DNA of 56,714 nt, taken from NCBI GenBank assembly GCA_964391095.1, contig CAYMJA010000004.1, positions 1 through 56,714 on the forward strand, given 5' to 3'. Both the position numbers and the translations under genes were made by a program. Positions 1-56,714 of the stretch are shown here, piece after piece. This DNA is from an uncultured Candidatus Saccharibacteria bacterium. Lineage in GTDB: Bacteria > Patescibacteriota > Minisyncoccia > Minisyncoccales > GWA2-38-27. Below the pieces are notes generated by a model. The model ran no database searches. It saw nothing but the letters and a program-made list of their open reading frames with translations, and was not told the origin of the DNA. How positions within the stretch are numbered: position 1 is the first letter of the stretch; every line of letters starts with the position of its first letter.

Positions 1-234
1 ATCTTCAAGTTTTGTAACTATCTTAATAAATCCATCAACGGAATTATATGTTTCATCAATTCTTGTTTTAATCTTAACTCGTTCTTCTTTGGCTTCTTTG
101 AAACCAACCAAAACATTGGTTCTATTTGCCCCCACATTTATTTTCGTCTTTTCAATACCTTCTTCAACTTTATTGAATCTCTCATCAATTTTACCAAATT
201 TCTTATCTAAATATTTTATTAATTCTTCATTCAT
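1..234 (-). CDS. hypothetical protein, N-terminal 78 codons only (gene runs off the left edge)
   Basis: Uninterrupted reverse frame from ATG at 234-232 to base 1 (MNEELIKYLDKKFGKIDERFNKVEEGIEKTK...), charged and coiled-coil-like. Not in the ORF track because no stop lies in the window. Promoter-like TTGACA-16-TAAAAT at 329-356. Confidence 0.45.
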   Translation of the reverse strand, partial: MNEELIKYLDKKFGKIDERFNKVEEGIEKTKINVGANRTNVLVGFKEAKEERVKIKTRIDETYNSVDGFIKIVTKLED

Positions 235-285
235 TTTTTGTAGATATTTTTTCTATCTTTATTTTAAGACTAAATGATTATACAT

Positions 286-330
286 TAGCGAAACAAGGTT
301 CTGAGATGCGAAGCATCTCATGGTTCTTAT
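286..330. repeat. GGTTCT-bracketed mini-element, copy 1
   Basis: TAGCGAAACAAGGTTCTG-AGATGCGAAGCATCTCAT-GGTTCTTAT. Core hairpin GAGATGC-GAA-GCATCTC. Confidence 0.6.
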
Positions 331-356
331 TTTAATCCCTCTGCAATCCTTGTCAA
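329..356 (-). promoter_or_regulatory. sigma70-like promoter TTGACA-16-TAAAAT
   Basis: Reverse-strand TTGACA (351-356) and TAAAAT (329-334), upstream of the partial gene at 1-234. Confidence 0.55.
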
Positions 357-362
357 ATTTTT

Positions 363-383
363 GTTCAAGGTCGGGTCTTGAAC
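363..383 (-). repeat. 3'-end hairpin element GTTCAAG-GTCGGGT-CTTGAAC
   Basis: 7-bp stem lying 4 nt downstream of the comEC stop. The same sequence recurs, partly duplicated, at 15900-15937 after folD. Confidence 0.6.
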
Positions 384-386
384 ATT

Positions 387-1925
387 TTAATAATTTAGGA
401 ATTTTAATTTTTCTCTTTTATTTAAATGCCAGACAATAAAGCCCAAAATTAAATATGAAATTATCAGCCAAAGCCAGTGGACGCTTTCAATGGTTTTCGC
501 GGCCCAGGATTGAGAAAAGAAATCTACTATTTTTATTAGATAGGTTAGTAAAAACCAGCAAGGAAAAGATAAAATCCAACCCAAGAACTGCCAAAACATC
601 CCGGCCAAGCCAAAAATAAATCCGAAAAGCATAATCCAATAAAGAAAGGGAAGAATTAAAATATTAGTTAAAGGAGCCACTAAAGAAATTCTTCCAAAAT
701 TATAAACTAAAATTGGCAAAGTAAAAATTTGAGCAGCTAAAGTCATTGCCAAAATGTTTTTGAAAGTGGTAAGTTTTTTAGGAATAAATTTTAACCAATC
801 ATTAAAAATAGGCGTCAAATAAATAATTCCCATCACTGCTAAAAAGGAAAGTTGAAAACCAACATCGTCTAATAAAAGCAAGGGATTTACTGCTAACATT
901 AAAGCCCCTGCCATTACTATTGTTTTGGAACTAATTGACTTTCTTCCAATTTTTTGGCCCAAAAGAAACAATCCTCCCATTATTCCGGCTCGAATTCCTG
1001 AGGGCTGAAGTCCAGTCATAATAATAAAAAGAGAAATAAGAATGATTGAAAGATAAAACGCCTGACCTCTCCAAAAGCCCAAACCGAGCAATAAAGACAT
1101 TAAAATAGTAGTCAAAATAGCAACATGCATTCCAGAAACAGCAGTAATGTGTCTAACGCCGGCAATATTTAATTTTTCTTTTAAATCTTCTGGTATTCTG
1201 CTTTTATCTCCCAAAATCATTGCTCCTAAAATTGAACTCTGGGGAGGAGAAAGATTTTGGTAAATACTTTTTCTTAATTTATTCTTAAAAAGTAGTACTT
1301 TAGCATATATTGCAGAAGTAGCATACATTGTAGAGGTCAAACCCCTACCTTTCTTTCTTTCTAATAGTTCAATTTTTGGCAAATAGATTAGAGAATAAAT
1401 CCCCTCTTTTTTTAAATAATCCTTATAATTAAAATCTTCAAAAACAGGAGGGATTTTTAATTTCCCTTTAATTTTTAATTTATCTCCATATTGATATTCA
1501 GGATAACGGTTAGTAGTTACTAAAACCTTCCCGTCAATAGGGCGAGGACGGGTCTCGTCCTGGATTTGGCTGACTTCTATGGTTAATTTTATACTTTTTT
1601 CCCTGATGTCCGGCTCTTTGACAACCGTTCCTATTAAAGTAACATCTTTCTCTAAGTCATTATATTGTCTGAATTCAGACCTTGTAAATTGTAATTCGGC
1701 TATCTGGTAGCGCCAAGCTCCTAAAATTAAAAAAATTAAACAGAAACCAATTACAACTAATTTTTTATATCTCCACAAAACAGAAATCAAGATTATTCCT
1801 AAAATTAACCCCGCACCTATAAATAGGTGCGGGGCAAGAAAACCCAGCTGGGCGATTACTGAATTCAGAAAAATTCCAGAAATAAAGGAAAGACAAAAAT
1901 AAAAAAATATCTTTGATTTTGTCAT
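387..1925 (-). CDS. comEC: ComEC/Rec2-family DNA internalisation channel (short form, no C-terminal beta-lactamase-like domain)
   Basis: 512-aa polytopic membrane ORF with competence-domain signature GVRHITAVSGMHVAIL. A soluble OB-like segment lies between the N-terminal TM helices. Confidence 0.8.
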   Translation of the reverse strand: MTKSKIFFYFCLSFISGIFLNSVIAQLGFLAPHLFIGAGLILGIILISVLWRYKKLVVIGFCLIFLILGAWRYQIAELQFTRSEFRQYNDLEKDVTLIGTVVKEPDIREKSIKLTIEVSQIQDETRPRPIDGKVLVTTNRYPEYQYGDKLKIKGKLKIPPVFEDFNYKDYLKKEGIYSLIYLPKIELLERKKGRGLTSTMYATSAIYAKVLLFKNKLRKSIYQNLSPPQSSILGAMILGDKSRIPEDLKEKLNIAGVRHITAVSGMHVAILTTILMSLLLGLGFWRGQAFYLSIILISLFIIMTGLQPSGIRAGIMGGLFLLGQKIGRKSISSKTIVMAGALMLAVNPLLLLDDVGFQLSFLAVMGIIYLTPIFNDWLKFIPKKLTTFKNILAMTLAAQIFTLPILVYNFGRISLVAPLTNILILPFLYWIMLFGFIFGLAGMFWQFLGWILSFPCWFLLTYLIKIVDFFSQSWAAKTIESVHWLWLIISYLILGFIVWHLNKREKLKFLNY

Positions 1926-1946
1926 CTGCTATTAGCCTCTGAGGCT

Positions 1947-2876
1947 CTAGAATCCAGTAGCAACCACCGTCACCTTTATTTCTCCTTTCTTTAATTTCTC
2001 GTTCTGAATTGCCCCAAAAATTATTTTCGCCGACGGAGAAACTTCCTGGGTAATAATTTTAGCTACCTCATCCACCTCGGAAAGACTAACATCTTCATCT
2101 CCCGAAACATTAAATAAAATCCCCTTGGCTCCCCTACAAGAAACATCAAGCAAAGGGGAACGAAGAGCTTTTTGAGCTGCTTCTCTGGCTCGCTCCTGGC
2201 CTTTTGCTTTTCCTATTCCAAACAAGGCAGAACCAGAATCTTTCATAATTGCCTTAACGTCAGCAAAATCAATATTAATTATTCCGGGGAGAACAATCAA
2301 ATCAGAAATTCCCTGGACAGCTTGTCTTAAAATTTCATCACAAATCCAAAAGGCATTTAAAACTGTGGTATTTGGTTCTAAAGTCGAGAGTAATCTATCA
2401 TTGGAAATAGCGATTAAAGCGTCAACGTTTTCTTTTAGTTTTCTTCGGCTATTTTCAGCAATTTCCATTCGCTGAATTCCTTCAAAAGAAAAAGGTTTGG
2501 TAACCACGGCAATTGTCAAGGCACCCAATCTCTTAGCAATCCTAGCCACAACCGGAGAAGCTCCAGAACCACAACCTCCTCCAAGTCCGCAGGTAATAAA
2601 AACCATATCTGTATCTTTCAAAGCTTGTTCAATTTCTTCTCTTTGCTCTTCCGCTGCCTTTCTTCCAATTTCAGGATTCATACCTGTCCCCAAGCCCTTG
2701 GTTAGTTCTCTTCCAATGCGAATCATTTGATGGGCCTTAGTTTTTTGAAGGTCTTGGATATCAGCATTTAGGGCAATCAATTTTACCCCTTTAATTTTAC
2801 ACTTCATCATCCGAGAAATAGCATTTGTTCCTGAGCCTCCAATTCCAACTACTTTAATTTTTGTATTTGAAGTCAT
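1947..2876 (-). CDS. ftsZ: cell division GTPase FtsZ (core only, no C-terminal linker or tail)
   Basis: GIGGSGTNA and tubulin signature GLGGGCGSGASPV. Ends at ...VVATGF-stop. Start overlaps the ftsA stop (ATGA). Confidence 0.95.
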   Translation of the reverse strand: MTSNTKIKVVGIGGSGTNAISRMMKCKIKGVKLIALNADIQDLQKTKAHQMIRIGRELTKGLGTGMNPEIGRKAAEEQREEIEQALKDTDMVFITCGLGGGCGSGASPVVARIAKRLGALTIAVVTKPFSFEGIQRMEIAENSRRKLKENVDALIAISNDRLLSTLEPNTTVLNAFWICDEILRQAVQGISDLIVLPGIINIDFADVKAIMKDSGSALFGIGKAKGQERAREAAQKALRSPLLDVSCRGAKGILFNVSGDEDVSLSEVDEVAKIITQEVSPSAKIIFGAIQNEKLKKGEIKVTVVATGF

Positions 2877-4129
2877 GGTTTAAAACTTCTTAATATTCTT
2901 TTAAACATATCTTTAATTCTTGCTCCAAACCCTGAGAACTCCTCTTCTTCTTCTAAATCATTCCCTTTTAAAATTAAACCATAAAGGGTAGAAAAACTAG
3001 GGTCTTTTTGAAAGGTAGGAGCTCCTCTGGGGGTTCCAATTCGACAAGGTAATTTTAAATCTTTCTTTGCCAAATCAATAATTCCGGGCATCTTTGCTCC
3101 CCCTCCAGTTAAAATTATTCCTGCTGGAAGCAATCCTTGGCGAGAAATTTTTTTCAACTCTTTATTTGTCAAGTCAAAAATTTCAGAAATCCTGGCTTCA
3201 ATAATTTCAGTTAATCTTTTTAGAGAAAAAATAAGCGGCTCTTCCTCAATCCCGGACTCAACATCTCCAGGGAGAGATTCAATTTTTATTTTTCTCTCAG
3301 TCCTTTTAGGCTTTTTGGAGGACCGAGAAAAAACTTTACAGCTGCCGAACTCTAATTTTACCCTCTCCGCGGTATCAATATCTGTTTTAAGACAAATAGC
3401 GATATCGCTGGTGATATGACCCGAGCCAACTGGAAAAATAGCAGAGTGAATTAAATTTCCTTCTTCAAATACAGCCATCCCGGTGGTCCCTGCTCCAATA
3501 TCTAAAACACAAACTCCCAATTCTCTCTCTCGAGGAGTCATTACTGCTCGAGCACTAGCTAAAGGGGTGGGAATTAAAGCATTAATCCGAAAACCAGAAT
3601 TCGAAATAGCCTGGCTAGAGTTTTTTACATAAGGAGAAAAGCCACAAAGAACTAATACGGCTGCCTCTAACCTCACTCCCTGCATTCCTACGGCTTCTTT
3701 GACACCCTCTTGGTTATCAACAATAAATTCTTTAGGGAAAACACTAATAATCTCTTTATTTGAAGGTAAAGAAAAGGTTTGAGCAGCTTGTAGAACTCTG
3801 TCAATGTCCTCCTCTGAAATTCTTTGATCGGCTCGAGAAACAGAGATTAATCCCTGGGAAGAAATACAAAATATATGACTTCCTCCAAGACTTGCATAAA
3901 CATCATTGATTTTCTTGCCGCAGTCCTGCTGAACTTCCATTTTCAAGGAAGAAATAACTTCTGCTATCTTAGCAACATCAACTACCACGCCTTTTCTTAT
4001 CCCAAAAGAAGTTTTTTGGGCTTGTCCTAAAACTTCAAAATCTGACTTGCCAGTTTTTTTAAAAACAGAAAGAATTTTTATTGAGCCCGAACCAATGTCC
4101 AAAGCAGTAACGATATGAGAATTAGCCAT
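2873..4129 (-). CDS. ftsA: cell division protein FtsA
   Basis: Actin-fold motifs ALDIGSGSIKIL and LDIGAGTTGMAVF, plus a C-terminal amphipathic helix. Lies directly upstream of ftsZ. Confidence 0.9.
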   Translation of the reverse strand: MANSHIVTALDIGSGSIKILSVFKKTGKSDFEVLGQAQKTSFGIRKGVVVDVAKIAEVISSLKMEVQQDCGKKINDVYASLGGSHIFCISSQGLISVSRADQRISEEDIDRVLQAAQTFSLPSNKEIISVFPKEFIVDNQEGVKEAVGMQGVRLEAAVLVLCGFSPYVKNSSQAISNSGFRINALIPTPLASARAVMTPRERELGVCVLDIGAGTTGMAVFEEGNLIHSAIFPVGSGHITSDIAICLKTDIDTAERVKLEFGSCKVFSRSSKKPKRTERKIKIESLPGDVESGIEEEPLIFSLKRLTEIIEARISEIFDLTNKELKKISRQGLLPAGIILTGGGAKMPGIIDLAKKDLKLPCRIGTPRGAPTFQKDPSFSTLYGLILKGNDLEEEEEFSGFGARIKDMFKRILRSFKP

Positions 4130-4132
4130 AAT

Positions 4133-4567
4133 TTAAACTTGCGATAAATAATACTCTTCCCTTTCCGCCATTTTTTTTGCCTCTATTTCTGATTTCTCAT
4201 GGTCATATCCCAAAAGGTGTAAAATCCCATGGATTAAAACCCGACCTAATTCTCTTTCAAATCTTGAATTATATTTTTTAGCATTTTTCTTAACTTCTCT
4301 GAGACAAATAACCACTTCCCCCAATCCTTCTTTTACCCCTAGAGGTTTTATAAATTTAGTTTTTAGTTTTTGGCTAAAAGCCAATACATCTGTCACCCTA
4401 TTCTTGCCCCGATATTGTTTATTCAGTTTTCTCATCTTTCCTTGTCCAATAAAAACAATAGATAGCCCTATCTCTTCTTTATTCTCGCTTTTTAAAACAA
4501 TTTGCGCAACCCTCTTTAAAAATTCCTCATCAATAGAACTAGTGGTTAAATTATTAACTTCAATCAT
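4133..4567 (-). CDS. ybeY: rRNA maturation endoribonuclease YbeY
   Basis: Zinc motif HGILHLLGYDH; size typical of the family. Confidence 0.9.
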   Translation of the reverse strand: MIEVNNLTTSSIDEEFLKRVAQIVLKSENKEEIGLSIVFIGQGKMRKLNKQYRGKNRVTDVLAFSQKLKTKFIKPLGVKEGLGEVVICLREVKKNAKKYNSRFERELGRVLIHGILHLLGYDHEKSEIEAKKMAEREEYYLSQV

Positions 4568-5067
4568 TGGGATAATAGTTCTTTTACAATGTTTGAAACT
4601 AAGCTCCCCTCCATTCTTCCTTTAACTCTTGGCATTATCTCGCTCATTACCTTTCCCATATTTTTTATTTCTTTTGCCCCGGTTTTTTTAATGACTTCTT
4701 TGACTAATTCTCTAAGTTCTTCTTCTGAAAGCTGTTCTGGCAAATATTTTTCTAAAATCTCAATCTCTGCTTTTTCTTTTTTAACCAGGTCTTCCCTTTT
4801 CCCTTTTTCAAATTCTAAAATCGCCTCTTTCCTTTTTTTAATCTCGGAAACAATAACTTCAATTATCTCCTCCTCTATCAACTCAGATTTTTCAACAAGT
4901 TCTTTTTCTGTTAACTCCGGCTTTTCCTTAACAATTTTATATCTCTTTTCTTTCTCCTTATTTAAAATAACGGCTAAAAGCACTCGTAAAGTAGAGCAAG
5001 TAAGTTCGTCTCTTCTTTTAATGGCTTGATTAAGGTTAATCTGAATTTTTTGTTTTAAGTTCCCCAT
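4564..5067 (-). CDS. GatB/YqeY domain-containing protein
   Basis: 167-aa Lys/Glu-rich protein. N-terminal LNQAIKRRDE...LRVLLAVI and C-terminal GKVMSEIMPRVKGRMEG are typical of YqeY. Confidence 0.75.
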   Translation of the reverse strand: MGNLKQKIQINLNQAIKRRDELTCSTLRVLLAVILNKEKEKRYKIVKEKPELTEKELVEKSELIEEEIIEVIVSEIKKRKEAILEFEKGKREDLVKKEKAEIEILEKYLPEQLSEEELRELVKEVIKKTGAKEIKNMGKVMSEIMPRVKGRMEGSLVSNIVKELLSQ

Positions 5068-5075
5068 TAGTTTTA

Positions 5076-5291
5076 TTACCTTTTTCTCATTTTCTCTAAC
5101 TTCTCATACTCTTTTTTTAACTCTTCTTTTCTCAAGGCTGCTCTTTTTTTCATTTGGCTGCTTTTCGGTCTTCTTTTATAACGAATTTTTCTTGCCTGAA
5201 GCAAAATCCCGCTTTGTTTTATTCTCTTTGAAAAGCGACGGATTAAACTTTGTGATGTTTCTTTTCCTTCTCTTTTTATTTCTAAAGCCAT
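5076..5291 (-). CDS. rpsU: 30S ribosomal protein S21
   Basis: 71-aa highly basic ORF with an S21-like core (LIRRFSKRIKQSGILLQARKIRYKRRPKS). Confidence 0.8.
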   Translation of the reverse strand: MALEIKREGKETSQSLIRRFSKRIKQSGILLQARKIRYKRRPKSSQMKKRAALRKEELKKEYEKLEKMRKR

Positions 5292-5295
5292 AAGT

Positions 5296-5358
5296 CAGCG
5301 AATAGTGAACAGTGAACAGTATCTAATTTATTTTGTTCATTGTTCATTGTTCATTGTT
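5296..5358 (-). repeat. leader hairpin element, GTTCATT-heptamer family, copy 1
   Basis: (GTGAACA)x2 ... (GTTCATT)x3. Fills the HIT-rpsU spacer and ends 5 nt before the rpsU ATG. Confidence 0.85.
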
Positions 5359-5691
5359 TTAGGGTAGTTTTATTAGTTTTCCACTTAATAAGTGTAAATG
5401 CAAGTGGCCGATTATTTGACCACCTCCTCTGCCAACGTTGATTACTAATCTATAACCTTGTAAATTTTTCTCTCTGGCTATTTTCTGAGCAGTCAAAATT
5501 AATTCTCCCATTAATGTTTTATCTCGAATTTTTAGGTGATCTACTGAGGGAATATGCTTTTTAGGAATAATCAAAAGATGAACAGGGGCTTTGGGATTAA
5601 TATCTTTAATGACAATAATTTTATCGTTCTCATAAACAATTTCCGAAGGCATTTTTTTATTTGCAATTTTGCAAAAAATACAATTTTCCAT
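5359..5691 (-). CDS. HIT-family nucleotide hydrolase/transferase
   Basis: N-terminal CIFCKI and histidine triad HLHLHLL. Confidence 0.9.
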   Translation of the reverse strand: MENCIFCKIANKKMPSEIVYENDKIIVIKDINPKAPVHLLIIPKKHIPSVDHLKIRDKTLMGELILTAQKIAREKNLQGYRLVINVGRGGGQIIGHLHLHLLSGKLIKLP

Positions 5692-5693
5692 TA

Positions 5694-6980
5694 TTATTTC
5701 TTAAGTTTCTTCTTCATCTTTTTTACTATCTCATCTAATTTTACTGTCTCTTGCTTTCCCGTCTTCATATCACGGATTATAATTTTTTCCTCCACTGTTT
5801 CTTGCTGTCCAAGAATTAAGGTATATTCTACTCCCATCCGGTCAGCCCGATTTAACTGAGCCTTTAAAGAACCTCTTCCCAAAGATTCAGTAATCCTTAA
5901 TTTTGCTTTTCTAAAATCTTCTATAAGTTTTAAGCTTCTTCTTTTTGCTAAAATACCTAATTGAGCTAAAAATATCTGAGGTTGGATAACTTCTGGAAAC
6001 TTTATATCCTGAACTTTCATTAAATTTATAATTCTTTCTATTCCAGCTGACCCACCGCAAGCCGGCGTATCTTTCCCTCTCAAAAGTTTAACCAATTTAT
6101 CATATCTTCCCCCTCCCAGTAAAGCGTCCTGAGCACCTTGGGTATTTTTAGACAATCCAGAGAAAATCTCAAAAACAGTTTTAGTATAGTAATCTAAACC
6201 CCTAACTAAGCGAGGATTAAGATTATAAGGTATTTCAATCTTATCTAAAAATTCCAAAACTTCCTTGAAATGCTTATGACATTCCTCGCAAAGATGATCG
6301 AGTGTCTGAGGCGCTTCAGCTACTACGGCTTGGCATTTTTCTTTTTTACAATCTAAAACCCTCAAAACATTTTCTTTCATTCTTCTTCTACAATCAGCGC
6401 ATAAAGAGGTTTCTCTTGATTTTAGATAATTTTTTAAAAGTTTTTTATAATAGGGCCGACATTGTTCGTCGCCAATACTGTTGATTTCTACGATTAAATC
6501 TTTTAATCTAAGTTCTTTTAAAATATTATAAAAAATTTGAATAATCTGAGCATCTATTACCGGACTTTTTTCCCCTAAAACTTCGAAGCCAAATTGCCAA
6601 AATTGGCGATATCTACCTGCCTGGGGACGCTCATAGCGGAAAAAAGGACCGAAATACCAAAGTTTCAAGGGTTGAGGGCGGGTATACATACCATTTTCAA
6701 TATAAGCCCTAACTACTGAAGCCGTTCCTTCTGGTCTTAGGCACAAAAAATCTCCTCCTTTGGTTCTAAAACTATACATTTCTTTTCTTACAATATCGGT
6801 AGCCAATCCGATTCCTCTTGAAAAAAGCTCTGTTTCTTCAAGAATCGGAGTATCAATTTTTCCGAATCTATAAAAATCGGCGATATTAGAAACTACATCA
6901 TAAATCCTCTGAAAGTATCTCTGGTCTTCCGGTAAAATATCGTGCATTCCGGTTGGAGATTGAAATTTGGGTCTTTTCAT
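5694..6980 (-). CDS. hisS: histidine--tRNA ligase
   Basis: Class II motifs: GMHDILP, LRPEGTASVVRA, FRYERPQAGRYRQF, GGGRYD. C-terminal anticodon-binding domain. Confidence 0.95.
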   Translation of the reverse strand: MKRPKFQSPTGMHDILPEDQRYFQRIYDVVSNIADFYRFGKIDTPILEETELFSRGIGLATDIVRKEMYSFRTKGGDFLCLRPEGTASVVRAYIENGMYTRPQPLKLWYFGPFFRYERPQAGRYRQFWQFGFEVLGEKSPVIDAQIIQIFYNILKELRLKDLIVEINSIGDEQCRPYYKKLLKNYLKSRETSLCADCRRRMKENVLRVLDCKKEKCQAVVAEAPQTLDHLCEECHKHFKEVLEFLDKIEIPYNLNPRLVRGLDYYTKTVFEIFSGLSKNTQGAQDALLGGGRYDKLVKLLRGKDTPACGGSAGIERIINLMKVQDIKFPEVIQPQIFLAQLGILAKRRSLKLIEDFRKAKLRITESLGRGSLKAQLNRADRMGVEYTLILGQQETVEEKIIIRDMKTGKQETVKLDEIVKKMKKKLKK

Positions 6981-7000
6981 AATCGCTTTTCTTAAAATTA

Positions 7001-7080
7001 AAAATCAAAATGACAAATCAAAATTTAAAATTTTTTATTTTTAATATGTAATTTTGATATTTGATATTTGATATTTGATA
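7001..7080 (-). repeat. intergenic hairpin element, GATATTT-heptamer family, copy 1
   Basis: Abuts the lepB stop and ends 20 nt before the hisS ATG. (GATATTT)x3.5. Confidence 0.85.
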
Positions 7081-7626
7081 TTAATAAACGGGGGCTTCAA
7101 ATTTTACAATATCAACAAAGGGCCAGGCTCTGATAAAAACCCGGCCAATAATTTCTTTCTCAGGCAAAAAGCCAAAACTCCTGGAATCAAAAGAAAAAGC
7201 TCGATTATCTCCTAAAACAAAATATTCATCCTCACCTAAGGTAATTAAAATATTTCCCGGCGTTTTTACAGAAGAAGGAAGATAATCTGATTCATCTAAA
7301 ACTTGGGGTTGATTGTTTTTATAAATTATTACCTTGCCTTCTTTAATCTCCACTATCTCCCCGGGAAGGCCAATAATTCTTTTAATAAAACGATAAGAAG
7401 GTTTTTGGGAATATCTAAAAATAATTACTTCTCCTCTTTGGGGTTCTTGAAAGCGGTAAGAAATTTCATCAACAATTAAATAATCGCCAGTTTCAAAATT
7501 AGGAGCCATTGACTGACCCTTAACAAAAAAAGGTTGAAACAGAAAATATCTAATGGGAATTACTATTGCTAAGGCAATAATAGTTATTTTAAAAATTTCC
7601 CAGATGAAAACAAAAAACTTTTTCAT
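7081..7626 (-). CDS. lepB: signal peptidase I
   Basis: N-terminal TM helix, Ser box GQSMAPN, Lys box FIKRIIGLPGE, GDNRAFSFDSR. Confidence 0.9.
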   Translation of the reverse strand: MKKFFVFIWEIFKITIIALAIVIPIRYFLFQPFFVKGQSMAPNFETGDYLIVDEISYRFQEPQRGEVIIFRYSQKPSYRFIKRIIGLPGEIVEIKEGKVIIYKNNQPQVLDESDYLPSSVKTPGNILITLGEDEYFVLGDNRAFSFDSRSFGFLPEKEIIGRVFIRAWPFVDIVKFEAPVY

Positions 7627-7632
7627 AGTATT

Positions 7633-7660
7633 ATTGTATCAAATCTTTTAATTTTTACAA
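7633..7660 (-). promoter_or_regulatory. promoter TTGTAA-16-TACAAT ending 6 nt before the lepB start
   Basis: Reverse-strand -35 at 7655-7660 and -10 at 7633-7638. No SD, so the transcript may be leaderless. Confidence 0.45.
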
Positions 7661-7720
7661 CCCCAAATTTAAAAAAGCTGAGACAAGTTTTAATAATATG
7701 GTACAATTAATTAAAATCTT

Positions 7721-8302
7721 ATGATAATTATTATCGGTCTCGGTAATCCTGGGAAAAAATATAAAAATACCCGGCATAATATTGGTTTTCAAATTATTGA
7801 TGAATTTAGAAAAAAGAATGATTTGCCTGAATTTAAATTGTCTAAAAAATTTAATGCTTTAATTTCTAAAGAATTTTTTGTCAAAAAAGAAATTATTTTA
7901 GTTAAACCCCAGACATTTATGAATAATTCCGGTAAAGCAGTAAAGGCAATTTTCAATTTTCAATTTTCAAACAAAAGTTTAATTATTATTCATGATGATA
8001 TTGATTTGCCTTTAGGGAAAATCAAAATTGTTAAAAAGCGAGGGTCAGCAGGACATAAAGGAGTGCAATCAATAATTGATGAGTTAGGAACAAAAAACTT
8101 TGTTAGATTAAGAGTTGGGATTAAAGCAACGAACAGCGAACAGCAAACAAAGAACAATTTAAATGTTGAAAAATTCGTTCTTCAAAAATTCGAAAAATCA
8201 GAAGAAAAAATTGTAAAAGAAGTAATTAGACAAAGCTGTCAAGCAATCAAACTGGCAATCAAGGGGGGAATAGAAAAAGCAATGCAAAAATTCAACATTT
8301 AG
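7721..8302 (+). CDS. pth: peptidyl-tRNA hydrolase
   Basis: IIGLGNPGKKYKNTRHNIGF, SGKAV, HDDIDLPLGKIKI, GHKGVQSI. Confidence 0.95.
   Translation: MIIIIGLGNPGKKYKNTRHNIGFQIIDEFRKKNDLPEFKLSKKFNALISKEFFVKKEIILVKPQTFMNNSGKAVKAIFNFQFSNKSLIIIHDDIDLPLGKIKIVKKRGSAGHKGVQSIIDELGTKNFVRLRVGIKATNSEQQTKNNLNVEKFVLQKFEKSEEKIVKEVIRQSCQAIKLAIKGGIEKAMQKFNI
8130..8157 (+). repeat. in-frame heptamer tract CGAACAG CGAACAG CAAACAA AGAACAA inside pth
   Basis: Same unit as the arm of the 5296/54908 element. Encodes part of ATNSEQQTKNN in a variable Pth loop. Confidence 0.6.
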
Positions 8303-8304
8303 TA

Positions 8305-8340
8305 GATAAAAAAAGAGTTGGCAATTACTTAACCAACTCT
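8305..8340 (-). terminator. intrinsic terminator of the 8386-9136 gene pair
   Basis: AGAGTTGG/CCAACTCT stem followed on the minus strand by TTTTTTTA. Confidence 0.7.
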
Positions 8341-8385
8341 TGGGGTAATGGAAATCTTATCTTTGTCTCTGTTCTTCAACTACTA

Positions 8386-8721
8386 TTAAACGACTATTAA
8401 GGGGACAGTTGGAGCGGCGTAATGAATGAATTGTGCCATTTGTGGGTCTACGAAAATTCTTTTTGGTCCTTTCTTAGTTGAAAAATCCAAGCTACCCATA
8501 ATGGTCGTTTTTATAAGAAATAGGTCGCCCTCAAAGACAGCCCTTGAGAAACTTAGATTACCCCCGAAGGTCGCCTCTGAGAAATTTAGTTCCTGTTTCC
8601 CTTTAATCGTTATATTTGAGAACAACAGATTGCCATCGATAATAATTCCTCCAAAATTTCTATATCCCCTATTTAATTTTTTTCTTATCTCATTAATAGC
8701 CGGTTCTGTTATTTTAGCCAT
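8386..8721 (-). CDS. hypothetical protein with pentapeptide-repeat-like core
   Basis: Five-residue periodicity in ATFGGNLSFSRAVFEGDLFLIKTTIMGSLDFS. ATG lies 1 nt after the upstream stop, and its SD is GGAGGAGGAGG inside the upstream gene. Confidence 0.5.
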   Translation of the reverse strand: MAKITEPAINEIRKKLNRGYRNFGGIIIDGNLLFSNITIKGKQELNFSEATFGGNLSFSRAVFEGDLFLIKTTIMGSLDFSTKKGPKRIFVDPQMAQFIHYAAPTVPLIVV

Positions 8722-8722
8722 C

Positions 8723-9136
8723 TTACCTCCTCCTCCATAGTTTTTTGAAACATCTTAAAAAACATTGCCAGAAAGTCAATTGTGGTTTCCTCAGCTCTTC
8801 TTCCCAGTTCCATAATCTCCTCAGTTGTTTGGAATACAAAATGTCGGTAAGCCAGGTTAAATAGACGAGTTGATAATAGATAGGGTCGGAAGTTTTAATG
8901 GAAGAATAAATATCTTTGTACCTTCCTAAATTCCATTCCGGAAATTTAGAAGAATACTTTTTCAACCATTTGTTGGTTCGCTGACGAATCTTAGATTTAT
9001 TTCTTCTTAAGAAAAGAGAGTTAAGGTAATTTTTCTGATTCTTCAACAGTTCCCAAACTTCCCTTTCTCCAACACCAAATTTTCGGGCTAATTTGGGAAC
9101 TATATTTTTCAACAGTTCTTGTTTTTCCAAATCCAT
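8723..9136 (-). CDS. hypothetical protein (basic, Trp-rich)
   Basis: 137-aa ORF with strong SD (GGAAGGAGG, 8 nt before the ATG). I recognise no family. Confidence 0.5.
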   Translation of the reverse strand: MDLEKQELLKNIVPKLARKFGVGEREVWELLKNQKNYLNSLFLRRNKSKIRQRTNKWLKKYSSKFPEWNLGRYKDIYSSIKTSDPIYYQLVYLTWLTDILYSKQLRRLWNWEEELRKPQLTFWQCFLRCFKKLWRRR

Positions 9137-9195
9137 AATTTCTACCTCCTTCCTGCGTCATTTCATTTTTTAAAAGGACTAATTTCTACATTTCT

Positions 9196-9224
9196 GATTT
9201 AACATATTTAGATAAAAATGTCAA
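9196..9224 (-). promoter_or_regulatory. possible promoter TTGACA-17-TAAATC for the 8386-9136 gene pair
   Basis: Reverse-strand TTGACA at 9219-9224. The -10 is weak. Confidence 0.35.
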
Positions 9225-9237
9225 ATTTTATTAAGAT

Positions 9238-10173
9238 ATGGAAAAGGACATAAAAAAAATAACAATAGAAAATAAAAACTACCCGAAAGCACTAAGAGAA
9301 ATTAAGAAGGTGCCGAAAACCCTTTATTTTAAGGGAGAGATAAAATCTAATGAACTCTGTTTTGCTATAGTGGGAACAAGAAGATGTTCTTCTTATGGAA
9401 AACAAGTAGCTCTGGAAATTGCTGGAAACTTGGCTGAAGCAGGAATTACTATCGTTAGCGGCTTGGCTCCGGGAATTGATACTTTTGCTCATACAGCCGT
9501 AGTTGAACAAGGAAAAAGAACAATCGCTGTACTCGGCACAGGCCTTGATGAAAAAAGTATTTATCCAAAAGAAAATATCAAATTAGCTAACAAAATCGTT
9601 GAATTAGGGGGCTGCCTGATTTCAGAATATCCTCCGGGGACTCCGGGCAGCCGCTTTACTTTCCCTGACAGAAATCGAATAATTTCTGGCCTTTCTTTAG
9701 GCGCCTTAGTAGTTGAAGCTAAAGAAAAAAGCGGGGCTTTAATTACAGCAAATTATGCTCTTTCCCAAAAAAGAAAACTTTTCGCTATACCTGGTCCAAT
9801 CTATGCTTTAAACTCTCAGGGTCCTCATATCTTAATAAAAAAAGGGGCAAAGTTAGTTGACAATGCTAATGATATTTTGCAAGAATTAAACCTGCCCGCA
9901 TCGTTACGCTCGCCCGAAGATGCTGCATCGCTGCGAGCGGACGAAACGTTGCAGGCGGGTTTACTAACTCCGCCACCGCTAAGCCGAGACGGACCCCAAA
10001 CCCTTGAAGAAAATCTAATTTTAAATACTCTAAAAGAAGAGACCTTAGGGATTGACAAGATTATTGAGAAAACAAAATTAAAGGCAGCGACAGTAGCCAG
10101 TATTCTTACTGTTTTAGAAATAAAAGGAAGAATAAGAAATTTAGGGAGCAATATTTATGGGCTATCGCGCTGA
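9238..10173 (+). CDS. dprA: DNA-processing protein DprA (Smf)
   Basis: Rossmann-like core GLAPGIDTFAHTAVVEQGKRTIAVLGTGLD and FPDRNRIISGLS, plus a C-terminal winged-helix segment. Carries an in-frame GC-rich insert at 9891-9959. Confidence 0.9.
   Translation: MEKDIKKITIENKNYPKALREIKKVPKTLYFKGEIKSNELCFAIVGTRRCSSYGKQVALEIAGNLAEAGITIVSGLAPGIDTFAHTAVVEQGKRTIAVLGTGLDEKSIYPKENIKLANKIVELGGCLISEYPPGTPGSRFTFPDRNRIISGLSLGALVVEAKEKSGALITANYALSQKRKLFAIPGPIYALNSQGPHILIKKGAKLVDNANDILQELNLPASLRSPEDAASLRADETLQAGLLTPPPLSRDGPQTLEENLILNTLKEETLGIDKIIEKTKLKAATVASILTVLEIKGRIRNLGSNIYGLSR
9891..9959 (+). repeat. in-frame 69-nt GC-rich palindromic insert in dprA
   Basis: CCTGCCCGCATCGTTACGCTCGC...GCGAGCGGACGAAACGTTGCAGGCGGG, exactly 23 codons (LPASLRSPEDAASLRADETLQAG). 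Confidence 0.75.
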
Positions 10174-10198
10174 GAAATAATTAGAAATTAGAAATTTT

Positions 10199-12328
10199 AT
10201 GCAGCTTAATTCAAGATTATATGATGATACCTTAGCGAATCAAGGTTCTGCGAGCGTTAGCGAGCAGGTTCTTATAATAGTAGAAAGTCCAACGAAATCT
10301 CACACAATCGAACGCTTCTTAGGGCCGGGATATAGGGTTCTGTCTTCTTTTGGGCATATCCGAGATCTGCCAAAAGATGAACTTGGGATTGATGTTGAGC
10401 ATAACTTCAAACCAAAATACGTTATTCCCTCAAAATCAAAAAAAATTATCTTAAATTTAAAAAAAGAGGCGCAAAAAACAGAGAAAACCATAATCGCCAC
10501 CGATGAAGATAGAGAAGGAGAATCTATTGCCTGGCATCTCAGCCAGGTCCTTGATTTAAAAAATCCTCAACGAATTGTTTTTCACGAAATTACCAAATCT
10601 GCCATTGAAGAGGCCTTGAAAAATCCCAGACCAATTGATATCAATTTAGTTAATGCCCAGCAGGCAAGAAGAATCTTAGATAGAATCGTTGGTTACAAAC
10701 TTTCGCCATTTCTGTGGAAAAAAGTGGCCAGAAGATTATCTGCCGGGAGGGTTCAATCGGTTGCGGTAAGATTGGTGGTAGAAAGAGAAAGAGAAATTAA
10801 AAATTTTAAACCAACAGAATATTGGTCAATCGTCGCCACACTCCTCAAACTCAAAACTCACTCCAATCTATCGATTTCGGAAATCAATAGATTTGAAGCG
10901 ACTTTGGTCAAAAAAGGTGAAAAAACAATTCCTAAGTTTGGAATTAAATCAAAAAAAGAAGCGGATAAAATTACTAAAGGCCTAAAAGGAGCTGAATACA
11001 AAATTGAAAGAATTGAAAAAAAAGAAATAAAAAAGAATCCTCTGCCGCCTTTCACTACCAGCACCTTACAGCAAGAGTCCTGGAAAAGATTCAGATTTCC
11101 AGCAAAATTTACTATGCAGATTGCCCAACAACTCTACGAAAAAGGACACATTAGCTACCATCGAACAGATTCTTTAAATCTTTCTCAACAATCTCTATTT
11201 GCTGCTAAAAAATTTATTGAAAGTAATTTTGGCAAAGAATATCGGGCTGGTTTTTTTAGAAAATATAAGGCAAAAGGCAAAGTTCAAGAAGCCCACGAGG
11301 CAATAAGACCGACCCTTGCAAGCAAAACCCCTGATACCTTAAAATTAAAAGCCAAATTGGATAACAATCAATATCGCCTTTATGACCTTATCTGGCGAAG
11401 ATTTATTTCATCACAAATGGCCCAAGCTATTTTTGATTCTACTTCAATAGAAATTTTGGCCAGAAATTATACTTTTCGGGCTGCTGGCCAAATGTTAAAA
11501 TTTGATGGATTTCTAAAAGTTTACCCTATCAAATTCAAAGAAAATGAACTACCCGTTTTAGAAAAAGAAGAAATCCTAAAACTTATAAAACTAATCCCCT
11601 CTCAACACTCTACCCAGCCGCCTCCCAGATATAGCGAAGCCACTTTAATTAAAACTTTAGAAGAAAATGGAATTGGCCGTCCTTCAACTTATGCTCCGAC
11701 ATTATCAACAATTCAAAAAAGAAATTATGTTGAAAAAGACCAACAAAGGAAATTTTTTCCTACTGAAATCGGAACAGTGGTTAATGATCTTTTGGCAAAA
11801 CACTTTTCAAAAATTGTAGATATTAAATTTACTGCTGAAATGGAAGAGGATTTAGATAGAATTGCTTTAGGAAAAGAAAAATGGACTAAGATTTGCCAAA
11901 ACTTTTATAAGCCATTTGAAGAGAATCTTCAGAAAAAATATCAGGAAGTTTCTAAAAAGGACATTACTGAAAAACCGACCGGAAAAAAATGCCCAAAATG
12001 CGACGCTCCCCTGCTAATTCGCCTGGGGAAATTTGGGAGATTTTACGCTTGTTCTAAATTTCCAAAATGTAGATACACCGAATCCTTAGAAGAAAAATCT
12101 CTCAAGATAAAATGCCCGAAATGTAATAAAGGCAATATGGTTGAAAAAAGAACTAAAAAAGGAAAAGTATTTTACGGCTGCGACCGCTTTCCGAAATGCG
12201 ACTTTGCCTTATGGGATAAACCAACCGGAGAAAAATGCCCCAAATGCGGTTCTTTGCTGGTTGAAAAAGGAAAAAAAATAAAATGTTCTAACAAAGATTG
12301 CCAATTTGAAAAAAATATGGCAGAATAA
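10199..12328 (+). CDS. topA: DNA topoisomerase I (type IA) with three C-terminal zinc ribbons
   Basis: Toprim LIIVESPTKSHTIERFLG and DEDREGE. Active-site region ISYHRTDS. Repeated CPKC...C..C fingers. The first about 24 codons are an atypical extension, so the start is uncertain. Confidence 0.9.
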   Translation: MQLNSRLYDDTLANQGSASVSEQVLIIVESPTKSHTIERFLGPGYRVLSSFGHIRDLPKDELGIDVEHNFKPKYVIPSKSKKIILNLKKEAQKTEKTIIATDEDREGESIAWHLSQVLDLKNPQRIVFHEITKSAIEEALKNPRPIDINLVNAQQARRILDRIVGYKLSPFLWKKVARRLSAGRVQSVAVRLVVEREREIKNFKPTEYWSIVATLLKLKTHSNLSISEINRFEATLVKKGEKTIPKFGIKSKKEADKITKGLKGAEYKIERIEKKEIKKNPLPPFTTSTLQQESWKRFRFPAKFTMQIAQQLYEKGHISYHRTDSLNLSQQSLFAAKKFIESNFGKEYRAGFFRKYKAKGKVQEAHEAIRPTLASKTPDTLKLKAKLDNNQYRLYDLIWRRFISSQMAQAIFDSTSIEILARNYTFRAAGQMLKFDGFLKVYPIKFKENELPVLEKEEILKLIKLIPSQHSTQPPPRYSEATLIKTLEENGIGRPSTYAPTLSTIQKRNYVEKDQQRKFFPTEIGTVVNDLLAKHFSKIVDIKFTAEMEEDLDRIALGKEKWTKICQNFYKPFEENLQKKYQEVSKKDITEKPTGKKCPKCDAPLLIRLGKFGRFYACSKFPKCRYTESLEEKSLKIKCPKCNKGNMVEKRTKKGKVFYGCDRFPKCDFALWDKPTGEKCPKCGSLLVEKGKKIKCSNKDCQFEKNMAE
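10233..10275 (+). repeat. GGTTCT-bracketed mini-element, copy 2, inside the annotated 5' end of topA
   Basis: TAGCGAATCAAGGTTCTG-CGAGCGTTAGCGAGCA-GGTTCTTAT. Confidence 0.6.
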
Positions 12329-12354
12329 ATTATCTGCCACAGAATAGATTATCT

Positions 12355-12438
12355 GCCGCGGTGGCGGAATTGGTTTACGCGTACGATTCAAAATCGTATA
12401 GGAGAAATCCTGTGTGGGTTCGAGTCCCACCCGCGGCA
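12355..12438 (+). tRNA. tRNA-Leu (anticodon CAA), long variable arm, CCA not encoded
   Basis: Hand-folded cloverleaf. Acceptor GCCGCGG/CCGCGGC. Anticodon stem TACGA/TCGTA with loop TTCAAAA. Variable arm AGGA/TCCT. T arm GTGGG-TTCGAGT-CCCAC. Discriminator A. Confidence 0.9.
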
Positions 12439-12559
12439 CAATGGAAACTTTAAGCGCTGGAAGTGCTTACAAATTTTCATTTTGGATGAGGATGTGGCGA
12501 GAATCCAACCTCCCGAATTGCGACGAGCGAAGTGAGGAGGTAATGCCTTCGGGCAACTT

Positions 12560-12580
12560 TTCGAGTTCCACCCGCGGCAC
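12560..12580 (+). repeat. direct repeat of the tRNA-Leu 3' end (20 of 21 nt identical to 12419-12439)
   Basis: TTCGAGTTCCACCCGCGGCAC compared with TTCGAGTCCCACCCGCGGCAC. The 120-nt interval between the copies is GC-rich. Confidence 0.85.
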
Positions 12581-12597
12581 TAGAACCACTTTTGAAT

Positions 12598-12626
12598 TTG
12601 ACAAAAAATTAGTATTCTGATATATT
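12598..12626 (+). promoter_or_regulatory. sigma70-like promoter TTGACA-17-TATATT
   Basis: TTGACA at 12598-12603 and TATATT at 12621-12626, upstream of the 12781 ORF. Confidence 0.55.
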
Positions 12627-12780
12627 GTAAATAAATAATAAATATCATTTTTGAACCTTAAAAAATAAAAAATATCAGAAAGGAAAGGAGATGAAAAAAG
12701 CTATATTTTAATCTTTGCGAAATTTCAGTCCGTGAGGACATTGGAAAGAAACTTAAAAGATAGAAAAGGAGGAATTACTT

Positions 12781-13074
12781 ATGGCTCGTTCAAGATTTAG
12801 CGGTAATGGAAAAGAAGAAGTTTTCGTAGTAATGACTAAAAATTTCAAGGTGTTTGTTGCCAACACTAAGAAAGGAATAAGGATGTGGATTAAGCAACGA
12901 GCTATTGCAAGGCATAATTTCGGCTTATTTCTATGCTGGCCTGATAAAAAAAACAACACGATAAGAATAACAACGATTGAAAGACCAAAGTTTTACCTAA
13001 CGAAGAAACGGCTTAATGCCTTAAGTGCTGCCTGTGTTTATTTTTTGACAAAACAAAGAGCACAAATGGAATAA
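12781..13074 (+). CDS. hypothetical protein (97 aa)
   Basis: Strong SD AAAGGAGG 8 nt upstream of the ATG and an intrinsic terminator 22 nt after the stop. No family recognised. Confidence 0.5.
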   Translation: MARSRFSGNGKEEVFVVMTKNFKVFVANTKKGIRMWIKQRAIARHNFGLFLCWPDKKNNTIRITTIERPKFYLTKKRLNALSAACVYFLTKQRAQME

Positions 13075-13095
13075 AATTTTGATTCTATCTCATAT

Positions 13096-13129
13096 AGGAC
13101 TTACGATATTAGTAAGTCCTCTTTTTTTT
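13096..13129 (+). terminator. intrinsic terminator
   Basis: AGGACTTAC-GATATTA-GTAAGTCCT followed by a run of eight T. Confidence 0.8.
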
Positions 13130-13220
13130 AGTTTTTCACTTCCACGACTATTTTACATATGTAAAATATTTACCCACAGAGACCTCGTCTCTGTTATTTC
13201 TCTGTTATTTTCCTCCATAT

Positions 13221-13257
13221 TAAAAAAAGGGACTGATATTTATACAACATCAGTCCT
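13221..13257 (-). terminator. intrinsic terminator of the 118-aa pilin-like gene
   Basis: On the minus strand, GGACTGAT/ATCAGTCC stem followed by TTTTTTT, 20 nt after the stop. Confidence 0.75.
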
Positions 13258-13277
13258 AAAAATTGAAGACCAATTCA

Positions 13278-13634
13278 CTATGGTTTACTACCTATTCCGC
13301 TTGCCCCAATTGTTTCACCTTCTTTGTACCTGATAAAGGTTTTGTCACCTACCATTGCGCGTTTGACTTCCCCTGTTTCTGAATTCTCAAGAATGAAGTA
13401 GTGAAGGTGACCACCTACTGAAGCGGGCACGCGTTCCCTCACAACCCAGCCATTCCACCCTTGAATGAACTTCTGAGTGAAGTCTTCAGCTTGTGAAGAC
13501 TTCCTGCGGTACAGAGAGACGCCGGATCTTACAAACATGATGGTTCCAATGATGAAAAAAATCATCAAAATGGCTACAATAACAAGCAATAGGTCGAGCC
13601 GATTAAACCCTTTTGATTTCCTCAAACTTTTCAT
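13278..13634 (-). CDS. small protein with degenerate prepilin-like N-terminal signal/anchor
   Basis: MKSLRKSKGFNRLDLLLVIVAILMIFF... has a basic leader, Gly, then a hydrophobic helix with Asp at +5. It shares its promoter, leader, N-terminus and RKSSQAE linker with the 13904-15220 gene. Confidence 0.6.
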   Translation of the reverse strand: MKSLRKSKGFNRLDLLLVIVAILMIFFIIGTIMFVRSGVSLYRRKSSQAEDFTQKFIQGWNGWVVRERVPASVGGHLHYFILENSETGEVKRAMVGDKTFIRYKEGETIGASGIGSKP

Positions 13635-13768
13635 AATTCATCACTCCTTTCTTGAATTGTCTTATATTCAGTTCTCAAAGAACTATTTTTTAGAAGATAC
13701 CATATTAAAAAATATCTGTCAAGTTTTTGTATAAGTCTGTTGTAGTTGTAAAAGATGCAAATTGTCAG
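13487..13768 (-). repeat. duplicated 5' module, copy 1 (promoter, leader, SD, signal/anchor, linker)
   Basis: Aligns by eye with 15088-15360. Long identical runs include TTCTTGAATTGTCTTATATTCAGTTCTCAAAGAACTAT and ATATTAAAAAATATCTGTCAAGTTTTTGTA. Confidence 0.85.
13694..13722 (-). promoter_or_regulatory. sigma70-like promoter TTGACA-17-TATCTT
   Basis: Reverse-strand TTGACA (13717-13722) and TATCTT (13694-13699). Duplicated at 15290-15318. Confidence 0.6.
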
Positions 13769-13841
13769 AGGATAGACCTTAGACACACTCCGACAGTTTT
13801 TTTCTACAAAGTTGTTTGAAAGCATATATTTTTACTTTGAT

Positions 13842-13875
13842 AAAATAAAAAAAGGTGGAGAACAAGTCTCCACCT
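13842..13875 (-). terminator. intrinsic terminator of the pilin-NamZ-like gene
   Basis: 9-bp stem AGGTGGAGA/TCTCCACCT with a 5-nt loop, followed on the minus strand by a T-rich run. Confidence 0.8.
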
Positions 13876-13903
13876 GAATTACTAATCGATTAAGCCGACT
13901 GAC

Positions 13904-15220
13904 CTAATCATAGAATAAATATTTTTTTCTTTTCTTCTTGAATTGCTCTAAGTCGCGCTGGTAACTTTGGACAATTTTTTCCGCAGGAACGCCCTTCTCC
14001 AGCATAAATCGTATCTTGTTTGTGCCGTTCGCTAAATCGAACATCCTTTTCCGCTTCTGAACACTCTCCAGTTTGAAATTGAATTTATCAGGGTACATCT
14101 TCATCAGAGTACCCATGATGTAGTATCCAACAGCAACAGGTTTAATCGTTCTTTCATCGGTAATGATTACCCTGACTCCTTGGCACAACTCGCCTTTATG
14201 GTGGAGATAGTAGGGTTTGAAATACATTGGTTGAAAATAAACCCCGGATAGCTTCAATGCATTTAATGTTTTTGAAAATTCTTCTGCATTTATCCAGGGA
14301 GCGCCAACCAGTTTGAATGGCAAGGTATAACCAACTCCAATATTTACTATCGGGAGCTCTCCCATTATGCCCGTAATGGGAAGAAACAATGCTGTGTCCA
14401 TTTCAGGAACGTGGGGTGACGTTGGAGTCCAGACAAGACCAGTGTTTCTCCAAGCCATGTCCCTTTTCCAGCCCTGCATCTTCACAACTTTCAGGTCGCA
14501 ATTAATCTCGCACTCCTTGTTAAAATATGTTGCGAGTTCCCCTATGGTCATTCCATGGACATAGGCTATTGGAGCTATTCCAATGAAAGACTTGAACTCT
14601 GGGTCAAGAACAGGACCACCTACAACCCATCCACCTATGGGATTGGGCCTGTCGAGGACGATGAATTTAATCTTATGTTCAGCCGCAGCTTCCATACAGT
14701 AGTACATTGTAGAGATATAGGTGTAGGATCTTGTACCAATATCCTGAATATCAAATATCAGGACATCAATGTTTTTCAACATTTCTGGGGTTGGTTTTCG
14801 GGTTTTTCCGTAAAGACTGTAAACGATTATACCTGTTTTTGGGTCTTTACTTCCTTCCACTGTTCCATGTACCCCGCCCCGGATGCCGTGCTCAGGGCCA
14901 AATAAAGCCTTAAGTTCAACACCAGGAAGCAAGGCAATGCGGTCAGCACTTGGACACAGATTGCTGTCCACACCAGTAGGATTAGTAACCAAACCGACCC
15001 TTTTACCCCAGATTAGATCTCGCTTCTCTTCTACAAGTACTTCAATACCCAGTTTTACAGCCGGTCTGAGTTTTACAGCCGGTTTCTCAGCCTGTGAAGA
15101 CTTTCTGTGCTCCAGAAAAGTGGGTATTGCAATCGCAGCAAGGATTCCAATGAATGTAATAACAATCAATAGCTCAATCAGGGTAAGCCCTTTTCTCTTT
15201 CTTTCTCTCAAAGTTTTCAT
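13904..15220 (-). CDS. prepilin-type N-terminal domain fused to a DUF1343/NamZ-like (exo-beta-N-acetylmuramidase family) domain
   Basis: N-terminus is KRKG-LTLIELLIVITFIGILAAIAIPTF. DUF1343 motifs: LVTNPTGVD, LFGPEHGIRG, TGIIVYSLYGK, DVLIFDIQDIGTRSYTYI, VLDRPNPIGG, HGMTIGELA. Confidence 0.8.
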   Translation of the reverse strand: MKTLRERKRKGLTLIELLIVITFIGILAAIAIPTFLEHRKSSQAEKPAVKLRPAVKLGIEVLVEEKRDLIWGKRVGLVTNPTGVDSNLCPSADRIALLPGVELKALFGPEHGIRGGVHGTVEGSKDPKTGIIVYSLYGKTRKPTPEMLKNIDVLIFDIQDIGTRSYTYISTMYYCMEAAAEHKIKFIVLDRPNPIGGWVVGGPVLDPEFKSFIGIAPIAYVHGMTIGELATYFNKECEINCDLKVVKMQGWKRDMAWRNTGLVWTPTSPHVPEMDTALFLPITGIMGELPIVNIGVGYTLPFKLVGAPWINAEEFSKTLNALKLSGVYFQPMYFKPYYLHHKGELCQGVRVIITDERTIKPVAVGYYIMGTLMKMYPDKFNFKLESVQKRKRMFDLANGTNKIRFMLEKGVPAEKIVQSYQRDLEQFKKKRKKYLFYD

Positions 15221-15360
15221 AAGTCATCACCTCCTTTCTTGAATTGTCTTATATTCAGTTCTCAAAGAACTATCAAACATCTATTTTTCAAGATAGCATA
15301 TTAAAAAATATCTGTCAAGTTTTTGTACAAGTTTATCGTAACTGTAAAAGATGCAAAATT
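15088..15360 (-). repeat. duplicated 5' module, copy 2
   Basis: Paralogous to 13487-13768. Extends from the RKSSQAE linker codons through the promoter to the stop codon of the PAP2 gene. Confidence 0.85.
15290..15318 (-). promoter_or_regulatory. sigma70-like promoter TTGACA-17-TATCTT
   Basis: Reverse-strand TTGACA (15313-15318) and TATCTT (15290-15295). Confidence 0.6.
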
Positions 15361-15884
15361 TAATTAAAACCCTTTGATTTTTGCAAAGCAGGCAGAATTC
15401 TATAAATTAGCCAACCAGAGAATATTCCAACCGCAGCTCCAGCTAAAATATCTGAGGGCCAATGGATACCGATAAAAATCCTGGCTAAACAAATCAGAAA
15501 ACTGGCTAAAAAAAATAAAAGTCCTGCTTTTTTGTTGTAAAAATAAACAATAGTAGATATTGCAAAAAAGAAAGCAGCATGACCAGAAGGAAAAGCAGCA
15601 GTATTGTGGGTGATAAGCAAATTAACATTATTTTCTACAAATGGTCTTGGTCTTTGCCAAATCCAACGAATAAAATTAACAATAACTAATCTTGCCAAGA
15701 TAGCTGAAATAATTGCCTGAAGAACCATCTTCCAATATTGCTTGAACTTTATCGCTAAAAACAAAAACAAACAAAAGACCAAGACATATTCAAAATATTG
15801 AGCAAAGAAAATTCCTAAAACATTTAACCAGAACCATTTAAAAGCAAATTGATTTATTTGTTGAAAAATATATAAATCCATCAT
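15360..15884 (-). CDS. PAP2-family phosphatase (undecaprenyl-diphosphatase-like)
   Basis: Membrane protein with acid-phosphatase motifs RPRP, PSGH and ARIFIGIHWPSD. Confidence 0.8.
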   Translation of the reverse strand: MMDLYIFQQINQFAFKWFWLNVLGIFFAQYFEYVLVFCLFLFLAIKFKQYWKMVLQAIISAILARLVIVNFIRWIWQRPRPFVENNVNLLITHNTAAFPSGHAAFFFAISTIVYFYNKKAGLLFFLASFLICLARIFIGIHWPSDILAGAAVGIFSGWLIYRILPALQKSKGFN

Positions 15885-15899
15885 TTAAAGAAAAAATTT

Positions 15900-15937
15900 G
15901 TTCAAGGTCGGGTGTTCAAGGTCGGGTCTTGAACAAC
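15900..15937 (-). repeat. 3'-end hairpin element GTTCAAGGTCGGGT (x2) CTTGAAC; second locus of the 363-383 element
   Basis: Overlaps the folD stop codon. On the minus strand the stem-loop is followed by AAATTTTTT, so it looks like a terminator. Confidence 0.6.
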
Positions 15938-16752
15938 TTTATTAAATTTTCTAACAAGCAAGCGACAGTCATTGGACCAACTCCGCCAGGAACTGGTGTA
16001 ATGTAACTTGCTTGTTTAGAAACGCTTTTGAAATCAACATCACCTATTGATTTTCTTTTTCCTTTTTCAAACGATGTACCAACATCAATTACAACCACTC
16101 CCCTTTTAACCATCTTTCCAGTAACAAGATTTGGTTTAGCTGCTCCTGAAATTATAATATCGGCTTTTTTAGTAAAAAAAGAAATATTTTTGGTAAACTT
16201 ATCAACGACAGAGAAGGTTGCTTTTTCCTTTAACAACCATAAGGCTGAAGGACGACCAACTAATCTTCCTATTCCGATCAGGACTATATTTTTACCCTTA
16301 AAGGATATTTTATATTCTTTTAAAAGACGACTGATTCCGCTAACTGTGGGAGGAAGAATAGGCAAGGTTCCTGTGTAAAACTTGCCTATATTGATTTCAG
16401 ATAACACATCAATGTCTTTTTCTGGAGGAATAAGGTTTAAAAACTCTTGAGAATCAAAACCTTTTGGCAGGGGCAGTTGAATTATAGCGCCTTTGACATT
16501 GGGTTTTTCAACAATTTTTTGAATTTCTTTCTTTAATTTTCGGGGGCTAACTTGCGACGAAAATCTAAATAATCGAAAATTAATTCCTACTTTTTCGCAG
16601 GCCTTTTGTTTTTGGCGAATAAAAACCTCAGAAGCCAAATCTTCACCAACCAAAATTACGGCCATTTTTAATTTTAGCCGCTTTTTTTCTATTTCTCTTT
16701 TGAGGCTCCTTAAAATCTTCTCAGATAATTTTTTACCATCCAAAATTTTCAC
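15916..16752 (-). CDS. folD: bifunctional methylenetetrahydrofolate dehydrogenase/cyclohydrolase
   Basis: VILVGEDLASEVFIRQK, QLPLP, GIGRLVGRP and PVPGGVGPMTVACL. GTG start. Confidence 0.9.
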   Translation of the reverse strand: MKILDGKKLSEKILRSLKREIEKKRLKLKMAVILVGEDLASEVFIRQKQKACEKVGINFRLFRFSSQVSPRKLKKEIQKIVEKPNVKGAIIQLPLPKGFDSQEFLNLIPPEKDIDVLSEINIGKFYTGTLPILPPTVSGISRLLKEYKISFKGKNIVLIGIGRLVGRPSALWLLKEKATFSVVDKFTKNISFFTKKADIIISGAAKPNLVTGKMVKRGVVVIDVGTSFEKGKRKSIGDVDFKSVSKQASYITPVPGGVGPMTVACLLENLIKLFKTRP

Positions 16753-16765
16753 GATAAATTATTAA

Positions 16766-16902
16766 GCGAGGCAACCTGCTGAGGAGGACACACGGAGGCG
16801 AGCGGCCATGGTTTCCGAGCGAAGCGAGCGAGAGAGCGAGCCGAGTAACTAAGCTGAATTTTCTCGGTGGGAAAATTCAGCGGTCATCCGAAGTAGGTTG
16901 CC
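16766..16902 (-). repeat. GC-rich structured spacer between glyA and folD
   Basis: Outer stem GGCAACCT (16770-16777) pairs with AGGTTGCC (16895-16902). Inner perfect 10-bp hairpin GCTGAATTTT/AAAATTCAGC (16853-16881). GAGCGA-rich core. Confidence 0.6.
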
Positions 16903-16920
16903 AAGCGATAATTCTAGATA

Positions 16921-18165
16921 TTATTTCGGCAAAGGGAATTTCTGGCAAAGTTTTTTAACTTCCTTTCTAACTCTCAAGTAGGATTTAGGTTTTGAAACCA
17001 CGTCATCAATCCAAAAAGCAATCTGGCGCATCTCTTTTTCCTTCATTCCTCTGGTTGTAATAGCGGGAGTTCCTAATCTTATCCCCGAAGGATGAAATGG
17101 CGGATTAGGGTCATAAGGAATAGAGTTTTTATTAACAGTAATGCCAGCTTTTTCTAACCTTTCCTGGGCCTCTGTTCCTGAAATCTCCTTGTTTCGTAAA
17201 TCTATCAAAATTAAATGATTATCTGTTCCTCCGGTAATCAAATTGAAATTACGCTTTAAAAGTCCTGAAGCCAACGCTTTGCTATTTTTTACTATCTGCC
17301 TTCCATATCTCTTAAACTTAGCGCTTGATGCTTCTTTTAGACAAACAGCAATAGCGGCAATGTTATTCTCGTGGGGGCCTCCTTGAAGACCCGGAAAAAC
17401 AGCTTTATTAATTTTCTTAGGAAGTTTTGGATCTTTTTTTAGTCCTTTTCTGGTAACCATTATGATTCCTCCCCGGGGGCCTCTCAATGTTTTGTGGGTC
17501 GTAGTTGTAATAATATGAACAAAAGGAACAGGGTTGGGATGAACGCCGGCCACAACAAGTCCAGCAATATGGGCTATGTCAGCTGCAAGATAAGTTCCAA
17601 CCGAATCAGCGATTTTACCTAATTTTCTCCAATTAAAAATACGAGGATAAGCAGTAGCCCCTACCCAGATGAGTTTTGGTTTTACTTTTTTGGCTAATTT
17701 TTCTATCTCCTGGTAATCAAGCAAATTTGTCCTCTTATCAACCCCATATTGAACTGAATTATAAATTTTAGCGGAAAAGTTTACCTTCCAACCGTGAGTT
17801 AAATGCCCGCCGTGGGGAAGAGACATTCCCATTATTGTCTCCCCAGGTTCACAAAGAGCAAAATAAACCGCCTGGTTTGCCGGTGAGCCAGAATAGGGCT
17901 GAACATTAGCATAAGGCACTTTAAATAATTTTTTTGCTCTTTCCTGACAAAGGGTTTCAATCTTATCGTAAAACTCTAAACCAGCATAATATCTTTTACC
18001 GGGATAACCCTCGGCATACTTATCAGTTAAAACAGAACCCAACGCCTCCCGGACAGCCAAAGAAGTGTGATTTTCTGAGGGAATCATCTCAAGGGTAGTT
18101 TCCTGTCTTTTTTTCTCTTTGGCAATAAGATTTGAAATTTGAGAGTCAGTTTTTTTCAATTTCAT
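16921..18165 (-). CDS. glyA: serine hydroxymethyltransferase
   Basis: SENHTS, YAEGYPGKRYY and TTTTHKTLRGPRGG (PLP lysine region). Confidence 0.95.
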   Translation of the reverse strand: MKLKKTDSQISNLIAKEKKRQETTLEMIPSENHTSLAVREALGSVLTDKYAEGYPGKRYYAGLEFYDKIETLCQERAKKLFKVPYANVQPYSGSPANQAVYFALCEPGETIMGMSLPHGGHLTHGWKVNFSAKIYNSVQYGVDKRTNLLDYQEIEKLAKKVKPKLIWVGATAYPRIFNWRKLGKIADSVGTYLAADIAHIAGLVVAGVHPNPVPFVHIITTTTHKTLRGPRGGIIMVTRKGLKKDPKLPKKINKAVFPGLQGGPHENNIAAIAVCLKEASSAKFKRYGRQIVKNSKALASGLLKRNFNLITGGTDNHLILIDLRNKEISGTEAQERLEKAGITVNKNSIPYDPNPPFHPSGIRLGTPAITTRGMKEKEMRQIAFWIDDVVSKPKSYLRVRKEVKKLCQKFPLPK

Positions 18166-18772
18166 AATCGCCTTTCCTTAAAATTTTTGGTTTTTTACCA
18201 GTTAAGTTAATTACAGTTGAAGGAGAACTTTTTGGCAAATTTCCAGCATTTATAACTAAATCAGGTTGTATTTTTTGATTTTCAAACTGTTTTAAAACTT
18301 CTTTAATCTTGGTAGAGGGTAATTTGCCCGAGATATTAGCCGATGTCCCGGTTAAAGGTCTGTTTATTTTCTTAAGTAAAATATTAACCAATTTATAATC
18401 CGGAATCCGGAGACCAATTGTTTTTTTTTGGCCAAACAAGATTTTCGGCAAACCAGAATTTATTTTTCTTTTTAAAATTACGGTGATTTTACCAGACCAA
18501 ACCTTCTTTAAAAATTTCTCTTGTTTTTTATCAATAAAAGCTATTCTTTTTGCCATTCTAATGTCTTTAACAAAAACCGGAATTGGTTTTCTTTTCTGGC
18601 GTTTTTTTATATCAAAAATTTTCTTAGCGGCTTTTTCATTAGCAGCGTCAGCCAAAATTCCATAAACCGTATCAGTCGGACAAACTATAACTTTTCCTGT
18701 TTTAAGCTCTTCCGCTATCTCTTTCACCGCTTGCCGGTCCAGTTGCTTCAAAAAAATTTTTAACATCTCCAT
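18146..18772 (-). CDS. tsaC: L-threonylcarbamoyladenylate synthase (TsaC/YrdC/Sua5 family)
   Basis: YrdC-domain motifs VIVCPTDTVYGILADA and TGTSANISG. Confidence 0.85.
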   Translation of the reverse strand: MEMLKIFLKQLDRQAVKEIAEELKTGKVIVCPTDTVYGILADAANEKAAKKIFDIKKRQKRKPIPVFVKDIRMAKRIAFIDKKQEKFLKKVWSGKITVILKRKINSGLPKILFGQKKTIGLRIPDYKLVNILLKKINRPLTGTSANISGKLPSTKIKEVLKQFENQKIQPDLVINAGNLPKSSPSTVINLTGKKPKILRKGDYEIEKN

Positions 18773-18775
18773 TGC

Positions 18776-19504
18776 TTAATGAAAATTCTTTGAGGCCTTA
18801 AGAAACCGAGAAAACTTTATGATATCTGCAGGATTGCCAAAATCTATCCAATGATCTTGAATTTTCTTTACCCTCACCTTTCTTTTTTCTGCCAGAAGGC
18901 TAACTACATCAGTGATTTCATATTCTCCTCTTGGAGATTTACGAATCTTCGGAAGTTTATCAAACACCTCCGGAGTAAATTTATACAAACCAGTATTAAT
19001 TAAATTCCCGATATGTTTTTTGGGTTTTTCCACAATTCTTTTCAAAAATCCGTTGTCAGCAATAAGTACTCCGTATTTTTCGGGCCGTTGATGATAGAAA
19101 CCAGCGACATAATTATATTTCCCTTCAATATTCAGAGCTTGAAGGTCTTTTACCGAGTAAAGATTATCGCCGCAGACAAACAAAAAATGCTCTCTGCCAA
19201 CGATATCTTTAATGCATTTCAAAGGACAGGCAGTGCCATATATTTTCTCTTTTCCTCCTAAAATTTTGAATTGATTAACAATTGTTGCTTTGTACTTGTA
19301 TTTCTTAAGAAACTCCCTCATCATCTCTGCTTTATAACCCACGACCAAAATCAATTCCCTGTAACCAGCTTTTAAAAGATTATCTAAAAGATAACCCAGA
19401 AAGGGTTTCTTCTGGACTCTAATAAGATGTTTAGATTTATTCTTGCTGAGATGCAGCATCCTGGTTCCCTGGCCAGCAGCCGCAATCACTACTTTATTAA
19501 TCAC
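18776..19504 (-). CDS. sugar-phosphate nucleotidyltransferase (NTP_transferase family)
   Basis: N-terminal VIAAAGQGTRM signature; size typical of the family. Confidence 0.75.
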   Translation of the reverse strand: MINKVVIAAAGQGTRMLHLSKNKSKHLIRVQKKPFLGYLLDNLLKAGYRELILVVGYKAEMMREFLKKYKYKATIVNQFKILGGKEKIYGTACPLKCIKDIVGREHFLFVCGDNLYSVKDLQALNIEGKYNYVAGFYHQRPEKYGVLIADNGFLKRIVEKPKKHIGNLINTGLYKFTPEVFDKLPKIRKSPRGEYEITDVVSLLAEKRKVRVKKIQDHWIDFGNPADIIKFSRFLKASKNFH

Positions 19505-19505
19505 A

Positions 19506-21998
19506 TTAAATAACGAAATTAATTAATTTTTTAGGAATAAATATTATCTTTTTAATCTTTTTTTCCTTTGTCCATTCTACTATTTTTTCTTGAGATAAAG
19601 CAATTTTTTTAGCTCTTTCTTGAGAAATACCAGCTTCTACTTCTATCTTATCGCGAACCTTGCCATTTATCTGAATAACCAAAGTTATAATCTTCTCTTT
19701 AACTAATTCAGGACTATATTTGGGCCATTTCTGGATATGAATACTTCTTTTATAGCCCAATTGGCACCAAACTTCTTCGGCAAGATGAGGGGCAAAAGGA
19801 GCAAAAATTTTCAAAAAATTTTCAAAATCTTTTTTTGATAAAGCATTCTTGTCTAATTGCCAAGCATTACAAAATTCCATTAAAGAGCTAATGGCTGTGT
19901 TAAATTTTAAACTTTCTATATCTTCTGAAACTTTTTTAATGGTTTTATGAAGCAATTTTTCCAATTCAGGAGAGCTTTTTCTTTTCTTTTTCGGTCGACT
20001 AAGAAACTGAGAGCCTAATTTCCAGACCTTGTCTAAAAATCTTTTTATTCCTTTTAATCCTTTTGTGTCCCAGGGAATCATTTGTTCAAAAGGACCTATA
20101 AACATCTCATAAACCCTCATACTATCAGCTCCATAGTGTTTTATAATTTCATCAGGATTAATCACGTTACCCTTAGATTTGGACATTTTAACTCCTCCCT
20201 CTCCAAGAATTATCCCATGAGAAGTCCGCTTTTTATAGGGCTCGGGTCCTACAGATTTTGGTACAGTTTTAATATCCCATAAAAATTTATAAATAAAACG
20301 AGAATATAGTAAATGTAAGGTAGTGTGTTCCATTCCGCCATTATACCAATCTACCGGCAGCCAATACTTCAGCAACTTCGGATTGGCTAAATTCTTATCG
20401 TCTTGGGGACTACAATAACGAAGATAGTACCAATTAGAGCCGGCCCAATTCGGCATAACATCAGTTTCCCGCCTTGCCGAACCGCCGCATTTGGGACATT
20501 TAATATTCAGCCAACCTTTTGCTTCTGCCAAGGGTGACTCACCTTTTTGGGTAGGTTTATAATCTTGGACTTTAGGCAATTTTACTGGTAAATTTTCTTC
20601 AGGAACAGCAATCCATTTCTGGCAATTTTTACAGAAAACAAGCGGAATTGGTTCTCCCCAGTAACGTTGCCGAGAAAAAATCCAATCTCTTAACTTATAA
20701 TAAACAGCTTCTTTAGCCAATTCTTTCTTTTTTAACCAATCCTTAATTCTTTCTTTAGCAGTTTCAGAATTCATCCCGTTAAATCTTCCTGAATTAATCA
20801 AAACTCCCTCTCCTTCGTAGGCTTTTTTCTGTTTGGATAAACCTCTCTTTCTATCTGTCTCAATCTGCAGCGCTATAACTTCCCGAATGGGAAGATTATA
20901 GTGCCTAGCGAAATCAAAATCTCGCTGGTCATGAGCGGGTACAGCCATAATAGCACCAGTTCCATAATGCATTAAAACATAATCGGCAACAAAAATTGGG
21001 ATTTCCCTGCTATTTACTGGGTTTATGGCTTTAATGCCTCTTATCTCTAGACCGTTTTTCTCTTTATCCTCTTTAATTCTTTCTTTTTCTATTTTCTTTT
21101 TTGACTTTTCAATATAATCTTTAACAAATTTGTAGTTTGCGATTTGGTCTTTAAGTTTTTCAATTAGGGGATGTTCTGGCGCTAAAACCAAATAAGTGGC
21201 GCCAAAAAGAGTATCAGTTCTAGTAGTAAAAACAGGAATTGAAAATTGGAAATCAGCCTTTCGGGGAATCCACCCAAAGGCGTCCAGGGAAATTGGAAAT
21301 TGAACCTCTACCCCTTTGCTTTTGCCTATCCATTCTTTCTGAGAAATTTTAACCCTTTCTGGATAATCAACCCTATCTAAATCCTGAATTAACCTCTCAG
21401 CATACTTGGTTATTTTTAAGAGCCACTGTTCTTTTTCTTTCCTAATAACTTTTGCTCCACAACGTTCGCAGCAGCCATTAACTACCTCCTCGTTAGCCAG
21501 TCCGATTTTGCAAGAGGGACACCAGTTTATTGGTATTTTAGATTTATAGGCTAATCCTTTTTTAAAAAGTTGGACAAATATCCATTGAGTCCATTTATAA
21601 TAAGATGGGTCCGTAGTATTAATTTCCCGGCTCCAATCAAAAGAAAGCCCTAATCTTTTCTGTTGCTTTTTAAAATTGGCAGTATTTTTTCTGGTAACAA
21701 TTCTGGGATGAATTCCGGTTTTAATAGCATAATTCTCAGTGGGAAGGCCAAAAGCATCCCAACCCATAGGAAATAAAACATTAAACCCCTCCATCCTTTT
21801 CTTTCGGCTAACTACATCCAGACCTATGTAACTGCGACAGTGACCAACATGAAGTCCGGCACCCGAGGGATAGGGAAATTCAACTAAGACATAATATTTT
21901 TTCTTTTTTGACCAGTCAGATGCTTGAAATATCTTTTGCTTTTCCCAAAATTTTTGCCATTTTTGTTCAATTTTTTGAGGGCGATATTCTGAAATCAT
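19506..21998 (-). CDS. leuS: leucine--tRNA ligase
   Basis: HVGH (HIGH), KMSKSKGN, zinc-binding Cys clusters and a CP1 editing domain. Confidence 0.95.
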   Translation of the reverse strand: MISEYRPQKIEQKWQKFWEKQKIFQASDWSKKKKYYVLVEFPYPSGAGLHVGHCRSYIGLDVVSRKKRMEGFNVLFPMGWDAFGLPTENYAIKTGIHPRIVTRKNTANFKKQQKRLGLSFDWSREINTTDPSYYKWTQWIFVQLFKKGLAYKSKIPINWCPSCKIGLANEEVVNGCCERCGAKVIRKEKEQWLLKITKYAERLIQDLDRVDYPERVKISQKEWIGKSKGVEVQFPISLDAFGWIPRKADFQFSIPVFTTRTDTLFGATYLVLAPEHPLIEKLKDQIANYKFVKDYIEKSKKKIEKERIKEDKEKNGLEIRGIKAINPVNSREIPIFVADYVLMHYGTGAIMAVPAHDQRDFDFARHYNLPIREVIALQIETDRKRGLSKQKKAYEGEGVLINSGRFNGMNSETAKERIKDWLKKKELAKEAVYYKLRDWIFSRQRYWGEPIPLVFCKNCQKWIAVPEENLPVKLPKVQDYKPTQKGESPLAEAKGWLNIKCPKCGGSARRETDVMPNWAGSNWYYLRYCSPQDDKNLANPKLLKYWLPVDWYNGGMEHTTLHLLYSRFIYKFLWDIKTVPKSVGPEPYKKRTSHGIILGEGGVKMSKSKGNVINPDEIIKHYGADSMRVYEMFIGPFEQMIPWDTKGLKGIKRFLDKVWKLGSQFLSRPKKKRKSSPELEKLLHKTIKKVSEDIESLKFNTAISSLMEFCNAWQLDKNALSKKDFENFLKIFAPFAPHLAEEVWCQLGYKRSIHIQKWPKYSPELVKEKIITLVIQINGKVRDKIEVEAGISQERAKKIALSQEKIVEWTKEKKIKKIIFIPKKLINFVI

Positions 21999-22090
21999 AA
22001 TAGCTTAATTTTTCATCATAACACAATTATTTTTTTAAAAAAAGACGCAGTCCGAGAACCGTTCTTGAACTACTTGGTATGGGATAAGGG

Positions 22091-22119
22091 TTGACAAATA
22101 TACTTTTATTTGATATAAT
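22091..22119 (+). promoter_or_regulatory. consensus promoter TTGACA-17-TATAAT with TGn extension
   Basis: TTGACA at 22091-22096, TGATATAAT at 22111-22119. Confidence 0.75.
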
Positions 22120-22167
22120 CTAAATATAAAGGGTTCTTTAATAACGCTTAAAAAGGGGGTGGAGGAA

Positions 22168-22524
22168 ATGAAGATTTTAATGGTTGATGACGCAGAGATA
22201 ATGCGGAAAATAGTAAAGGATTTCCTTGAAAGTAGAAAGGATCACTATGAAGTGTCTACAGCAGAAGACGGAGAAGAAGCACTGGCTATAATGAAAAAGA
22301 CCTCTCCACCATTTGATTTGGTTATAACTGATACAGAAATGCCAAGAATGGGAGGAATCGAATTAACCGAATGGGTTAAAACAAATTTCCCGAAAATCCC
22401 GGTTATTTTGACAAGTGGGGCGGAAGAACCAAAGAATCACCAGGCTGACATTTTCTTAGCCAAACCCTTTAATCTTCATCGGTTAGAGGAAATCCTCAAA
22501 TCACTCTGCCTAAAAGCCAGATAA
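22168..22524 (+). CDS. stand-alone response-regulator receiver domain (CheY-like)
   Basis: KILMVDD, VITDTEMPRMGG, LTSG and AKPF. ATG at 22168 with SD GGGGGTGGAGG is preferred over the GTG at 22159 in the track. Confidence 0.85.
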   Translation: MKILMVDDAEIMRKIVKDFLESRKDHYEVSTAEDGEEALAIMKKTSPPFDLVITDTEMPRMGGIELTEWVKTNFPKIPVILTSGAEEPKNHQADIFLAKPFNLHRLEEILKSLCLKAR

Positions 22525-22541
22525 AATATCTGGCTTTTTTC
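22515..22541 (+). terminator. intrinsic terminator
   Basis: AGCCAGATA-AAA-TATCTGGCT followed by TTTTTT. Overlaps the stop codon. Confidence 0.85.
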
Positions 22542-22560
22542 TTGTTTGTCCCTATTGTTT

Positions 22561-23397
22561 TTATATATTAAATAATTTTCTGGCGTTTCGGGTGGTATTT
22601 TCGGCTATTTCCTCATAATTTAGGCCTTTAACCTCAGCAAGTTTTTCAACTATATATCTAACAAAAATAGGTTCGTTGCGTTCTTTGCCCGCCCGGGGCG
22701 GTGTTAAATAAGGGCAATCTGTTTCAATTAAAATTTTCTCTAAGGGAACTTTTTTAATAATTTTATCTAAATTTAATTTAAAAATTATTCCGTTAAAGCC
22801 GAGATAAAATCCCATTTCTAAATACTTCTTTGCCTGTCTCCATTTTCCTGTAAAACAATGAATAACGCCTTTTAATTGTTTAGTATGCTCCGTTTGTAGC
22901 TCGTTAACAATTTCGATTAAATCATCGTGGGCCATTCGGCAGTGAAAAATTACAGGAAGATTTAATTCTCTGGCTAAATTAAGCTGCTTTAACAAAACCT
23001 CTTTTTGCTTTTCTTTAAATGGTTCAAGTTTCTTTTTGGTTTTCGGTCGATAATAATAATCAAGTCCGATTTCTCCAATCGCTACTACTTTTTTTGATTT
23101 AGCTAATTCCCGATATTTCTCTTTGTCAAAATCTTCTCCTTTCGCTGTAAAACCACCCTCTTCAGGATCTGTTTTTATTTTAACTAATCCGGTTTCCAAA
23201 TGAATAGGGTGAAGACCGATTGCTGCGTAAATTCCTTTTTCATATCTCTCGGCAATCTCTACTGCCTTTCTGCTTGTTTCATATTTACTGCCAACATTTA
23301 TGAGCCAGATATTTTCTCTTAGGGTGCGTTTAATAACTTCGTCTAAATCGTCCTTAAAAGCATTAAAATTAAGATGAGCATGAGTATCAATTAGCAT
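22561..23397 (-). CDS. tatD: TatD-family metal-dependent hydrolase
   Basis: MLIDTHAHL, GEIGLDYY, IFHCR and ETDCPYLTP. Confidence 0.9.
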   Translation of the reverse strand: MLIDTHAHLNFNAFKDDLDEVIKRTLRENIWLINVGSKYETSRKAVEIAERYEKGIYAAIGLHPIHLETGLVKIKTDPEEGGFTAKGEDFDKEKYRELAKSKKVVAIGEIGLDYYYRPKTKKKLEPFKEKQKEVLLKQLNLARELNLPVIFHCRMAHDDLIEIVNELQTEHTKQLKGVIHCFTGKWRQAKKYLEMGFYLGFNGIIFKLNLDKIIKKVPLEKILIETDCPYLTPPRAGKERNEPIFVRYIVEKLAEVKGLNYEEIAENTTRNARKLFNI

Positions 23398-23445
23398 AGA
23401 TTAAAATCAAAAATTAATTTACTCTTGAATTTAGTATATTTCATT

Positions 23446-23488
23446 TTAGAAAAAAGAAAAAGGGTGATTCCATTTTAAGAAATCACCC
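23446..23488 (-). terminator. intrinsic terminator of the 23517-24407 gene
   Basis: GGGTGATT/AATCACCC stem, followed on the minus strand by TTTTTCTTTTTT. Confidence 0.75.
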
Positions 23489-23516
23489 AAATTTTTGGAG
23501 GTCAAGGACCAAGATA

Positions 23517-24407
23517 TTAGCCGAGAAAGCCAGAAGCTGAGCCACAGTCCCGATGGGAATGGCCGCTGGCCCCGATACAGCTGAACTCAGGCCTCCCGAC
23601 ACCCCAGAAGAAGCAAGGGCAGCTGTCAAACAGGTTACTAACACTAGAAAAGTACTCGCAGCCGGCACAATATATGCTAAGATCTCCGTCCTTCTGTAAT
23701 CGCTCAGGATTAACCAATAAGATGGTGCTTACTGCATAAGGACCAAGTCCAAATTCGTTGGAAGAGAACATTACTCGGGCCCTTCGTACTGAACGACCAC
23801 GGTGACGTAGACCTGTTTGGACCGGAATAACTAAGAAATCCCCTGGGGTTTCTTTTTCCAACTTAGCAATGGCCCGTTGAGTTCTCCCAGTCAGGCGCAG
23901 GTATTTTGGACCAAGTTCGCCTTCTTGGTAGTTAAACCAATCCTCACGAGATTGAGCCATTAATTTGGTCATCAAGACCGTAGCATCATTGTAAGAACAG
24001 GCTACTTTGGATGGTTTGGGAATAACAAATAGTCCATCAGCTCCTTCAGGAAGTTTGAAGAAATCTTTGATAATCTCAGCCATTTTATTTACCTGACTGG
24101 CATCAAGCGCTCTAAACTCCTCAATCTGTTGAAGAACAGCAAGTTGGTCAGGAACACTCTTGGGGTGCCAACCTTCGGGATAACCATAAGTTGATTCCAG
24201 TGCTTCATTGGCATAGGGCAACTCACCCAACTTTTGAAGAATAGAAGTGATTTCTCTCTGAAAATCACCTCCTGCCTCAATTACTCTTTGGACACTATCT
24301 CCACCCAGACCGCTTTTACGTAAAGCTGCTTCAAGCAGTTCCTTGACCTTGGCTATTTGGCCATCAGTCATTTTCTCTTGTGGCGTGATCAATGTATCCA
24401 TTGTCAT
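23517..24407 (-). CDS. hypothetical protein, G+C-rich orphan with Cys-rich C-terminus
   Basis: 296-aa ORF with no family recognised. It has its own promoter, SD (AAAGGAGGG) and terminator. The second ATG at 24401 has better SD spacing. Confidence 0.55.
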   Translation of the reverse strand: MTMDTLITPQEKMTDGQIAKVKELLEAALRKSGLGGDSVQRVIEAGGDFQREITSILQKLGELPYANEALESTYGYPEGWHPKSVPDQLAVLQQIEEFRALDASQVNKMAEIIKDFFKLPEGADGLFVIPKPSKVACSYNDATVLMTKLMAQSREDWFNYQEGELGPKYLRLTGRTQRAIAKLEKETPGDFLVIPVQTGLRHRGRSVRRARVMFSSNEFGLGPYAVSTILLVNPERLQKDGDLSIYCAGCEYFSSVSNLFDSCPCFFWGVGRPEFSCIGASGHSHRDCGSASGFLG

Positions 24408-24470
24408 CGCCCTCCTTTCTTTTATTGTTAAGGTCCTAGTTCATTTTTGAACCTTTTTCTAATTATTCAG

Positions 24471-24498
24471 ATGATAACAAATTTGGAAGATTTGTCAA
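24471..24498 (-). promoter_or_regulatory. sigma70-like promoter TTGACA-16-TATCAT
   Basis: Reverse-strand TTGACA (24493-24498) and TATCAT (24471-24476). Confidence 0.6.
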
Positions 24499-24516
24499 GG
24501 ACAGAACAAAAATAAA

Positions 24517-25941
24517 TTAAATTCTGGGAAACAAAACCGTGCTTTTTTTAGTTTTTAGTTGTTTAACTATTTTTTCTGAAGTTTCTGGTAAAAACGGCTT
24601 AAGCATCTGGGCAATAGCAGTTAAAGCAAATAATAAATTATTGATAATGTTCTCTCGATTTTCTGATTTTTCCCAAGGTCGTTCCTTTTCAATATATTTA
24701 TCGCAAAAACTAATCAAATCCCAAATTGAAGCCAAGGCATTATTAAATTTAAAATCATCTAACGCTTTTTTGTATCTCTCCTGCGTATCTTCAATTATCT
24801 TTTGGGATTTGGGATTTGGGATTTGGTCATTAGGATTTATATTCCCTGCCATTGTCAAAACCCTTGCCACTAAATTCCCTAAACCCGAAGCTAAATCTGA
24901 GTTATACCTTGCTTCAAATTTCTCATAAGTAAAATCACCATCTTCTGTTGGAGGTATTTCTCGTAAAAGAAAATATCTTACTGGATCGGTTCCATATTTT
25001 TTAACAAGTTCAAAAGGATCAATAACATTCCCTAAAGATTTTGACATTTTTTGACCATCGGAAGTTAAATATCCGTGAACAAAAATTGTCTTTGGTAAAC
25101 TAAGTTTAGCTGAAAGAATCATCGCAATCCAATATATGCCGTGGAATCTTAAAATCCCCTTGCCTACAATATGCAATTTATTTTCATTTTTTTGCCACCA
25201 TTCTTGAAATTTCTTACTATTTTCTGCATATCCTAAAGCATTGATATAATTGCTTAAAGCGTCAAACCAGGTCCATTGAATCTGATTTGGGTCACCTGGT
25301 ACCGGAATTCCCCAACCGCGGCCACGCTCTGCTGAACGAGAAATACAAATATCCTGAAGTCCAGAATTCATAAAGCTTATAACTTCATTCTTGCGGGTTT
25401 GAGGAATTATTTTGAGTTCATCTTTTTCAACAATCTTTTTTAATTGATCTTGATATTTAGAAAGTTTAAAAAAATAATTTTCTTCTTCCACTAACTCTGG
25501 CTTAGTTTTGTGTTCCGGGCAAAGACCATTCACTAATTCATTTTCTTTGTAAAATTCTTCACAACCAATACAATAAAGACCCCTATATTTCTTTTTATAA
25601 ATATCCTTTTTGCAAGCTAACCAGAACTTCTGAGCTCCTTTAATATGGCGTTCTTCGGTTGTTCTAATAAAATCATCAAAAGATAAATTTAAAGCTTCTT
25701 TCAGGTCGTAAAATTTTTTGGCATTCCTATCAACTAACTTTTTTACACTTATGCCCTCTTTCTCTGCTGCCCGAACATTCTTAAGAGAATTTTCATCTGT
25801 CCCAGTTAAAAAGAAAACATCCTCACCCAAAATCTGATGATATCTGGCAACGACATCTGCTTGAATAATCTCTAAAGCAAATCCTGCGTGTGGAGGCAAG
25901 TTAACATACGGAAGTGCTGTAGAAATATAAAATTTTTTCAT
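24517..25941 (-). CDS. metG: methionine--tRNA ligase (short form)
   Basis: Class I core, Zn knuckle CIGCEEF...CPEH and KMSKSLGN. Confidence 0.95.
   Translation of the reverse strand: MKKFYISTALPYVNLPPHAGFALEIIQADVVARYHQILGEDVFFLTGTDENSLKNVRAAEKEGISVKKLVDRNAKKFYDLKEALNLSFDDFIRTTEERHIKGAQKFWLACKKDIYKKKYRGLYCIGCEEFYKENELVNGLCPEHKTKPELVEEENYFFKLSKYQDQLKKIVEKDELKIIPQTRKNEVISFMNSGLQDICISRSAERGRGWGIPVPGDPNQIQWTWFDALSNYINALGYAENSKKFQEWWQKNENKLHIVGKGILRFHGIYWIAMILSAKLSLPKTIFVHGYLTSDGQKMSKSLGNVIDPFELVKKYGTDPVRYFLLREIPPTEDGDFTYEKFEARYNSDLASGLGNLVARVLTMAGNINPNDQIPNPKSQKIIEDTQERYKKALDDFKFNNALASIWDLISFCDKYIEKERPWEKSENRENIINNLLFALTAIAQMLKPFLPETSEKIVKQLKTKKSTVLFPRI
24801..24826 (-). repeat. in-frame heptanucleotide tract (AAATCCC)n inside metG
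   Basis: Plus strand reads TTTGGGATTTGGGATTTGGGATTTGG. Encodes QIPNPKSQ. Confidence 0.9.
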
Positions 25942-26024
25942 AATCTTAAAAGGAGGTTTAAGCCTCCTTCAATTTTATCATAATTTCAATTTCTAATCTA
26001 TCTTTATCAAGGATATTTAGAAAT

Positions 26025-26053
26025 TTGACAAATATTTAGAAATTTGTTAAATA
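26025..26053 (+). promoter_or_regulatory. sigma70-like promoter TTGACA-17-TAAATA flanked by a 15-nt direct repeat
   Basis: ATATTTAGAAATTTG occurs at 26013-26027 and 26032-46, bracketing the -35 box. Confidence 0.5.
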
Positions 26054-26101
26054 GAATAGTTGTAAATTAGCATCTTAATAATTAAATAAAGGAGGTAAAA
26101 A

Positions 26102-26569
26102 ATGGATTATCTTTTTTTGCCAGAAGACCTAAAAATGCTTGATGAAAAAATTAACGGAATTAACGAAAGAGTGAAAAAGGCCTTAAAAAGAATTGGAGAC
26201 AGTTGTGATGGTGGAGATAGTTGGCACGATAATTTTTCTTTTGAACAAGCGCAGCGAGACGCGGAAATGTGGTCGAACCAACTACGTGCGTTAATAGCCG
26301 TAAAAAATAATGCGAAGGTGGTGTACCCCGAAGATTTCAGAAGAGACAAGGTAAATATTGGTAAAACCGTTACAACTAAATACGAAGGCGATGACAGCAC
26401 AATGACATTCCGGGTAGGAAGTTATATGGTTTTAAACAAAGAAAAAAGCAACGCGATTTCATATAAGACACCATTGGTAAAAGCTATTTTAGGGGCAAAA
26501 GTTGGCGAAATTAGGGAAGCAAGGATAGCAGGAAAGAATAAAAAAATAAAAATTGTTCAAATTAAATAA
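26102..26569 (+). CDS. GreA/GreB-family transcription factor paralogue
   Basis: C-terminal ISYKTPLVKAILGAKVGEIRE and acidic tip-like GGDSWHDNFSFEQAQRD. Strong SD AAAGGAGG. Confidence 0.7.
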   Translation: MDYLFLPEDLKMLDEKINGINERVKKALKRIGDSCDGGDSWHDNFSFEQAQRDAEMWSNQLRALIAVKNNAKVVYPEDFRRDKVNIGKTVTTKYEGDDSTMTFRVGSYMVLNKEKSNAISYKTPLVKAILGAKVGEIREARIAGKNKKIKIVQIK

Positions 26570-26572
26570 AAA

Positions 26573-26608
26573 ACGCGAGAGACAAAAATAACTCCCGTGT
26601 TTTTTTTA
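26573..26608 (+). terminator. probable intrinsic terminator
   Basis: Imperfect stem ACGCGAGAG/CTCCCGTGT followed by TTTTTTTT. Confidence 0.5.
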
Positions 26609-26620
26609 CTTAGCTGTTTA

Positions 26621-27058
26621 TCAAATATTTAATAAATCTATAAGCTCAAAAGCTTTTTTAAGAACATTCTTTGTCTTTTTAGTAAGATTATACTTCTTAA
26701 TTTCATCTCTGGTGGTCCAAACAAATGCCTGGTGTTCATGGCTTAATTGCACTTTGCAATTACCCATGGGTATTACTAAAAAATTTATTTGGGTAGAATC
26801 TCGAATTTCGCTTTGTTTTTCAATTTGGTAATCAAAAACTGAAAAGGGCATAACAATCCTAACATGAAGTCCAGTTTCTTCCTTGATTTCCCGCAGTAAA
26901 GAAATCTCTGATTCTTCTAACGGTTCTCTTTTGCCACTTGGTAATTCCCACATATTTGGAAAGATTTCCTCATTTAGATTCCGTTGAATAATTAAAACTT
27001 TATTATTCTTAATGACCACTCCTGCTACAACTATCTTTTGAATAATTCTTTTATTCAT
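26621..27058 (-). CDS. NUDIX hydrolase
   Basis: Nudix box GKREPLEESEISLLREIKEETGL. Confidence 0.85.
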   Translation of the reverse strand: MNKRIIQKIVVAGVVIKNNKVLIIQRNLNEEIFPNMWELPSGKREPLEESEISLLREIKEETGLHVRIVMPFSVFDYQIEKQSEIRDSTQINFLVIPMGNCKVQLSHEHQAFVWTTRDEIKKYNLTKKTKNVLKKAFELIDLLNI

Positions 27059-28317
27059 AATAAATCGCGATAATTATTAATTACTTTTCTAATTCCGCGG
27101 ATATAAAGGTCTACAATCTTAGAATCTTTTTTGGATGCCCAAACTGGAATTTTAATCGCATTCTTATAAAACTTTTCTGCTCTTGGAAAATCACCGGATT
27201 TATAAGAAAATGGGTTTGTTTTATAAATAGGGAACAATTTGTCTGGGTTTTGGAAAAGTGGCAAGAGGTTTAATGGGGAGGTGGAATGAGGACGGTCTAT
27301 CTCGATTAACCCTTCTGCTTGTAGAGCATTAAAAAACTTCTCTATGGGTAAACCTTCTATTTCCTCTGATTTATATTGGAATATGAAATTATACCACGAT
27401 GGCTTGATGTCAGACGAAATTTTGGGCATAGTTAACCCTTTCATTTTACCCAGCTCATTAATAATTTTTTTTGCGAAAAAAGCCTTTATGCTCAAATACC
27501 TATTTAAATTTCTGAATAGTTCAAAGGCTATTGCGATTGCCAAGGGGTGAGCTCTGTATTTTAACCCCATTCCAGTAACGGCGTATTTAGAAAGAGGATG
27601 GGTTTGAGGAATTTCTTGCAAACATCTTTTGTTGTAGTGTCCTAAGAGTAAGGCTTTATAATAAAACTCTTTATTATTAGTTAACAGAATCCCACCCTCT
27701 CCACCGCTGACAATCTTTGCCCCCTGCAAGCTCCACACCGCTAGGTCCCCAAAAGATCCCACTACTTTCCTCTTATATTGGGCACCGTGTGCGTGAGAAC
27801 AATCCTCTAAAAACAATAAGTTATTTTCTTTGCAGATTCTTACAATTTTATCCATCTGACAAGGAACTCCCCACATATGAGTAATGATTACTCCTTTTGT
27901 TTTGGAAGTTATTTTTTTCCTGATCTCATCTGGCTCAATATTGCCATTTTCGTCACAATCGCATAGCACTGGTTTGGCACCAGTAAAGAGAAGGGGGGTA
28001 ACAGTAGCAAAAAAAGTATAAGCCGGACAGATTACTTCGTCGTCTTTTTTGAATCCAGCGGCAACAAACATCGAGTGGATGGCGTTTGTTCCAGAATTAC
28101 ACAAAAGAGCATATTTTCTATTATGATACTTCGCGAAAGCATTCTCAAATTCTAAAAAAACACCACTTCGATTATAAATCGAGATAGTTTTATAAAGTTG
28201 TTTTATAACGGCTTTTTCTATTCGATCTGTTATTGATGGCCAAATAAAATGTGGACCTTTTTGTTTAATAGTTTTCGGACCACCCAAAATCGCTAACACT
28301 GATTTTTTTGCTTTCAT
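27055..28317 (-). CDS. DegT/DnrJ/EryC1/StrS-family sugar aminotransferase
   Basis: PLP-fold aminotransferase of typical size. Translationally coupled (ATGA) to the upstream oxidoreductase. Confidence 0.85.
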   Translation of the reverse strand: MKAKKSVLAILGGPKTIKQKGPHFIWPSITDRIEKAVIKQLYKTISIYNRSGVFLEFENAFAKYHNRKYALLCNSGTNAIHSMFVAAGFKKDDEVICPAYTFFATVTPLLFTGAKPVLCDCDENGNIEPDEIRKKITSKTKGVIITHMWGVPCQMDKIVRICKENNLLFLEDCSHAHGAQYKRKVVGSFGDLAVWSLQGAKIVSGGEGGILLTNNKEFYYKALLLGHYNKRCLQEIPQTHPLSKYAVTGMGLKYRAHPLAIAIAFELFRNLNRYLSIKAFFAKKIINELGKMKGLTMPKISSDIKPSWYNFIFQYKSEEIEGLPIEKFFNALQAEGLIEIDRPHSTSPLNLLPLFQNPDKLFPIYKTNPFSYKSGDFPRAEKFYKNAIKIPVWASKKDSKIVDLYIRGIRKVINNYRDLL

Positions 28318-29333
28318 AATTCCAAAAAATCTTTTGGGTTGATATATCTGTTTTCCCTTGTTGACTTATAAGCTGCTTCAATAAAAGCTAAATGATTAAA
28401 ATGGAATTCTGGACTGGTAATATTTTCTTTGTTTCCCCGAACTACCTGTACAAAATAACCAAGCTGATCTTGAGCTGCCGAGGGCCAGCTATATTTCCTT
28501 GTAAGTGATTCTAGTAATTCTCCACTTGAGGAACGACGTTCAATTTTCCCTCGCTCTATATGAATAGAACCCCTTGTGCCATATACATCAATAAATTCCT
28601 TTTTAGGCGGTATAACTCTTGAAACAAATAGAGATCCCCAAAATTTTTTCTTGCTATAACGAAAAATAACTCTGGCAGTATCTTCAGCATCGTAGATAAA
28701 ATTTTCTTTCGCTGCAAACGAAATCTCTGCAAAAACCCTATCTGGTAGTCCAAAATACCACATCAAAAGATCAATTATATGATAGCCCATATCAATTAAG
28801 CACCCCCCTCCCGCTAATTCTTTTTTGCCCCGCCATCCTTCATAAGGTTTTTCTATAAAGAGGGTATATTGTAATTCGATATAGAAAGGTCTCCCAATTT
28901 TATTAATGAGTTGAAAAAAGGTGGAATAAATAGGGTTAAATCTTCTTTGTAAGGTGGTAACAATTTTAACATTATTTTCCTCGGCAAGGGTTTTTAATTC
29001 CCTAGCCATTTCCAAAGACGTAGCAAAAGGTTTTTCTTTAAAGACATGTATTTTATTAATAATAGCTCTTTTTGTAATTTCGTAATGGGTATAGTGAGGA
29101 GTAGCCACAACAATAAAATCCATTTTCTGTTTTTTTAACAAATTATCAAAACTAGTATAGACTTTTACTTCTTTGTTGTTTTTTAAGAAAGGTTTTAGCT
29201 TATTTTTATCGATATCAACAACGCCGACTAATTCAACATCTGATGATTTTTTTATGGCCGGAAGATGATCTTCTAATGACTGGTGACCCATTCCGACAAC
29301 CCCGACCCTCAGTTTTCTATTTGTTATTTGCAT
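28314..29333 (-). CDS. Gfo/Idh/MocA-family oxidoreductase
   Basis: N-terminal Rossmann LRVGVVGMGHQS and EKPFATS. Confidence 0.85.
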   Translation of the reverse strand: MQITNRKLRVGVVGMGHQSLEDHLPAIKKSSDVELVGVVDIDKNKLKPFLKNNKEVKVYTSFDNLLKKQKMDFIVVATPHYTHYEITKRAIINKIHVFKEKPFATSLEMARELKTLAEENNVKIVTTLQRRFNPIYSTFFQLINKIGRPFYIELQYTLFIEKPYEGWRGKKELAGGGCLIDMGYHIIDLLMWYFGLPDRVFAEISFAAKENFIYDAEDTARVIFRYSKKKFWGSLFVSRVIPPKKEFIDVYGTRGSIHIERGKIERRSSSGELLESLTRKYSWPSAAQDQLGYFVQVVRGNKENITSPEFHFNHLAFIEAAYKSTRENRYINPKDFLEL

Positions 29334-29341
29334 ACGTAAAT

Positions 29342-29370
29342 ATATTAATAAAGAAAGCTTCTTGTCACAA
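29342..29370 (-). promoter_or_regulatory. promoter TTGTGA-17-TAATAT ending 8 nt before the start codon
   Basis: Reverse-strand -35 at 29365-29370 and -10 at 29342-29347. No SD, so the transcript may be leaderless. Confidence 0.45.
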
Positions 29371-29435
29371 ATTTCTTATATTAAATCTAAAATAAAAAAG
29401 GTCATAAAATTTTAGAGACACCAAGACTCTTTTCA

Positions 29436-30464
29436 CTATACTATGACCGTTTTTTGGTCTCTTTTCTTTTGGAGAAATTCTTTAAGAAATTCAAATAATA
29501 TTCCGGCTAAAGGAATAGCTAAAAAAGCCCCTAAAATTCCCCAAAGCTTTCCACCGACAATTAAGGCAATAACCACCACAACCGGAGAAATACCAATGAT
29601 TTTCTTCATTAATAGCGGAGATAGAACATTACCCTCAATTTGCTGAATTAAGAAAAAAACAATTAAAACAAAGACCGCTTTCAGCATTTCTGTTGGAAAA
29701 ATAATTAAGAAAAGCAAAATTGCTGTAAAAAGGGGTCCAATATAAGGGATAAAATTAAAGACCCCGGCAAACAACCCTAAGGCAAGGGGATATTTAATAT
29801 CAAAAAGTAAAAATGTAATACAAGAAGCTATTCCTACAAATAAACAAGCTATTATTCTTGCCCCAAACCAGCCAGCGACCTTTTTCTGACATCTTTCCCA
29901 AAGGTTCAAAACATAGCTCTCGTACTTTTTTGGGAAAAAAAGGACCAAGGTTTTCTCGACTGCTTTTTCTTCAAGAGAAAGAAAAACAGCAATAGTAATA
30001 ATACCCAAAAATGAAAAAAATCCGCCAAAGACAACAAACAAAACATTAAAAATGTTATCTGCCATTTTCTCTAAAGTAGTTCCAATGCTTTCTATAAAAG
30101 TTTCCATGTTCTCAAATGCCTGAAATCCAAGCCCCTTCAAAGGAGGAGAAATTTTCTCAAAATACTGAGGAAACGATTCTAAAAATAGACGAATTTCAGA
30201 AGCAAATAAGGGAACGACTAAATAAACTAAAAAACTAAAAATCCCAAAAAAACCGAAATATACCAGAATAATGCCAACAATCCGTGAAATTTTTCTTTTT
30301 TGGAGAAAATTAATAACTGGATTAAACAAAATTGAAATCGTTAAAGCAAAAATAAACCAGACAATAATATCCCTAATTGAATAAACAATGTAAAAACAAA
30401 GAACAACAAGAGAAATTTTTAGGATTGTTCTCCAAGATATGTCTAATATTTTTTCGCTATCCAT
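29436..30464 (-). CDS. AI-2E (PerM/UPF0118) family transporter
   Basis: Polytopic membrane ORF with family-typical C-terminal half. The ATG at 30464 is preferred over the TTG at 30485, which lies inside a repeat element. Confidence 0.8.
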   Translation of the reverse strand: MDSEKILDISWRTILKISLVVLCFYIVYSIRDIIVWFIFALTISILFNPVINFLQKRKISRIVGIILVYFGFFGIFSFLVYLVVPLFASEIRLFLESFPQYFEKISPPLKGLGFQAFENMETFIESIGTTLEKMADNIFNVLFVVFGGFFSFLGIITIAVFLSLEEKAVEKTLVLFFPKKYESYVLNLWERCQKKVAGWFGARIIACLFVGIASCITFLLFDIKYPLALGLFAGVFNFIPYIGPLFTAILLFLIIFPTEMLKAVFVLIVFFLIQQIEGNVLSPLLMKKIIGISPVVVVIALIVGGKLWGILGAFLAIPLAGILFEFLKEFLQKKRDQKTVIV

Positions 30465-30477
30465 AAGTGCTTCGCTT

Positions 30478-30560
30478 AAAATCAAAAATCAAAATGCAAA
30501 AATCAAAATTTAAAATTTTTGATTTTTAATATGTAATTTTGATATTTGATATTTGATATT
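30478..30560 (-). repeat. intergenic hairpin element, GATATTT-heptamer family, copy 2
   Basis: Near-identical over about 75 nt to 7001-7080 (...AATCAAAATTTAAAATTTTTGATTTTTAATATGTAATTTTGATATTTGATATTTGATATT). Confidence 0.85.
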
Positions 30561-31828
30561 CAAAGTTTCAGCAACTGCTGAAACTTTGCTTTGTCCTTAA
30601 ACGGTCCTATCAAAGCCAAATTTAATTTCTGGGGCTGAAAAATATCCCGACCAACTTTTAAAACATCATTAATGCTTACTTTATTAATTTTATCACATAT
30701 CTCCTTTGGCGTAAAAAACTTTCTTTCAAGAATCTCCTGAACTCCATAAAAAGAGGCTTGAGTATCAGATGTTTCTAAAAGCAAAGTCATTTTTCCTTTT
30801 AAATTATCTTTTGTTTTTTCGAGTTCTTTGGTTGAGATTTTCTTCTGAGAAATCTTTTTGTATTCTTTTAAAATAATAGAAATAGCTTTATCAACCTTTT
30901 TATTATCCACTCCAGCCTGAGTAAGCAAAAAGCCGGTATCCTGGTCAGAAGAAGAAATAGTTTGAATATAATAGGCGAGTCCTAACTCTTCTCTTATTTT
31001 AATAAATAAACGAGAGCTCATCATCCCCCCTAAAATCGCAGCTAAAACCTCCTGGGTATATCTCTGGGGATTAGCTAAATTATATCCTCTTACGCCTAAG
31101 CATAGATGGGTTTGGTCGGTTTTTCTCTTCTGTAATAAACATTGGGGCTTTGTTTGTCTTTCAATAACAGGAAGTTTTTTAAGAGACGTTTGAGATTTTA
31201 TTTTAGAAAAATATTCCTTTACTTTATTGATAGTTTTGGCATTGGCTGGTATATTTCCTGCTACGCAAACAACAGTATTGGGAGCAATATATTGTTTTTT
31301 CATATAATGAACTAATTGTTGGCGAGAAATTTCGGCTACGCTTTCCTTGGTTCCGGCAATATCCCATCCTGCAGGTTGGTCGCCGTAGAGTACTTTATTC
31401 CACAAATTCTGAATATAAGAAACGGGATTATCATAAGACATATTAATTTCCTCAACAATTACCCTCTTTTCTCTCTTTATTTCTTTTGGGTTCAGTTTTG
31501 AATTCAAATAAATATCAGACATTATATCCAAAGCTAAATCAAAATGTTTAATATCTACTTTGGCAAAGTATCCCGTATAATCTTCTCCGGTAAAAGCGTT
31601 GTAAATACCTCCTACCCTATCTAACGGTTCGGAAATAGAAATTTTAGAAGGTCTTTTTTTCGTTCCTTTAAATAATAAATGCTCAAGCAAGTGAGAAATA
31701 CCGCTTGTTTCTTTTTTCTCGTATTTAGAACCAGTTCCGGCCAAAACTAAAACAGTTACGGCCTGAGTGCTTTTTTGGGGAACAGTAATTATTCTTAAAC
31801 CATTCTTGAGAATATTTTTTTTAACCAT
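30560..31828 (-). CDS. M16-family (pitrilysin/insulinase-like) zinc peptidase
   Basis: HxxEH motif in SHLLEHLLFKG; two-domain size. Confidence 0.85.
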   Translation of the reverse strand: MVKKNILKNGLRIITVPQKSTQAVTVLVLAGTGSKYEKKETSGISHLLEHLLFKGTKKRPSKISISEPLDRVGGIYNAFTGEDYTGYFAKVDIKHFDLALDIMSDIYLNSKLNPKEIKREKRVIVEEINMSYDNPVSYIQNLWNKVLYGDQPAGWDIAGTKESVAEISRQQLVHYMKKQYIAPNTVVCVAGNIPANAKTINKVKEYFSKIKSQTSLKKLPVIERQTKPQCLLQKRKTDQTHLCLGVRGYNLANPQRYTQEVLAAILGGMMSSRLFIKIREELGLAYYIQTISSSDQDTGFLLTQAGVDNKKVDKAISIILKEYKKISQKKISTKELEKTKDNLKGKMTLLLETSDTQASFYGVQEILERKFFTPKEICDKINKVSINDVLKVGRDIFQPQKLNLALIGPFKDKAKFQQLLKL

Positions 31829-31837
31829 CTATTACCT

Positions 31838-32103
31838 GTCCTCTATCTCCTATATTATACCCATTTAGAAGCGAAAGAATGGGTCAAGTTCAAGAAACGA
31901 CGACGAAGGAGTGCTAAGTAACACTTCAAGGAGGAGCGACGAAGAAATTGGCCTATTATTTCGTTTCCCTTTGGGCGGGTGAATTTTGGCCAGCTTCTGC
32001 GTTACTCGTCGCTCGTGTGTAGATAACACACTTCACTCCTCCTGCCTTGAATCTGACCAAAATTCGCTCCGCTAAATGGATATAATATGGGGGGATAGAG
32101 GAC
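31838..32103. mobile_element. 266-nt imperfect palindrome with about 31-nt terminal inverted repeats (MITE-like or large RNA hairpin)
   Basis: GTCCTCTATCTCCTATATTATACCCATTTAG (31838-31868) compared with the reverse complement of 32072-32103, GTCCTCTATCCCCCCATATTATATCCATTTAG. Inner arms also pair. GC-rich. Confidence 0.4.
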
Positions 32104-32762
32104 TAGAATTCCTTCCTATTTATTAATATTAAAAATCTAATCCTAATAAGTTGGCTAATCATCTTGATTCTATTTAAAAAACCTCTGAGCAAACCCCACT
32201 TTCTTTCTTTTATTATCACATTAAGACCTTTGAGCTCAACATAAGAAACTGGTAACTTTTTCTTTTGACAATAATAATCTAAAGCCGTCTCAACGGCAAA
32301 TCCCTGAATAAACCTTTCAGGTATATTCTCAAAAACAAAACGTCTCATTGCCCTTTCTCCCCCAAGAGCCAAAAGGGGGTCAATATTAACAAAAAATTTG
32401 GGCAAACCTCCCCAACGTTCTCTTAGTCCTACCGACATTGCCGCTTTATTCTTTAAAACTGGCTGGATTAACAAAGAAATATGTTCTGTTTTTAGCCCAA
32501 TCAAATCGGCGTCAAAGAAAACTATTATTTCAGCTTCAGTGCTTCTCACCCCCTCTTTCATAGCATTACCCTTGCCTCTATTTTCTGACAATTTTATCAC
32601 TCTGGCTCCCATCTCTGCTGCTATCTCAGCCGTTCTATCTTCTGAACCATCATCTACCACAATCACTTCGTTAAGGTCTTTTGAACTTAAAAGCACCTTT
32701 AAAACTCTACCAATATTTTTTTCTTCATTTAAAGCACAAACAACAGCTGCGATTTTACCCAT
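32103..32762 (-). CDS. family 2 glycosyltransferase
   Basis: VVDDGSEDRT and FFDADL motifs. Confidence 0.8.
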   Translation of the reverse strand: MGKIAAVVCALNEEKNIGRVLKVLLSSKDLNEVIVVDDGSEDRTAEIAAEMGARVIKLSENRGKGNAMKEGVRSTEAEIIVFFDADLIGLKTEHISLLIQPVLKNKAAMSVGLRERWGGLPKFFVNIDPLLALGGERAMRRFVFENIPERFIQGFAVETALDYYCQKKKLPVSYVELKGLNVIIKERKWGLLRGFLNRIKMISQLIRIRFLILINRKEF

Positions 32763-34086
32763 TTAATTTTTCTCTTAAAACTTTAATTAAATCTTTAATT
32801 TTTAGTCTCTCTTGTTTCATTGTATCACGGTCGCGAAGAGTAACATCTTCTTGTTTCAAACTTTCAAAATCAACTGTAATTGCCCAGGGAACTCCAATTT
32901 CATCCACCCTGCGATATCTTCTACCGATTGAGCCGACTTCATCATATTGGCAGACAAAATAAGGTTTTAATAGTTGATAAACCTCTTTTGCTTTTTTTAC
33001 CAGTTTTGGTTTGTTCTTCACTAAAGGCAAAACCGCTACTTTAATTGGAGCTATTTTTTTATCCAGTTTAAGTAAAACTTCCGTTTCTTTAGTTGCTTTT
33101 GTTGTCTTAGTTCTTCCTTCTCTTATCTCCTGATAGGCATCACATAAAAAAGCCAAAAAACTTCTATCTACACCAACTGAAGTTTCAATAATATAAGGAA
33201 AATATCTCTCTCTGGTTTCTTCATTATAATATCTTAAATCTTTGCCTGAGGCTTTGGAATGGTTAGATAAATCAAAATCTCCTCGGTTATGAATTCCTTC
33301 AATCTCTTCCCAACCAAAAGGAAATTTATATTCAATATCTATTTGCTGCTTGGCATAATGAGCTCTTTTTTCTGCTGGAACTTCTATTGCCCTTAAATTC
33401 TCTTTTTTAATCCCAAGATTCTTGTACCATTTTATTCTTTCTTCTTTCCAAAAATTAAAATATTTTTTGGCTTGTTTTGGCTCACAAAACCACTGCATCT
33501 CCATTTGCTCAAATTCTCTGGTTCTGAAAATGAAATTTCTAGGAGTAATTTCGTTTCTAAAGGCCTTTCCAATCTGAGCAATCCCAAAAGGAATTTTCAT
33601 TCTCATAGAATCTAAAACATTCTCAAAATTGACATAAATACCTTGGCAGGTTTCTGCTCTCAAATAAGTTGTGGCCGCTTCATCTTCAACTGGTCCCACA
33701 AAAGTTTTCATCATTAAATTAAACTTACGGGCTTTTATCAGTTCTCCCCCACAATCCGGACACTTATGAAGTCTTGCGATTTCGTCTTGACGAAATCGCT
33801 TATGGCATTTCTTACACTCTACTAATTCGTCAGCAAATCCAGCAGTTAAGTGCCCAGAGGCCTGCCAAACTTTAGGGCTCATTAAAATTGCTGCATCCAA
33901 ACCAACAATATTTTCTTGCATTTGAACCATTTCTTTCCACCAAGCCCTCTTGACATTATTTTTCATCTCTCCCCCCAAGGGACCAAAATCATAACAAGAC
34001 TTAAATCCGCCATAAATCTCTGAAGACTGAAAGACAAAACCCCGACGTTTACACAAAGAAATAATTTTTTGCATTAAATCCTCCAT
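32755..34086 (-). CDS. glyQS: glycine--tRNA ligase (alpha2 type)
   Basis: Class II motifs, a Cys cluster CKKC...CPDC and a C-terminal anticodon-binding domain. Confidence 0.95.
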   Translation of the reverse strand: MEDLMQKIISLCKRRGFVFQSSEIYGGFKSCYDFGPLGGEMKNNVKRAWWKEMVQMQENIVGLDAAILMSPKVWQASGHLTAGFADELVECKKCHKRFRQDEIARLHKCPDCGGELIKARKFNLMMKTFVGPVEDEAATTYLRAETCQGIYVNFENVLDSMRMKIPFGIAQIGKAFRNEITPRNFIFRTREFEQMEMQWFCEPKQAKKYFNFWKEERIKWYKNLGIKKENLRAIEVPAEKRAHYAKQQIDIEYKFPFGWEEIEGIHNRGDFDLSNHSKASGKDLRYYNEETRERYFPYIIETSVGVDRSFLAFLCDAYQEIREGRTKTTKATKETEVLLKLDKKIAPIKVAVLPLVKNKPKLVKKAKEVYQLLKPYFVCQYDEVGSIGRRYRRVDEIGVPWAITVDFESLKQEDVTLRDRDTMKQERLKIKDLIKVLREKLNG

Positions 34087-35801
34087 TATTCTATAACTCG
34101 ACCCATTTCTTCGCTCACGGTTGGGTCATCCGGTAAAGTAGTATCTATGGCAGAAGCAGATGCTTCAACAATTGTTTCTGTCCACTGATCTTCACCGCTA
34201 ATCCTTGCTTCTTTAATAATCGGCAAAACCTGACCCCTCTGTCCAGAAAAAGGAGTTAAAGCAACCTGAAAAGCGATATTTGGGGCTGGATTCAAAATCC
34301 CTGTTCCCGCCGTCATAACCTCACTATCTCTCACTGTCCAAACAATTTCCCTGCTCTGGCTGTCGTAGGTGAATTTTGTGTTTTCCTCTTCAGGAAAAAT
34401 TTTACCAGTTAATCTTACACTAGAAGGCAAAATTGCTTTTACTTTCACATTTTTAAGATCATTATAATAATTCTTTGCCTGCCAAATTATGGTATAAGTA
34501 GTAGATTCCCCAACTTTTGGGGGCAGGGGTCCTGAATTTCCAAAAACCTCCTCTTGATAGTAACCCTTCTGGGAAATGACTACCTTTGAATTTATTTTTG
34601 TTTCAAATTCTTCTCTTATTTGAGAAATCAAAACCGTATTTCTTAAAAGGACATTTTTTTCTTGAGGACTGCTAATTTCCCATTTTTCTTTTAGGTTTAT
34701 CCAAAATTCAACTTTATCTTCCTCTCCCTGCCCCAAAAAGCGCAGTTTATTATTATCTCTCCAATCCCAGAGTATAGAATTATCTCCCTTATTAAACTGG
34801 CCAGAATTAAGTTTTAGACTATCAAAATCAAAACCTTTACCCTCTAATCTCGCCACTAAAAATAAATCACTAAAAGGTTCCTCTCCAATATTCCTAAAGT
34901 AAATTTCGTAATGAAGTAAATCTCCGGAATTGGCAAGATATTGATTTTGATTGTTTATCCGTTGGAAAACAAAAAGACGAGGTTTTGTGATTTCTACACC
35001 TCTTGTTACTTCTTTTATCGGAATAAATTCATTTTCTAACCAAATACCAAGAACAGCTCGGAAAATTTTTTGTTCTTTAAGCTCTCCTAACAATTTTCCT
35101 TTAATTCCAATTCTTCCTCCGGCAGCTTTGTTTAAAAGAGGAATCTCCCATTCCGTTTTCTCCAATGTTTCGGGTTCGCTGTCCAAAAATTCAAAACCTG
35201 AGGGATATTCAATTTTTATTCCAAGATTACTGAGAGGATAATCTAAGCTGGAAAAATAATTCAAAGAAAATTTGAAATCCCTGCCGGTTTCTACTCTTGA
35301 GGGAAGGTCAAACTCAAGAGTTAAAGGAACTGATTTGATTACAGTAGTAAAAGTAGTGGTTGACTCATAGCGGGCTTTTAAATTCTTTGGTTGATAACTC
35401 AACCAGGCCTTAGCCATCTTTACTTCATTTTCTTTTCCAAAAAGCCTTCCTTTAAACTGAAAGGTTTTTTCTTCACCAGGATAAATATCTCCCAATTCTT
35501 CCGGTCCTATTTCTTGTCTTCGGGAAAGATTTTCTTCTCTACCAGCTTCATCATCCGAAGAAGCAGCTAATAAAGTATATTCCGGAAATTCAAAAATAAG
35601 CTGGGGTTCTTCTAATCTAACATTGCCATTATTTTTATATTTTACAGTGTATTCAACTTCCTGAAGAACTGCTGTTTCTTCAGGACCTAAAATTTCCAAT
35701 TTCAGAATTTCCTTTGAGTAAGGATTTCTTTGCCAATACCAAAAACCAGCTGCCCCAAGAACTAAAAATAAAATTATGATAAAAAGAATAAACTTCTTCA
35801 T
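34086..35801 (-). CDS. hypothetical membrane-anchored or secreted protein
   Basis: N-terminal TM helix followed by about 540 aa of beta-rich sequence. No family recognised. Confidence 0.6.
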   Translation of the reverse strand: MKKFILFIIILFLVLGAAGFWYWQRNPYSKEILKLEILGPEETAVLQEVEYTVKYKNNGNVRLEEPQLIFEFPEYTLLAASSDDEAGREENLSRRQEIGPEELGDIYPGEEKTFQFKGRLFGKENEVKMAKAWLSYQPKNLKARYESTTTFTTVIKSVPLTLEFDLPSRVETGRDFKFSLNYFSSLDYPLSNLGIKIEYPSGFEFLDSEPETLEKTEWEIPLLNKAAGGRIGIKGKLLGELKEQKIFRAVLGIWLENEFIPIKEVTRGVEITKPRLFVFQRINNQNQYLANSGDLLHYEIYFRNIGEEPFSDLFLVARLEGKGFDFDSLKLNSGQFNKGDNSILWDWRDNNKLRFLGQGEEDKVEFWINLKEKWEISSPQEKNVLLRNTVLISQIREEFETKINSKVVISQKGYYQEEVFGNSGPLPPKVGESTTYTIIWQAKNYYNDLKNVKVKAILPSSVRLTGKIFPEEENTKFTYDSQSREIVWTVRDSEVMTAGTGILNPAPNIAFQVALTPFSGQRGQVLPIIKEARISGEDQWTETIVEASASAIDTTLPDDPTVSEEMGRVIE

Positions 35802-35832
35802 TTATTAAAATTCTACTATATTCTATTATATT

Positions 35833-36585
35833 CTATCCATGAACAAAAGAAAAGTAATTTTCAGAAACTGATTTTAATGATTCTTTATAGGGTTCTGCTA
35901 TTCTCAATTTTGACAAGGTCTGCCAATCTTTTTTTAAAAAAAGGCGTAAAATTTTAATAACTTCAGGAGAAATTTCCTTGTCCGCCGAAACTCGCCCCGA
36001 GCAGGTGAGAATAGGTTCATTTCTCGTTTTTTTAGCACACTCCGAACAAACTATTCCCCTTTCTGGATTAAAGTGAAGTTTCTGGGGAACCAGTTTCTTT
36101 TGACAAAAGGCACAATTATAAAGGTCAATTTGATATCCTAAAATTGATAGCAGGTTCCAGAGAAAATAGTGATAAATTAACGAACAAGGAACAGCGAGTA
36201 AGGAACAATTATCCAGTTTATTAAAAACTTCATTTATCAAACCCCAAATTTTTTCGTCTTCTTCTTGCCCTTTGATTAAGTCATCTACAACCCCAGCAAT
36301 TTGGTAAGCAACTTTTAATTTTGCTAAATTGTTCCTTAGGTTTCTAAATTTTTCAATTGCGATTGCCTCGGTTAGGGTTTTATAGGCCCTCCCTTGAATA
36401 AAATCAATCTCTGAAAGATAAAAAAGGTCAGCCCCTGGTCTTAGTTTTGACTTAATTTTCCTAATCGCTTTTCCTAAAATATTAAATTTCCCGAAGTTTT
36501 TAGTATAAATAGTGAAAATCTGATCAGCTTCTCGCAAATCAGTTTTTTTTAATATAAAACCTTGCGTCTGATAATGAATTGCCAT
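35833..36585 (-). CDS. recO: DNA repair protein RecO
   Basis: N-terminal OB-fold region and Zn finger CAFCQKK...CSEC. Confidence 0.85.
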   Translation of the reverse strand: MAIHYQTQGFILKKTDLREADQIFTIYTKNFGKFNILGKAIRKIKSKLRPGADLFYLSEIDFIQGRAYKTLTEAIAIEKFRNLRNNLAKLKVAYQIAGVVDDLIKGQEEDEKIWGLINEVFNKLDNCSLLAVPCSLIYHYFLWNLLSILGYQIDLYNCAFCQKKLVPQKLHFNPERGIVCSECAKKTRNEPILTCSGRVSADKEISPEVIKILRLFLKKDWQTLSKLRIAEPYKESLKSVSENYFSFVHG

Positions 36586-36655
36586 ATTTTTTCTTTCTTC
36601 TTAAAAAGGTTTATTTATTCTCAATTATAACAAAGATTAGATTGAAAAAAAGTAT

Positions 36656-36694
36656 TAATAAAAAAGCCCATAAGGTTTTTTCCTTAAATGGGCT
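36656..36694 (-). terminator. intrinsic terminator
   Basis: AGCCCATAAGG/CCTTAAATGGGCT stem followed on the minus strand by TTTTTTATT. Confidence 0.6.
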
Positions 36695-36844
36695 ATTGGA
36701 AAAATTTTAAAATTACTTTTTCCTTAATAGTTCAACAAAAAATTTCACTACGCCAATTAAACTCAACGCCATAGCCATTAAGAATATATAGCCCCCGGCG
36801 CTAAACGTTCCTCCTATCTCTCTCATCATCCAACCCCCCCTTCT

Positions 36845-37132
36845 TTATATTTCTCCAATTTCCTTCAAATATTTTATTGTTCTTTTTATCTCTCTCATCT
36901 TTGAGGGAGTGTGTGTTCTGCTCTTCTCTTTTTCTAAATGTCTTATCTTTGTTTGGAATTCTTGTCTAGTTATATTGTCTCCATATTCTCTGCCAAAAAC
37001 CTCTTTTATCTTCATTCTCTTTGAGGGAGTCATTCTAATCTTGGTCCCGGGAAGATAACGCGGAGCTTTTTTCTTAAGATATCTTGTAAGCGCCGGCCGA
37101 GAGACGTTTCTTCTTTTATCGTAAATCCCCAT
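36845..37132 (-). CDS. hypothetical basic protein with internal duplication
   Basis: 95 aa, Lys/Arg-rich. Repeated TPSK(R)M.IK motif, with TCTTTGAGGGAGT occurring twice in the DNA. Confidence 0.45.
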   Translation of the reverse strand: MGIYDKRRNVSRPALTRYLKKKAPRYLPGTKIRMTPSKRMKIKEVFGREYGDNITRQEFQTKIRHLEKEKSRTHTPSKMREIKRTIKYLKEIGEI

Positions 37133-37177
37133 AATTTTTGTTAGACATTAATGAATAAGTAAATAAAACGACCTTTG

Positions 37178-38191
37178 TTAAAACAAGCCGAAAAATTGTA
37201 TCACGAATAAAGCGTAAATTAAAAGATACATTAGGCCTTCCCAAGCGTGAATTCTTCGAGAAATCCCAGAAATTATAAAAAGCAAAGTAGCAACAACTAA
37301 ATAGGGAAGGCCAATTGAAAAAGTAGTTTCATTAATCTCTAAGGGTTTAATAAGAGCTGGCAAGCCAATAACTAGAAATATAGTAAAAACATTTGAACCA
37401 AAAACATTTCCCAAGGCAAGTTCGTATTTTTTCTTAAGAGCGGCTTTAATAGAAACAACTAATTCTGGCAAAGAAGTACCAACGGCTACAGCGGTAATAG
37501 CAATCAAAGAAGCATTTATTCCTAAAATAACTGCTAATTTTGATACTGATTCAACTGTATAGTTTGAACCGACAACTAAGCCCACTATGCCCAAGATTAA
37601 GAAAAAGAAAGTTTTAAAACCCAATTTAACTGATTTCTTTTTCATCTGACTAATCTCTTTTTGCAATTTAAGCATTCTCCTTTCAGGACGCAAAGGTAAA
37701 ACTTCGGTTGCCTCTGGAGTATCTTGTTCGTCTTCTACGCCCCTTTTCTGAAACATCGTATACAATAAATAGACCATAAATCCTAATATAAGTATAACTC
37801 CTTCTCCAAAATCTATCTTTCTGTCTAAAGACATAAAAAGAACTAAAACCGTACTAACGGCAAGCAAGGGCGCGTCTAAATCAATCAAACTTCTTTTAAC
37901 TATAAGCTTGCGGCCTATAACAGCGGCTATACCAACAATTAAAAGAATTGTGGCAATATTAGAACCAAAGGCAATATCGACTACAAATTCCGTGTTCCCT
38001 TTTATGGTAGCAATTAAACTTGTTGCTACTTCAGGAAAAGACGTTCCAATAGCAACAATTGTTACTCCGATTATAAAAGGAGATAGTTTAAAAAACATAC
38101 CGATTTTTTCTGAACTCTCAACAAGCCAATCAGCTGATTTTACTAATAATGCCAAACTCGCAACAAAAATAATAATCCAAAGAATAAGCAT
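37178..38191 (-). CDS. Ca2+/Na+ antiporter (CaCA/YrbG family)
   Basis: Two alpha-repeats, GTSFPEVATS and GTSLPELVVS. Confidence 0.85.
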   Translation of the reverse strand: MLILWIIIFVASLALLVKSADWLVESSEKIGMFFKLSPFIIGVTIVAIGTSFPEVATSLIATIKGNTEFVVDIAFGSNIATILLIVGIAAVIGRKLIVKRSLIDLDAPLLAVSTVLVLFMSLDRKIDFGEGVILILGFMVYLLYTMFQKRGVEDEQDTPEATEVLPLRPERRMLKLQKEISQMKKKSVKLGFKTFFFLILGIVGLVVGSNYTVESVSKLAVILGINASLIAITAVAVGTSLPELVVSIKAALKKKYELALGNVFGSNVFTIFLVIGLPALIKPLEINETTFSIGLPYLVVATLLFIISGISRRIHAWEGLMYLLIYALFVIQFFGLF

Positions 38192-38207
38192 ATTAATTTA
38201 TTTTACC

Positions 38208-41132
38208 TTACATTTTTTTGATAGCAAGTTCTAATGTTTCTTTATTCACTCTTATTTCTTTTTTTATATCAAAGCTCTCTTTTCTACCGACTTTGAAATT
38301 TTTAGCCAAGGTTTCTTTCAAAATAAAATCTCTTTTTTTACTTAAAATCCTATTGAGGTTACCTGAACCCTGGGCTTGGATTAAAATCTTATCTTCGGGC
38401 TTCAGGCCGGCTTTCTTTCTCATATCCTGAATATGGCGAATAATCTCCCGAGCAATCCCCTCCTCTTTTAAATCTTTTGTGATTTTAATATCTAATTCTA
38501 TTTCTTTTTTAATTTTACTATCAAAAACTATTCCTTTTACATTTACCTCTTCTTTTATCAATTTTAATAATTCTTTTTCTCTAACTTTTAATTTTTGACC
38601 CCGCACCAATCCTCGCTTTGCTCGGATGATGCGGGGCATGCTTTTAATTTTTAACTTTTTTAAGGGCTGCCTCACTCTTATTTCTGCTTCTGCCCTCAGA
38701 CCCAAGGCCAGACTAACAATTTCCCGAACCTGCTCCATCTTTTCTTCTAAATTCTTATCAATTTTTTCTTTGCCAGTTTTTGGCCAATCAAATAAATGAA
38801 TTGATTCTGGCATATTATCTATCCTCAGACCTCTATACATTTCCTCGGCAAAAAAGGGTATTATCGGAGAAATAAGTTTCGTTAAATTTAAAAGGACATA
38901 ATAAATAATTTCAATCGCTTCTTTCCTTTCTGGATGTCCGGAATGGAATCTCTTTCTAGACCTTCTGATATACCAAAGAGATAAGTCGTCAATAAAAAAT
39001 TTCTCTATTGCTAAAGTAGCTAAGGAAGCATTATATCTATTCAGATTTCTGGTAACCTTCTCGATTAAATTATTTAATCTTGAAACAATCCACTTATCCA
39101 AAAGATTTTTAGGATTTGGAAATTGTTCACTCGCTGTTCGATGAAAATCTGGATACTCTTTTTTTGACACATATGTTCTAAAAAAAGCAAAACTGTTGTA
39201 TAGGGTCAGTAATTTTCTTTTGATTTCTTCGGCAGAAGTATAGCCGAATTTTAAATTATAAACAGGATTTTGTCTGGCATACATCCAGCGCATCGGGCCA
39301 GCGCCAATTCTTTCAACCGCCTCATCAAACCAAATAACATTTCCTTTGGACTTGTGCATTTCTTCCCCTTTCTCGTCGCGGACAGAAGCATAACCAAAGA
39401 TTGTCTTTACGGGATTGGTTTTTTCTAAAACTGTACTCATTACAATTAAAGCATAGAACCAATTTTTAAACTGACCAGGGAAAGATTCGCAAATAAAATC
39501 GGCCGGAAACCATTTCTGCCAGAAATTCCTCTCAGTATATCCCATTGTTGAAAAAGGAACTATTCCTGCATCTAACCAGGGGTTTCCTACATCAGGAATT
39601 CGAGAAACTAATTTCCCGCATTTTGAACACTTAATTTTAATTTCATCCACCCAGGGGCGATGAGGAGAATGACCTTCAAATTTATCCCAACCCTCAACCG
39701 CTCTTTCTTCTAACTCTTCTTTTGAGCCAATAACCTCAAAACTTCCGCATTTCTTGCATTCATAAATTGGCAAGGTTAGACCCCAATAACGTTTTTTGGA
39801 AATCAGCCAATCTTGCATATTTTTCAGCCAATCCAGCTCTCTCTCTAAACCAAATAAGGGAATCCAATTTATTTTTTTAGCTACTTCCCTTAAGGGCTTT
39901 CTTAACTTTTCCATTGAAACATACCATTCGTCAACCAAACGGAAAATTAATTCGGTCTTACACCGCCAGCAAAATGGATAACGATGTTTATAATCCTCTA
40001 TCTTAAAAACTAAACCCTTTTTGGTCAGATTATCAAAAATTAAGTCATTCACCCCGCTTACCAATTTTCCGGTCAAGTTTCCAAATCCTTTCTTATATTT
40101 ACTTTCACCTGTCGTTGGATCGATAACTGGTAGATTAAGTTCTTTACTTAACTGAAAATCTTCTTGTCCACAACCAGGAGCAAGATGAACAATTCCGGTT
40201 CCCTCCTCTTCAGAAACGCCTTTCCATAAAACAACCCGGTGTTTCTCCTTTTTAATACTCTCTTTAACTGCCGAGAGTTCATCAAACATTCCTTTATATT
40301 GTAAATTTTCCAATTTCTTCCCGGGAAATTCTTTGATTATTTTCCCATCTGAAATTAATTTTGCTCTGCTTTTAAGAAAAATAAAAATGTTTCCTTTTTT
40401 ATCCCGAACTTCAGCATAGGATAATTTAGGATGAACAGCTAAAGCTATATTGGCTGGTAGGGTCCAGGGAGTGGTTGTCCAGACAAGAAAAAAAGTATTT
40501 TTTCTGCCAATAATCGGCAATTTCACAAAAATTGATTTATGGGTAATTTCTTTATATTCTTCTGTTAAAATTTCATGTTGGGATATAGCCGTGCCGCAAC
40601 GAGGACACCAAGGAACAACGTCTCTGCCTTTATAGAGCAGCCCTTTCTGCCAACAATTTTTAAGAAAACTCCAAATAGCGTAATTATTCTTATCAGACAT
40701 TGTATAATAAGAATTTTCCCAGTCCATCCATTGGCCCAAGCGGATTGACTGCTCGGTTTGAATTTTTGAATACTTCAGAACTCTTTCTTTGCAAGCTCTG
40801 ACAAATTTTTCAATGCCGAATTTCTCAATATCTTTTTTTGTTTTAAAACCCATTTCTTTCTCAACTTCAACCTCAACCCAAAGGCCCTGACAATCAAAAC
40901 CGTTTTGATATCTCTGGTCATATCCCTGAAGGGCTTTATACCTTTGAAACAAATCTTTATAAGTTCTTCCCCAGGCATGATGGACGCCCATAGGATTGTT
41001 GGCAGTTATCGGACCGTCTAAAAAAGACCAATGTTTATTGCCCCGATTTTTCTTACGAAGTTTTTCAAAAATTTTATGCTCTTTCCAGAATTTTAATATC
41101 CCTTCTTCAATTTTTGGGAAATCAAGGTTCAT
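38208..41132 (-). CDS. ileS: isoleucine--tRNA ligase (type 2)
   Basis: HHAWGR (HIGH variant), KMHKSKGN and a CP1 editing domain. Carries an in-frame GC-rich palindrome at 38599-38635. Confidence 0.95.
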   Translation of the reverse strand: MNLDFPKIEEGILKFWKEHKIFEKLRKKNRGNKHWSFLDGPITANNPMGVHHAWGRTYKDLFQRYKALQGYDQRYQNGFDCQGLWVEVEVEKEMGFKTKKDIEKFGIEKFVRACKERVLKYSKIQTEQSIRLGQWMDWENSYYTMSDKNNYAIWSFLKNCWQKGLLYKGRDVVPWCPRCGTAISQHEILTEEYKEITHKSIFVKLPIIGRKNTFFLVWTTTPWTLPANIALAVHPKLSYAEVRDKKGNIFIFLKSRAKLISDGKIIKEFPGKKLENLQYKGMFDELSAVKESIKKEKHRVVLWKGVSEEEGTGIVHLAPGCGQEDFQLSKELNLPVIDPTTGESKYKKGFGNLTGKLVSGVNDLIFDNLTKKGLVFKIEDYKHRYPFCWRCKTELIFRLVDEWYVSMEKLRKPLREVAKKINWIPLFGLERELDWLKNMQDWLISKKRYWGLTLPIYECKKCGSFEVIGSKEELEERAVEGWDKFEGHSPHRPWVDEIKIKCSKCGKLVSRIPDVGNPWLDAGIVPFSTMGYTERNFWQKWFPADFICESFPGQFKNWFYALIVMSTVLEKTNPVKTIFGYASVRDEKGEEMHKSKGNVIWFDEAVERIGAGPMRWMYARQNPVYNLKFGYTSAEEIKRKLLTLYNSFAFFRTYVSKKEYPDFHRTASEQFPNPKNLLDKWIVSRLNNLIEKVTRNLNRYNASLATLAIEKFFIDDLSLWYIRRSRKRFHSGHPERKEAIEIIYYVLLNLTKLISPIIPFFAEEMYRGLRIDNMPESIHLFDWPKTGKEKIDKNLEEKMEQVREIVSLALGLRAEAEIRVRQPLKKLKIKSMPRIIRAKRGLVRGQKLKVREKELLKLIKEEVNVKGIVFDSKIKKEIELDIKITKDLKEEGIAREIIRHIQDMRKKAGLKPEDKILIQAQGSGNLNRILSKKRDFILKETLAKNFKVGRKESFDIKKEIRVNKETLELAIKKM
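38599..38635 (-). repeat. in-frame GC-rich palindromic insert in ileS
   Basis: CCCCGCACCAATCCTCGCTTTGCTCGGATGATGCGGGG, with termini CCCCGCA/TGCGGGG. Encodes PRIIRAKRGLVRG. Confidence 0.7.
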
Positions 41133-41135
41133 TTT

Positions 41136-41732
41136 TTAAGGTGTTAGAAGTTGACCAACTTCGGGATAAAGGGCTCTGTATTTCTCTCTCAAAAATTCTT
41201 CTTCACCTTTTAAACCCTTTATTATCCCCAGCAAAAGCCATAAAGGGTCGCCGTGACTAACAATCAAGATATTTTTACCTCTATGCTTTTTCTCAATCTC
41301 TTTTAAAAAATCTAAAACTCTTTCTTTTACATCATTCCAGTTTTCACCTCGAGGAGGGCGTTTAAAAAATTTTTCTTTTCTACTGGCAAAAAATGCCCGA
41401 TATTCTTTTTTGGACTTCCCGCTAAAGATTCCAAAGTTTACATCGCGAAGCCGCTTGTCTGAATTAATCTCTAAGCCGAGTTCCTTTGCTACAATCTTAG
41501 CTGTCTGCCGCGTCCGTAAAAAATCTGAAGAATAAATTAAATCAATATCTTTCTCCTTAAGCGTCTTGGTTATATCTTTTATTTGTTTTTCTCCCTTTTT
41601 GGTCAAAGAAGTGAAAGTTATATCAGGCCAAGGGTATAAAAAATCTTTCTTTTTAGTTTGATAAGCTGTTTGTCCGTGCCGCAAAATATAATATTTATTG
41701 TTCATATCCTTTTTACATTTTTGAGGGAGCAC
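41136..41732 (-). CDS. histidine phosphatase (phosphoglycerate-mutase-like) family protein
   Basis: ILRHGQT and VSHGDPL motifs. Confidence 0.85.
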   Translation of the reverse strand: MLPQKCKKDMNNKYYILRHGQTAYQTKKKDFLYPWPDITFTSLTKKGEKQIKDITKTLKEKDIDLIYSSDFLRTRQTAKIVAKELGLEINSDKRLRDVNFGIFSGKSKKEYRAFFASRKEKFFKRPPRGENWNDVKERVLDFLKEIEKKHRGKNILIVSHGDPLWLLLGIIKGLKGEEEFLREKYRALYPEVGQLLTP

Positions 41733-43305
41733 TAATTCCCATTAAATCTAATGTCTCCTCAAGAACAATTTTTGTTGCCCTTATCAAACTCAGCCGAGCT
41801 TGGGTCAATTTTTTATCGTCTGTCAATACTCGGCACTGCTCATAAAATTTATGAAAAGCCGTCACTAATTCCAAAGCATAATTCGGCAACCTTTGGACCT
41901 GATAATCTTTGGCAGTGTCCTCTATGATTTCAGAAAATTTTATTAATTGTTTAATCAAGTTTAATTCGCTGGAATGACTAATTAACTCGAAATTTGGGAT
42001 TTGGGATTTATTTGGGATTTGGGATTTCGCAAGAATACTATGTATTCTTGCGTAGGCATATTGAACATAATAAACCGGATTTTTTTCTGATTTTTCTTTG
42101 GCTAAATCCAAATCAAAATTTAAATGGCTGCCAGGACTTCTGGTTAAAAAGAAAAATCTGGCTACATCTAAATTAACTTCATCAATTAACTCATCTAAAG
42201 TTACATAAGTGCCGGTTCTCTTGGACATCCGAACCCGACGGCCTTTTTCAAAAAGTCGAACCAGTTGCATAATAAGAAAATCTGCTTGCTCTTTCTTATA
42301 ACCTAATGCCTCGACCGCGGCTTCCATTCTCTTTACATAGCCACAATGGTCAGCTCCCCAAAAGAAAATTAAATATTTAAAACCTCGTTTAAATTTATTA
42401 TTCAAATAAGCTATATCAGAAGCGAAATAAGTTTTTTCTCCATCAGCTTTTACTAACACCCTATCTTTATCATCTCCAAATTTAGTTGCCCTGAACCAGA
42501 GAGCTCCCCTTTTTTTATAAGCGAGTTTCCTTTTTTCTAGCCAGTTTAAGATTTTGTCAACTTCTTTATTTTTATACAAACTTTTTTCTGAAAACCAGAC
42601 ATCAAATTTTATTCCCATTTTCTTAACCGCCGGCTTTATCATTTCTTTTAGAATAATCTTAGCTGCTTTCTCTCCTACCTTATCCGGATTATCGCCTTTG
42701 ATTTTTTTCCTTAAATCTTCAATATATTTTCCTTGATAAACTGCTTCTGAATCATTAATAATTGAGTGGCCTAATTTTCTAATCTGCTCTCCTCTATCAT
42801 TAATATAATATTCTCGTTCTACTTCAAAAGCTGCTTTCTCTAAAACATTCGACAGAACATCCCCGCAAAACCCCCCCCTGCCGTTTCCTAAAGTTAAAGG
42901 GCCTGTTGGGTTTGCTGAAATAAACTCAACCTGAACTTTCTGCCTCTTCCCAGTTTTTAAAGTGCCAAATTTATCTTTTTCTTCTAAAATTTCTCCCACT
43001 TGTTTTTGCAAGTACTTTTCAGAAATAAAAAAATTAATAAAACCCGGTTTTACTACCTCAATTTCTTTAAACAATTCATCGCCTTTTGTCTTTAATTCTT
43101 CACTTAATAGATTAGCTACTTCTATTGAATTTTTTCCGAGCTGTTTGGCAATTATCATCGCAATATTTGTTGCATAATCGCCGTGAATCTTGTCTTTTGG
43201 GTACTCAACTAAAATTTCCGGAACTTTAAATTTCGGTAATTTTTTCCTCTTCTGAAGAACTTTAATTGAATTCTCTACTAATTTTACTATTTCTGCTCTC
43301 AACAT
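41713..43305 (-). CDS. argS: arginine--tRNA ligase
   Basis: SANPTGPLTLGNGRG, the MSKRTG-type loop and a DALR domain with YVQYAYARIHSIL. Confidence 0.95.
   Translation of the reverse strand: MLRAEIVKLVENSIKVLQKRKKLPKFKVPEILVEYPKDKIHGDYATNIAMIIAKQLGKNSIEVANLLSEELKTKGDELFKEIEVVKPGFINFFISEKYLQKQVGEILEEKDKFGTLKTGKRQKVQVEFISANPTGPLTLGNGRGGFCGDVLSNVLEKAAFEVEREYYINDRGEQIRKLGHSIINDSEAVYQGKYIEDLRKKIKGDNPDKVGEKAAKIILKEMIKPAVKKMGIKFDVWFSEKSLYKNKEVDKILNWLEKRKLAYKKRGALWFRATKFGDDKDRVLVKADGEKTYFASDIAYLNNKFKRGFKYLIFFWGADHCGYVKRMEAAVEALGYKKEQADFLIMQLVRLFEKGRRVRMSKRTGTYVTLDELIDEVNLDVARFFFLTRSPGSHLNFDLDLAKEKSEKNPVYYVQYAYARIHSILAKSQIPNKSQIPNFELISHSSELNLIKQLIKFSEIIEDTAKDYQVQRLPNYALELVTAFHKFYEQCRVLTDDKKLTQARLSLIRATKIVLEETLDLMGISAPSKM
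41992..42027 (-). repeat. in-frame tandem 18-nt duplication built from AAATCCC heptamers, inside argS
   Basis: ATTTGGGATTTGGGATTT occurs twice in tandem. Encodes KSQIPNKSQIPN. Confidence 0.9.
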
Positions 43306-43350
43306 TATTTCCAGTTTACCTTATAATACCGAGCAGAGCAAGGATTATAT

Positions 43351-43385
43351 GGTTCTGGCGAGCGAATGCGAGACATGGTTCATAT
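43351..43385. repeat. GGTTCT-bracketed mini-element, copy 3
   Basis: GGTTCTGGCGAGCGAATGCGAGACATGGTTCATAT, lying between the divergent argS and smpB genes. Confidence 0.55.
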
Positions 43386-43404
43386 TTTCTGCTAAAATGA
43401 AAGA

Positions 43405-43854
43405 ATGAAAATCTTAGCGGAGAATAAAAAGGCCTATTTTACTTATCAAATCCTGGAAAAGTTTGAGGCAGGGATGATTTTGATTGGCCAGGAAGTAAAA
43501 TCAATAAAATCAGGAAAAATGAGTTTAAAGGGTTCTTATGTGGTTTTAAGGGGAGAAGAGCCGTACTTAATCGGGGCTAATATCCCTCCCTACCAGCCAA
43601 AAAACGCGCCTTCGGACTATGACCCGGAAAAATCCAGAAAACTTCTTTTAAAAAAATCAGAAATCAAACATTTAATCGGGAAAACAAAGGAAAAGGGATT
43701 GACCTTAGTACCCTTGAAAATTTATACGAGAGGTGCTAAAATAAAGCTTGAATTTGGAATTGCTAAAGGAAGAAAAAAATTTGATAAAAGAGAGTTAATT
43801 AAAAAAAGAGAGGCCAAAAGAGAAATAAAAAGAGAATTAAAATCGCGGGGATGA
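43405..43854 (+). CDS. smpB: SsrA-binding protein
   Basis: NKKAYFTYQILEKFEAG, GQEVKSIK and a basic C-terminal tail. Followed by the tmRNA gene. Confidence 0.95.
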   Translation: MKILAENKKAYFTYQILEKFEAGMILIGQEVKSIKSGKMSLKGSYVVLRGEEPYLIGANIPPYQPKNAPSDYDPEKSRKLLLKKSEIKHLIGKTKEKGLTLVPLKIYTRGAKIKLEFGIAKGRKKFDKRELIKKREAKREIKRELKSRG

Positions 43855-44192
43855 ATAGTTTCGACAGAAGATTTTACTAAAATAGCGCAAACCGAGCATT
43901 CTCAAACCTCGTTAAACCTTGAGAAACAATAAGTGCCAACTTATTTCAAAAACCTGCGTTAGCATACGCTTAACGCCATCCGATTCGCCAATTCTCGATA
44001 AGCGAAGAGGGTGTTATAATATCGAGATAGATAATTATTTCTTACCTCAAAAACAATTATTGAACCAATAGAGGTTGAGATATTAAGATTTTTGTCTGTT
44101 TTCCACTTAGTATCTCAAAAACAAAAACGGACTAAGTTTGTAGAACTGTTTTAGTAAAACTTCTGGATCCGAGTTCAACCTCGGCATCTCCA
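43847..44192 (+). ncRNA. ssrA: tmRNA (SsrA)
   Basis: 5' GGGGATGAATAGTTTCGAC and 3' GGATCCGAGTTCAACCTCGGCATCTCCA. Acceptor GGGGATG/CATCTCC with a G3:U wobble. Tag frame 43935-43973 reads ANLFQKPALAYA-stop. CCA is not encoded. Confidence 0.85.
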
Positions 44193-44212
44193 CAACTATA
44201 TCTATAGAAAAA

Positions 44213-44734
44213 ATAACTAAAAATAATCTGCGGAAAAAAATCCCTATAAATCATCAAATAAAAGCCAAAGAGATAAGAGTAATTGACGAGACCGAAAAAC
44301 AATTAGGCGTTATGCCCTTGATAGAAGCGCTCCGAATGTCTCGGGAACGTAATTTAGATTTAATGCAAGTCACGGAAAAAGCTACTCCTCCTGTTTGTAA
44401 AATTGGAGATTATGGAAAATATCTTTATCAACAAAAAAAGAAAGAAAAATTAAGTAAACCTTCGGGGGGCGAACTTAAAGGAATAAGATTAACTTTCAGA
44501 ATTTCTGAACATGATTTAGAAACAAGGGCTTGTCAGGCAGAAAAATTTTTAAAAAAAGGAAAAAAAATAAGAATAGAAATGAAATTAAGGGGTAGAGAAA
44601 GAGCCCTTCAAGAATTTGCTAAAGGAAAAATAGAAAAATTTCTTGAAACCTTAGAAAAATTAGTTCCAATAAAAATTGAAAGGGGGCTGCAAAGAAAACC
44701 AAGAGGATTAACAGTGATTGTTTCCAAAAAATGA
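44213..44734 (+). CDS. infC: translation initiation factor IF-3 (non-AUG start)
   Basis: The conserved N-terminal INHQIKAKEIRVIDETEKQLGV lies upstream of the first ATG (44312) in the same frame. Candidate ATA/ATC starts are at 44198, 44204, 44213 and 44240. Confidence 0.85.
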   Translation: MTKNNLRKKIPINHQIKAKEIRVIDETEKQLGVMPLIEALRMSRERNLDLMQVTEKATPPVCKIGDYGKYLYQQKKKEKLSKPSGGELKGIRLTFRISEHDLETRACQAEKFLKKGKKIRIEMKLRGRERALQEFAKGKIEKFLETLEKLVPIKIERGLQRKPRGLTVIVSKK

Positions 44735-44746
44735 TATGTTAGTTAT

Positions 44747-44929
44747 ATGAAAACAAGAAAATCTATAAAAAAACGTTTTAAAATTACCAAAACCGGCAAG
44801 GTTCTGAGAAGAGCAATTGGTCAGGACCATTACCGGGCAAAAAAATCAGGAAAGAAAAAAAGAGAAACCCGAAAATGGGTTTTGGTTGCCAGGGTTGATG
44901 CCAAAAAAATAAAAAAACTGCTTAAATAA
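44747..44929 (+). CDS. rpmI: 50S ribosomal protein L35
   Basis: 60-aa basic ORF (KTRKSIKKRFKITKTGKVLRR) in the infC-rpmI-rplT arrangement. Confidence 0.9.
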   Translation: MKTRKSIKKRFKITKTGKVLRRAIGQDHYRAKKSGKKKRETRKWVLVARVDAKKIKKLLK

Positions 44930-44933
44930 TAAC

Positions 44934-45281
44934 ATGGTTCGTGTTAAAAGGGGAAAAACCGCTCACAAAAGAAGAAAGCATCTTCTAAAATATGCCAAAG
45001 GTTTTCGATGGGGAAGAAAATCAAAATATAAATCAGCGAAACAAGCTCTTATGAAGGCGTGGAGTTATAGTTATCGCGACCGAAGAACTAAAAAGAGAGA
45101 AGCTAGAAAACTGTGGCAAATTCAGATTAACGCCGCCAGTCGAGAATTAGATTTGCCCTACAGTCGTCTTATTCATCGATTAAAAGAAAATAAGATTGGC
45201 CTTGACCGCAAAATTTTAGCCCAATTAGCAAGAGAAAAACCAGAAATTTTTAAGAAAATAGTAGAAAGGGTAACAAAATAA
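44934..45281 (+). CDS. rplT: 50S ribosomal protein L20
   Basis: MVRVKRGKTAHKRRKHLLKYAKGFRG-type N-terminus. Confidence 0.95.
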   Translation: MVRVKRGKTAHKRRKHLLKYAKGFRWGRKSKYKSAKQALMKAWSYSYRDRRTKKREARKLWQIQINAASRELDLPYSRLIHRLKENKIGLDRKILAQLAREKPEIFKKIVERVTK

Positions 45282-45285
45282 GGGT

Positions 45286-45324
45286 AAAAAAAAGAAAGCC
45301 GCTTCTAATAGAAGTGGCTTTTTA
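45286..45324. terminator. bidirectional intrinsic terminator between rplT and the purF-like gene
   Basis: AGCCGCTTC-TAATA-GAAGTGGCT, flanked by an A-run upstream and a T-run downstream. Confidence 0.8.
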
Positions 45325-45334
45325 ATTCCAACAT

Positions 45335-46684
45335 TCAAGAAGTTGGTAAGCTGCAATCCATACAGAGTTTCTCTCTTGGGATTCCAATGGCTTCAGCCAA
45401 ATCCTTAATTGTATTATATTCCAAGCTATCAATTCCTAAAAACTCAATTCTCTTTTCTTTTAAGGGTATCCGAGAAACTAAGGTTTCTCCTTTTTTTGTT
45501 GTTTGACCCCAGGGACAATGAGAAAAGAGTTCAGGATTAGAAATTCTAAAATGAATTTCTTTAATCCCTAACTCTCTAAGTTTAGGCGCTAAATTTGTTT
45601 GAGTTTGAGTTCCTCTGACAATCGAATCGTCATTGATAACTACTGTTTTATCCTCATATCTCTCTCCGCTTCCTAAAAGCTTAATCCGAGCTTCCAAATC
45701 TCTTTCTTCTTGAGTCTGAGGGGTAAAACTCCTTCCAACATAGGGAAATTTAAGCAAGACCTCGTCGTAAAAAGGAATCTTTTTTATCTTGCCTTCATTT
45801 ATCTGCCGACAAAATTCCTGAAAATAACCAATGGCATGAAATCTGCCAGAATCAGGAACCGGAGCCACTATATCTGGACAAAAACCTCTTTCAATGTCTC
45901 GGCGAGCCAAAGCTGCTCCCAATCTCTTTCTAACTAAAGAAACAGGAATTCTTTCAAATATCCCACTTGGGAAAGCAGTGTAAACCCAGATAAAACTGCA
46001 AAACTGTATTCTATCAAGCAACATTTTCTCTTTAGTTCCAAATTTTCCGTTTTTCATTAAAATAATCTCTCCTGGTTCAAGGTCTCGGACGATTTCAAAA
46101 CCGAGATTGGAAAAACCTGCTGGATCAGAAGCAACTGCTATTACTCCTTCTTTTTCTCCAATAACTAAGGGCCAGTGAGCAGTTGGGCAACGAGCAGCAT
46201 AAATCCCCTCTTTAGCAAGAATCAAGAGAGAATAAGCTCCTCTGGTTTCCTTAGTCATTCTTTTGATACCATCAGTTATGTCTTCTCCTTGAGCTATAAG
46301 TTTAGTAATTACTTCTATATTATCTCCTTTTTCAAAGGTATGACCAAAGTTTTTAAATCGTTCCACTAACTCCGACAAGTTTATAATGTTGCCGGAAAAG
46401 CAGCTGCTAAACTTACCCAGTTTTGAATCTTGCAGAAATGGTTCTCGGGTCAAACCGCAATAACCAATTCCTTCAGAACCTTCCAAATTCTCTAAATCGT
46501 CTTTGAAGCCAGTTCTAAAAAGTCCTTGGTGAGTCCGGATTTTAATTTTATCTTTCTCGCAAGTTGACAATCCGCCATATGCCTCATTTAAATGCTGTTG
46601 ATAAAAAGTTCCCAGGGATAAATCTTCCAAAAAATTACCTCTGTAGGTTTTTTTGTCAATGCTCATTCCGAAAAGTCCAGCCAT
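45335..46684 (-). CDS. amidophosphoribosyltransferase (PurF)-like protein lacking the N-terminal catalytic Cys
   Basis: PRPP-binding loop VVINDDSIVRGTQT. N-terminus is MAGLFGM where PurF has MCGI.G. The ATG at 46684 sits 8 nt after AAGGAGG; the track's start at 46693 is a GTG inside the SD. Confidence 0.75.
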   Translation of the reverse strand: MAGLFGMSIDKKTYRGNFLEDLSLGTFYQQHLNEAYGGLSTCEKDKIKIRTHQGLFRTGFKDDLENLEGSEGIGYCGLTREPFLQDSKLGKFSSCFSGNIINLSELVERFKNFGHTFEKGDNIEVITKLIAQGEDITDGIKRMTKETRGAYSLLILAKEGIYAARCPTAHWPLVIGEKEGVIAVASDPAGFSNLGFEIVRDLEPGEIILMKNGKFGTKEKMLLDRIQFCSFIWVYTAFPSGIFERIPVSLVRKRLGAALARRDIERGFCPDIVAPVPDSGRFHAIGYFQEFCRQINEGKIKKIPFYDEVLLKFPYVGRSFTPQTQEERDLEARIKLLGSGERYEDKTVVINDDSIVRGTQTQTNLAPKLRELGIKEIHFRISNPELFSHCPWGQTTKKGETLVSRIPLKEKRIEFLGIDSLEYNTIKDLAEAIGIPREKLCMDCSLPTS

Positions 46685-46727
46685 TTTGTCCACCTCCTTT
46701 TATTAAGTTGTTAAGTTGCAAAATTCT

Positions 46728-46997
46728 CTACCTTTTGGTTACTACATTTTCCTCTAAAAGTAAAGACATTTTCTTTTTTACTCCTTTGTTATATCCACCA
46801 ATTTTCCCATTACTCCTTATAACTCTATGACAGGGAATTTTAGGATTTTTGTTTTTATTTAAAACATTTCCTACTGCCCGCCAGGCCCAAGGAAAACCCG
46901 CTTCTTCAGCAACTTTTTTATAGGTTAAAAAACTCCCCTTAGGGATTTTTTGAACAACTTCAAAAACTTTTCGCTGGAATCCTGTTAAATGTTTCAT
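46728..46997 (-). CDS. ogt: methylated-DNA--protein-cysteine methyltransferase domain protein
   Basis: Active-site IPCHRVI; 89 aa, C-terminal domain only. Confidence 0.85.
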   Translation of the reverse strand: MKHLTGFQRKVFEVVQKIPKGSFLTYKKVAEEAGFPWAWRAVGNVLNKNKNPKIPCHRVIRSNGKIGGYNKGVKKKMSLLLEENVVTKR

Positions 46998-47479
46998 ATT
47001 GCGTATTTCACAAGAAAATCGTTGGCTTTTTCCAAAATTTCTTTTGCTTTTTTGAAAGTCAGTTGTTCAAGAGCTCGTTCATAAGGCAACCATTTATAAC
47101 CAATATGTTCAAAAGAGATTTTCACTTCTTTAGTTTTTGTTTCTGCTAAATAAAAAGTAACTATTTTAAAAACCCACGATACTTTCTCCTTTTCTTCTTT
47201 TTTTAAACCATAAATATTCCGGAAAAAATATTTCATCCACTCTTTAAAGCCTTTTATCATTTTAATATCTTCAATTCCGGTCTCCTCTTTGACTTCCCGC
47301 TTTACTGTTTCTTCTTCGCTCTCGCCTTTTTCAATATGCCCTTTGGGAAAATCCCAATGCCCTGCTTCGTAATGTAAGAGCAGATAATAAATTTTACTAT
47401 TCTTGCCCTGTACCGAACTTGTTCTGGTGCAGGGTTCTTTCCTAAAAATTACAGCACCGGCTGATTGTTCTAGTGGCAT
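46994..47479 (-). CDS. NUDIX hydrolase
   Basis: Nudix box GHIEKGESEEETVKREVKEETGI. Carries an in-frame palindromic insert at 47406-47434. Confidence 0.8.
   Translation of the reverse strand: MPLEQSAGAVIFRKEPCTRTSSVQGKNSKIYYLLLHYEAGHWDFPKGHIEKGESEEETVKREVKEETGIEDIKMIKGFKEWMKYFFRNIYGLKKEEKEKVSWVFKIVTFYLAETKTKEVKISFEHIGYKWLPYERALEQLTFKKAKEILEKANDFLVKYAI
47406..47434 (-). repeat. in-frame GC-rich palindromic insert in the Nudix gene
   Basis: CCCTGTACC-GAACTTGTTCT-GGTGCAGGG followed by GGTTCT. Encodes (KE)PCTRTSSVQG. Confidence 0.6.
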
Positions 47480-47482
47480 ATT

Positions 47483-49207
47483 TCATTTGAAAAACTCCAA
47501 AAGCTTCTGAGAGGGATAAGTATTAATAATATCTTTTTTCTCTGCCCAGCCGCGCCGGGCTTGAAAAACGCCAAATTTCATATATCTCAATTGGTCTTTA
47601 TGGTGACTGTCGGTATTAATAACCAACTTTACTCCCGCTTCAATAGCTTTTTTTATATTAATATCGTTTAAATCTAATCTTTCGGGAAAAGAATTTATTT
47701 CTAAAATCGTATTGGTTTCTTTTGCCATCCTTAAAATTTTTTCTATATCTATTTGGTATTCATCTCTTTTTTTGAGAATTCTTCCGGTCGGATGAGAGAT
47801 AATTTTAATATAGGGATTTTTCATTGCTCGAATTATTCTTTCGGTCATCTTTTCTTTTGGTATTTTGAAACTTGAGTGAATTCCAGCAACAGCATAATCT
47901 AATTTTTTCAATGCTTCGTCTTTGATATCAATCAAGCCGTCGTTTAAGATGTTTGTTTCTGCTCCTTGAAGAATTCTAAACTTTATATTTTGTATTTTAT
48001 ATTTCCTGTTTAGCGCATCAATTTCTTTTCTTTGCTGAGCTAATTGTTTCTCATTTAATCCGTGTTCAATCCTTAAAAATTTTGTATGATCAGTAATTCC
48101 TAAATATTCATATCCTCTGGCCATAGCCGCTTGTGCCATTTCCTCAATTGAATTTTGTCCTCCATCCCATCTTGAATGACAATGCAGGTCTCCTTTGATA
48201 TCTTTTAATTCTACTAATTTTGGCAATTTTCTTTTTAGAGCGGCCTCTATTTCTCCTTGATTCTCTCTTATTTCTGGCGGAATCCACTGAAGACCGAGAA
48301 CTTTATAAACACTTTCTTCGCTTTTGCCGGCAATCATTTTCTTACCTCGAAAAACTCCATATTCATTAAGTTTTAAACCCTTTTCTATGGCAATTCTTCT
48401 GACAGCAATATTATGCTCTTTTGAGCCAATAAAATACTGTAAAGCAGAACCATAATTTTTTTCAGGAACTACCCTGAGGTCTATATCAAAACCATCTTTC
48501 GTCCTTACCGAGGACTTTGTGAAACCCTTGCCCCAAATTTTAACAACTTCTGGTTGAGAAACAAAAAAATCCATTACTTTTTCTGGACTTTTTGAAATTA
48601 CTAAAATATCAACATCGCCAATTGTTTCTTTTCTTCTTCTAACTGAACCGGCGACTGAGATTTTCTGAACTTCTTTTAAATTTTTAAGTTTTTCTTCAAT
48701 TTCTTTAACTTGAGGCAAAATATCTCCTAAAAGAAATCTTCCCTTACTTAGTTTTAAAAAAGCAATTCCTTCCAAAATATTTTTCTCTGTCTTCATTCCA
48801 AAGCCTTCTAAATCTCTAATTTTTCCGGCTTGAGCTGCTTTTTCCAAATCTTTTAAGTTTTTTACTTTGAGTTTTTGAAAAAGAACTCTTGCCCTTTTAG
48901 GCCCCATTCCTTCAACTCCTGTTATTTCCTCTAAATTTAGGGGGAGTTGCTTTTTAAATTTTTCGTAATATTTAATTTTCCCTGTTTTCAAATATTCTTC
49001 AATTTTTTGGGCAATACTTTTTCCAACAGCAGGAATTTCTTCAAGGGCTTTAATCCCTCCTTTTTGATAAATCTCTTGAACATTTTCTTCTAAGGTTTCT
49101 AAAGCAAAAGCCGCTTTTTGGTAAGCATAGGGTTTAAAAGCAACTTCCTTCATTCTAAGATAATTTGCTATCTCATGAAAAATCTTAGCTAATTCCTGAT
49201 TAGTCAT
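47483..49207 (-). CDS. polX: family X DNA polymerase with C-terminal PHP domain
   Basis: HhH motifs, the nucleotidyltransferase GSVRRRKETIGDVDIL and PHP DLHCHSRWDGG. Confidence 0.9.
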   Translation of the reverse strand: MTNQELAKIFHEIANYLRMKEVAFKPYAYQKAAFALETLEENVQEIYQKGGIKALEEIPAVGKSIAQKIEEYLKTGKIKYYEKFKKQLPLNLEEITGVEGMGPKRARVLFQKLKVKNLKDLEKAAQAGKIRDLEGFGMKTEKNILEGIAFLKLSKGRFLLGDILPQVKEIEEKLKNLKEVQKISVAGSVRRRKETIGDVDILVISKSPEKVMDFFVSQPEVVKIWGKGFTKSSVRTKDGFDIDLRVVPEKNYGSALQYFIGSKEHNIAVRRIAIEKGLKLNEYGVFRGKKMIAGKSEESVYKVLGLQWIPPEIRENQGEIEAALKRKLPKLVELKDIKGDLHCHSRWDGGQNSIEEMAQAAMARGYEYLGITDHTKFLRIEHGLNEKQLAQQRKEIDALNRKYKIQNIKFRILQGAETNILNDGLIDIKDEALKKLDYAVAGIHSSFKIPKEKMTERIIRAMKNPYIKIISHPTGRILKKRDEYQIDIEKILRMAKETNTILEINSFPERLDLNDINIKKAIEAGVKLVINTDSHHKDQLRYMKFGVFQARRGWAEKKDIINTYPSQKLLEFFK

Positions 49208-49212
49208 AATCT

Positions 49213-49848
49213 TTAAGATTTTCTAAAGGGAAAATAGCGAAGGAAAATATGGTCTCTGGGAAGAATATGCTTATGAACCAATAAAAGAAGAAAAGATGAA
49301 ACTATAGTAAAAGATCCCACTAAAATAAGAACTGTTTTGAAACCCCAGAGAGCGGCTATAATTCCTCCGAGACCGGCAGTAATTCCCGCTCCTAAACCCG
49401 CGCAAGTGCTGTCCATGCCCCACTCAAAAGCCACTCTTTTTTTATCAATATGCCTTGTAAAAATAGCATTCCAGGAAGGAACAAATAATGCCATACCCAA
49501 AGCATGTAATGCTTGAAAAGCATAAATATGCCAAGGCAAAGAAGAAATCAAAAATCCAAAAGGAGACAAGCCAGTGAGAAATAATCCTAAAACCATAAAC
49601 CAAAAATCATCTTTCTCCCCATGAATATGGTCTAAATATTTACTAATTGGAATTTGAGAAAAGGACTTTACAATCCAGTAAACAAGAGCAGCAAAACCGG
49701 CTACCTCTACTCCTTTTACAAGGTCTCCGGCAACAATGTCTTTTAGGATAAATATAGCGAAAACAGGACTAAGAAAACCCCAAGCAGAACTTAGAAAAAA
49801 ATCGCTGGCTATTAGAAATTTTACAACCCTATTAATTGATTTAAACAT
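49213..49848 (-). CDS. hypothetical six-TM membrane protein (MFS-half-like)
   Basis: Hydrophobicity pattern only. Confidence 0.5.
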   Translation of the reverse strand: MFKSINRVVKFLIASDFFLSSAWGFLSPVFAIFILKDIVAGDLVKGVEVAGFAALVYWIVKSFSQIPISKYLDHIHGEKDDFWFMVLGLFLTGLSPFGFLISSLPWHIYAFQALHALGMALFVPSWNAIFTRHIDKKRVAFEWGMDSTCAGLGAGITAGLGGIIAALWGFKTVLILVGSFTIVSSFLLLLVHKHILPRDHIFLRYFPFRKS

Positions 49849-49944
49849 ATAGATGGTTTGCTTTTTTTATTTTACCAAAGTTTTAATCTCAACTCAAATT
49901 TGAAGACCCACTGCACAATGTCCCACTGGTATTGCACAGTGGGT

Positions 49945-50937
49945 TTAGAATCTGTCGACTATATTTTTCGTTAAAAATTTTATTCCTAATTTCATCAACA
50001 TTGTAAGACCAAATAAGGCAACTAACACTTCTGCTCCTCTTAAAATAAAACTAAAAGTAATTCCTCCAGCCGCTCCTAATCCTAAAGAACCAAAAGCAAA
50101 GGCCAGAGCTATTTCCGAACTTCCTACTTTAGCCGGAAAAGGCAAAATATAAGATAGATAAATAAAAAATAATACTGCCAAAGCAGTCAAAATATTCATT
50201 TTCCCAATTAAAAAGAGAAGTAAGAACCAACAGCGAGCTAAAATTAAAAAATTTGCTGAAAAAGAAAGACCCAGTCCTTTCCACATTAAATTTTTTCTGA
50301 AATCAAAAAAATGAAAAATCTTTTTTTCAAAATCTTCAACTGCATAGCTATCTTTTCTTCCATTTATTCCCAAAAATTTGGGCAGCCACCTTAGAATACT
50401 TTCTTTTTTAAAAATTTTAAAATAAAAAACAGCTAACGCCATGGTTAAAATTCCTATAAAAATCACAATAGCTATTTCGAGATTTCCCAGGGAACGCCCA
50501 GTTAAAAAAAGAAAAGAAGTTGCTCCAAAAATTAAAAACAACGAAAGAACACTTATACTAAGCAACTTCTCAATGGTATTTAGAGTAAGATTTTCTTCCC
50601 AATTTAGAGAAAACTTTTTCTTAATAGCATAAATTTTAAACGCCTCTCCCCCAAAAAAACTGGTGGGAAATAAATAACTAACAGCAAAACTGGCAAACAG
50701 AATTTCTCCCAAATTAAAAACAGAGAAATTATATCCCTGAGATTTAGAAATAAATTTCCATTTCCAAATTTCAACTAACCAAATCAGCAATGTTATTCCT
50801 ATAATCACCAGCCCTTTATAGCCAGAAAAGGTAAAAAGAATTTCTTTTATCTCTTTCCATCCTACCCATTTAATAATCCATAAAAAAAGTCCGAGTCCAA
50901 TTAAAAAAGAAAATAAAAAAACTAAAATTTTTCTCAT
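49945..50937 (-). CDS. polytopic membrane protein, UPF0104/lysyl-PG-synthase TM-domain-like
   Basis: About eight TM helices, basic loops and a Gly-rich C-terminal helix. The family call is tentative. Confidence 0.5.
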   Translation of the reverse strand: MRKILVFLFSFLIGLGLFLWIIKWVGWKEIKEILFTFSGYKGLVIIGITLLIWLVEIWKWKFISKSQGYNFSVFNLGEILFASFAVSYLFPTSFFGGEAFKIYAIKKKFSLNWEENLTLNTIEKLLSISVLSLFLIFGATSFLFLTGRSLGNLEIAIVIFIGILTMALAVFYFKIFKKESILRWLPKFLGINGRKDSYAVEDFEKKIFHFFDFRKNLMWKGLGLSFSANFLILARCWFLLLFLIGKMNILTALAVLFFIYLSYILPFPAKVGSSEIALAFAFGSLGLGAAGGITFSFILRGAEVLVALFGLTMLMKLGIKFLTKNIVDRF

Positions 50938-50946
50938 AATTCAAGT

Positions 50947-51798
50947 TTATATGCCCAAACAATAATCAATCAAGGTTCTGGCGTTTTCTATGGCATATCC
51001 ATAAGCATCATTATTAAAATAGACATAGATATCTAAGTTTTGTTTTAAATATTTTTTGATCTTTTCTGCCAATTTTTTTAGCTCCTTCTGGGAATAATTA
51101 GAAGTATAAAGAACCTTCCCGCCATGCATCCTAATGTAGAGAAAATCGCTGGTAATTATCTCCTCAAAGGGCCACTGGGGTGAATCTGCCAAACAAAGAG
51201 AAATATTTTTTTGCTTTTTTAAAATCTGATAAACATCCTCTGAAAACCAAGTTGGGTGACGAAATTCCAAAACAAATCGATATTTGTGGTTAGTTTTCTC
51301 TACCCCGTTAGAGATACATTTGCTCTCTATCTCTTTTTCACCCCTAAAATCTCTAACGGGGTCTACCATTTCAATAAATTCTTTTAACCTCCCTAAGTCT
51401 TTTTTCCAAAGAGGTGGTAACTGAAACAAAAAAGGACCAAGTTTATTTTTTAGACGCAGGGCTCTTTCCAGAAATGTTTTCCAAGCGGTTTTGCACTGAT
51501 GGAGATATTTAATATGGGTAATATAGCGAGAGACCTTTACTGCAAAAATAAAATCCTTGTTTGTTCTTTCTCTCCAATTAGAAAAACTCTTTGAAGAAGG
51601 TAATTTATAAAAAGGGTAATTCATCTCTACCGTATTAAAATGTTTAGCATAGTATGCCAGCTGTTTTGTTTTTGGCAGTCCCCTGGGATAAAAAACATCA
51701 TTTTCCCAATGAGGATAAGAGTAGCCGGAAGTTCCGATATATAGCTTTGACCCTTCACCTTTAGCCGAAGGTGAAGGGTTTAAATTTGTTTTTAACAT
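50947..51798 (-). CDS. DUF72 (YecE-like) domain protein
   Basis: IGTSGYSYPHW, YAKHFNTVEMNYPFYKLP and EFRHPTWF. Confidence 0.85.
   Translation of the reverse strand: MLKTNLNPSPSAKGEGSKLYIGTSGYSYPHWENDVFYPRGLPKTKQLAYYAKHFNTVEMNYPFYKLPSSKSFSNWRERTNKDFIFAVKVSRYITHIKYLHQCKTAWKTFLERALRLKNKLGPFLFQLPPLWKKDLGRLKEFIEMVDPVRDFRGEKEIESKCISNGVEKTNHKYRFVLEFRHPTWFSEDVYQILKKQKNISLCLADSPQWPFEEIITSDFLYIRMHGGKVLYTSNYSQKELKKLAEKIKKYLKQNLDIYVYFNNDAYGYAIENARTLIDYCLGI
51299..51367. mobile_element. in-frame palindromic insertion with 13-bp perfect inverted repeats and a TCTACC direct repeat
   Basis: CCCCGTTAGAGAT (51303-51315) pairs with ATCTCTAACGGGG (51349-51361). TCTACC occurs at 51299-51304 and 51362-51367. The 63-nt offset equals 21 codons. 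Confidence 0.5.
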
Positions 51799-51841
51799 AG
51801 GATTGTCTTAATTGAGAAATACCATTCTCCCATTTTACAAT

Positions 51842-51880
51842 AAAAAAAGGAACGACTAAAGTTACTTTTTTAGTCGTTCC
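51842..51880 (-). terminator. intrinsic terminator of greA
   Basis: 12-bp stem GGAACGACTAAA/TTTAGTCGTTCC followed on the minus strand by TTTTTTTA. Confidence 0.8.
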
Positions 51881-51927
51881 TTACAATTCCTTACAATAAA
51901 GAAAATAAAAATTCTCTAAAGTAATAA

Positions 51928-52416
51928 TTAATTTTTGTATTTTATTTTTTTAATTCTATAAATGACTTTTATCGGGGAAGAAATGACAACTTCATCCCCA
52001 ACCCGATGACCTAAAAGAGCTTTTCCTACTGGAGATTCATTGCTAATTTTTCCCAAAACAGGATTAGCTTCTAATGTTCCTACAATTTTAAACTTATCTT
52101 TATCGCCATCTATTTCTACTGATACTTCAGCTCCCAGGCATATAATATTTCTTTTAGGGGCAGGGGGAGCTTTTATCAACTCTGCATTCTTTAAAATATT
52201 TTCCAGTTCAGTAATTTTCTTTTCAAGAAGGTTTAAGTTTTCTTGAAAAGAAAGGTATTCGGGATTTAAATCTTCGGAATGTAAAATTTCCGGAGCCACC
52301 ACCCTTCTTGTTTTAGCCAACTTAATCTCCTTCAAGACTTCATATTCTTTTTTTATTTTTTTAAGACCCTGGATAGATAAATAAAATTTTTCTTCTCCCG
52401 GTATATTAATATTCAT
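51928..52416 (-). CDS. greA: transcription elongation factor GreA
   Basis: Coiled-coil tip SEDLNPEY and C-terminal ISNESPVGKALLGHRVGDEV. Confidence 0.85.
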   Translation of the reverse strand: MNINIPGEEKFYLSIQGLKKIKKEYEVLKEIKLAKTRRVVAPEILHSEDLNPEYLSFQENLNLLEKKITELENILKNAELIKAPPAPKRNIICLGAEVSVEIDGDKDKFKIVGTLEANPVLGKISNESPVGKALLGHRVGDEVVISSPIKVIYRIKKIKYKN

Positions 52417-52429
52417 AAAAATAATAGAA

Positions 52430-52510
52430 CCTCCTTGCTTGAGGAGGCTTGGTCGTTTTTAAATTTCTAATTTTTAGATTTCTTTATTTCGTCTTTCTAC
52501 CAAGCCTCCT
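52430..52510 (-). promoter_or_regulatory. greA leader with SD / anti-SD / anti-anti-SD arrangement
   Basis: The minus-strand RNA reads AGGAGGCUUGGU-45 nt-ACCAAGCCUCCU-CAAGC-AAGGAGG-13 nt-AUG. The CCUCCU can pair with either AGGAGG. Confidence 0.5.
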
Positions 52511-52653
52511 AATCAATTTTTTTTACAAGAATAGCAACCACGAAAAGGTTATCAATAAAAATACAGGCAGTTGACAAAACGCGTTTATTAGTGAATAGAT
52601 TAGAATCTAAAAAATTAATTTTTTTGGTTTTTTTTATCCATTATTTTAATTCA

Positions 52654-52682
52654 ATTATACAACGTAAGCTGTAATATCTCAA
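52654..52682 (-). promoter_or_regulatory. sigma70-like promoter TTGAGA-17-TATAAT upstream of greA
   Basis: Reverse-strand -35 at 52677-52682 and -10 at 52654-52659. Confidence 0.5.
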
Positions 52683-52718
52683 CGAATCAAGACGCTATCA
52701 AAAACAACCTATTATCTG

Positions 52719-52746
52719 ATTTTAATCGACTCAGCGGATTTGTCAA
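52719..52746 (-). promoter_or_regulatory. sigma70-like promoter TTGACA-16-TAAAAT
   Basis: Reverse-strand TTGACA (52741-52746) and TAAAAT (52719-52724), about 300 nt upstream of greA. Confidence 0.5.
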
Positions 52747-52804
52747 GGACTTATAGATAATCCTTTCTGCTTTATTTTCTAAGGTCACAACTCGAGTTTT
52801 GCGT

Positions 52805-54609
<1,805 letters not shown>

Positions 54610-54611
54610 TA

Positions 54612-54902
54612 TTAATCAATAATTGCTAAAATATCTTCTTGCTTTGCGATTAAATAGTTTTTATTCTCAACCTTTATTTCGTTTGGACCATATTTCGTAA
54701 ACAAAACTTTATCTCCAGGTTTTACTGTAATAGGGATAACTTTCCCTGAAGCTGTTTTGCGGCCGGGTCCTACTGCAATTACTTTCCCTTGTTCAGGCCT
54801 CTCTTGTTCAGCGGTCTGGGGAAGTAAAATACCTGTTTCTGTCCTTTCTTCTTCTTTTATTGGTTCAATAAGTATATGGTCTGAAAGTGGCTTTATCTTC
54901 AT
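54612..54902 (-). CDS. groES: co-chaperonin GroES
   Basis: MKIKPLSDHILIEP... The start at 54902 is preferred because the track's N-terminal extension reads through a repeat element. Confidence 0.95.
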   Translation of the reverse strand: MKIKPLSDHILIEPIKEEERTETGILLPQTAEQERPEQGKVIAVGPGRKTASGKVIPITVKPGDKVLFTKYGPNEIKVENKNYLIAKQEDILAIID

Positions 54903-54907
54903 AATTT

Positions 54908-54978
54908 CAGCACACAGCGAACAGTACACAGCGAACAATATCTAATTTATTTTGTTCATTGTTCATTGTTCATTGTTT
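54908..54978 (-). repeat. leader hairpin element, GTTCATT-heptamer family, copy 2
   Basis: Shares CAGCGAACA(A/G)TATCTAATTTATTTTGTTCATTGTTCATTGTTCATTGTTT with 5296-5358. Confidence 0.85.
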
Positions 54979-55006
54979 ACTTTAGTTAATAATTGTCTAA
55001 CATTCT

Positions 55007-55034
55007 ATTTTAAGGATAAGAGAAAAAAAGTCAA
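55007..55034 (-). promoter_or_regulatory. sigma70-like promoter TTGACT-16-TAAAAT of groES-groEL
   Basis: Reverse-strand TTGACT (55029-55034) and TAAAAT (55007-55012). Confidence 0.6.
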
Positions 55035-55119
55035 GTACTTGTCTAAAACATAATGCCACTCCATTAAAAAAACCCAAGGAAGATCGAAAATCCTTGGGCT
55101 ATTTGAAGTATTTGCTACT

Positions 55120-56700
55120 TCATACATTTCTTGCTTTTACTGGGACTTGAAGAAGATGGTTAATTGCAGCTACTAATGCTTTGGCAAAAGCGAAAGCAAT
55201 ATCAGTATCGCTGCCCCGACCATATCCTATCTGTCCATTGCTTTCCACTCGAAGAGTTACTAAACCAACAGCTTCAACTCCTCCAGTTGCTTTTCCAACA
55301 TTGAAATCCTTAAGTTCTAATTCTGCTTTAAGAATTCCTTGACGGGAAACAGCTTTGACAACAGCATCCCAAATCGAAGCAACCGGACCGTTTCCGCTTC
55401 CTGAGGCTTCGAACTCAATTCCATTTTGGGAAAGAGTTACTGTCGCTGATAATCTATCCTCAACCCGGTGATAATCAACTCTCCGCACCACAATTAAATG
55501 CGTGACCACAGCTTCTCTTTTTGTCAAAATTTCCTGAACCAACAAATGAAGGTCGTCATTATAGACATAGATTTTGCTGTCAGCCAAATCAGTAAACTTT
55601 TTATAGATTCTCTCTAAAAACTCTTTATCCACCTGATAACCCAAATTTTCCAATCTAAACTTCAAAGCGCGCTTGCCAGAATGTTTGGTCAAGGGCATAG
55701 ATTCACCTTCCCAGCCAACATCTTCTGGTCTCATAATTTCATATGTAGCTCTATCTTTTAAAACTCCATCAGCGTGGATTCCAGCACCATGTCTAAAAAC
55801 ATTTCCTCCTACAATTGATAGATTATCGGGAATAGGTTTGCCAATTACCGAAGCTACCAATCTTGCTGTTCTACCAAGTTCTGTAGTATCAAGAGCAACT
55901 TGAACTTTGTAGTAATCGCTTCTTGTTCTTAAAGCCATCACTACGGCTTCTAATTGAGCATTACCTGCTCTTTCTCCGATTCCTAAAACACAACACTCTA
56001 ATTGCCGGATTCCTGCTTCCACACCAGATAGAGTATTAGCTATTGCTAACCCTAAATCGTTGTGACAATGAGCAGAAAGAACTACTGAATTCAACTCGGG
56101 TACTTTTTCTCTAAGATATTTTATCAAGTTGTAATATTCTCTTCCGACACTATAGCCGACAGTATCTGGAATATTAATTGTTGTTGCTCCAGCTGTAATA
56201 GCTGCTTTAACAACTTCTGCCAAAAATTCTCTTCCGCTTCTTGCCGCATCTTCAGGAGAAAATTCAACATCATCAACATATTTTTTGGCCAAGGCAACAG
56301 ATTGCGCTACCATTTCTAAAATCTCGTCTGGAGATTTCCGAAGTTTCTTTTCCATATGGACATCAGAAGTAGCAACAAAAGTGTGAATCCGAGGAGTTTT
56401 TTTTGCTCTCTCCAATACCTGGGCGGCTCTTCTAATATCTTCCTCTTTCGTCCGCGCCAAAGCGCAAATAGTCGGTCCTAAGACTGATTGAGAAATCTTT
56501 GAAACCGCCTCAAACTCTCCTTCTGAAGCAATAGGAAAACCTGCTTCAATGACATCAACCCCTAATCTGGCTAACTGTTTAGCCACCAGAATCTTAGAAC
56601 TCACATCCATTTTACAACCAGGCGATTGCTCGCCATCTCTTAAGGTGGTGTCAAAAATCACTATCTTCTTCATTGACGTGGTTTCTCCTTTGTTTCTCAT
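55120..56700 (-). CDS. leuA: 2-isopropylmalate synthase / citramalate synthase family (LeuA/CimA)
   Basis: IFDTTLRDGEQSPG, HCHNDLGLA and a C-terminal LeuA dimerisation/regulatory domain. An alternative start at 56673 (MKKIV) is possible. Confidence 0.85.
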   Translation of the reverse strand: MRNKGETTSMKKIVIFDTTLRDGEQSPGCKMDVSSKILVAKQLARLGVDVIEAGFPIASEGEFEAVSKISQSVLGPTICALARTKEEDIRRAAQVLERAKKTPRIHTFVATSDVHMEKKLRKSPDEILEMVAQSVALAKKYVDDVEFSPEDAARSGREFLAEVVKAAITAGATTINIPDTVGYSVGREYYNLIKYLREKVPELNSVVLSAHCHNDLGLAIANTLSGVEAGIRQLECCVLGIGERAGNAQLEAVVMALRTRSDYYKVQVALDTTELGRTARLVASVIGKPIPDNLSIVGGNVFRHGAGIHADGVLKDRATYEIMRPEDVGWEGESMPLTKHSGKRALKFRLENLGYQVDKEFLERIYKKFTDLADSKIYVYNDDLHLLVQEILTKREAVVTHLIVVRRVDYHRVEDRLSATVTLSQNGIEFEASGSGNGPVASIWDAVVKAVSRQGILKAELELKDFNVGKATGGVEAVGLVTLRVESNGQIGYGRGSDTDIAFAFAKALVAAINHLLQVPVKARNV

Positions 56701-56714
56701 GGGTCTTCTCCTTT

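Follow-up and report, generated by a model that had tools for sequence, protein, structure and literature searches.

Two essential genes of an uncultured Candidatus Saccharibacteria bacterium, dprA and groEL, each contain a short palindromic segment that leaves the reading frame intact, which raises the question of what these segments are, how they came to lie within protein-coding genes, and which enzyme might move them. Both genes are located in the window, as the whole 56,714-nt stretch of DNA that was analyzed is called here. The dprA gene (positions 9238 to 10173, forward strand) encodes 311 amino acids with Pfam matches to DNA_processg_A (E 4.9e-75) and DprA_WH (E 1.9e-10). The groEL gene (52805 to 54487, reverse strand) encodes 560 amino acids from the ATG at 54487, plus a stop codon, and matches Cpn60_TCP1 (E 7.3e-70).

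The insert in dprA occupies positions 9891 to 9959 of the forward strand (CCTGCCCGCATCGTTACGCTCGCCCGAAGATGCTGCATCGCTGCGAGCGGACGAAACGTTGCAGGCGGG) and encodes residues ~219 to 241 (LPASLRSPEDAASLRADETLQAG). As the first-pass annotation had observed, it is a segment of 69 nt (23 codons) that is much richer in G+C (67%) than the AT-rich gene without it (37%), and its ends form an imperfect inverted repeat. The insert in groEL is a unit-length 36-nt hairpin element that encodes 12 residues; its length had been read correctly, but its coordinates, first given as 53128 to 53164, are 53129 to 53164 (reverse strand). The two inserts have identical 13-nt ends, as had been claimed: AACCTGCCCGCAT and CGTTGCAGGCGGG each occur exactly twice in the window, at 9889 to 9901 and 9947 to 9959 on the forward strand and at 53154 to 53166 and 53129 to 53141 on the reverse strand. 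Chance would deliver 0.63 and 0.22 matches of these 13-mers when two mismatches are permitted, and the combined pattern of both termini has two matches in the window versus 0.00 expected from 100 shuffles. Compared with shuffled sequences, the dprA copy folds better both as RNA (−33.8 kcal/mol, z −3.6) and as DNA (−18.2 kcal/mol), as does the groEL copy (−18.4 kcal/mol, z −2.5, and −11.2 kcal/mol, respectively; z about −2 for DNA). Although the ends are identical, the reading frames differ (NLPAS...LQAG in dprA and another peptide in groEL), and the likeness of the inserts is therefore one of DNA and not of protein. These observations support the assignment of both inserts to a single family at the DNA level.

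A covariance model of 42 family members recognized the groEL copy with 58.9 bits (E 1.7e-15). Applied to the window with filters off, it gave no further copies, returning the groEL copy and a weak partial dprA match only. The hairpin in the window had no match in Rfam at gathering thresholds, and Rfam likewise had none in three hairpin loci (E ≤ 1) or in the repeat region at 10150 to 10340. Two other G+C-rich islands (16760 to 16855 and 23525 to 23630) were considered as family members and discarded; they fold no better than shuffles and do not belong to the family.

Within DprA, the insert is found between the Pfam domains DNA_processg_A (residues 3 to 208) and DprA_WH (residues 253 to 302), in agreement with its earlier placement between the catalytic domain and the winged helix. 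In the AlphaFold model, pLDDT values are 52, 37, and 32 in 10-residue blocks across residues 221 to 250 and reach 87 to 88 (residues 201 to 220) and 74 to 91 (residues 251 to 280) in the flanks. Because the predicted model of GroEL is unusable (mean pLDDT 39), the second insert was placed only by sequence alignment to solved GroELs, according to which it lies in the loop preceding the GDEKTG motif. The alignment to the best-matching solved chaperonin shows a gap at this loop, and that to E. coli GroEL is contiguous only to residue 428. The closest relatives of DprA (75–76% identical, 286–297 amino acids versus 311) and of GroEL (P0122, 86% identical, 545 amino acids versus 560) do not have the inserts. 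Another GroEL (P0140) carries a different hairpin variant at the identical codon boundary, and a stretch of 99 nt in the window corresponds to 36 nt in a related contig from run X5. Insertion is thus polymorphic among relatives, and the orthologue alignment supports the earlier proposal that both inserts are lineage-specific insertions. Since the orthologues also encode ...ELNLP... at this position, the leading AA of the shared 13-mer is, on this alignment, native gene sequence, as is probably the AAC CTN CC of dprA.

Both sites vary in length among relatives, which could be taken to mean that the inserts are ordinary lineage-specific expansions of a loop and a linker, or an assembly artefact, whose ends are shared by chance. 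Against this stand the termini pattern expected 0.00 times in shuffles and the nucleotide-level likeness in different frames, and the termini, when searched for in genomes and metagenomes, were found at hundreds of other sites. The identical element allele moreover recurs in contigs from four salt-marsh metagenome runs that are independent of one another and is therefore not an assembly accident. The shuffles, the family scans, and the four runs together refute this reading, the probability of which we consider negligible.

The groEL copy had been interpreted as the dprA copy with an internal deletion, a relation that has to be reversed. The canonical unit is 36 nt long (CCTGCCCGCAATGCTnCGCATAGCGnTGCAGGCGGG) and consists of a 4-nt tail followed by a hairpin; this form accounts for 85 of the 166 copies obtained by scanning genomes and viral sequences and for 81 of the 122 copies obtained by scanning metagenomes. 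The groEL copy differs by one synonymous nucleotide from a 36-mer with 52 occurrences among unrelated contigs of metagenomes. In the dprA copy, such a 36-nt unit carries another hairpin, of 33 nt, within its tip; this composite is not the parent of the groEL copy. When the left half of the outer unit (CCTG tail and 5′ arm, 9891 to 9909, forward strand) is joined to the right half (3′ arm, 9943 to 9959, forward strand), a 36-mer is obtained that has two mismatches to CCTGCCCGCATCGCTACGCGAAGCGTTGCAGGCGGG, a variant with 12 occurrences in metagenomes. The inner hairpin at the apex (9910 to 9942, forward strand) has 27 of 33 identities to CCTGCCCGAAGCTGCTGCATCGCTGCAGGCGGG (alignment score 43; shuffles mean 10.3, maximum 25), a 33-nt subfamily that is nested in other elements too (loci L443 and L445). 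The 69-nt form was also considered as a repeat in its own right and rejected, being single-copy in the four salt-marsh runs.

To the wider family, the scans of genomes and viral sequences contributed 166 copies at about 149 loci, and those of metagenomes another 122. The first genome scan used a loose pattern that mainly yielded chance matches in G+C-rich genomes, which were removed by a folding-energy filter. Copies are carried by Patescibacteria, Verrucomicrobia and relatives, and viral contigs. More than 30 unrelated genes, with no flanks in common, carry insertions, including topA, uvrC, rpsA, a ribonucleotide reductase gene, ftsK, Mur ligase genes, thiI, pheT, and atpG as well as recG (twice), ileS, lepA, gyrA, secA, gltX, and a gene for a penicillin-binding protein. 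Several copies are nested or in tandem (L134, L193, L238, L197, L443, and L445), and the nested insertions are located precisely at hairpin apices. Base pair 16–26 of the hairpin covaries (AU 15, UA 15, GC 3). No target motif was found in the flanks of the hairpin copies, and 120 of 132 copies have no flanking direct repeat of 2 nt or more that would indicate a target-site duplication.

In AT-rich hosts, about half of the copies lie in frame within long open frames, where their length is a multiple of three in 57 of 58 and 49 of 49 cases (106/107). A preferred sense frame, CCT GCC CGC... (PAR...AGG), is used by 44 of the 58 copies in AT-rich hosts. For genome-scan copies outside long frames, the lengths modulo three are distributed 21/17/8; in the metagenome set, the 36-nt form predominates both inside and outside frames. 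Such strong GC-rich hairpins within AT-rich genes resemble the yeast mitochondrial GC clusters or “byp” elements, which are likewise short GC-rich palindromes that invade AT-rich genomes, coding regions included, and for which we know of no mobilizing enzyme. By analogy, the present segments might be cut from the mRNA as mini-introns or bypassed by the ribosome. A search for RNA sequencing runs that contain this genome had no hits. Removal would, however, leave length and frame free, whereas the copies in long frames are almost without exception of in-frame length, free of stops, and biased toward one sense frame, and those outside long frames show the spread of lengths given above. Unlike the byps, which are organellar and bypassed in translation, the present hairpins are constrained in length and frame, which indicates read-through translation; removal or bypass is therefore very improbable in our view. 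As only in-frame, stop-free copies persist in genes, the copies in the window would be read as 23 and 12 extra residues, and both inserts are presumably translated.

This behavior recalls the Rickettsia palindromic elements (RPEs), and the analogy drawn in the first-pass annotation is apt, as both are in-frame palindromes in protein-coding genes. In Rickettsia, and presumably here as well, palindromic repeats are read as extra surface peptides of essential proteins, and in both cases the hosts have reduced genomes and depend on other organisms. RPE copies mostly share a reading frame, as does the majority of the present copies. RPEs are about 100–150 bp long, carry a CGTC tag at one end, fall into the families RPE-1 to RPE-8, and are restricted to Rickettsia. 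Unlike them, the present unit measures 36 nt, has no CGTC, and spans phyla, and no sequence likeness is evident.

A candidate for the associated enzyme is found next to the hairpin itself. Using a protein pattern alone, independently of the hairpin, 80 loci encoding a GIY-YIG protein were fetched (the finder used a three-sequence alignment). The GIY-YIG gene starts 9–52 nt (median 18) after the end of a hairpin in 65 of these 80 loci when the feet are searched with two mismatches and in 49 by the strict search, that is, beside 61–81% of independently sampled genes. In 14 of the 80 loci a second hairpin lies downstream of the gene too, and in 61 a tRNA gene begins a median of 3 nt past the GIY-YIG stop codon. 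The 8+8 nt around the hairpin correspond to a contiguous piece of the 5′ part of the adjoining tRNA in 40 of 55 cases (control 0/55). The proteins are 78–92 amino acids long, contain GIY-YIG as the only domain found by Pfam (E 5e-16 to 8e-18), and have invariant Y, Y, G, R, H, N, and E residues; NCBIfam has no specific model for them. Over 64 residues, the cassette protein shares 39% identity (pairwise E 2e-12) with a GIY-YIG protein of N. gonorrhoeae whose gene sits among seven NTS repeats, and it is, by this sequence comparison, a homologue of SsnA, an ssDNA nuclease of Neisseria. The 56.7-kb window contains no GIY-YIG gene; nine other genomes of the scans have both hairpin repeats and the gene. 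In some genomes the solo variant is the same as the cassette variant (JBDRFV01, CAZLSZ01, and CAZKRU01), and in several the solo variants are unlike the hairpin of their own cassette.

The hairpins could instead be REP- or MITE-type repeats moved by a RAYT (IS200/IS605 Y1 type) or a DDE enzyme, with the GIY-YIG gene as a mere frequent neighbor or as an insertion target itself. The 36-nt size, the anatomy of a tag plus palindrome, and the nesting are all REP-like: REPs are palindromes of 20–40 nt with a 4-nt tag, and the RAYT gene is flanked by its own repeats (“REPtron”). Ssn nucleases, furthermore, have no known transposition chemistry. Intragenic REPs are known, many of them in replication and repair genes (PMC3733652), where some of the present copies are found as well. 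On the other hand, GTAG or CGTC tags occur at the ends of 0 of the 166 copies, and the associated gene encodes a GIY-YIG nuclease and not a Y1 HUH transposase. REPs are species-specific, whereas the termini of the present hairpin are almost identical across phyla, and unlike MITEs, which have terminal inverted repeats and target-site duplications, the present copies lack such duplications. All-against-all clustering of 2,963 ORFs from the 149 hairpin loci returned housekeeping, GIY-YIG, and four-helix-bundle genes as recurrent families. When the cluster representatives were inspected, nothing resembling a transposase family stood out; the test is a weak one, as the clustering involved neither a Y1 profile nor a Pfam search. 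Given also the hairpin beside the majority of independently sampled GIY-YIG genes, we consider a REP- or MITE-type origin distinctly unlikely.

Together with the RPEs, the closest precedent is the Ssn/SRM system, in which a small gene for a GIY-YIG nuclease is accompanied by a hairpin repeat (Chenal et al. 2025; PMC11893778). Binding of SsnA to its own hairpin requires single-stranded DNA, and cleavage occurs immediately 5′ of the hairpin; in Neisseria the architecture is NTS-ssnA-NTS (PMC11893778). Ssn systems are defined by a single-domain GIY-YIG protein of ~90 amino acids (CDD cd10448), its own inverted repeat of 20–50 nt beside the gene, and an ssn gene in the genome that bears the repeats (PMC11893778). 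Similarly, the present cassette pairs a single-domain GIY-YIG gene of ~80–94 codons with its own flanking 20–50-nt hairpin, which is also dispersed over the genome; the repeat is directional, with a short conserved 5′ tail before the hairpin; the proteins are homologous, as judged from the identity to the NTS-flanked gonococcal gene; and the hosts are enriched in symbionts and parasites. The hairpin sequence, however, is unrelated, with CCTG in place of the GTC/CGTC tag of SRMs: the degenerate SRM motif (HGTCWY..YYVSBRH..WNVSBRG..RNCYNB; PMC11893778) matches 0 of the 166 copies with flanks versus 8 matches in a 2.6-kb Neisseria control locus. Intragenic copies amount to 2% for NTS in N. meningitidis versus about half here (AT-rich hosts, long open frames). 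The cassette that abuts a tRNA gene and the hairpin within a duplicated 5′ fragment of that tRNA are further differences, neither of which is mentioned in the Ssn paper, whose main text names no Patescibacteria (PMC11893778). While cutting of ssDNA is known for SsnA, the cassette GIY-YIG protein is a candidate nuclease by sequence.

RPEs end in CGTC, as NTS begins with CGTC (PMC3733652), and Rickettsia is among the SRM-rich genera (PMC11893778), because of which a link between RPEs and Ssn nucleases is plausible. Intragenic GTAG/CGTC REP-like repeats outside Rickettsia have been catalogued by Di Nocera et al. 2013 (PMC3733652). The earlier impression that no equivalent had been described for this kind of genome thus stands for Patescibacteria, for which none was found, and has to be qualified by the related ground covered in these two papers; literature searches by sequence, peptide, and topic found no description of the present hairpin element. 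The small GIY-YIG gene directly beside tRNA genes also has a parallel in phage T4 SegB, which spreads together with flanking sequence (PMC2330249), but SegB-type enzymes have extra DNA-binding domains, cut double-stranded DNA, and have no dispersed hairpin repeat.

Alternatively, the solo copies may not transpose at all. In Neisseria, SsnA modulates transformation (PMC11893778), and the solo copies may have been spread through homologous or microhomology-mediated recombination of DNA imported by natural transformation, or through gene conversion with the cassette as donor, the nuclease only processing or restricting such ssDNA, as proposed for Neisseria. Such a route would fit the overlap of the element ends with native sequence (AAC CTN CC, encoding NLP, in dprA; in groEL, the Gly codon that precedes DEKTG), the copies at the identical groEL codon boundary in two lineages, and the identical 36-mers in very different hosts. 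More than 30 unrelated host genes without common flanks and nesting exactly at hairpin apices nevertheless look more like active insertion, and we regard recombination as an unlikely, though not far-fetched, source of the copies.

Taken together, the inserts in dprA and groEL are probably solo copies of a widespread hairpin repeat that is cognate to an SsnA-like GIY-YIG gene and is filtered for frame and length within genes. Several points count against this explanation: the window has no GIY-YIG gene, the SRM motif does not match the hairpin, neither target-site duplications nor a target motif were found, the solo variants of several genomes are unlike their cassette hairpin, identical 36-mers across hosts of 30–56% G+C are not explained by simple vertical decay after insertion, and no mobility mechanism has been established even for the Neisseria system. 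The unit consists of a conserved 4-nt 5′ tail (CCTG), a 5-bp G/C foot, and a variable apex in which compensatory changes preserve the pairing. In the proposed scheme, the putative autonomous unit would be the cassette of hairpin, nuclease gene, and tRNA gene, and the solo hairpins would descend from it as non-autonomous copies, in the way that REPs relate to RAYT transposases. Such solo copies would insert anywhere, and those that survive inside genes would be stop-free, have a length that is a multiple of three, and form a short hydrophilic loop bounded by Pro/Gly at a permissive site, here the linker between the catalytic domain and the winged helix of DprA and, in the equatorial domain of GroEL, a variable loop. 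The nuclease may mobilize the hairpins through cleavage and rejoining of ssDNA or through repair copying, and it may have a role in controlling natural transformation. A bolder version, which we put forward tentatively as a possibility short of an expectation, is that the GIY-YIG gene and its hairpin form an ssDNA-based autonomous element that enters the D-arm region of tRNA genes and rebuilds the tRNA from the 5′ piece it carries, while 36-nt solo copies are shed into hairpin tips and genes across phyla, where selection makes protein loops of them.

Patescibacteria (candidate phyla radiation) have, to our knowledge, tiny genomes and almost no recognized mobile DNA. The present repeat family has entered GroEL, DprA, topoisomerases, gyrase, SecA, RecG, and tRNA synthetases, among others, presumably adding the same dodecapeptide to unrelated proteins. 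The paradox known from Rickettsia, that selfish palindromes are tolerated in essential proteins, is thereby extended to another part of the bacterial tree. Unlike in Rickettsia, there is a concrete candidate enzyme, SsnA-like and ssDNA-specific by homology, as well as a defined putative autonomous cassette that combines a hairpin, a nuclease gene, and a tRNA gene. Ssn nucleases are under development as ssDNA tools, and their known range of hairpin specificities would also be widened. From a practical perspective, the inserts introduce distortions into alignments and trees that are built on marker genes, GroEL among them, and give rise to spurious “conserved peptides” in metagenomic protein clustering. 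If the proposed mechanism is true, the GIY-YIG enzyme would supply the long-missing mobilizing enzyme for RPE-like in-frame palindromes, and the hairpins may in addition serve as marks on essential genes through which Patescibacteria control natural transformation.

Two related G+C-rich segments interrupt protein-coding genes in the window, which has an overall G+C content of 35%. The dprA gene (9238-10173, + strand; Pfam DNA_processg_A at residues 3-208 and DprA_WH at residues 253-302) carries a 69-nt insert at 9891-9959 (+ strand) with 67% G+C (37% in the rest of the gene), and the groEL ORF (52805-54487, - strand) carries a 36-nt insert at 53129-53164 (- strand) with 69% G+C. Their common terminal 13-mers, AACCTGCCCGCAT and CGTTGCAGGCGGG, match the window twice each, exactly at these inserts, and the expectation of the combined two-end pattern in shuffled sequence was 0.00. 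Both segments also form hairpins that are better than those of shuffles, as RNA and as DNA, so that the relatedness and the palindromic ends claimed in the first-pass annotation are real and, as described below, more general than could have been seen at that stage. A covariance-model search of the 56.7-kb window returned these two copies and no others. Since the two inserts do not share a reading frame (AAC CTG CCC GCA..., NLPA, in dprA; CCT GCC CGC ATT..., PARI, in groEL), the likeness belongs to the DNA. The element allele was identical, with zero differences, in contigs from four independent salt-marsh metagenome runs.

The alignment of orthologues demonstrates insertion polymorphism and confirms that the insertions are lineage-specific. 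The nearest DprA relatives (75-76% identity; 286-297 aa versus 311 aa in the window) lack about 22 linker residues, and the nearest GroEL (P0122, 86% identity; 545 versus 560 aa) lacks the segment, its loop being encoded by ...GCC GAT GCC GAC GGG GAT GAA..., against ...AAA GAA (36 nt) GAT GAA... in the window. A more distant GroEL (P0140, 80% identity) carries another element variant, PARNASSIADAGG, at the identical codon boundary before DEKTG, while the DprA protein P0049 has a copy elsewhere, within the catalytic domain, and the topA gene adjoining it a near-identical copy with 1 nt different. At both window sites native sequence overlaps one element end (orthologues too encode ELNLP, AAC CTN CCN, at the dprA site and have a Gly codon preceding DEKTG at the groEL site), and the junctions therefore cannot be fixed to a single base.

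Other length variation was observed among the same relatives. The GroEL P0124 shows a second in-frame insert family at the protein level (internal DYNPPATSSHPDKSGRAP), and several DprA relatives (P0034, P0036, P0037, P0042, and P0120) have N-terminal extensions (for example, DYNPPTTSSHSSLRSEWAP); these related genomes probably harbor at least two repeat families of this kind. The GroEL relative P0123 (773 aa) exceeds other GroELs by about 230 residues and thus carries a large insertion, possibly an intein. In the DprA relative P0114, the same linker as in the window's dprA product holds an unrelated insert of 18 residues (AEASLHLSPRPTSWGSAS).

When the termini were scanned against one genome per species (GTDB), IMG/VR, and JGI metagenomes, at least 166 copies from the genome and viral scans passed the folding filter, and at least 122 further copies came from the metagenome scan, which was limited to window-type ends; the termini thus recur far outside the window. 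The modal length is 36 nt (85 of 166 genome and viral copies and 81 of 122 metagenome copies among the matches listed), and the family consensus is CCTGCCCGCAATGCTnCGCATAGCGnTGCAGGCGGG. In the best fold, a single-stranded CCTG precedes three helices: the G/C foot (5 bp), a middle helix (3 bp), and an apical helix (4 bp). The feet were set by the search patterns, so that divergent relatives are under-sampled and covariation can be read only outside the feet, where positions 16 and 26 covary (A-U 15, U-A 15, and G-C 3). Hosts include many Patescibacteria classes (among them Paceibacteria/Nomurabacteria, Saccharibacteria, Microgenomates, Berkelbacteria, and Magasanikbacteria); contigs of Verrucomicrobia, Kiritimatiellia, and Lentisphaerae with 54-60% G+C, including one of 3.6 Mb; MAGs of low G+C content that carry Gammaproteobacteria or Bdellovibrionales labels; two short, possibly mis-binned contigs with archaeal labels; and 21 IMG/VR contigs. 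The taxonomic labels of some host MAGs are doubtful. The groEL copy is one synonymous substitution away from a 36-mer with at least 52 occurrences in contigs whose G+C content ranges from 30 to 56%. The element copies show neither target-site duplications nor a target motif. Canonical 36-nt hairpins also lie on viral-classed contigs (including L230/L243, loci of IMGVR_UViG_3300049984_000018), one of which (30.5 kb, 60% G+C) has four copies together with genes that resemble DNA methyltransferases by sequence motifs; such putative phages could move the repeat between hosts.

Nested copies (element within element, in both orientations) and tandem copies are present in the family. When 9891-9909 and 9943-9959 of the dprA copy are placed end to end, the resulting 36-mer differs at 2 positions from a variant that has at least 12 metagenome occurrences, and the intervening 33 nt (9910-9942) share 27 identities with a 33-nt subfamily, CCTGCCCGAAGCTGCTGCATCGCTGCAGGCGGG (alignment score 43 versus a shuffle maximum of 25), that is also nested inside other elements (loci L443 and L445). 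Long forms of 69-72 nt with the same build recur, some directly 5' of a nuclease gene (L264, L281, and L288). It follows that the 36-nt groEL copy represents the unit, and the dprA copy reads as such a unit whose tip has received a second hairpin. The earlier suggestion that the groEL copy is an internally deleted version of the dprA copy is thereby reversed.

Copies inside genes (defined as stop-free stretches of at least 150 codons in hosts below 48% G+C) pass through a length and frame filter. Among the matches listed, their length is a multiple of three in 57 of 58 cases in the genome set and in 49 of 49 in the metagenome set. Genome-set copies outside such stretches have lengths modulo 3 of 21/17/8; in the metagenome set the 36-nt form predominates inside and outside open frames alike. 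The sense frame that yields P-A-R-x...x-A-G-G is used by 44 of the 58 genome-set copies, and the window-type subfamily is less uniform, with 23 copies in frame 0 and 12 in frame +2 (LPALLRKALQAG). The host genes are conserved housekeeping genes of DNA metabolism and repair (topA, gyrA, uvrC, recG (twice), DHH phosphoesterase, HhH-GPD glycosylase, ribonucleotide reductase, and ftsK), translation (rpsA, pheT, ileS-type synthetases, gltX, lepA, and thiI), envelope and secretion (two Mur ligases, a penicillin-binding protein, and secA), and energy and redox metabolism (atpG and thioredoxin). These length and frame constraints argue for translation of the inserts over their removal. In the DprA model the insert has a pLDDT of 32-52 and is flanked by well-predicted domains. 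By alignment, the groEL insert falls in a loop where E. coli GroEL aligns only to residue 428 and the best-matching solved chaperonin has a gap, which we take to be the equatorial-domain loop just before E434, a ring-ring interface residue.

The window contains further repeats and islands. An intergenic repeat of about 50 nt (TTCAAGATTATATGAT.ATAC.TTAGCGAA.CAAGGTTCTG...GGTTCTTAT) with promoter-like hexamers occurs at 259-306, 10206-10253, and 50936-50983 and had no match in Rfam; Logan contig depth climbs from roughly 10 to roughly 800 across 10216-10249, and the repeat is therefore shared by a great many sites or genomes within the salt-marsh samples. The 3' end of tRNA-Leu(caa) (12355-12439) is directly repeated (TTCGAGTTCCACCCGCGGCAC) about 110 nt further on, at 12549-12582, reminiscent of what a small integrated element leaves as a scar or uses as its attachment site. 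Two direct repeats of about 118 nt (13644-13761 and 15231-15357; 43 nt 100% identical, 74 nt 88%) each lie just upstream of a minus-strand ORF (13278-13634 and 13904-15220) and end with the ribosome-binding-site-like AAAGGAG; the two adjacent genes therefore share one leader or promoter. The G+C-rich islands at 16765-16849 (85 nt, 65%, intergenic, many GCGAGCGA motifs) and 23528-23625 (98 nt, 63%, 3' end of ORF 23517-24407) fold no better than shuffles and were ruled out as hairpin-family members.

When all ORFs of the hairpin loci were clustered, the recurrent small non-housekeeping families were a GIY-YIG protein of about 80-90 aa (7 loci, with the hairpin directly preceding the gene in 4 of them) and a four-helix-bundle 'IVS' protein (6 loci). 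The four-helix-bundle genes lie within a few hundred nt of hairpins in 6 of 149 loci (L042, L120, L195, L209, and others) and, as judged from their sequences, look similar to genes of the '23S rRNA intervening sequence protein' type; because such genes are common, this proximity may be chance. For the GIY-YIG gene, 80 loci (L252-L331) were fetched with GIY-YIG peptide patterns only, and this sample is blind to the hairpin because it was selected by protein patterns alone. The hairpin lies upstream of the gene in 65 of the 80 (feet with at most 2 mismatches; 49 by the strict pattern), in either orientation and with its end 9-52 nt (median 18) from the start codon, and 14 loci have a second copy just downstream. 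In 61 of the 80 a same-strand tRNA gene follows the stop codon (median gap 3 nt), with 13 different identities, Gln and Leu being the commonest. The flanks of the hairpin (8+8 nt) form a contiguous 5'-part stretch of the same tRNA in 40 of 55 two-feature loci (control, 0 of 55). The order is tRNA nt 1..x, hairpin, tRNA nt x+1..~25, GIY-YIG ORF, and complete tRNA, with x near nt 9/10 or in the D-loop, so that the ORF has ahead of it a duplicate of the tRNA's 5' fragment, interrupted by the hairpin. The cassette has the appearance of a tRNA-gene-targeting element that reconstitutes its target. The protein keeps the catalytic residues and has no further domain; no such gene is present in the 56.7-kb window.

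A comparable partnership has been described in Neisseria. The N. meningitidis protein SsnA (94 aa; CDD cd10448) consists of a single GIY-YIG domain, binds the NTS hairpin repeat in single-stranded DNA only, and cuts one strand just upstream of it (Chenal et al. 2025, PMC11893778). The Ssn system modulates natural transformation in Neisseria, the NTS-ssnA-NTS arrangement resembles an insertion sequence, 71% of ssnA homologues are flanked by Ssn-related motifs (SRMs), and symbionts, including Rickettsia and Wolbachia, are enriched among SRM-rich genomes (PMC11893778). A tblastn search of PLSDB with the Patescibacterial protein matched a gonococcal GIY-YIG ORF (L332, NZ_CP119142.1) with 39% identity over 64 residues (pairwise E 2e-12); 7 NTS repeats within 1.2 kb around it identify the gonococcal ssnA homologue. 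The comparison was possible because this 2.17-Mb N. gonorrhoeae chromosome is filed as a plasmid in PLSDB. This identity to an NTS-flanked gene marks the Patescibacterial protein as an Ssn homologue by sequence, with the hairpin apparently taking the part of the SRM.

The hairpin works like an SRM, yet none of the 166 listed copies matches the published SRM motif (versus 8 matches in a Neisseria control locus). The main text of PMC11893778 mentions neither tRNA genes nor Patescibacteria, whereas the cassette described here adjoins tRNA genes. REP-like palindromes tagged with GTAG or CGTC occur inside genes of several species, with many located in genes for replication and repair, and the CGTC tag on Rickettsia palindromic elements is the tetranucleotide that starts NTS (Di Nocera et al. 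2013, PMC3733652); neither tag was found in the 166 hairpin copies checked. The analogy drawn in the first-pass annotation to Rickettsia palindromic elements holds for behavior, but the hairpin is not a member of those families. Similarly, its statement that no equivalent description was known must be narrowed in view of the Ssn/SRM and REP-like intragenic repeats (PMC11893778, PMC3733652), but stands, as far as we found, for three features: the in-frame invasion of Patescibacterial housekeeping genes, the cassette tied to tRNA genes, and the near-identity of the repeat across phyla.

Ssn enzymes recognize their own hairpin in single-stranded DNA and cleave on its 5' side (PMC11893778). The cassette may be an autonomous element with a circular or single-stranded intermediate in the order hairpin, tRNA(x+1..25), ORF, tRNA(1..x). 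Opening of this intermediate 5' of the hairpin, followed by its joining to a tRNA gene at the x/x+1 junction, would produce exactly the observed layout and restore the whole tRNA. Alternatively, the nuclease could be kept while its role in insertion is replaced by recombination of imported DNA; microhomology at the two window sites and the occurrence of identical 36-mers in different hosts point in this direction. Under nuclease-driven insertion, solo hairpins would be minimal substrates of the same reaction that enter single-stranded DNA, often at hairpin tips, and purifying selection would retain only the harmless in-frame copies.

Follow-up and report, generated by a model that had tools for sequence, protein, structure and literature searches.

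The locus lies in a window of 56,714 nucleotides, the whole stretch of DNA that was analysed, and the host is a Nealsonbacteria-like member of the Patescibacteria. Three genes separate a tRNA-Leu gene from the gene for a PAP2-family phosphatase: a small gene that we call orf97, gene A with a degenerate prepilin-like head, and gene B, which encodes a complete exo-muramidase behind a prepilin-type head (Table 1). Genes A and B open with the same block of promoter, leader and head sequence, and then continue into different cargos.

Table 1. Features of the tRNA-Leu to PAP2 interval; (A) and (B) mark the copy to which coordinates belong, and the slash in the gene B head follows Gly(-1).
Feature	Coordinates	Strand	Evidence or remark
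tRNA-Leu(CAA), left island border	12355-12439	plus	ARAGORN; Rfam 60.8 bits
Lineage-specific island of 2.9 kb: orf97, gene A, gene B	12440-15359		tRNA-PAP2 spacing compared with relatives
Direct repeat of the tRNA-Leu 3' end (last 21 nt; 20/21)	12560-12580	plus	repeat search and alignment
orf97, small gene	12781-13074	plus	own promoter TTGACA-17-TATATT at 12598-12626; terminator at 13096-13120
Intrinsic terminator of gene A	13230-13256	minus	11-bp stem, then T-run
Gene A, 118 aa	13278-13634	minus	ORF list; degenerate prepilin-like head and 68-aa orphan C-terminal part
Shared block, copy A	13485-13761	minus	upstream 39 nt, promoter, hairpin, leader, head codons (13485-13634)
RKSSQAE linker, copy A	13485-13505	minus	part of the head codons
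Intrinsic terminator of gene B	13853-13875	minus	9-bp stem with 5 GC pairs, then T-run
Gene B	13904-15220	minus	complete NamZ/GH171 exo-muramidase with prepilin head
NamZ/GH171 catalytic part, residues 46-438	13904-15085	minus	Pfam NamZ_N 3.7e-85, NamZ_C 1.4e-45
18-nt tandem duplication KPAVKL/RPAVKL	15050-15085	minus	exactly at the head-NamZ junction; seen in the sequence
Prepilin-type head of gene B, MKTLRERKRKG/LTLIELLIVITFIGILAAIAIPTFLEH-RKSSQAE	15086-15220	minus	PF07963, TIGR02532
Shared block, copy B	15086-15357	minus	upstream end directly next to the PAP2 stop codon (15360-15362)
Promoter TTGACA-17-TGnTATCTT	13694-13722 (A), 15290-15318 (B)	minus	TG-extended -10
6-bp hairpin AGTTCT/AGAACT	13670-13684 (A), 15257-15271 (B)	minus	
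Identical leader	13644-13686 (A), 15231-15273 (B)	minus	43/43
PAP2-family phosphatase, right island border	15360-15884	minus	Pfam PAP2 4.1e-22; conserved in relatives (synteny)

The limits of the island become apparent from relatives of this bacterium, in which the gene order GlyA-FolD-PAP2-tRNALeu-TopA is conserved, the same tRNA adjoins TopA and PAP2, and the island is absent. In four of these relatives (L005, L006, L016 and L018), PAP2 and the tRNA are separated by about 80-120 nt, compared with 2920 nt here. A blastn comparison of the island region with relatives matched only the tRNA part, and other relatives carry unrelated inserts at the same tRNA-PAP2 spot. The island is also compositionally foreign, given that GC3 is 0.437 in the NamZ part of gene B and 0.449 in the cargo of gene A, versus 0.287 +/- 0.033 for genes of the window. 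Adjacency to a tRNA, absence from relatives and deviant composition are the marks of tRNA-adjacent islands, which likewise lie directly 3' of a tRNA and can be replaced by other cargo at the same site. Here, however, no integrase was found, nor any tRNA repeat at the far end of the island; the only repeat of the tRNA end, possibly an attachment-site scar, sits 141 nt from the tRNA. A phage origin of orf97 and gene A was considered and set aside, since neither has a match in phage records or PHROGs; both also lack any match in Pfam and NCBIfam.

The original prediction described a repeat of about 270 nt that carries a promoter, a hairpin, a Shine-Dalgarno sequence, an MK[S/T]LR start, a hydrophobic helix and an RKSSQAE linker, and that ends right after this linker. 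All of these elements, including the Shine-Dalgarno sequence AAGGAG, are present in both copies, and the limits of the repeat had been placed almost exactly. Both MAFFT and segment-wise alignments reveal that 277 nt of copy A are homologous to 272 nt of copy B, with sharp ends on both sides of each copy. Immediately after RKSSQAE the identity drops to about 1%. On the upstream side there is no homology either, as the local alignment score of 8 was equalled in 482 of 500 shuffles, which leaves no sign of a larger tandem duplication reaching the 3' end of PAP2.

Although the similarity is confirmed by alignment, it is not uniform, and identity forms a mosaic along the block. The upstream 39 nt are 85% identical. 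The promoters agree at 28 of 29 positions, with the lone difference at the free 'n' of TGn, and the fully identical leader follows after a 9-nt indel between the -10 element and the hairpin (the extra 9 nt are in copy B, within 15274-15289). Identity is about 73% in the first codons and about 47% in the hydrophobic helix, which also contains a 21-nt indel, and then rises to 18 of 21 nt in the RKSSQAE linker, where every change is synonymous. The perfectly identical tracts measure 43 and 31 nt and are bordered by indels and diverged sequence. Because the similarity peaks in the promoter and leader, it is not that of the generic pilin helix. Chance is excluded as well, since the window contains exactly two occurrences of the 43-nt leader and two of the 29-nt promoter, whereas shuffles lead to an expectation of zero.

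It was also proposed that one copy might prove to be an assembly artefact, and the fact that repeats break Logan contigs built with k=31 lends this concern some substance. However, both copies lie within each of two contigs from other JGI samples (L001, 4619 nt; L002, 3423 nt), which match the window at 99.98-100% identity. Given that these are separate assemblies from different samples, that the exact repeats are short, and that diagnostic indels distinguish the copies, we regard an artefact as extremely improbable.

The uneven distribution of differences raises the question of what has kept the expression signals alike. Among 20 conserved residues of the head there are 6 synonymous differences, in contrast to the single change in promoter and leader together; given the divergence seen in the neighbouring 39 nt, one change or fewer in 72 positions has a probability of P = 8e-5. 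Identity of the leader and promoter might be maintained by purifying selection or by gene conversion. If recent gene-conversion patches between older paralogous 5' regions were solely responsible, with no part played by regulatory selection, perfect conservation of the leader would be explained without a regulatory function. The mosaic of perfect tracts amid indels and diverged sequence fits this reading, as does the short distance of 1.6 kb between the copies, which share the same orientation. In run X2, one Logan contig even has upstream sequence of the A type followed by a leader of the B type, but the switch falls precisely on a 31-mer common to both copies, the word length of the Logan index being 31 letters, and the hybrid is most simply a graph artefact. 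Moreover, the identical tracts coincide with the -35 element, spacer, -10 element, hairpin and Shine-Dalgarno sequence, and the sole promoter difference falls where any nucleotide is tolerated. On balance, we consider conversion without regulatory selection to be a possible but doubtful explanation.

The intrinsic terminator behind gene B makes A and B separate transcription units, and because their signals are nearly identical, the two genes are predicted to be co-expressed. The leader does not appear to be a known structured cis-regulatory RNA. It yields no relevant match in Rfam even at E <= 10, and its folding does not differ significantly from that of shuffled sequences (z-scores of +1.08 and -0.95).

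The cargo of gene B had been called a NamZ-like enzyme, and both NamZ Pfam domains are indeed present at full length, with the NamZ_N match covering profile positions 1-202 of 203. Residues 50-437 match PDB 4k05 with E = 6.6e-116. The PEH triplet (P109, E110 and H111, within a GPEHG motif) is invariant in 26 aligned sequences, G108 is nearly invariant, and further residues that are invariant in the NamZ family are retained. Gene B thus shares both domains and the PEH glutamate with established GH171 members (YbbC of B. subtilis, NamZ1/2 of Tannerella, and PDB entries 4k05 and 4jja). E110 is presumably equivalent to Glu92 of the B. subtilis enzyme, although the two were not aligned. In the AF2 model (mean pLDDT of 89), a helix at residues 14-41 leads into residues 41-50, where pLDDT falls below 50, and the NamZ fold comes next.

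This NamZ was acquired from other bacteria. Its best homologues are 50-71% identical in the alignment, and those among the best 120 for which an organism is named come from Sumerlaeota, Omnitrophica, KSB1 and similar phyla outside the Patescibacteria. The phyla named in the published account of NamZ, chiefly Bacteroidetes with a few others, do not include Patescibacteria (PMC8054146). None of the 120 best homologues (0/120) carries a pilin motif. The B. subtilis enzyme is secreted with a Sec signal (PMC8054146), and in 16 close homologues that we read by eye the N-terminus is of the usual hydrophobic kind, resembling a Sec or lipoprotein signal and in some cases containing a Cys, whereas gene B has a prepilin head. 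Homology to gene B starts at 'KPxVKLG', just after the N-termini of these 16 proteins, in which this segment is present as a single copy. From these sequence comparisons, we infer that the pilin head replaced the usual secretion signal of NamZ at the start of the mature domain.

The head of gene B exceeds the curated cut-offs of both PF07963 N_methyl (23.3 bits; cut-off 21.2) and TIGR02532 (22.2 bits; cut-off 16.3). It has a short basic leader, Gly(-1), Glu at +5 and 21 hydrophobic residues with a conserved Pro (MKTLRERKRKG/LTLIE...), and in sequence it matches PilA-type pilins and geopilins. A search with the first 100 residues of gene B for pilin-NamZ fusions in other genomes returned only ordinary pilins, but it sampled no NamZ proteins and so carries no weight on that point. 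In the AF2 model there is no globular pilin domain between the helix and NamZ, which makes incorporation into the body of a filament unlikely.

The lack of such a domain could also indicate that the head is simply an uncleaved N-terminal signal-anchor (type II) with no connection to prepilin peptidase or type IV machinery, its resemblance to pilins being historical. The degenerate motif of gene A and the lack of pilus genes in the window are consistent with this possibility. Yet gene B keeps every hallmark that recognition by PilD and assembly require. In CPR bacteria, which lack PilQ and a Gram-negative envelope, type IV pilus genes are widespread and PilD is among them (PMC6744442; PMC11623550). 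We therefore judge a plain signal-anchor to be rather improbable. No PilD gene, pilus gene or MurNAc-salvage pathway lies within the 56.7-kb window, and a nucleotidyltransferase at 18776-19504 that was considered as MurU proved to be a generic one.

Gene A is far more difficult to classify. Its head (MKSLRKSKG/FNRLD...) has Gly(-1) and Phe(+1), with Asp in place of Glu at +5 and a 7-residue insertion in the helix, and it does not match curated pilin cleavage/methylation models at E <= 0.1. The protein matched only itself in a word-indexed search of 5.8 billion proteins and in a phmmer search of 1.84 billion representatives. Comparisons with the PDB by sequence and by Foldseek gave nothing significant, and the top non-significant matches are the N-termini of geopilins. 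A single-sequence AF2 model (pLDDT of 66) shows a helix at residues 12-58 plus three strands, and has no Foldseek match. Thus, the cargos are unrelated, as originally predicted, with an orphan in A and NamZ in B. Gene A is possibly a mini-pilin, but it may not be a functional pilin, given that its head fails the profile models, position +5 is Asp, its C-terminus has no homologue and its model is of low confidence.

These weaknesses make it necessary to consider the opposite direction of copying, in which gene B is the original and gene A a recent or degenerating by-product made of a copied head and unrelated foreign DNA, perhaps with no pilin function. In addition to the orphan status and degenerate head of gene A, this reading draws on the 23 non-synonymous versus 6 synonymous differences between the head codons, on the foreign GC3 that the cargo of gene A shares with NamZ, and on the position of the upstream end of the block, which is the island edge in copy B. 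However, the cargo of gene A is open only in the annotated frame, and the gene has an intact reading frame that a good Shine-Dalgarno sequence precedes and a terminator of its own follows. The modelled long helix and beta-sheet are suggestive of small pilins. Also, all seven RKSSQAE codons (7/7) are conserved at the protein level, and the restriction to synonymous changes hints at constraint in both copies. We view this reversal as a serious but less probable course of events.

The original prediction went further and proposed a modular export head recombined onto different cargos, with more copies to be found and catalogued. The shared expression-plus-export head and the head swap on NamZ uphold the core of this idea, but a family of such heads did not emerge. 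The window has no third copy when up to 3 mismatches are allowed or when all ORFs are scanned with a pilin-motif regular expression. Logan contigs from four to five salt-marsh runs contain none at a likeness of at least 80%, and all pieces and loose ends map to A or B. Two scans of viral contigs returned nothing, as did two scans of metagenome contigs, although the latter carry little weight because the known copies were likewise not returned. The head is also absent from 80-84 loci of relatives examined by blastn. One head in front of two different cargos, with sharp boundaries at both ends, is what would be expected if the block were one member of a multi-copy export head recombined repeatedly onto cargos across the genome. 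Given the searches of the window, the Logan contigs (four runs), the metagenome and viral contigs and 80 related loci, however, a multi-cargo head family is not supported and we consider it very improbable. The pattern is instead that of one partial duplication or fusion within a small island acquired by horizontal transfer.

The proposed analogy with polymorphic secreted proteins and pilin variation fares no better. In Neisseria pilE/pilS and polymorphic secreted proteins, a constant N-terminus is combined with variable C-termini drawn from many cassettes by ongoing recombination, and silent copies of the Neisseria type lack the promoter and N-terminus. Genes A and B similarly join a constant N-terminal part to differing C-terminal parts. 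However, there are just two copies, both of which are complete transcription units, with no trace of further cassettes in the Logan contigs; this, together with the lack of homologues of gene A, means that the analogy is not borne out.

The explanation we favour, with moderate confidence, is that one partial duplication placed a promoter-leader-pilin-head module on two cargos in one population, leading to co-expression and to anchoring or display of NamZ on the cell surface. A module of about 275 nt would have arisen twice at the 5' ends of genes by one partial duplication or illegitimate recombination within the acquired island. This module would comprise an extended -10 promoter of the sigma-70 type, a 5' UTR of about 55 nt with a 5' hairpin, a strong Shine-Dalgarno sequence, and a prepilin-type (class III) leader that continues through the alpha1-N helix into the first turns of alpha1-C and finishes with RKSSQAE. 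One copy would head the small orphan gene A, and the other would have supplanted the Sec or lipoprotein signal of the foreign NamZ. Both precursors should insert N-in, and cleavage after Gly would probably follow, carried out by the prepilin peptidase that is generally present in Patescibacteria. NamZ might then reside outside a cell that has no outer membrane, with a flexible linker of about 14 residues joining it to the pilin helix as its tether, and either stay anchored in the membrane or be carried by a type IV filament at its tip. There it could trim MurNAc from non-reducing ends of peptidoglycan, plausibly as a means of scavenging from another cell that serves as its host or from the surroundings. 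A precedent for such scavenging exists in the MurNAc auxotroph Tannerella, whose NamZ enzymes salvage MurNAc from the peptidoglycan of neighbours (10.1101/2021.12.02.470905). A bolder version, which we think quite improbable, is that the promoter and leader form a dedicated switch for a mini-pilin (A) and a pilin-tethered enzyme (B), and that an episymbiont thereby harvests MurNAc from the wall of its host with an enzyme borne on a type IV filament or at its base. If true, this would be an 'enzymatic pilus' produced by recent tinkering with a horizontally acquired gene.

For a single lineage, the value of this locus is that of an illustrative example and a lead rather than a new principle. Even so, parental and derived forms appear to stand side by side in a reduced-genome bacterium that is domesticating a foreign secreted enzyme. 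The domestication route would be the exchange of the donor's Sec signal for a pilin-type head, with the promoter and 5' UTR included. The locus also points to a concrete way in which Patescibacteria might acquire sugars from the walls of other cells.

A non-filament protein placed by a pilin-type signal and helix on a cell that has no outer membrane recalls the sugar-binding proteins of the Sulfolobus bindosome. These are non-pilin proteins of archaea that bear a class III signal peptide, and they rely on dedicated Bas assembly machinery and carry solute-binding cargo (PMC3047682), whereas the present case involves a bacterium, a glycosidase and a window with no assembly genes. Closer relatives in design are the modular pilins, in which, as in gene B, a prepilin motif (IPR012902/PF07963) precedes a domain that has nothing to do with pili; PilB and PilC of Streptococcus sanguinis are examples. 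No NamZ/DUF1343 entry, whether under PF07075 or IPR008302, turned up in the published table of modular-pilin architectures (PMC8179133). That InterPro survey covers 1,219 proteins in 264 architectures and establishes that fusing an N-terminal pilin motif to non-pilus domains such as predicted peptidases is a known and widespread strategy. The architecture is frequent in CPR phyla, and the survey already includes enzyme modules, namely peptidases S74 and M26 (PMC8179133). With N_methyl, NamZ_N and NamZ_C, gene B fits the modular-pilin definition of that survey and is a new architecture among modular pilins and class III signal-peptide proteins, one that adds a peptidoglycan exo-hydrolase (GH171) to the domains known behind pilin heads. 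Modular pilins bear their effector on a complete pilin module through a short linker, whereas the enzyme of gene B follows the alpha1 helix through a disordered linker. A further difference is that the origin is visible here, with the same head, promoter and 5' UTR present on the neighbouring gene.

Two adjacent minus-strand genes begin with the same head: gene A, a 118-aa orphan that may be a mini-pilin, and gene B, a predicted exo-muramidase of the NamZ (GH171) family. Repeat finding and alignment confirmed the repeat, which lies ahead of, and reaches into the start of, each gene, with 270 nt separating the two genes. The original prediction that one expression-and-export head serves two unrelated cargos is borne out. 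Homology stops right after the RKSSQAE stretch; the alignment ends abruptly at either side of the block. The 39 nt upstream of the promoter match at 33 positions, the promoter (TTGACA-17-TATCTT with a TG-extended -10) matches at 28 of 29, with the lone mismatch at the free base of TGn, and the 43-nt leader is 100% identical. The short A-rich stretch between promoter and leader is longer by 9 nt in B. The leader contains a 6-bp hairpin (AGTTCT-TTG-AGAACT) and a Shine-Dalgarno sequence (AAGGAG); its folding is not significant and it matches no known RNA element, while the promoter spacer holds a weak palindrome (ATATT-TTTT-AATAT). Both reading frames open with MK(S/T)LR and a basic leader peptide ending in Gly, followed by a hydrophobic-helix region with about 47% DNA identity and a 21-nt indel. 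The seven RKSSQAE codons agree at 18 of 21 nt, and all three changes are synonymous. A search of the window located the 43-mer leader and the promoter at these two places only, and chance alone predicts no occurrence of either. Because each gene has its own intrinsic terminator, A and B form separate transcription units whose expression signals are almost the same.

Coordinates of the features discussed (window positions, except for the inserts in related MAG loci)
Feature	Position	Strand	Basis or remark
Gene A, 118 aa	13278-13634	minus	ORF list
Gene B, 438 aa	13904-15220	minus	ORF list
Shared block, copy A	13485-13761	minus	repeat finding and alignment
Shared block, copy B	15086-15357	minus	repeat finding and alignment
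Intrinsic terminator of A	13230-13256		
Intrinsic terminator of B	13853-13875		
Tandem duplication at head-NamZ junction	15050-15085		18 nt, 16/18 identical
orf97, third island gene	12781-13074	plus	near-consensus extended -10 promoter at 12598-12626; terminator
Last 21 nt of tRNA-Leu(CAA)	12419-12439		
Repeat of tRNA 3' end	12560-12580		20/21 identical
Insert at PAP2/FolD-tRNA-Leu-TopA site, L008	9300-10780		
Insert at same site, L009	9350-11515		
Insert at same site, L021	9164-10348		
Insert at same site, L018	9330-10282		
Insert at same site, L013	8813-10618		
296-aa ORF	23517-24407	minus	
ComEC and DprA	387-1925 and 9238-10173		
571-aa protein	34086-35801	minus	
tmRNA gene	43847-44193		

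Gene B combines a canonical pilin start with a complete enzyme. NamZ_N (E = 3.7e-85) and NamZ_C (E = 1.4e-45) both match at full length, and the N-terminal prepilin motif passes the curated thresholds of both PF07963 and TIGR02532. The match to the DUF1343 structure 4k05 (E = 6.6e-116) starts at residue 50, and residues 6-49 match the N-termini of geopilin and PilA. This head reads like that of any PilA (GFTLIELLIV..IGILAAIAIPTFL.QR.KAQ), with RKSSQAE aligning to the beginning of alpha1-C of PilA-type pilins. In an alignment with 25 homologues (50-71% identity), all family-invariant residues are retained, including P109-E110-H111, where E110 presumably corresponds to Glu92 of Bacillus subtilis NamZ, a putative catalytic residue located where strand 2 ends (PMC8054146). 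The AlphaFold model (pLDDT 89) places a helix at 14-41, then a low-confidence stretch covering RKSSQAE-KPAVKLRPAVKL (pLDDT < 50 at 41-50, irregular until about residue 55), then the compact enzyme, and it contains no globular pilin domain.

Among the best 120 NamZ homologues, whose named sources are Sumerlaeota, Omnitrophica, KSB1, Calditrichaeota and similar phyla, the pilin motif occurs solely in the window's own protein, and the proposed head swap is in this respect real. In sixteen homologues read by eye the N-terminus is hydrophobic and of an ordinary kind, in some cases with a Cys that suggests a lipoprotein signal, and is followed by '(K)KPxVKLG(I/V)EVL'. Homology with B begins exactly at this KPxVKLG point, directly after RKSSQAE, and on these sequences the pilin head appears to be a replacement of the NamZ N-terminus. 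The stretch is single in the homologues, whereas the first six NamZ residues are doubled in B (KPAVKL-RPAVKL) exactly at the junction, possibly as a scar of the joining event.

For gene A, no relatives were found in 5.8 billion clustered proteins or by exhaustive phmmer against 1.84 billion representatives, and no family, PDB or fold match was obtained. In its head, a basic leader is kept together with Gly(-1) and Phe(+1); position +5 is Asp, an insertion is present, and the pilin HMM gave no match. The head is 40% identical to the B head at the protein level (E = 3e-7). A single-sequence model (pLDDT 66) with a 47-residue helix and three strands hints at the outline of a small pilin.

The duplication is not very recent, since 6 of the 20 identical head residues are encoded by different codons and a further 23 aligned positions differ in residue. 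Against this diverged background, finding 71 of 72 leader and promoter bases identical is surprising: given the 15% divergence of the neighbouring 39 nt, P = 8e-5. It may reflect purifying selection on a shared regulatory site in both copies, or it may reflect homogenisation by gene conversion.

The two-copy arrangement is not the assembly artefact that the original prediction had allowed for. Four contigs apart from the window encode the exact protein A, and L001 and L002, which come from different JGI samples, extend across both copies at 99.98-100% identity to the window. In salt-marsh runs, Logan contigs (k=31) are interrupted at the exact repeats of 43 and 31 nt, as is expected. A contig from run X2, aligned to window positions 13644-15260, passes from A-type upstream sequence into a -10 region, 9-nt insert and leader of B type. 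This could represent a real A/B recombinant, but the switch sits exactly at the shared 31-mer CATATTAAAAAATATCTGTCAAGTTTTTGTA, and the contig is probably a de Bruijn graph artefact.

The broader expectation of a polymorphic secreted-protein system, with further copies of the head on other cargo, did not hold, and no head family was found. Among the remaining ORFs of the window, none starts like a pilin. In Logan contigs of runs X1-X5, at 80% likeness or more, every promoter- or leader-touching piece and loose end belongs to locus A or B, and additional pieces covering 15129-15194 come from pilin genes of other organisms, which diverge before leader and linker. Scans of viral and metagenome contigs gave no match to the head, where the metagenome scans carry little weight because even the known copies were not returned.

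The surrounding contig carries housekeeping genes (ComEC, FtsZ/FtsA, several aminoacyl-tRNA synthetases, signal peptidase I, DprA, TopA, FolD, GlyA, GroEL). By FolD (up to 71% identity), the closest genomes are Patescibacteria MAGs labelled Nealsonbacteria, Patescibacteria group or "Saccharibacteria", with which the window shares the order GlyA-FolD-PAP2-tRNA-Leu(CAA)-TopA. The PAP2 stop lies 80-120 nt from tRNA-Leu in L005, L006, L016 and L018 versus 2920 nt in the window, and relatives share nothing recognisable of this interval apart from its tRNA part. Other relatives carry unrelated small genes between PAP2/FolD, tRNA-Leu and TopA (91-aa membrane proteins, 121-123-aa proteins, a NUDIX-like ORF, a 338-aa protein), which marks the site as a recurrent insertion hot spot and the 2.9-kb interval with orf97, A and B as a lineage-specific insertion. 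Searches for orf97 returned neither homologue nor family. Block copy B ends upstream 2-6 nt from the PAP2 stop codon, at the island edge. GC3 of the NamZ part (0.437) and of the A cargo (0.449) exceeds that of window genes (0.287 +/- 0.033) by more than 4 SD. Elsewhere, the 296-aa ORF has the highest GC (0.462) and GC3 (0.404) among window genes, has no Pfam, NCBIfam or PHROGs match, and may be another foreign or orphan gene. No integrase is present. The tRNA-Leu 3' end alone is duplicated 141 nt downstream of the tRNA; this looks like the attachment-site scar of an integrative element, although it does not flank the island.

The most likely mechanism is a single partial duplication or illegitimate recombination that would have set the 5' part of a pilin-type gene (promoter, 5' UTR, class III signal peptide, alpha1 helix) before a foreign NamZ domain; A may be either the donor or a secondary copy. 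Type IV pilus genes, including prepilin peptidase, are widespread in Patescibacteria, which lack PilQ and a Gram-negative envelope (PMC6744442; PMC11623550). Without such an envelope, a NamZ exported by a Sec- or lipoprotein-type signal, as its relatives appear to be, would be lost to the medium; a pilin helix could keep it at the membrane or permit presentation by a type IV filament. NamZ frees terminal MurNAc from peptidoglycan fragments (PMC8054146), and the MurNAc auxotroph Tannerella is reported to live off neighbours' cell walls by means of NamZ enzymes (10.1101/2021.12.02.470905), which makes a similar scavenging role for B plausible. The competence genes ComEC and DprA fit the way of life reported for CPR, with DNA uptake and type IV pili; the contig itself holds no pilus genes.

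Modular pilins are already known: a survey found 1,219 such proteins in 264 architectures, of which many are CPR proteins and some carry peptidase modules (PMC8179133). Gene B fits its operational definition of modular pilins, and no NamZ architecture was found in its published table. Because B has no pilin globular module, it appears even closer to archaeal proteins that carry class III signal peptides without being pilins, for example those of the Sulfolobus bindosome (PMC3047682). What is new is NamZ behind a pilin head as an architecture with a well-documented origin. Among other window genes, the 571-aa protein matches DUF11 and DUF7619 repeats weakly and is possibly a surface protein, and the tmRNA encodes the tag peptide ANLFQKPALAYA.

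Follow-up and report, generated by a model that had tools for sequence, protein, structure and literature searches.

A predicted NamZ-type muramidase joined to a type IV pilin-like leader and stalk in a CPR bacterium

Introduction

The NamZ family (GH171) is represented by NamZ (YbbC) of Bacillus subtilis, TfNamZ1/2 of Tannerella forsythia and BF0371 (PDB 4k05), and in B. subtilis and T. forsythia it serves recycling or salvage at the peptide-free glycan ends of peptidoglycan. The characterised enzymes are exo-acting, accept only peptide-free glycan ends and leave intact sacculi alone; they carry a Sec signal, a lipoprotein signal or no signal, and are released or periplasmic. NamZ of B. subtilis is a dimer of ~90 kDa, helps the cell to turn over its own wall and has Glu92 as its putative catalytic residue (PMC8054146).

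Pilin N-termini grafted on functional modules are widespread, and CPR phyla have many of them; the modules of these modular pilins include predicted enzymes, namely peptidases S74 and M26 (Raynaud et al. 2021, PMC8179133). In PilB and PilC of Streptococcus sanguinis (IPR012902 plus an extra module), a small complete pilin module is kept as the carrier. Class III signal peptides are also found in the archaeal "bindosome", in which sugar-binding proteins of Sulfolobus are processed by PibD and handled by a dedicated assembly system, Bas. In Geobacter, PilA-N pairs with a separate PilA-C, which supplies the head. PilA-N itself (PDB 9egp, 7tgg, 2m7g) is truncated to nearly alpha1 alone and is still a filament subunit.

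Here, we describe a gene located in a 56.7-kb stretch of DNA from a CPR bacterium, the whole of which is referred to as the window. Its predicted product has in common with the characterised NamZ enzymes both Pfam domains, the PEHG glutamate and a predicted extracytoplasmic location; unlike them, it carries a class III signal, is attached to a pilin stalk, and belongs to a CPR genome in which it has no neighbours of the murQ/nagZ/amiE type. It resembles the modular pilins of S. sanguinis in having a pilin N-terminus with a grafted module, but alpha1-N is all that it has of a pilin module. Its stalk resembles Geobacter PilA-N, except that the helix is covalently joined to an unrelated 43-kDa enzyme. 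As in the Sulfolobus bindosome, a pilin-type signal would hold a non-pilin protein on a cell without an outer membrane, although the bindosome belongs to another domain of life, carries binding proteins instead of a hydrolase and involves the Bas system.

Results and discussion

Domain organisation of the gene

The gene is a complete ORF, whose parts are as follows.

13904..15220, minus strand: complete ORF of 438 aa, comprising prepilin leader, alpha1-N stalk, linker and NamZ/GH171 enzyme
15188..15220, minus strand: leader peptide MKTLRERKRKG (residues 1-11), basic, with Gly-1 at its end; predicted prepilin-peptidase cleavage site, from the sequence and the N_methyl/TIGR02532 matches
15098..15187, minus strand: alpha1-N stalk of the pilin type, residues 12-41 (Glu5, Gly14 and Pro22 when numbered from the mature N-terminus); predicted single helix 14-41
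15056..15097, minus strand: flexible linker (residues 42-55) of ~14 residues that joins stalk to enzyme; low pLDDT
14399..14998, minus strand: NamZ_N catalytic domain (residues 75-274; 3.7e-85), with putative catalytic Glu110 of the invariant PEHG at 14891-14893
13910..14380, minus strand: NamZ_C auxiliary domain (residues 281-437; 1.4e-45)

The assignment of the enzyme body to NamZ/DUF1343, made in the initial annotation, is borne out by both domain models, PF07075 (NamZ_N) scoring 284.9 bits against a cut-off of 26.9 and PF20732 (NamZ_C) 156.2 bits against a cut-off of 25. The body matches PDB 4k05 with E = 6.6e-116 and 48% identity, and the AlphaFold2 model (pLDDT 91.5) superposes on this structure with a target-normalised TM of 0.97 and an rmsd of 1.3 A, and on 4jja with a TM of 0.88; the predicted fold has the Rossmann-like N-domain and the alpha/beta C-domain of the family. 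In an alignment of 52 sequences, all 44 columns that are invariant are kept with respect to the 51 homologues, P109-E110-H111 included, and Glu110 corresponds to the putative catalytic Glu92 of BsNamZ. Judged by its sequence, the NamZ/GH171 domain is complete and the enzyme intact, and it is predicted to be an exo-beta-N-acetylmuramidase acting on non-reducing MurNAc ends.

The class III signal consists of MKTLRERKRKG followed by LTLIELLIVITFIGILAAIAIPTF, that is, a basic leader, a Gly, a Glu at +5 and ~21 hydrophobic residues. Its description as a near-consensus prepilin N-terminus, with Gly-1 and Glu5 present, agrees with the scores of Pfam N_methyl on residues 7-32 (23.3 bits, cut-off 21.2) and NCBIfam TIGR02532 (22.2, cut-off 16.3). 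The models of PilA, GspG, GspH and ComGC give partial matches that are confined to this N-terminus, and the protein remains far below every cut-off of the full-length pilin equivalog models. In a phmmer search against the PDB, residues 6-46 match true pilins with E values of 1e-7 to 1e-3, the best of them being Geobacter PilA-N (E = 1e-7).

The AlphaFold2 model is composed of a helix (14-41), a disordered segment (42-55) and the NamZ fold from residue 56, with no pilin globular head. A pilin has a full alpha1 of ~53 residues packed on a beta-sheet head, which the model of the fusion lacks, and the pilin portion ends at about mature residue 34. For this reason its strict membership of the modular pilins is doubtful, and at most it may work like one; the 264 architectures of Dataset S1 (PMC8179133) do not include NamZ/DUF1343. 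The pilin-stalk NamZ adds to the known modular-pilin theme.

The signal swap at the fusion junction

The short linker with an 18-nt tandem repeat, which was reported in the initial annotation, is present as described, and it lies at the point where the two parts of the protein join.

15051..15083, minus strand: 18-nt tandem duplication PAVKLR-PAVKLG at the fusion junction, doubling the mature N-terminus "KPxVKLG" of the homologues

The repeat is made of two exact 15-nt copies (15069-15083 and 15051-15065) with a period of 18. All of the closest homologues (119/119) have a Sec or lipoprotein-type N-terminus followed by "..KPxVKLGIEVL". In the fusion, the pilin part, which is shared with a neighbouring gene, ORF118 (see below), ends in "..SSQAE", with "KPAVKL" directly after, and the homology to the ORF118 module ends exactly at the start of the NamZ homology. 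Since it is the conserved mature N-terminus "KPxVKLG" that is duplicated there, the 18-nt duplication marks the fusion junction, and the comparison indicates that the pilin leader and stalk have taken the place of the Sec signal up to the exact point at which the mature protein of the homologues begins.

The same architecture was looked for in related proteins and in metagenomes. The prepilin motif was found in none of ~250 homologues, which comprise the 119 closest ones, 74 N-terminal fragments and 59 loci of GTDB representative genomes; this fits the statement that members of the family carry Sec or lipoprotein signals or none. A search with the first 116 residues returned short proteins only and is therefore blind to full-length fusions. 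A degenerate DNA pattern (pilin motif..PEHG..M-E/D), which recovers the gene of the window and covers linkers within ~5 residues of its own, gave 9 matches and no fusion in the metagenome collection for linkers of that length. A second pilin::NamZ fusion was not present in the sets examined. The gene is a true fusion of a prepilin-type N-terminus with a complete NamZ/DUF1343 enzyme, unusual for the family as had been claimed; it is real and, as far as these comparisons reach, apparently unique.

The expression unit and the integrity of the assembly

The signals for expression and the neighbouring gene with which they are shared are listed next.

15290..15318, minus strand: sigma-70-like promoter TTGACA-17-TATCTT with TG extension; a second copy precedes ORF118 at 13694-13722
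15221..15289, minus strand: 5'UTR of the NamZ fusion; its 43-nt stretch 15231-15273 is identical to 13644-13686; contains the 15-nt perfect palindrome AGTTCTTTGAGAACT
15086..15357, minus strand: 5' module common with ORF118 (promoter, UTR, leader, transmembrane helix, "..RKSSQAE"); second copy at 13486-13761
13853..13875, minus strand: intrinsic-terminator-like hairpin with a 9-bp stem and T-run, at the end of the monocistronic NamZ unit
13278..13634, minus strand: ORF118, an orphan gene of 118 aa behind the second module copy, with a degenerate pilin-like leader KG/FNRLD... and its own terminator at 13230-13256

With a strong RBS (AAGGAGG at 15230-15236, 9 nt 5' of the ATG) besides its own promoter and terminator, the NamZ fusion is predicted to be a real expression unit. 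The leader of ORF118 has decayed (Asp5, with neither Gly14 nor Pro22) and has no N_methyl match, and no homologue of the protein was found among 1.84 billion representatives. Its single-sequence model, of low confidence (pLDDT 66), consists of a helix (12-58) and three strands, for which a significant structural match was not found; that ORF118 is a pilin is a suggestion from this model. The shared UTR was also considered as a riboswitch or other known RNA, which was rejected given the absence of an Rfam match and a fold z-score of -1.2, which is not significant. The metagenome collection was searched for an exact 34-nt piece of the shared 5'UTR/promoter, which gave no matches, the organism of the window being likewise missed; the module may stem from a resident pilin gene or from a donor.

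The two module copies are 1.6 kb apart and share exact repeats of 30 and 43 nt. This arrangement, together with the orphan status of ORF118 and the Logan contigs that break or loop at the module repeats, could mean that the gene is a chimera of recent date or an artefact of assembly, produced by recombination or a mis-join at the duplicated 5' module and without a biological role. The repeats that are long enough to mislead an assembler are, however, all 5' of the start codon, the longest exact match within the coding part being ~12 nt, which is too short to do so. The ORF is intact, keeps all invariant residues of the family and is equipped with a promoter, an RBS and a terminator of its own. 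An identical protein is present in five other assemblies, obtained by two pipelines, with 100% nucleotide identity at the junction; the worry about a chimeric assembly, raised in the initial annotation, is answered by these identical junctions, because of which the gene is not taken to be a chimera. We regard the explanation by recombination or mis-join as very improbable. All the copies are identical in sequence, and therefore variation for judging selection is absent.

Horizontal origin of the gene

The NamZ fusion lies in a segment without a counterpart in the closest relative.

12440..15359, no strand assigned: lineage-specific insertion of ~3 kb, lying between tRNA-Leu and PAP2, with ORF97, ORF118 and the NamZ fusion; missing in the closest relative

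The interval between PAP2 and TopA spans ~220 bp in the closest relative versus ~3 kb in the window. FolD, SHMT and TopA, encoded nearby, are 58-88% identical to proteins of Nealsonbacteria-like Patescibacteria; the organism, which had been described as reduced, is by these neighbours a CPR bacterium. The nearest homologues belong to bacteria of the Sumerlaeota/Omnitrophica type, with 67-71% identity, and the neighbourhood of the best homologue is diderm-like, with Peptidase_S8, LPP20 and TPR genes. None of the 59 NamZ loci of GTDB representatives comes from a CPR genome.

The composition of ORF118 and the NamZ fusion is foreign to the rest of the window: the GC3 of the NamZ body is 0.437, whereas 50 other genes of the window average 0.286 and reach 0.404 at most. 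Taken together, the sequence comparisons indicate that the NamZ gene was horizontally acquired from an unrelated bacterium. Because the GC3 of the 5' module is raised too (0.40), the fusion may have formed in the donor rather than in this lineage. A viral origin of NamZ was also considered and was rejected, since the search of viral contigs found no NamZ relatives.

Possible function and its genomic context

The interpretation that we favour, with modest confidence, is that of an acquired, normally Sec-secreted GH171/NamZ exo-beta-N-acetylmuramidase whose signal has been replaced by a type IVa-like pilin promoter, 5'UTR, leader and alpha1-N, giving a stalk-tethered surface protein used in scavenging. 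The preprotein would insert into the cytoplasmic membrane as prepilins do, with the N-terminus in and the C-terminus out, and prepilin peptidase would cleave it after Gly11 and methylate Leu12. The ~43-kDa enzyme would then stand outside the membrane on a flexible tether of ~14 residues, and where no outer membrane encloses the cell, this tether would hold it at the surface, whereas a free enzyme would diffuse off. So placed, it could remove terminal MurNAc or MurNAc-containing disaccharides from peptide-free glycan ends of peptidoglycan, the substrate being debris from the walls of neighbouring or partner cells, or products of the cell's own turnover, for uptake and salvage. The stalk retains every filament-assembly residue (Glu5, Gly14, Pro22) and could therefore occasionally be built into the tip of a type IV pilus, a step that the tether model can do without.

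An alternative is that the stalk, once processed by PilD, is pulled into a type IV pilus, at the tip or sporadically, from which NamZ harvests MurNAc at a partner's wall or debris. In sequence, the stalk comes close to the consensus of major pilins that assemble and resembles solved pilins, its best PDB match being the headless yet assembling PilA-N of Geobacter, but it would enter the filament shell without the pilin globular domain that makes subunit contacts. Modular pilins with bulky modules, predicted peptidases included, have been proposed to be exposed at the tip (PMC8179133); an enzyme that in B. subtilis forms a dimer of ~90 kDa would nevertheless be an awkward filament subunit. The fusion copy of the module has been kept where its ORF118 sister is degenerate, and the flexible linker and the co-regulated ORF118 (a long helix then beta-strands, at low confidence) would fit a small pilin cassette; however, the window itself holds no pilus genes, PilB, PilC, PilD and PilMNO being absent from its 56.7 kb when Peptidase_A24, T2SSE and T2SSF were sought among ~50 genes. 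With PilC from a distant CPR locus as the sole query, 3 loci were found, and the assemblies of the closest relatives are absent among the matches listed for the PilC alignment query.

Type IV pili are described as well conserved across CPR (PMC11623550), and a closed Nealsonbacteria genome encodes 12 pilus-assembly proteins; at the level of the lineage, this supports processing by a prepilin peptidase and a pilus machine encoded in the genome. One characterised member of the Nealsonbacteria lives on the archaeon Methanothrix. To our knowledge, methanogens such as Methanothrix have no peptidoglycan, and this archaeal host speaks against both the harvest from a partner's wall and the peptidoglycan-bearing host assumed in the initial annotation. 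Furthermore, a living partner's wall would yield little, because NamZ enzymes spare intact, peptide-bearing sacculi. We consider incorporation into a pilus unlikely on this evidence. The fuller proposal of a "catalytic pilus", in which an ultrasmall episymbiont carries the acquired enzyme by its headless stalk on type IV pili (at their tip or here and there along the filament), reaches with it the wall of a partner or dead neighbour and frees MurNAc-containing sugars, seems to us improbable.

Of the functional proposals of the initial annotation, the harvest of MurNAc and the breach of a host wall are weakened. Display on a pilus or export through its machine is possible and would have to reckon with a pilin part that is leader and alpha1-N only and with the absence of pilus-machine genes from the 56.7-kb window. 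For harvest of MurNAc from a host wall, the surroundings of the gene offer no support: MurNAc uptake/salvage genes, an amidase and NagZ were looked for in the window and not found. A local breach of the host wall is unlikely, since those NamZ enzymes that have been characterised work as exo-enzymes, only on glycan ends free of peptides, and spare intact sacculi. ComEC and DprA, which had also been named, are both found in the window; a search with ComEC and LeuA for records that continue the contig gave none. The nucleotidyltransferase at 18776-19504 was considered as a MurU-type salvage enzyme and was rejected, being a generic sugar-1-phosphate nucleotidyltransferase whose MurU score of 44 bits is below the cut-off of 250.

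Proteins with a prepilin-type N-terminus are inserted through the general SRP/Sec pathway, and this N-terminus serves as a bitopic anchor even if it is not processed further. A housekeeping role can be considered, with the pilin helix as an uncleaved signal-anchor and the enzyme trimming and recycling the cell's own peptidoglycan, as NamZ of B. subtilis does in the turnover of its own wall; a tether of ~14 residues would hold the enzyme near its own membrane. Against this, the gene is a recent foreign insertion, missing in the closest relative, which places the fusion outside core wall metabolism, and an anchor would have no need of the full set of cleavage and assembly residues, whose rapid decay is seen in the ORF118 copy. 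This role appears improbable to us as well.

CPR bacteria rely on other cells for building blocks, and type IV pili are central to their lifestyle. Should the stalk undergo processing and assembly, modular pilins would come to include a peptidoglycan glycosidase besides adhesins, and a way in which episymbionts scavenge MurNAc would be open to test. If the stalk is only an anchor, pilin leaders would be general surface-retention signals in CPR, and annotation would be affected because CPR "pilin" counts would be inflated. In this clean, datable case, a secreted enzyme of foreign origin has been re-targeted through the precise exchange of its signal; the change would be from the Sec signal of a double-membraned donor to a pilin-type anchor retaining the enzyme on a cell that lacks an outer membrane.

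Three features had been overlooked in the first reading of the locus: its horizontal origin, the replacement of the signal at an exact position, and the regulatory and leader module that the two genes have in common.

The NamZ fusion gene and its product

The gene under study is an intact ORF of 438 aa. Because it has its own promoter, RBS and terminator, it constitutes a self-contained monocistronic unit. Its elements, and those of two other genes of the ~3 kb insertion in which it lies, are listed below.

Genes and signals of the insertion
13904-15220, reverse strand: NamZ fusion gene
First residues, by direct reading: MKTLRERKRKG (leader), then LTLIELLIVITFIGILAAIAIPTF
15290-15318: sigma-70-like promoter of the NamZ fusion gene, TTGACA-17-TATCTT, with TG extension
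9 nt 5' of its ATG: strong RBS, AAGGAGG
13853-13875: its terminator hairpin
13278-13634, reverse strand: ORF118, a neighbouring orphan gene
12781-13074, forward strand: ORF97, the third gene of the insertion
12598-12626: near-consensus promoter of ORF97 (11/12 matches)
13096-13120: ORF97's own terminator

Residues 7-32 of the fusion protein score above the curated cut-offs of both Pfam N_methyl (23.3 bits; cut-off 21.2) and TIGR02532 (22.2; cut-off 16.3), and a complete NamZ/GH171 enzyme (NamZ_N 3.7e-85, NamZ_C 1.4e-45), matching PDB 4k05 with E = 6.6e-116, makes up residues 75-437. True pilins were aligned to residues 6-46 by phmmer against PDB sequences, Geobacter PilA-N being the best (E = 1e-7), while full-length pilin and pseudopilin equivalog models matched only the N-terminus, with scores far below their cut-offs. 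The leader has 11 residues, is basic and ends in Gly, and the stalk carries Glu5, Gly14 and Pro22 (mature numbering), which are hallmarks of assembling type IVa pilins.

AlphaFold2, given an alignment of 52 sequences, produced a full-length model (pLDDT 91.5) in which a single helix (14-41) leads through a linker of low confidence (42-55) to the enzyme, whose NamZ fold superposes on 4k05 with a target-normalised TM of 0.97 and an rmsd of 1.3 Å. Since the model contains no beta-sheet head, the N-terminal part is a headless pilin stalk and not a pilin module with an extra domain. The initial annotation, which described a prepilin-like N-terminus joined to a DUF1343/NamZ domain and proposed profile searches and a structure prediction, is thus confirmed by the ORF, the profiles and the model. 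The PEHG motif is invariant in the aligned NamZ homologues, and the glutamate in it is equivalent to Glu92, the putative catalytic residue of B. subtilis NamZ (PMC8054146).

The junction and the 5' module

The 119 closest homologues (50-71% identity; Sumerlaeota, Omnitrophica, KSB1 and similar) all start with a Sec or lipoprotein-type signal or, where the N-terminus is shorter or cut, with no signal, as the initial annotation had stated for the family, and in them a conserved mature start, '..KPxVKLGIEVL', comes after the signal region. In the fusion gene, the segment from ~15357 down to 15086, comprising promoter, UTR, leader, transmembrane helix and '..RKSSQAE', is homologous to 13761-13486 before ORF118, with a 43-nt UTR stretch 100% identical between the two copies. 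As this homology stops at 'SSQAE' and NamZ 'KPAVKL' is directly next, the pilin 5' module has taken the place of the NamZ Sec signal at the signal-peptidase site. The 18-nt tandem duplication at 15051-15083, noticed initially as a direct repeat, exactly repeats the first NamZ segment (PAVKLR-PAVKLG) and therefore sits on the fusion junction; it may be the footprint of a recombination event or may have lengthened the linker at a later time.

ORF118 shares the promoter, UTR and leader of the NamZ gene, and its helix lacks the pilin consensus, with Asp5 and neither Gly14 nor Pro22. No homologue was found among 1.84 billion representative proteins, and its low-confidence model, in which three beta-strands come after a helix of 47 residues, gave no structural match. 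Both 5'UTRs contain, within the stretch where they are 100% identical, a perfect 15-nt palindrome, AGTTCTTTGAGAACT (~15264-15278 and ~13677-13691), which might co-regulate the two genes as an operator or small hairpin.

A chimeric assembly at the duplicated module had been a concern. Five further assemblies encode an identical 438-aa protein: two from JGI, where the neighbouring genes are also the same, and three from Logan. From the UTR through the junction, nucleotide identity is 100%. The two module copies have no exact stretch longer than ~12 nt in common in the coding region, so a k-mer mis-join cannot have made the stalk-enzyme junction. The Logan contigs begin, and one ends, within the repeated UTR/promoter, as expected for repeat-limited assembly. 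Two of them, L003 (1500-1626) and L004 (1500-1559), run into the shared promoter repeat downstream of NamZ; beyond it, L003 changes over to the NamZ-type variant of the UTR, which points either to an assembly path that loops at the repeat or to genuine NamZ units in tandem in that sample.

Insertion site and origin

By sequence comparison, the neighbouring genes (identities to relatives of up to 71% for FolD, 88% for SHMT and 78% for TopA) identify the organism as a Nealsonbacteria-like Patescibacterium. SHMT-FolD-PAP2-[gap]-TopA-DprA is the gene order common to the relatives; the window's gap includes a tRNA-Leu adjoining TopA and spans ~3 kb, its inserted part being 12440-15359. In the closest relative the gap is ~220 bp, and in others it is occupied by 1.1-9 kb of unrelated cargo. 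Within this CPR lineage, the interval from PAP2 to tRNA-Leu/TopA is a variable spot. The NamZ body has a GC3 of 0.437 and ORF118 one of 0.462, both higher than in all 50 other window genes (mean 0.286, maximum 0.404). None of the 59 NamZ loci of GTDB representatives belongs to a CPR genome, and the most similar NamZ was found in a diderm-type gene context. The gap cargo, GC3, distribution and context together show that the NamZ enzyme was acquired horizontally. The 5' module itself has a GC3 of 0.40, which suggests that the fusion may predate the transfer, having already formed in a donor.

The tRNA-Leu 3' end (TTCGAGTCCCACCCGCGGCAC, 12419-12439) is repeated with one mismatch 141 bp downstream, at 12560-12580, and this repeat at the insertion edge resembles the scar of an attachment site or a partly duplicated tRNA. 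The PAP2 C-terminus '...QKSKGFN' (15360-15380), which differs from the PAP2 tails of relatives, matches the ORF118 leader 'RKSKGFN' (13601-13618) at 16/18 nt, codon-aligned; the match could be due to chance or be what remains of a third module copy at the insertion boundary.

Comparison with modular pilins

The survey for further fusions suggested initially gave no second case: the prepilin motif is absent from the 119 homologues, 74 N-terminal fragments and 59 genome loci, and a degenerate DNA pattern of the pilin-NamZ geometry matches only the fusion gene within the window and no such fusion in the metagenome collection. The grafting of functional modules to pilin N-termini is a known, widespread theme. 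The list of Raynaud et al. (PMC8179133) covers 1,219 proteins and 264 architectures; many of the proteins come from CPR phyla, predicted peptidases are included, and NamZ/DUF1343 does not appear. The NamZ fusion shares this grafting but differs in having a headless stalk instead of a pilin module carrying an extra domain. We regard it as a new variation on the theme and a tidy example of a signal swap after horizontal transfer.

Possible function

The NamZ of B. subtilis is an exo-beta-N-acetylmuramidase that is secreted and dimeric (PMC8054146). The Tannerella NamZ enzymes act on peptide-free glycans only, from which they release MurNAc or GlcNAc-MurNAc, without attacking intact sacculi. An exo-enzyme of this kind is a tool for scavenging or trimming and not for breaching a wall, which speaks against the local breach of a host wall proposed at first; the proposed architecture was right, and its use in pilus display and harvest is speculative. 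In the best-supported reading, a foreign secreted NamZ has been re-targeted as a pilin-stalk-tethered surface enzyme, which would scavenge peptidoglycan glycan ends, the stalk retaining it on a cell without an outer membrane to hold it back. That the protein is built into a pilus is a less favoured but legitimate reading: the stalk is near-consensus, compared to the degenerate sister copy in ORF118, but the head domain is missing, the enzyme is likely dimeric and its substrates are restricted.

No pilus gene, prepilin peptidase or MurNAc salvage gene lies within the window. Support for pilus machinery comes solely from published work and at the level of the lineage: type IV pili are described as well conserved in CPR (PMC11623550), and a closed Nealsonbacteria genome encodes twelve pilus-assembly proteins. 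The bearer of that genome has been described as living on the archaeon Methanothrix as a biomass-recycling epibiont. Methanothrix-type methanogens are not known to have peptidoglycan.

Other features of the window

ORF97 matched neither a Pfam nor an NCBIfam family, and its composition is native-like; ORFs 23517-24407 and 8723-9136 also matched no family. Between PAP2 and FolD, a perfect 14-nt tandem duplication (TGTTCAAGGTCGGG x2, 15899-15926) is overlapped by a terminator-like hairpin (15913-15935). A near-perfect tandem repeat, CAGAATA[A/G]ATTATCTGCC (12321-12357; 18-nt copies, period 19), lies between the topA end and the tRNA-Leu start. Of two GreA-like genes (26102-26569 and 51928-52416), the former matches the C-terminal domain of GreA/GreB only and so may be a Gfh-like paralogue. 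The 571-aa protein at 34086-35801 (reverse strand), with weak DUF11 and DUF7619 repeat matches, is probably a surface protein.
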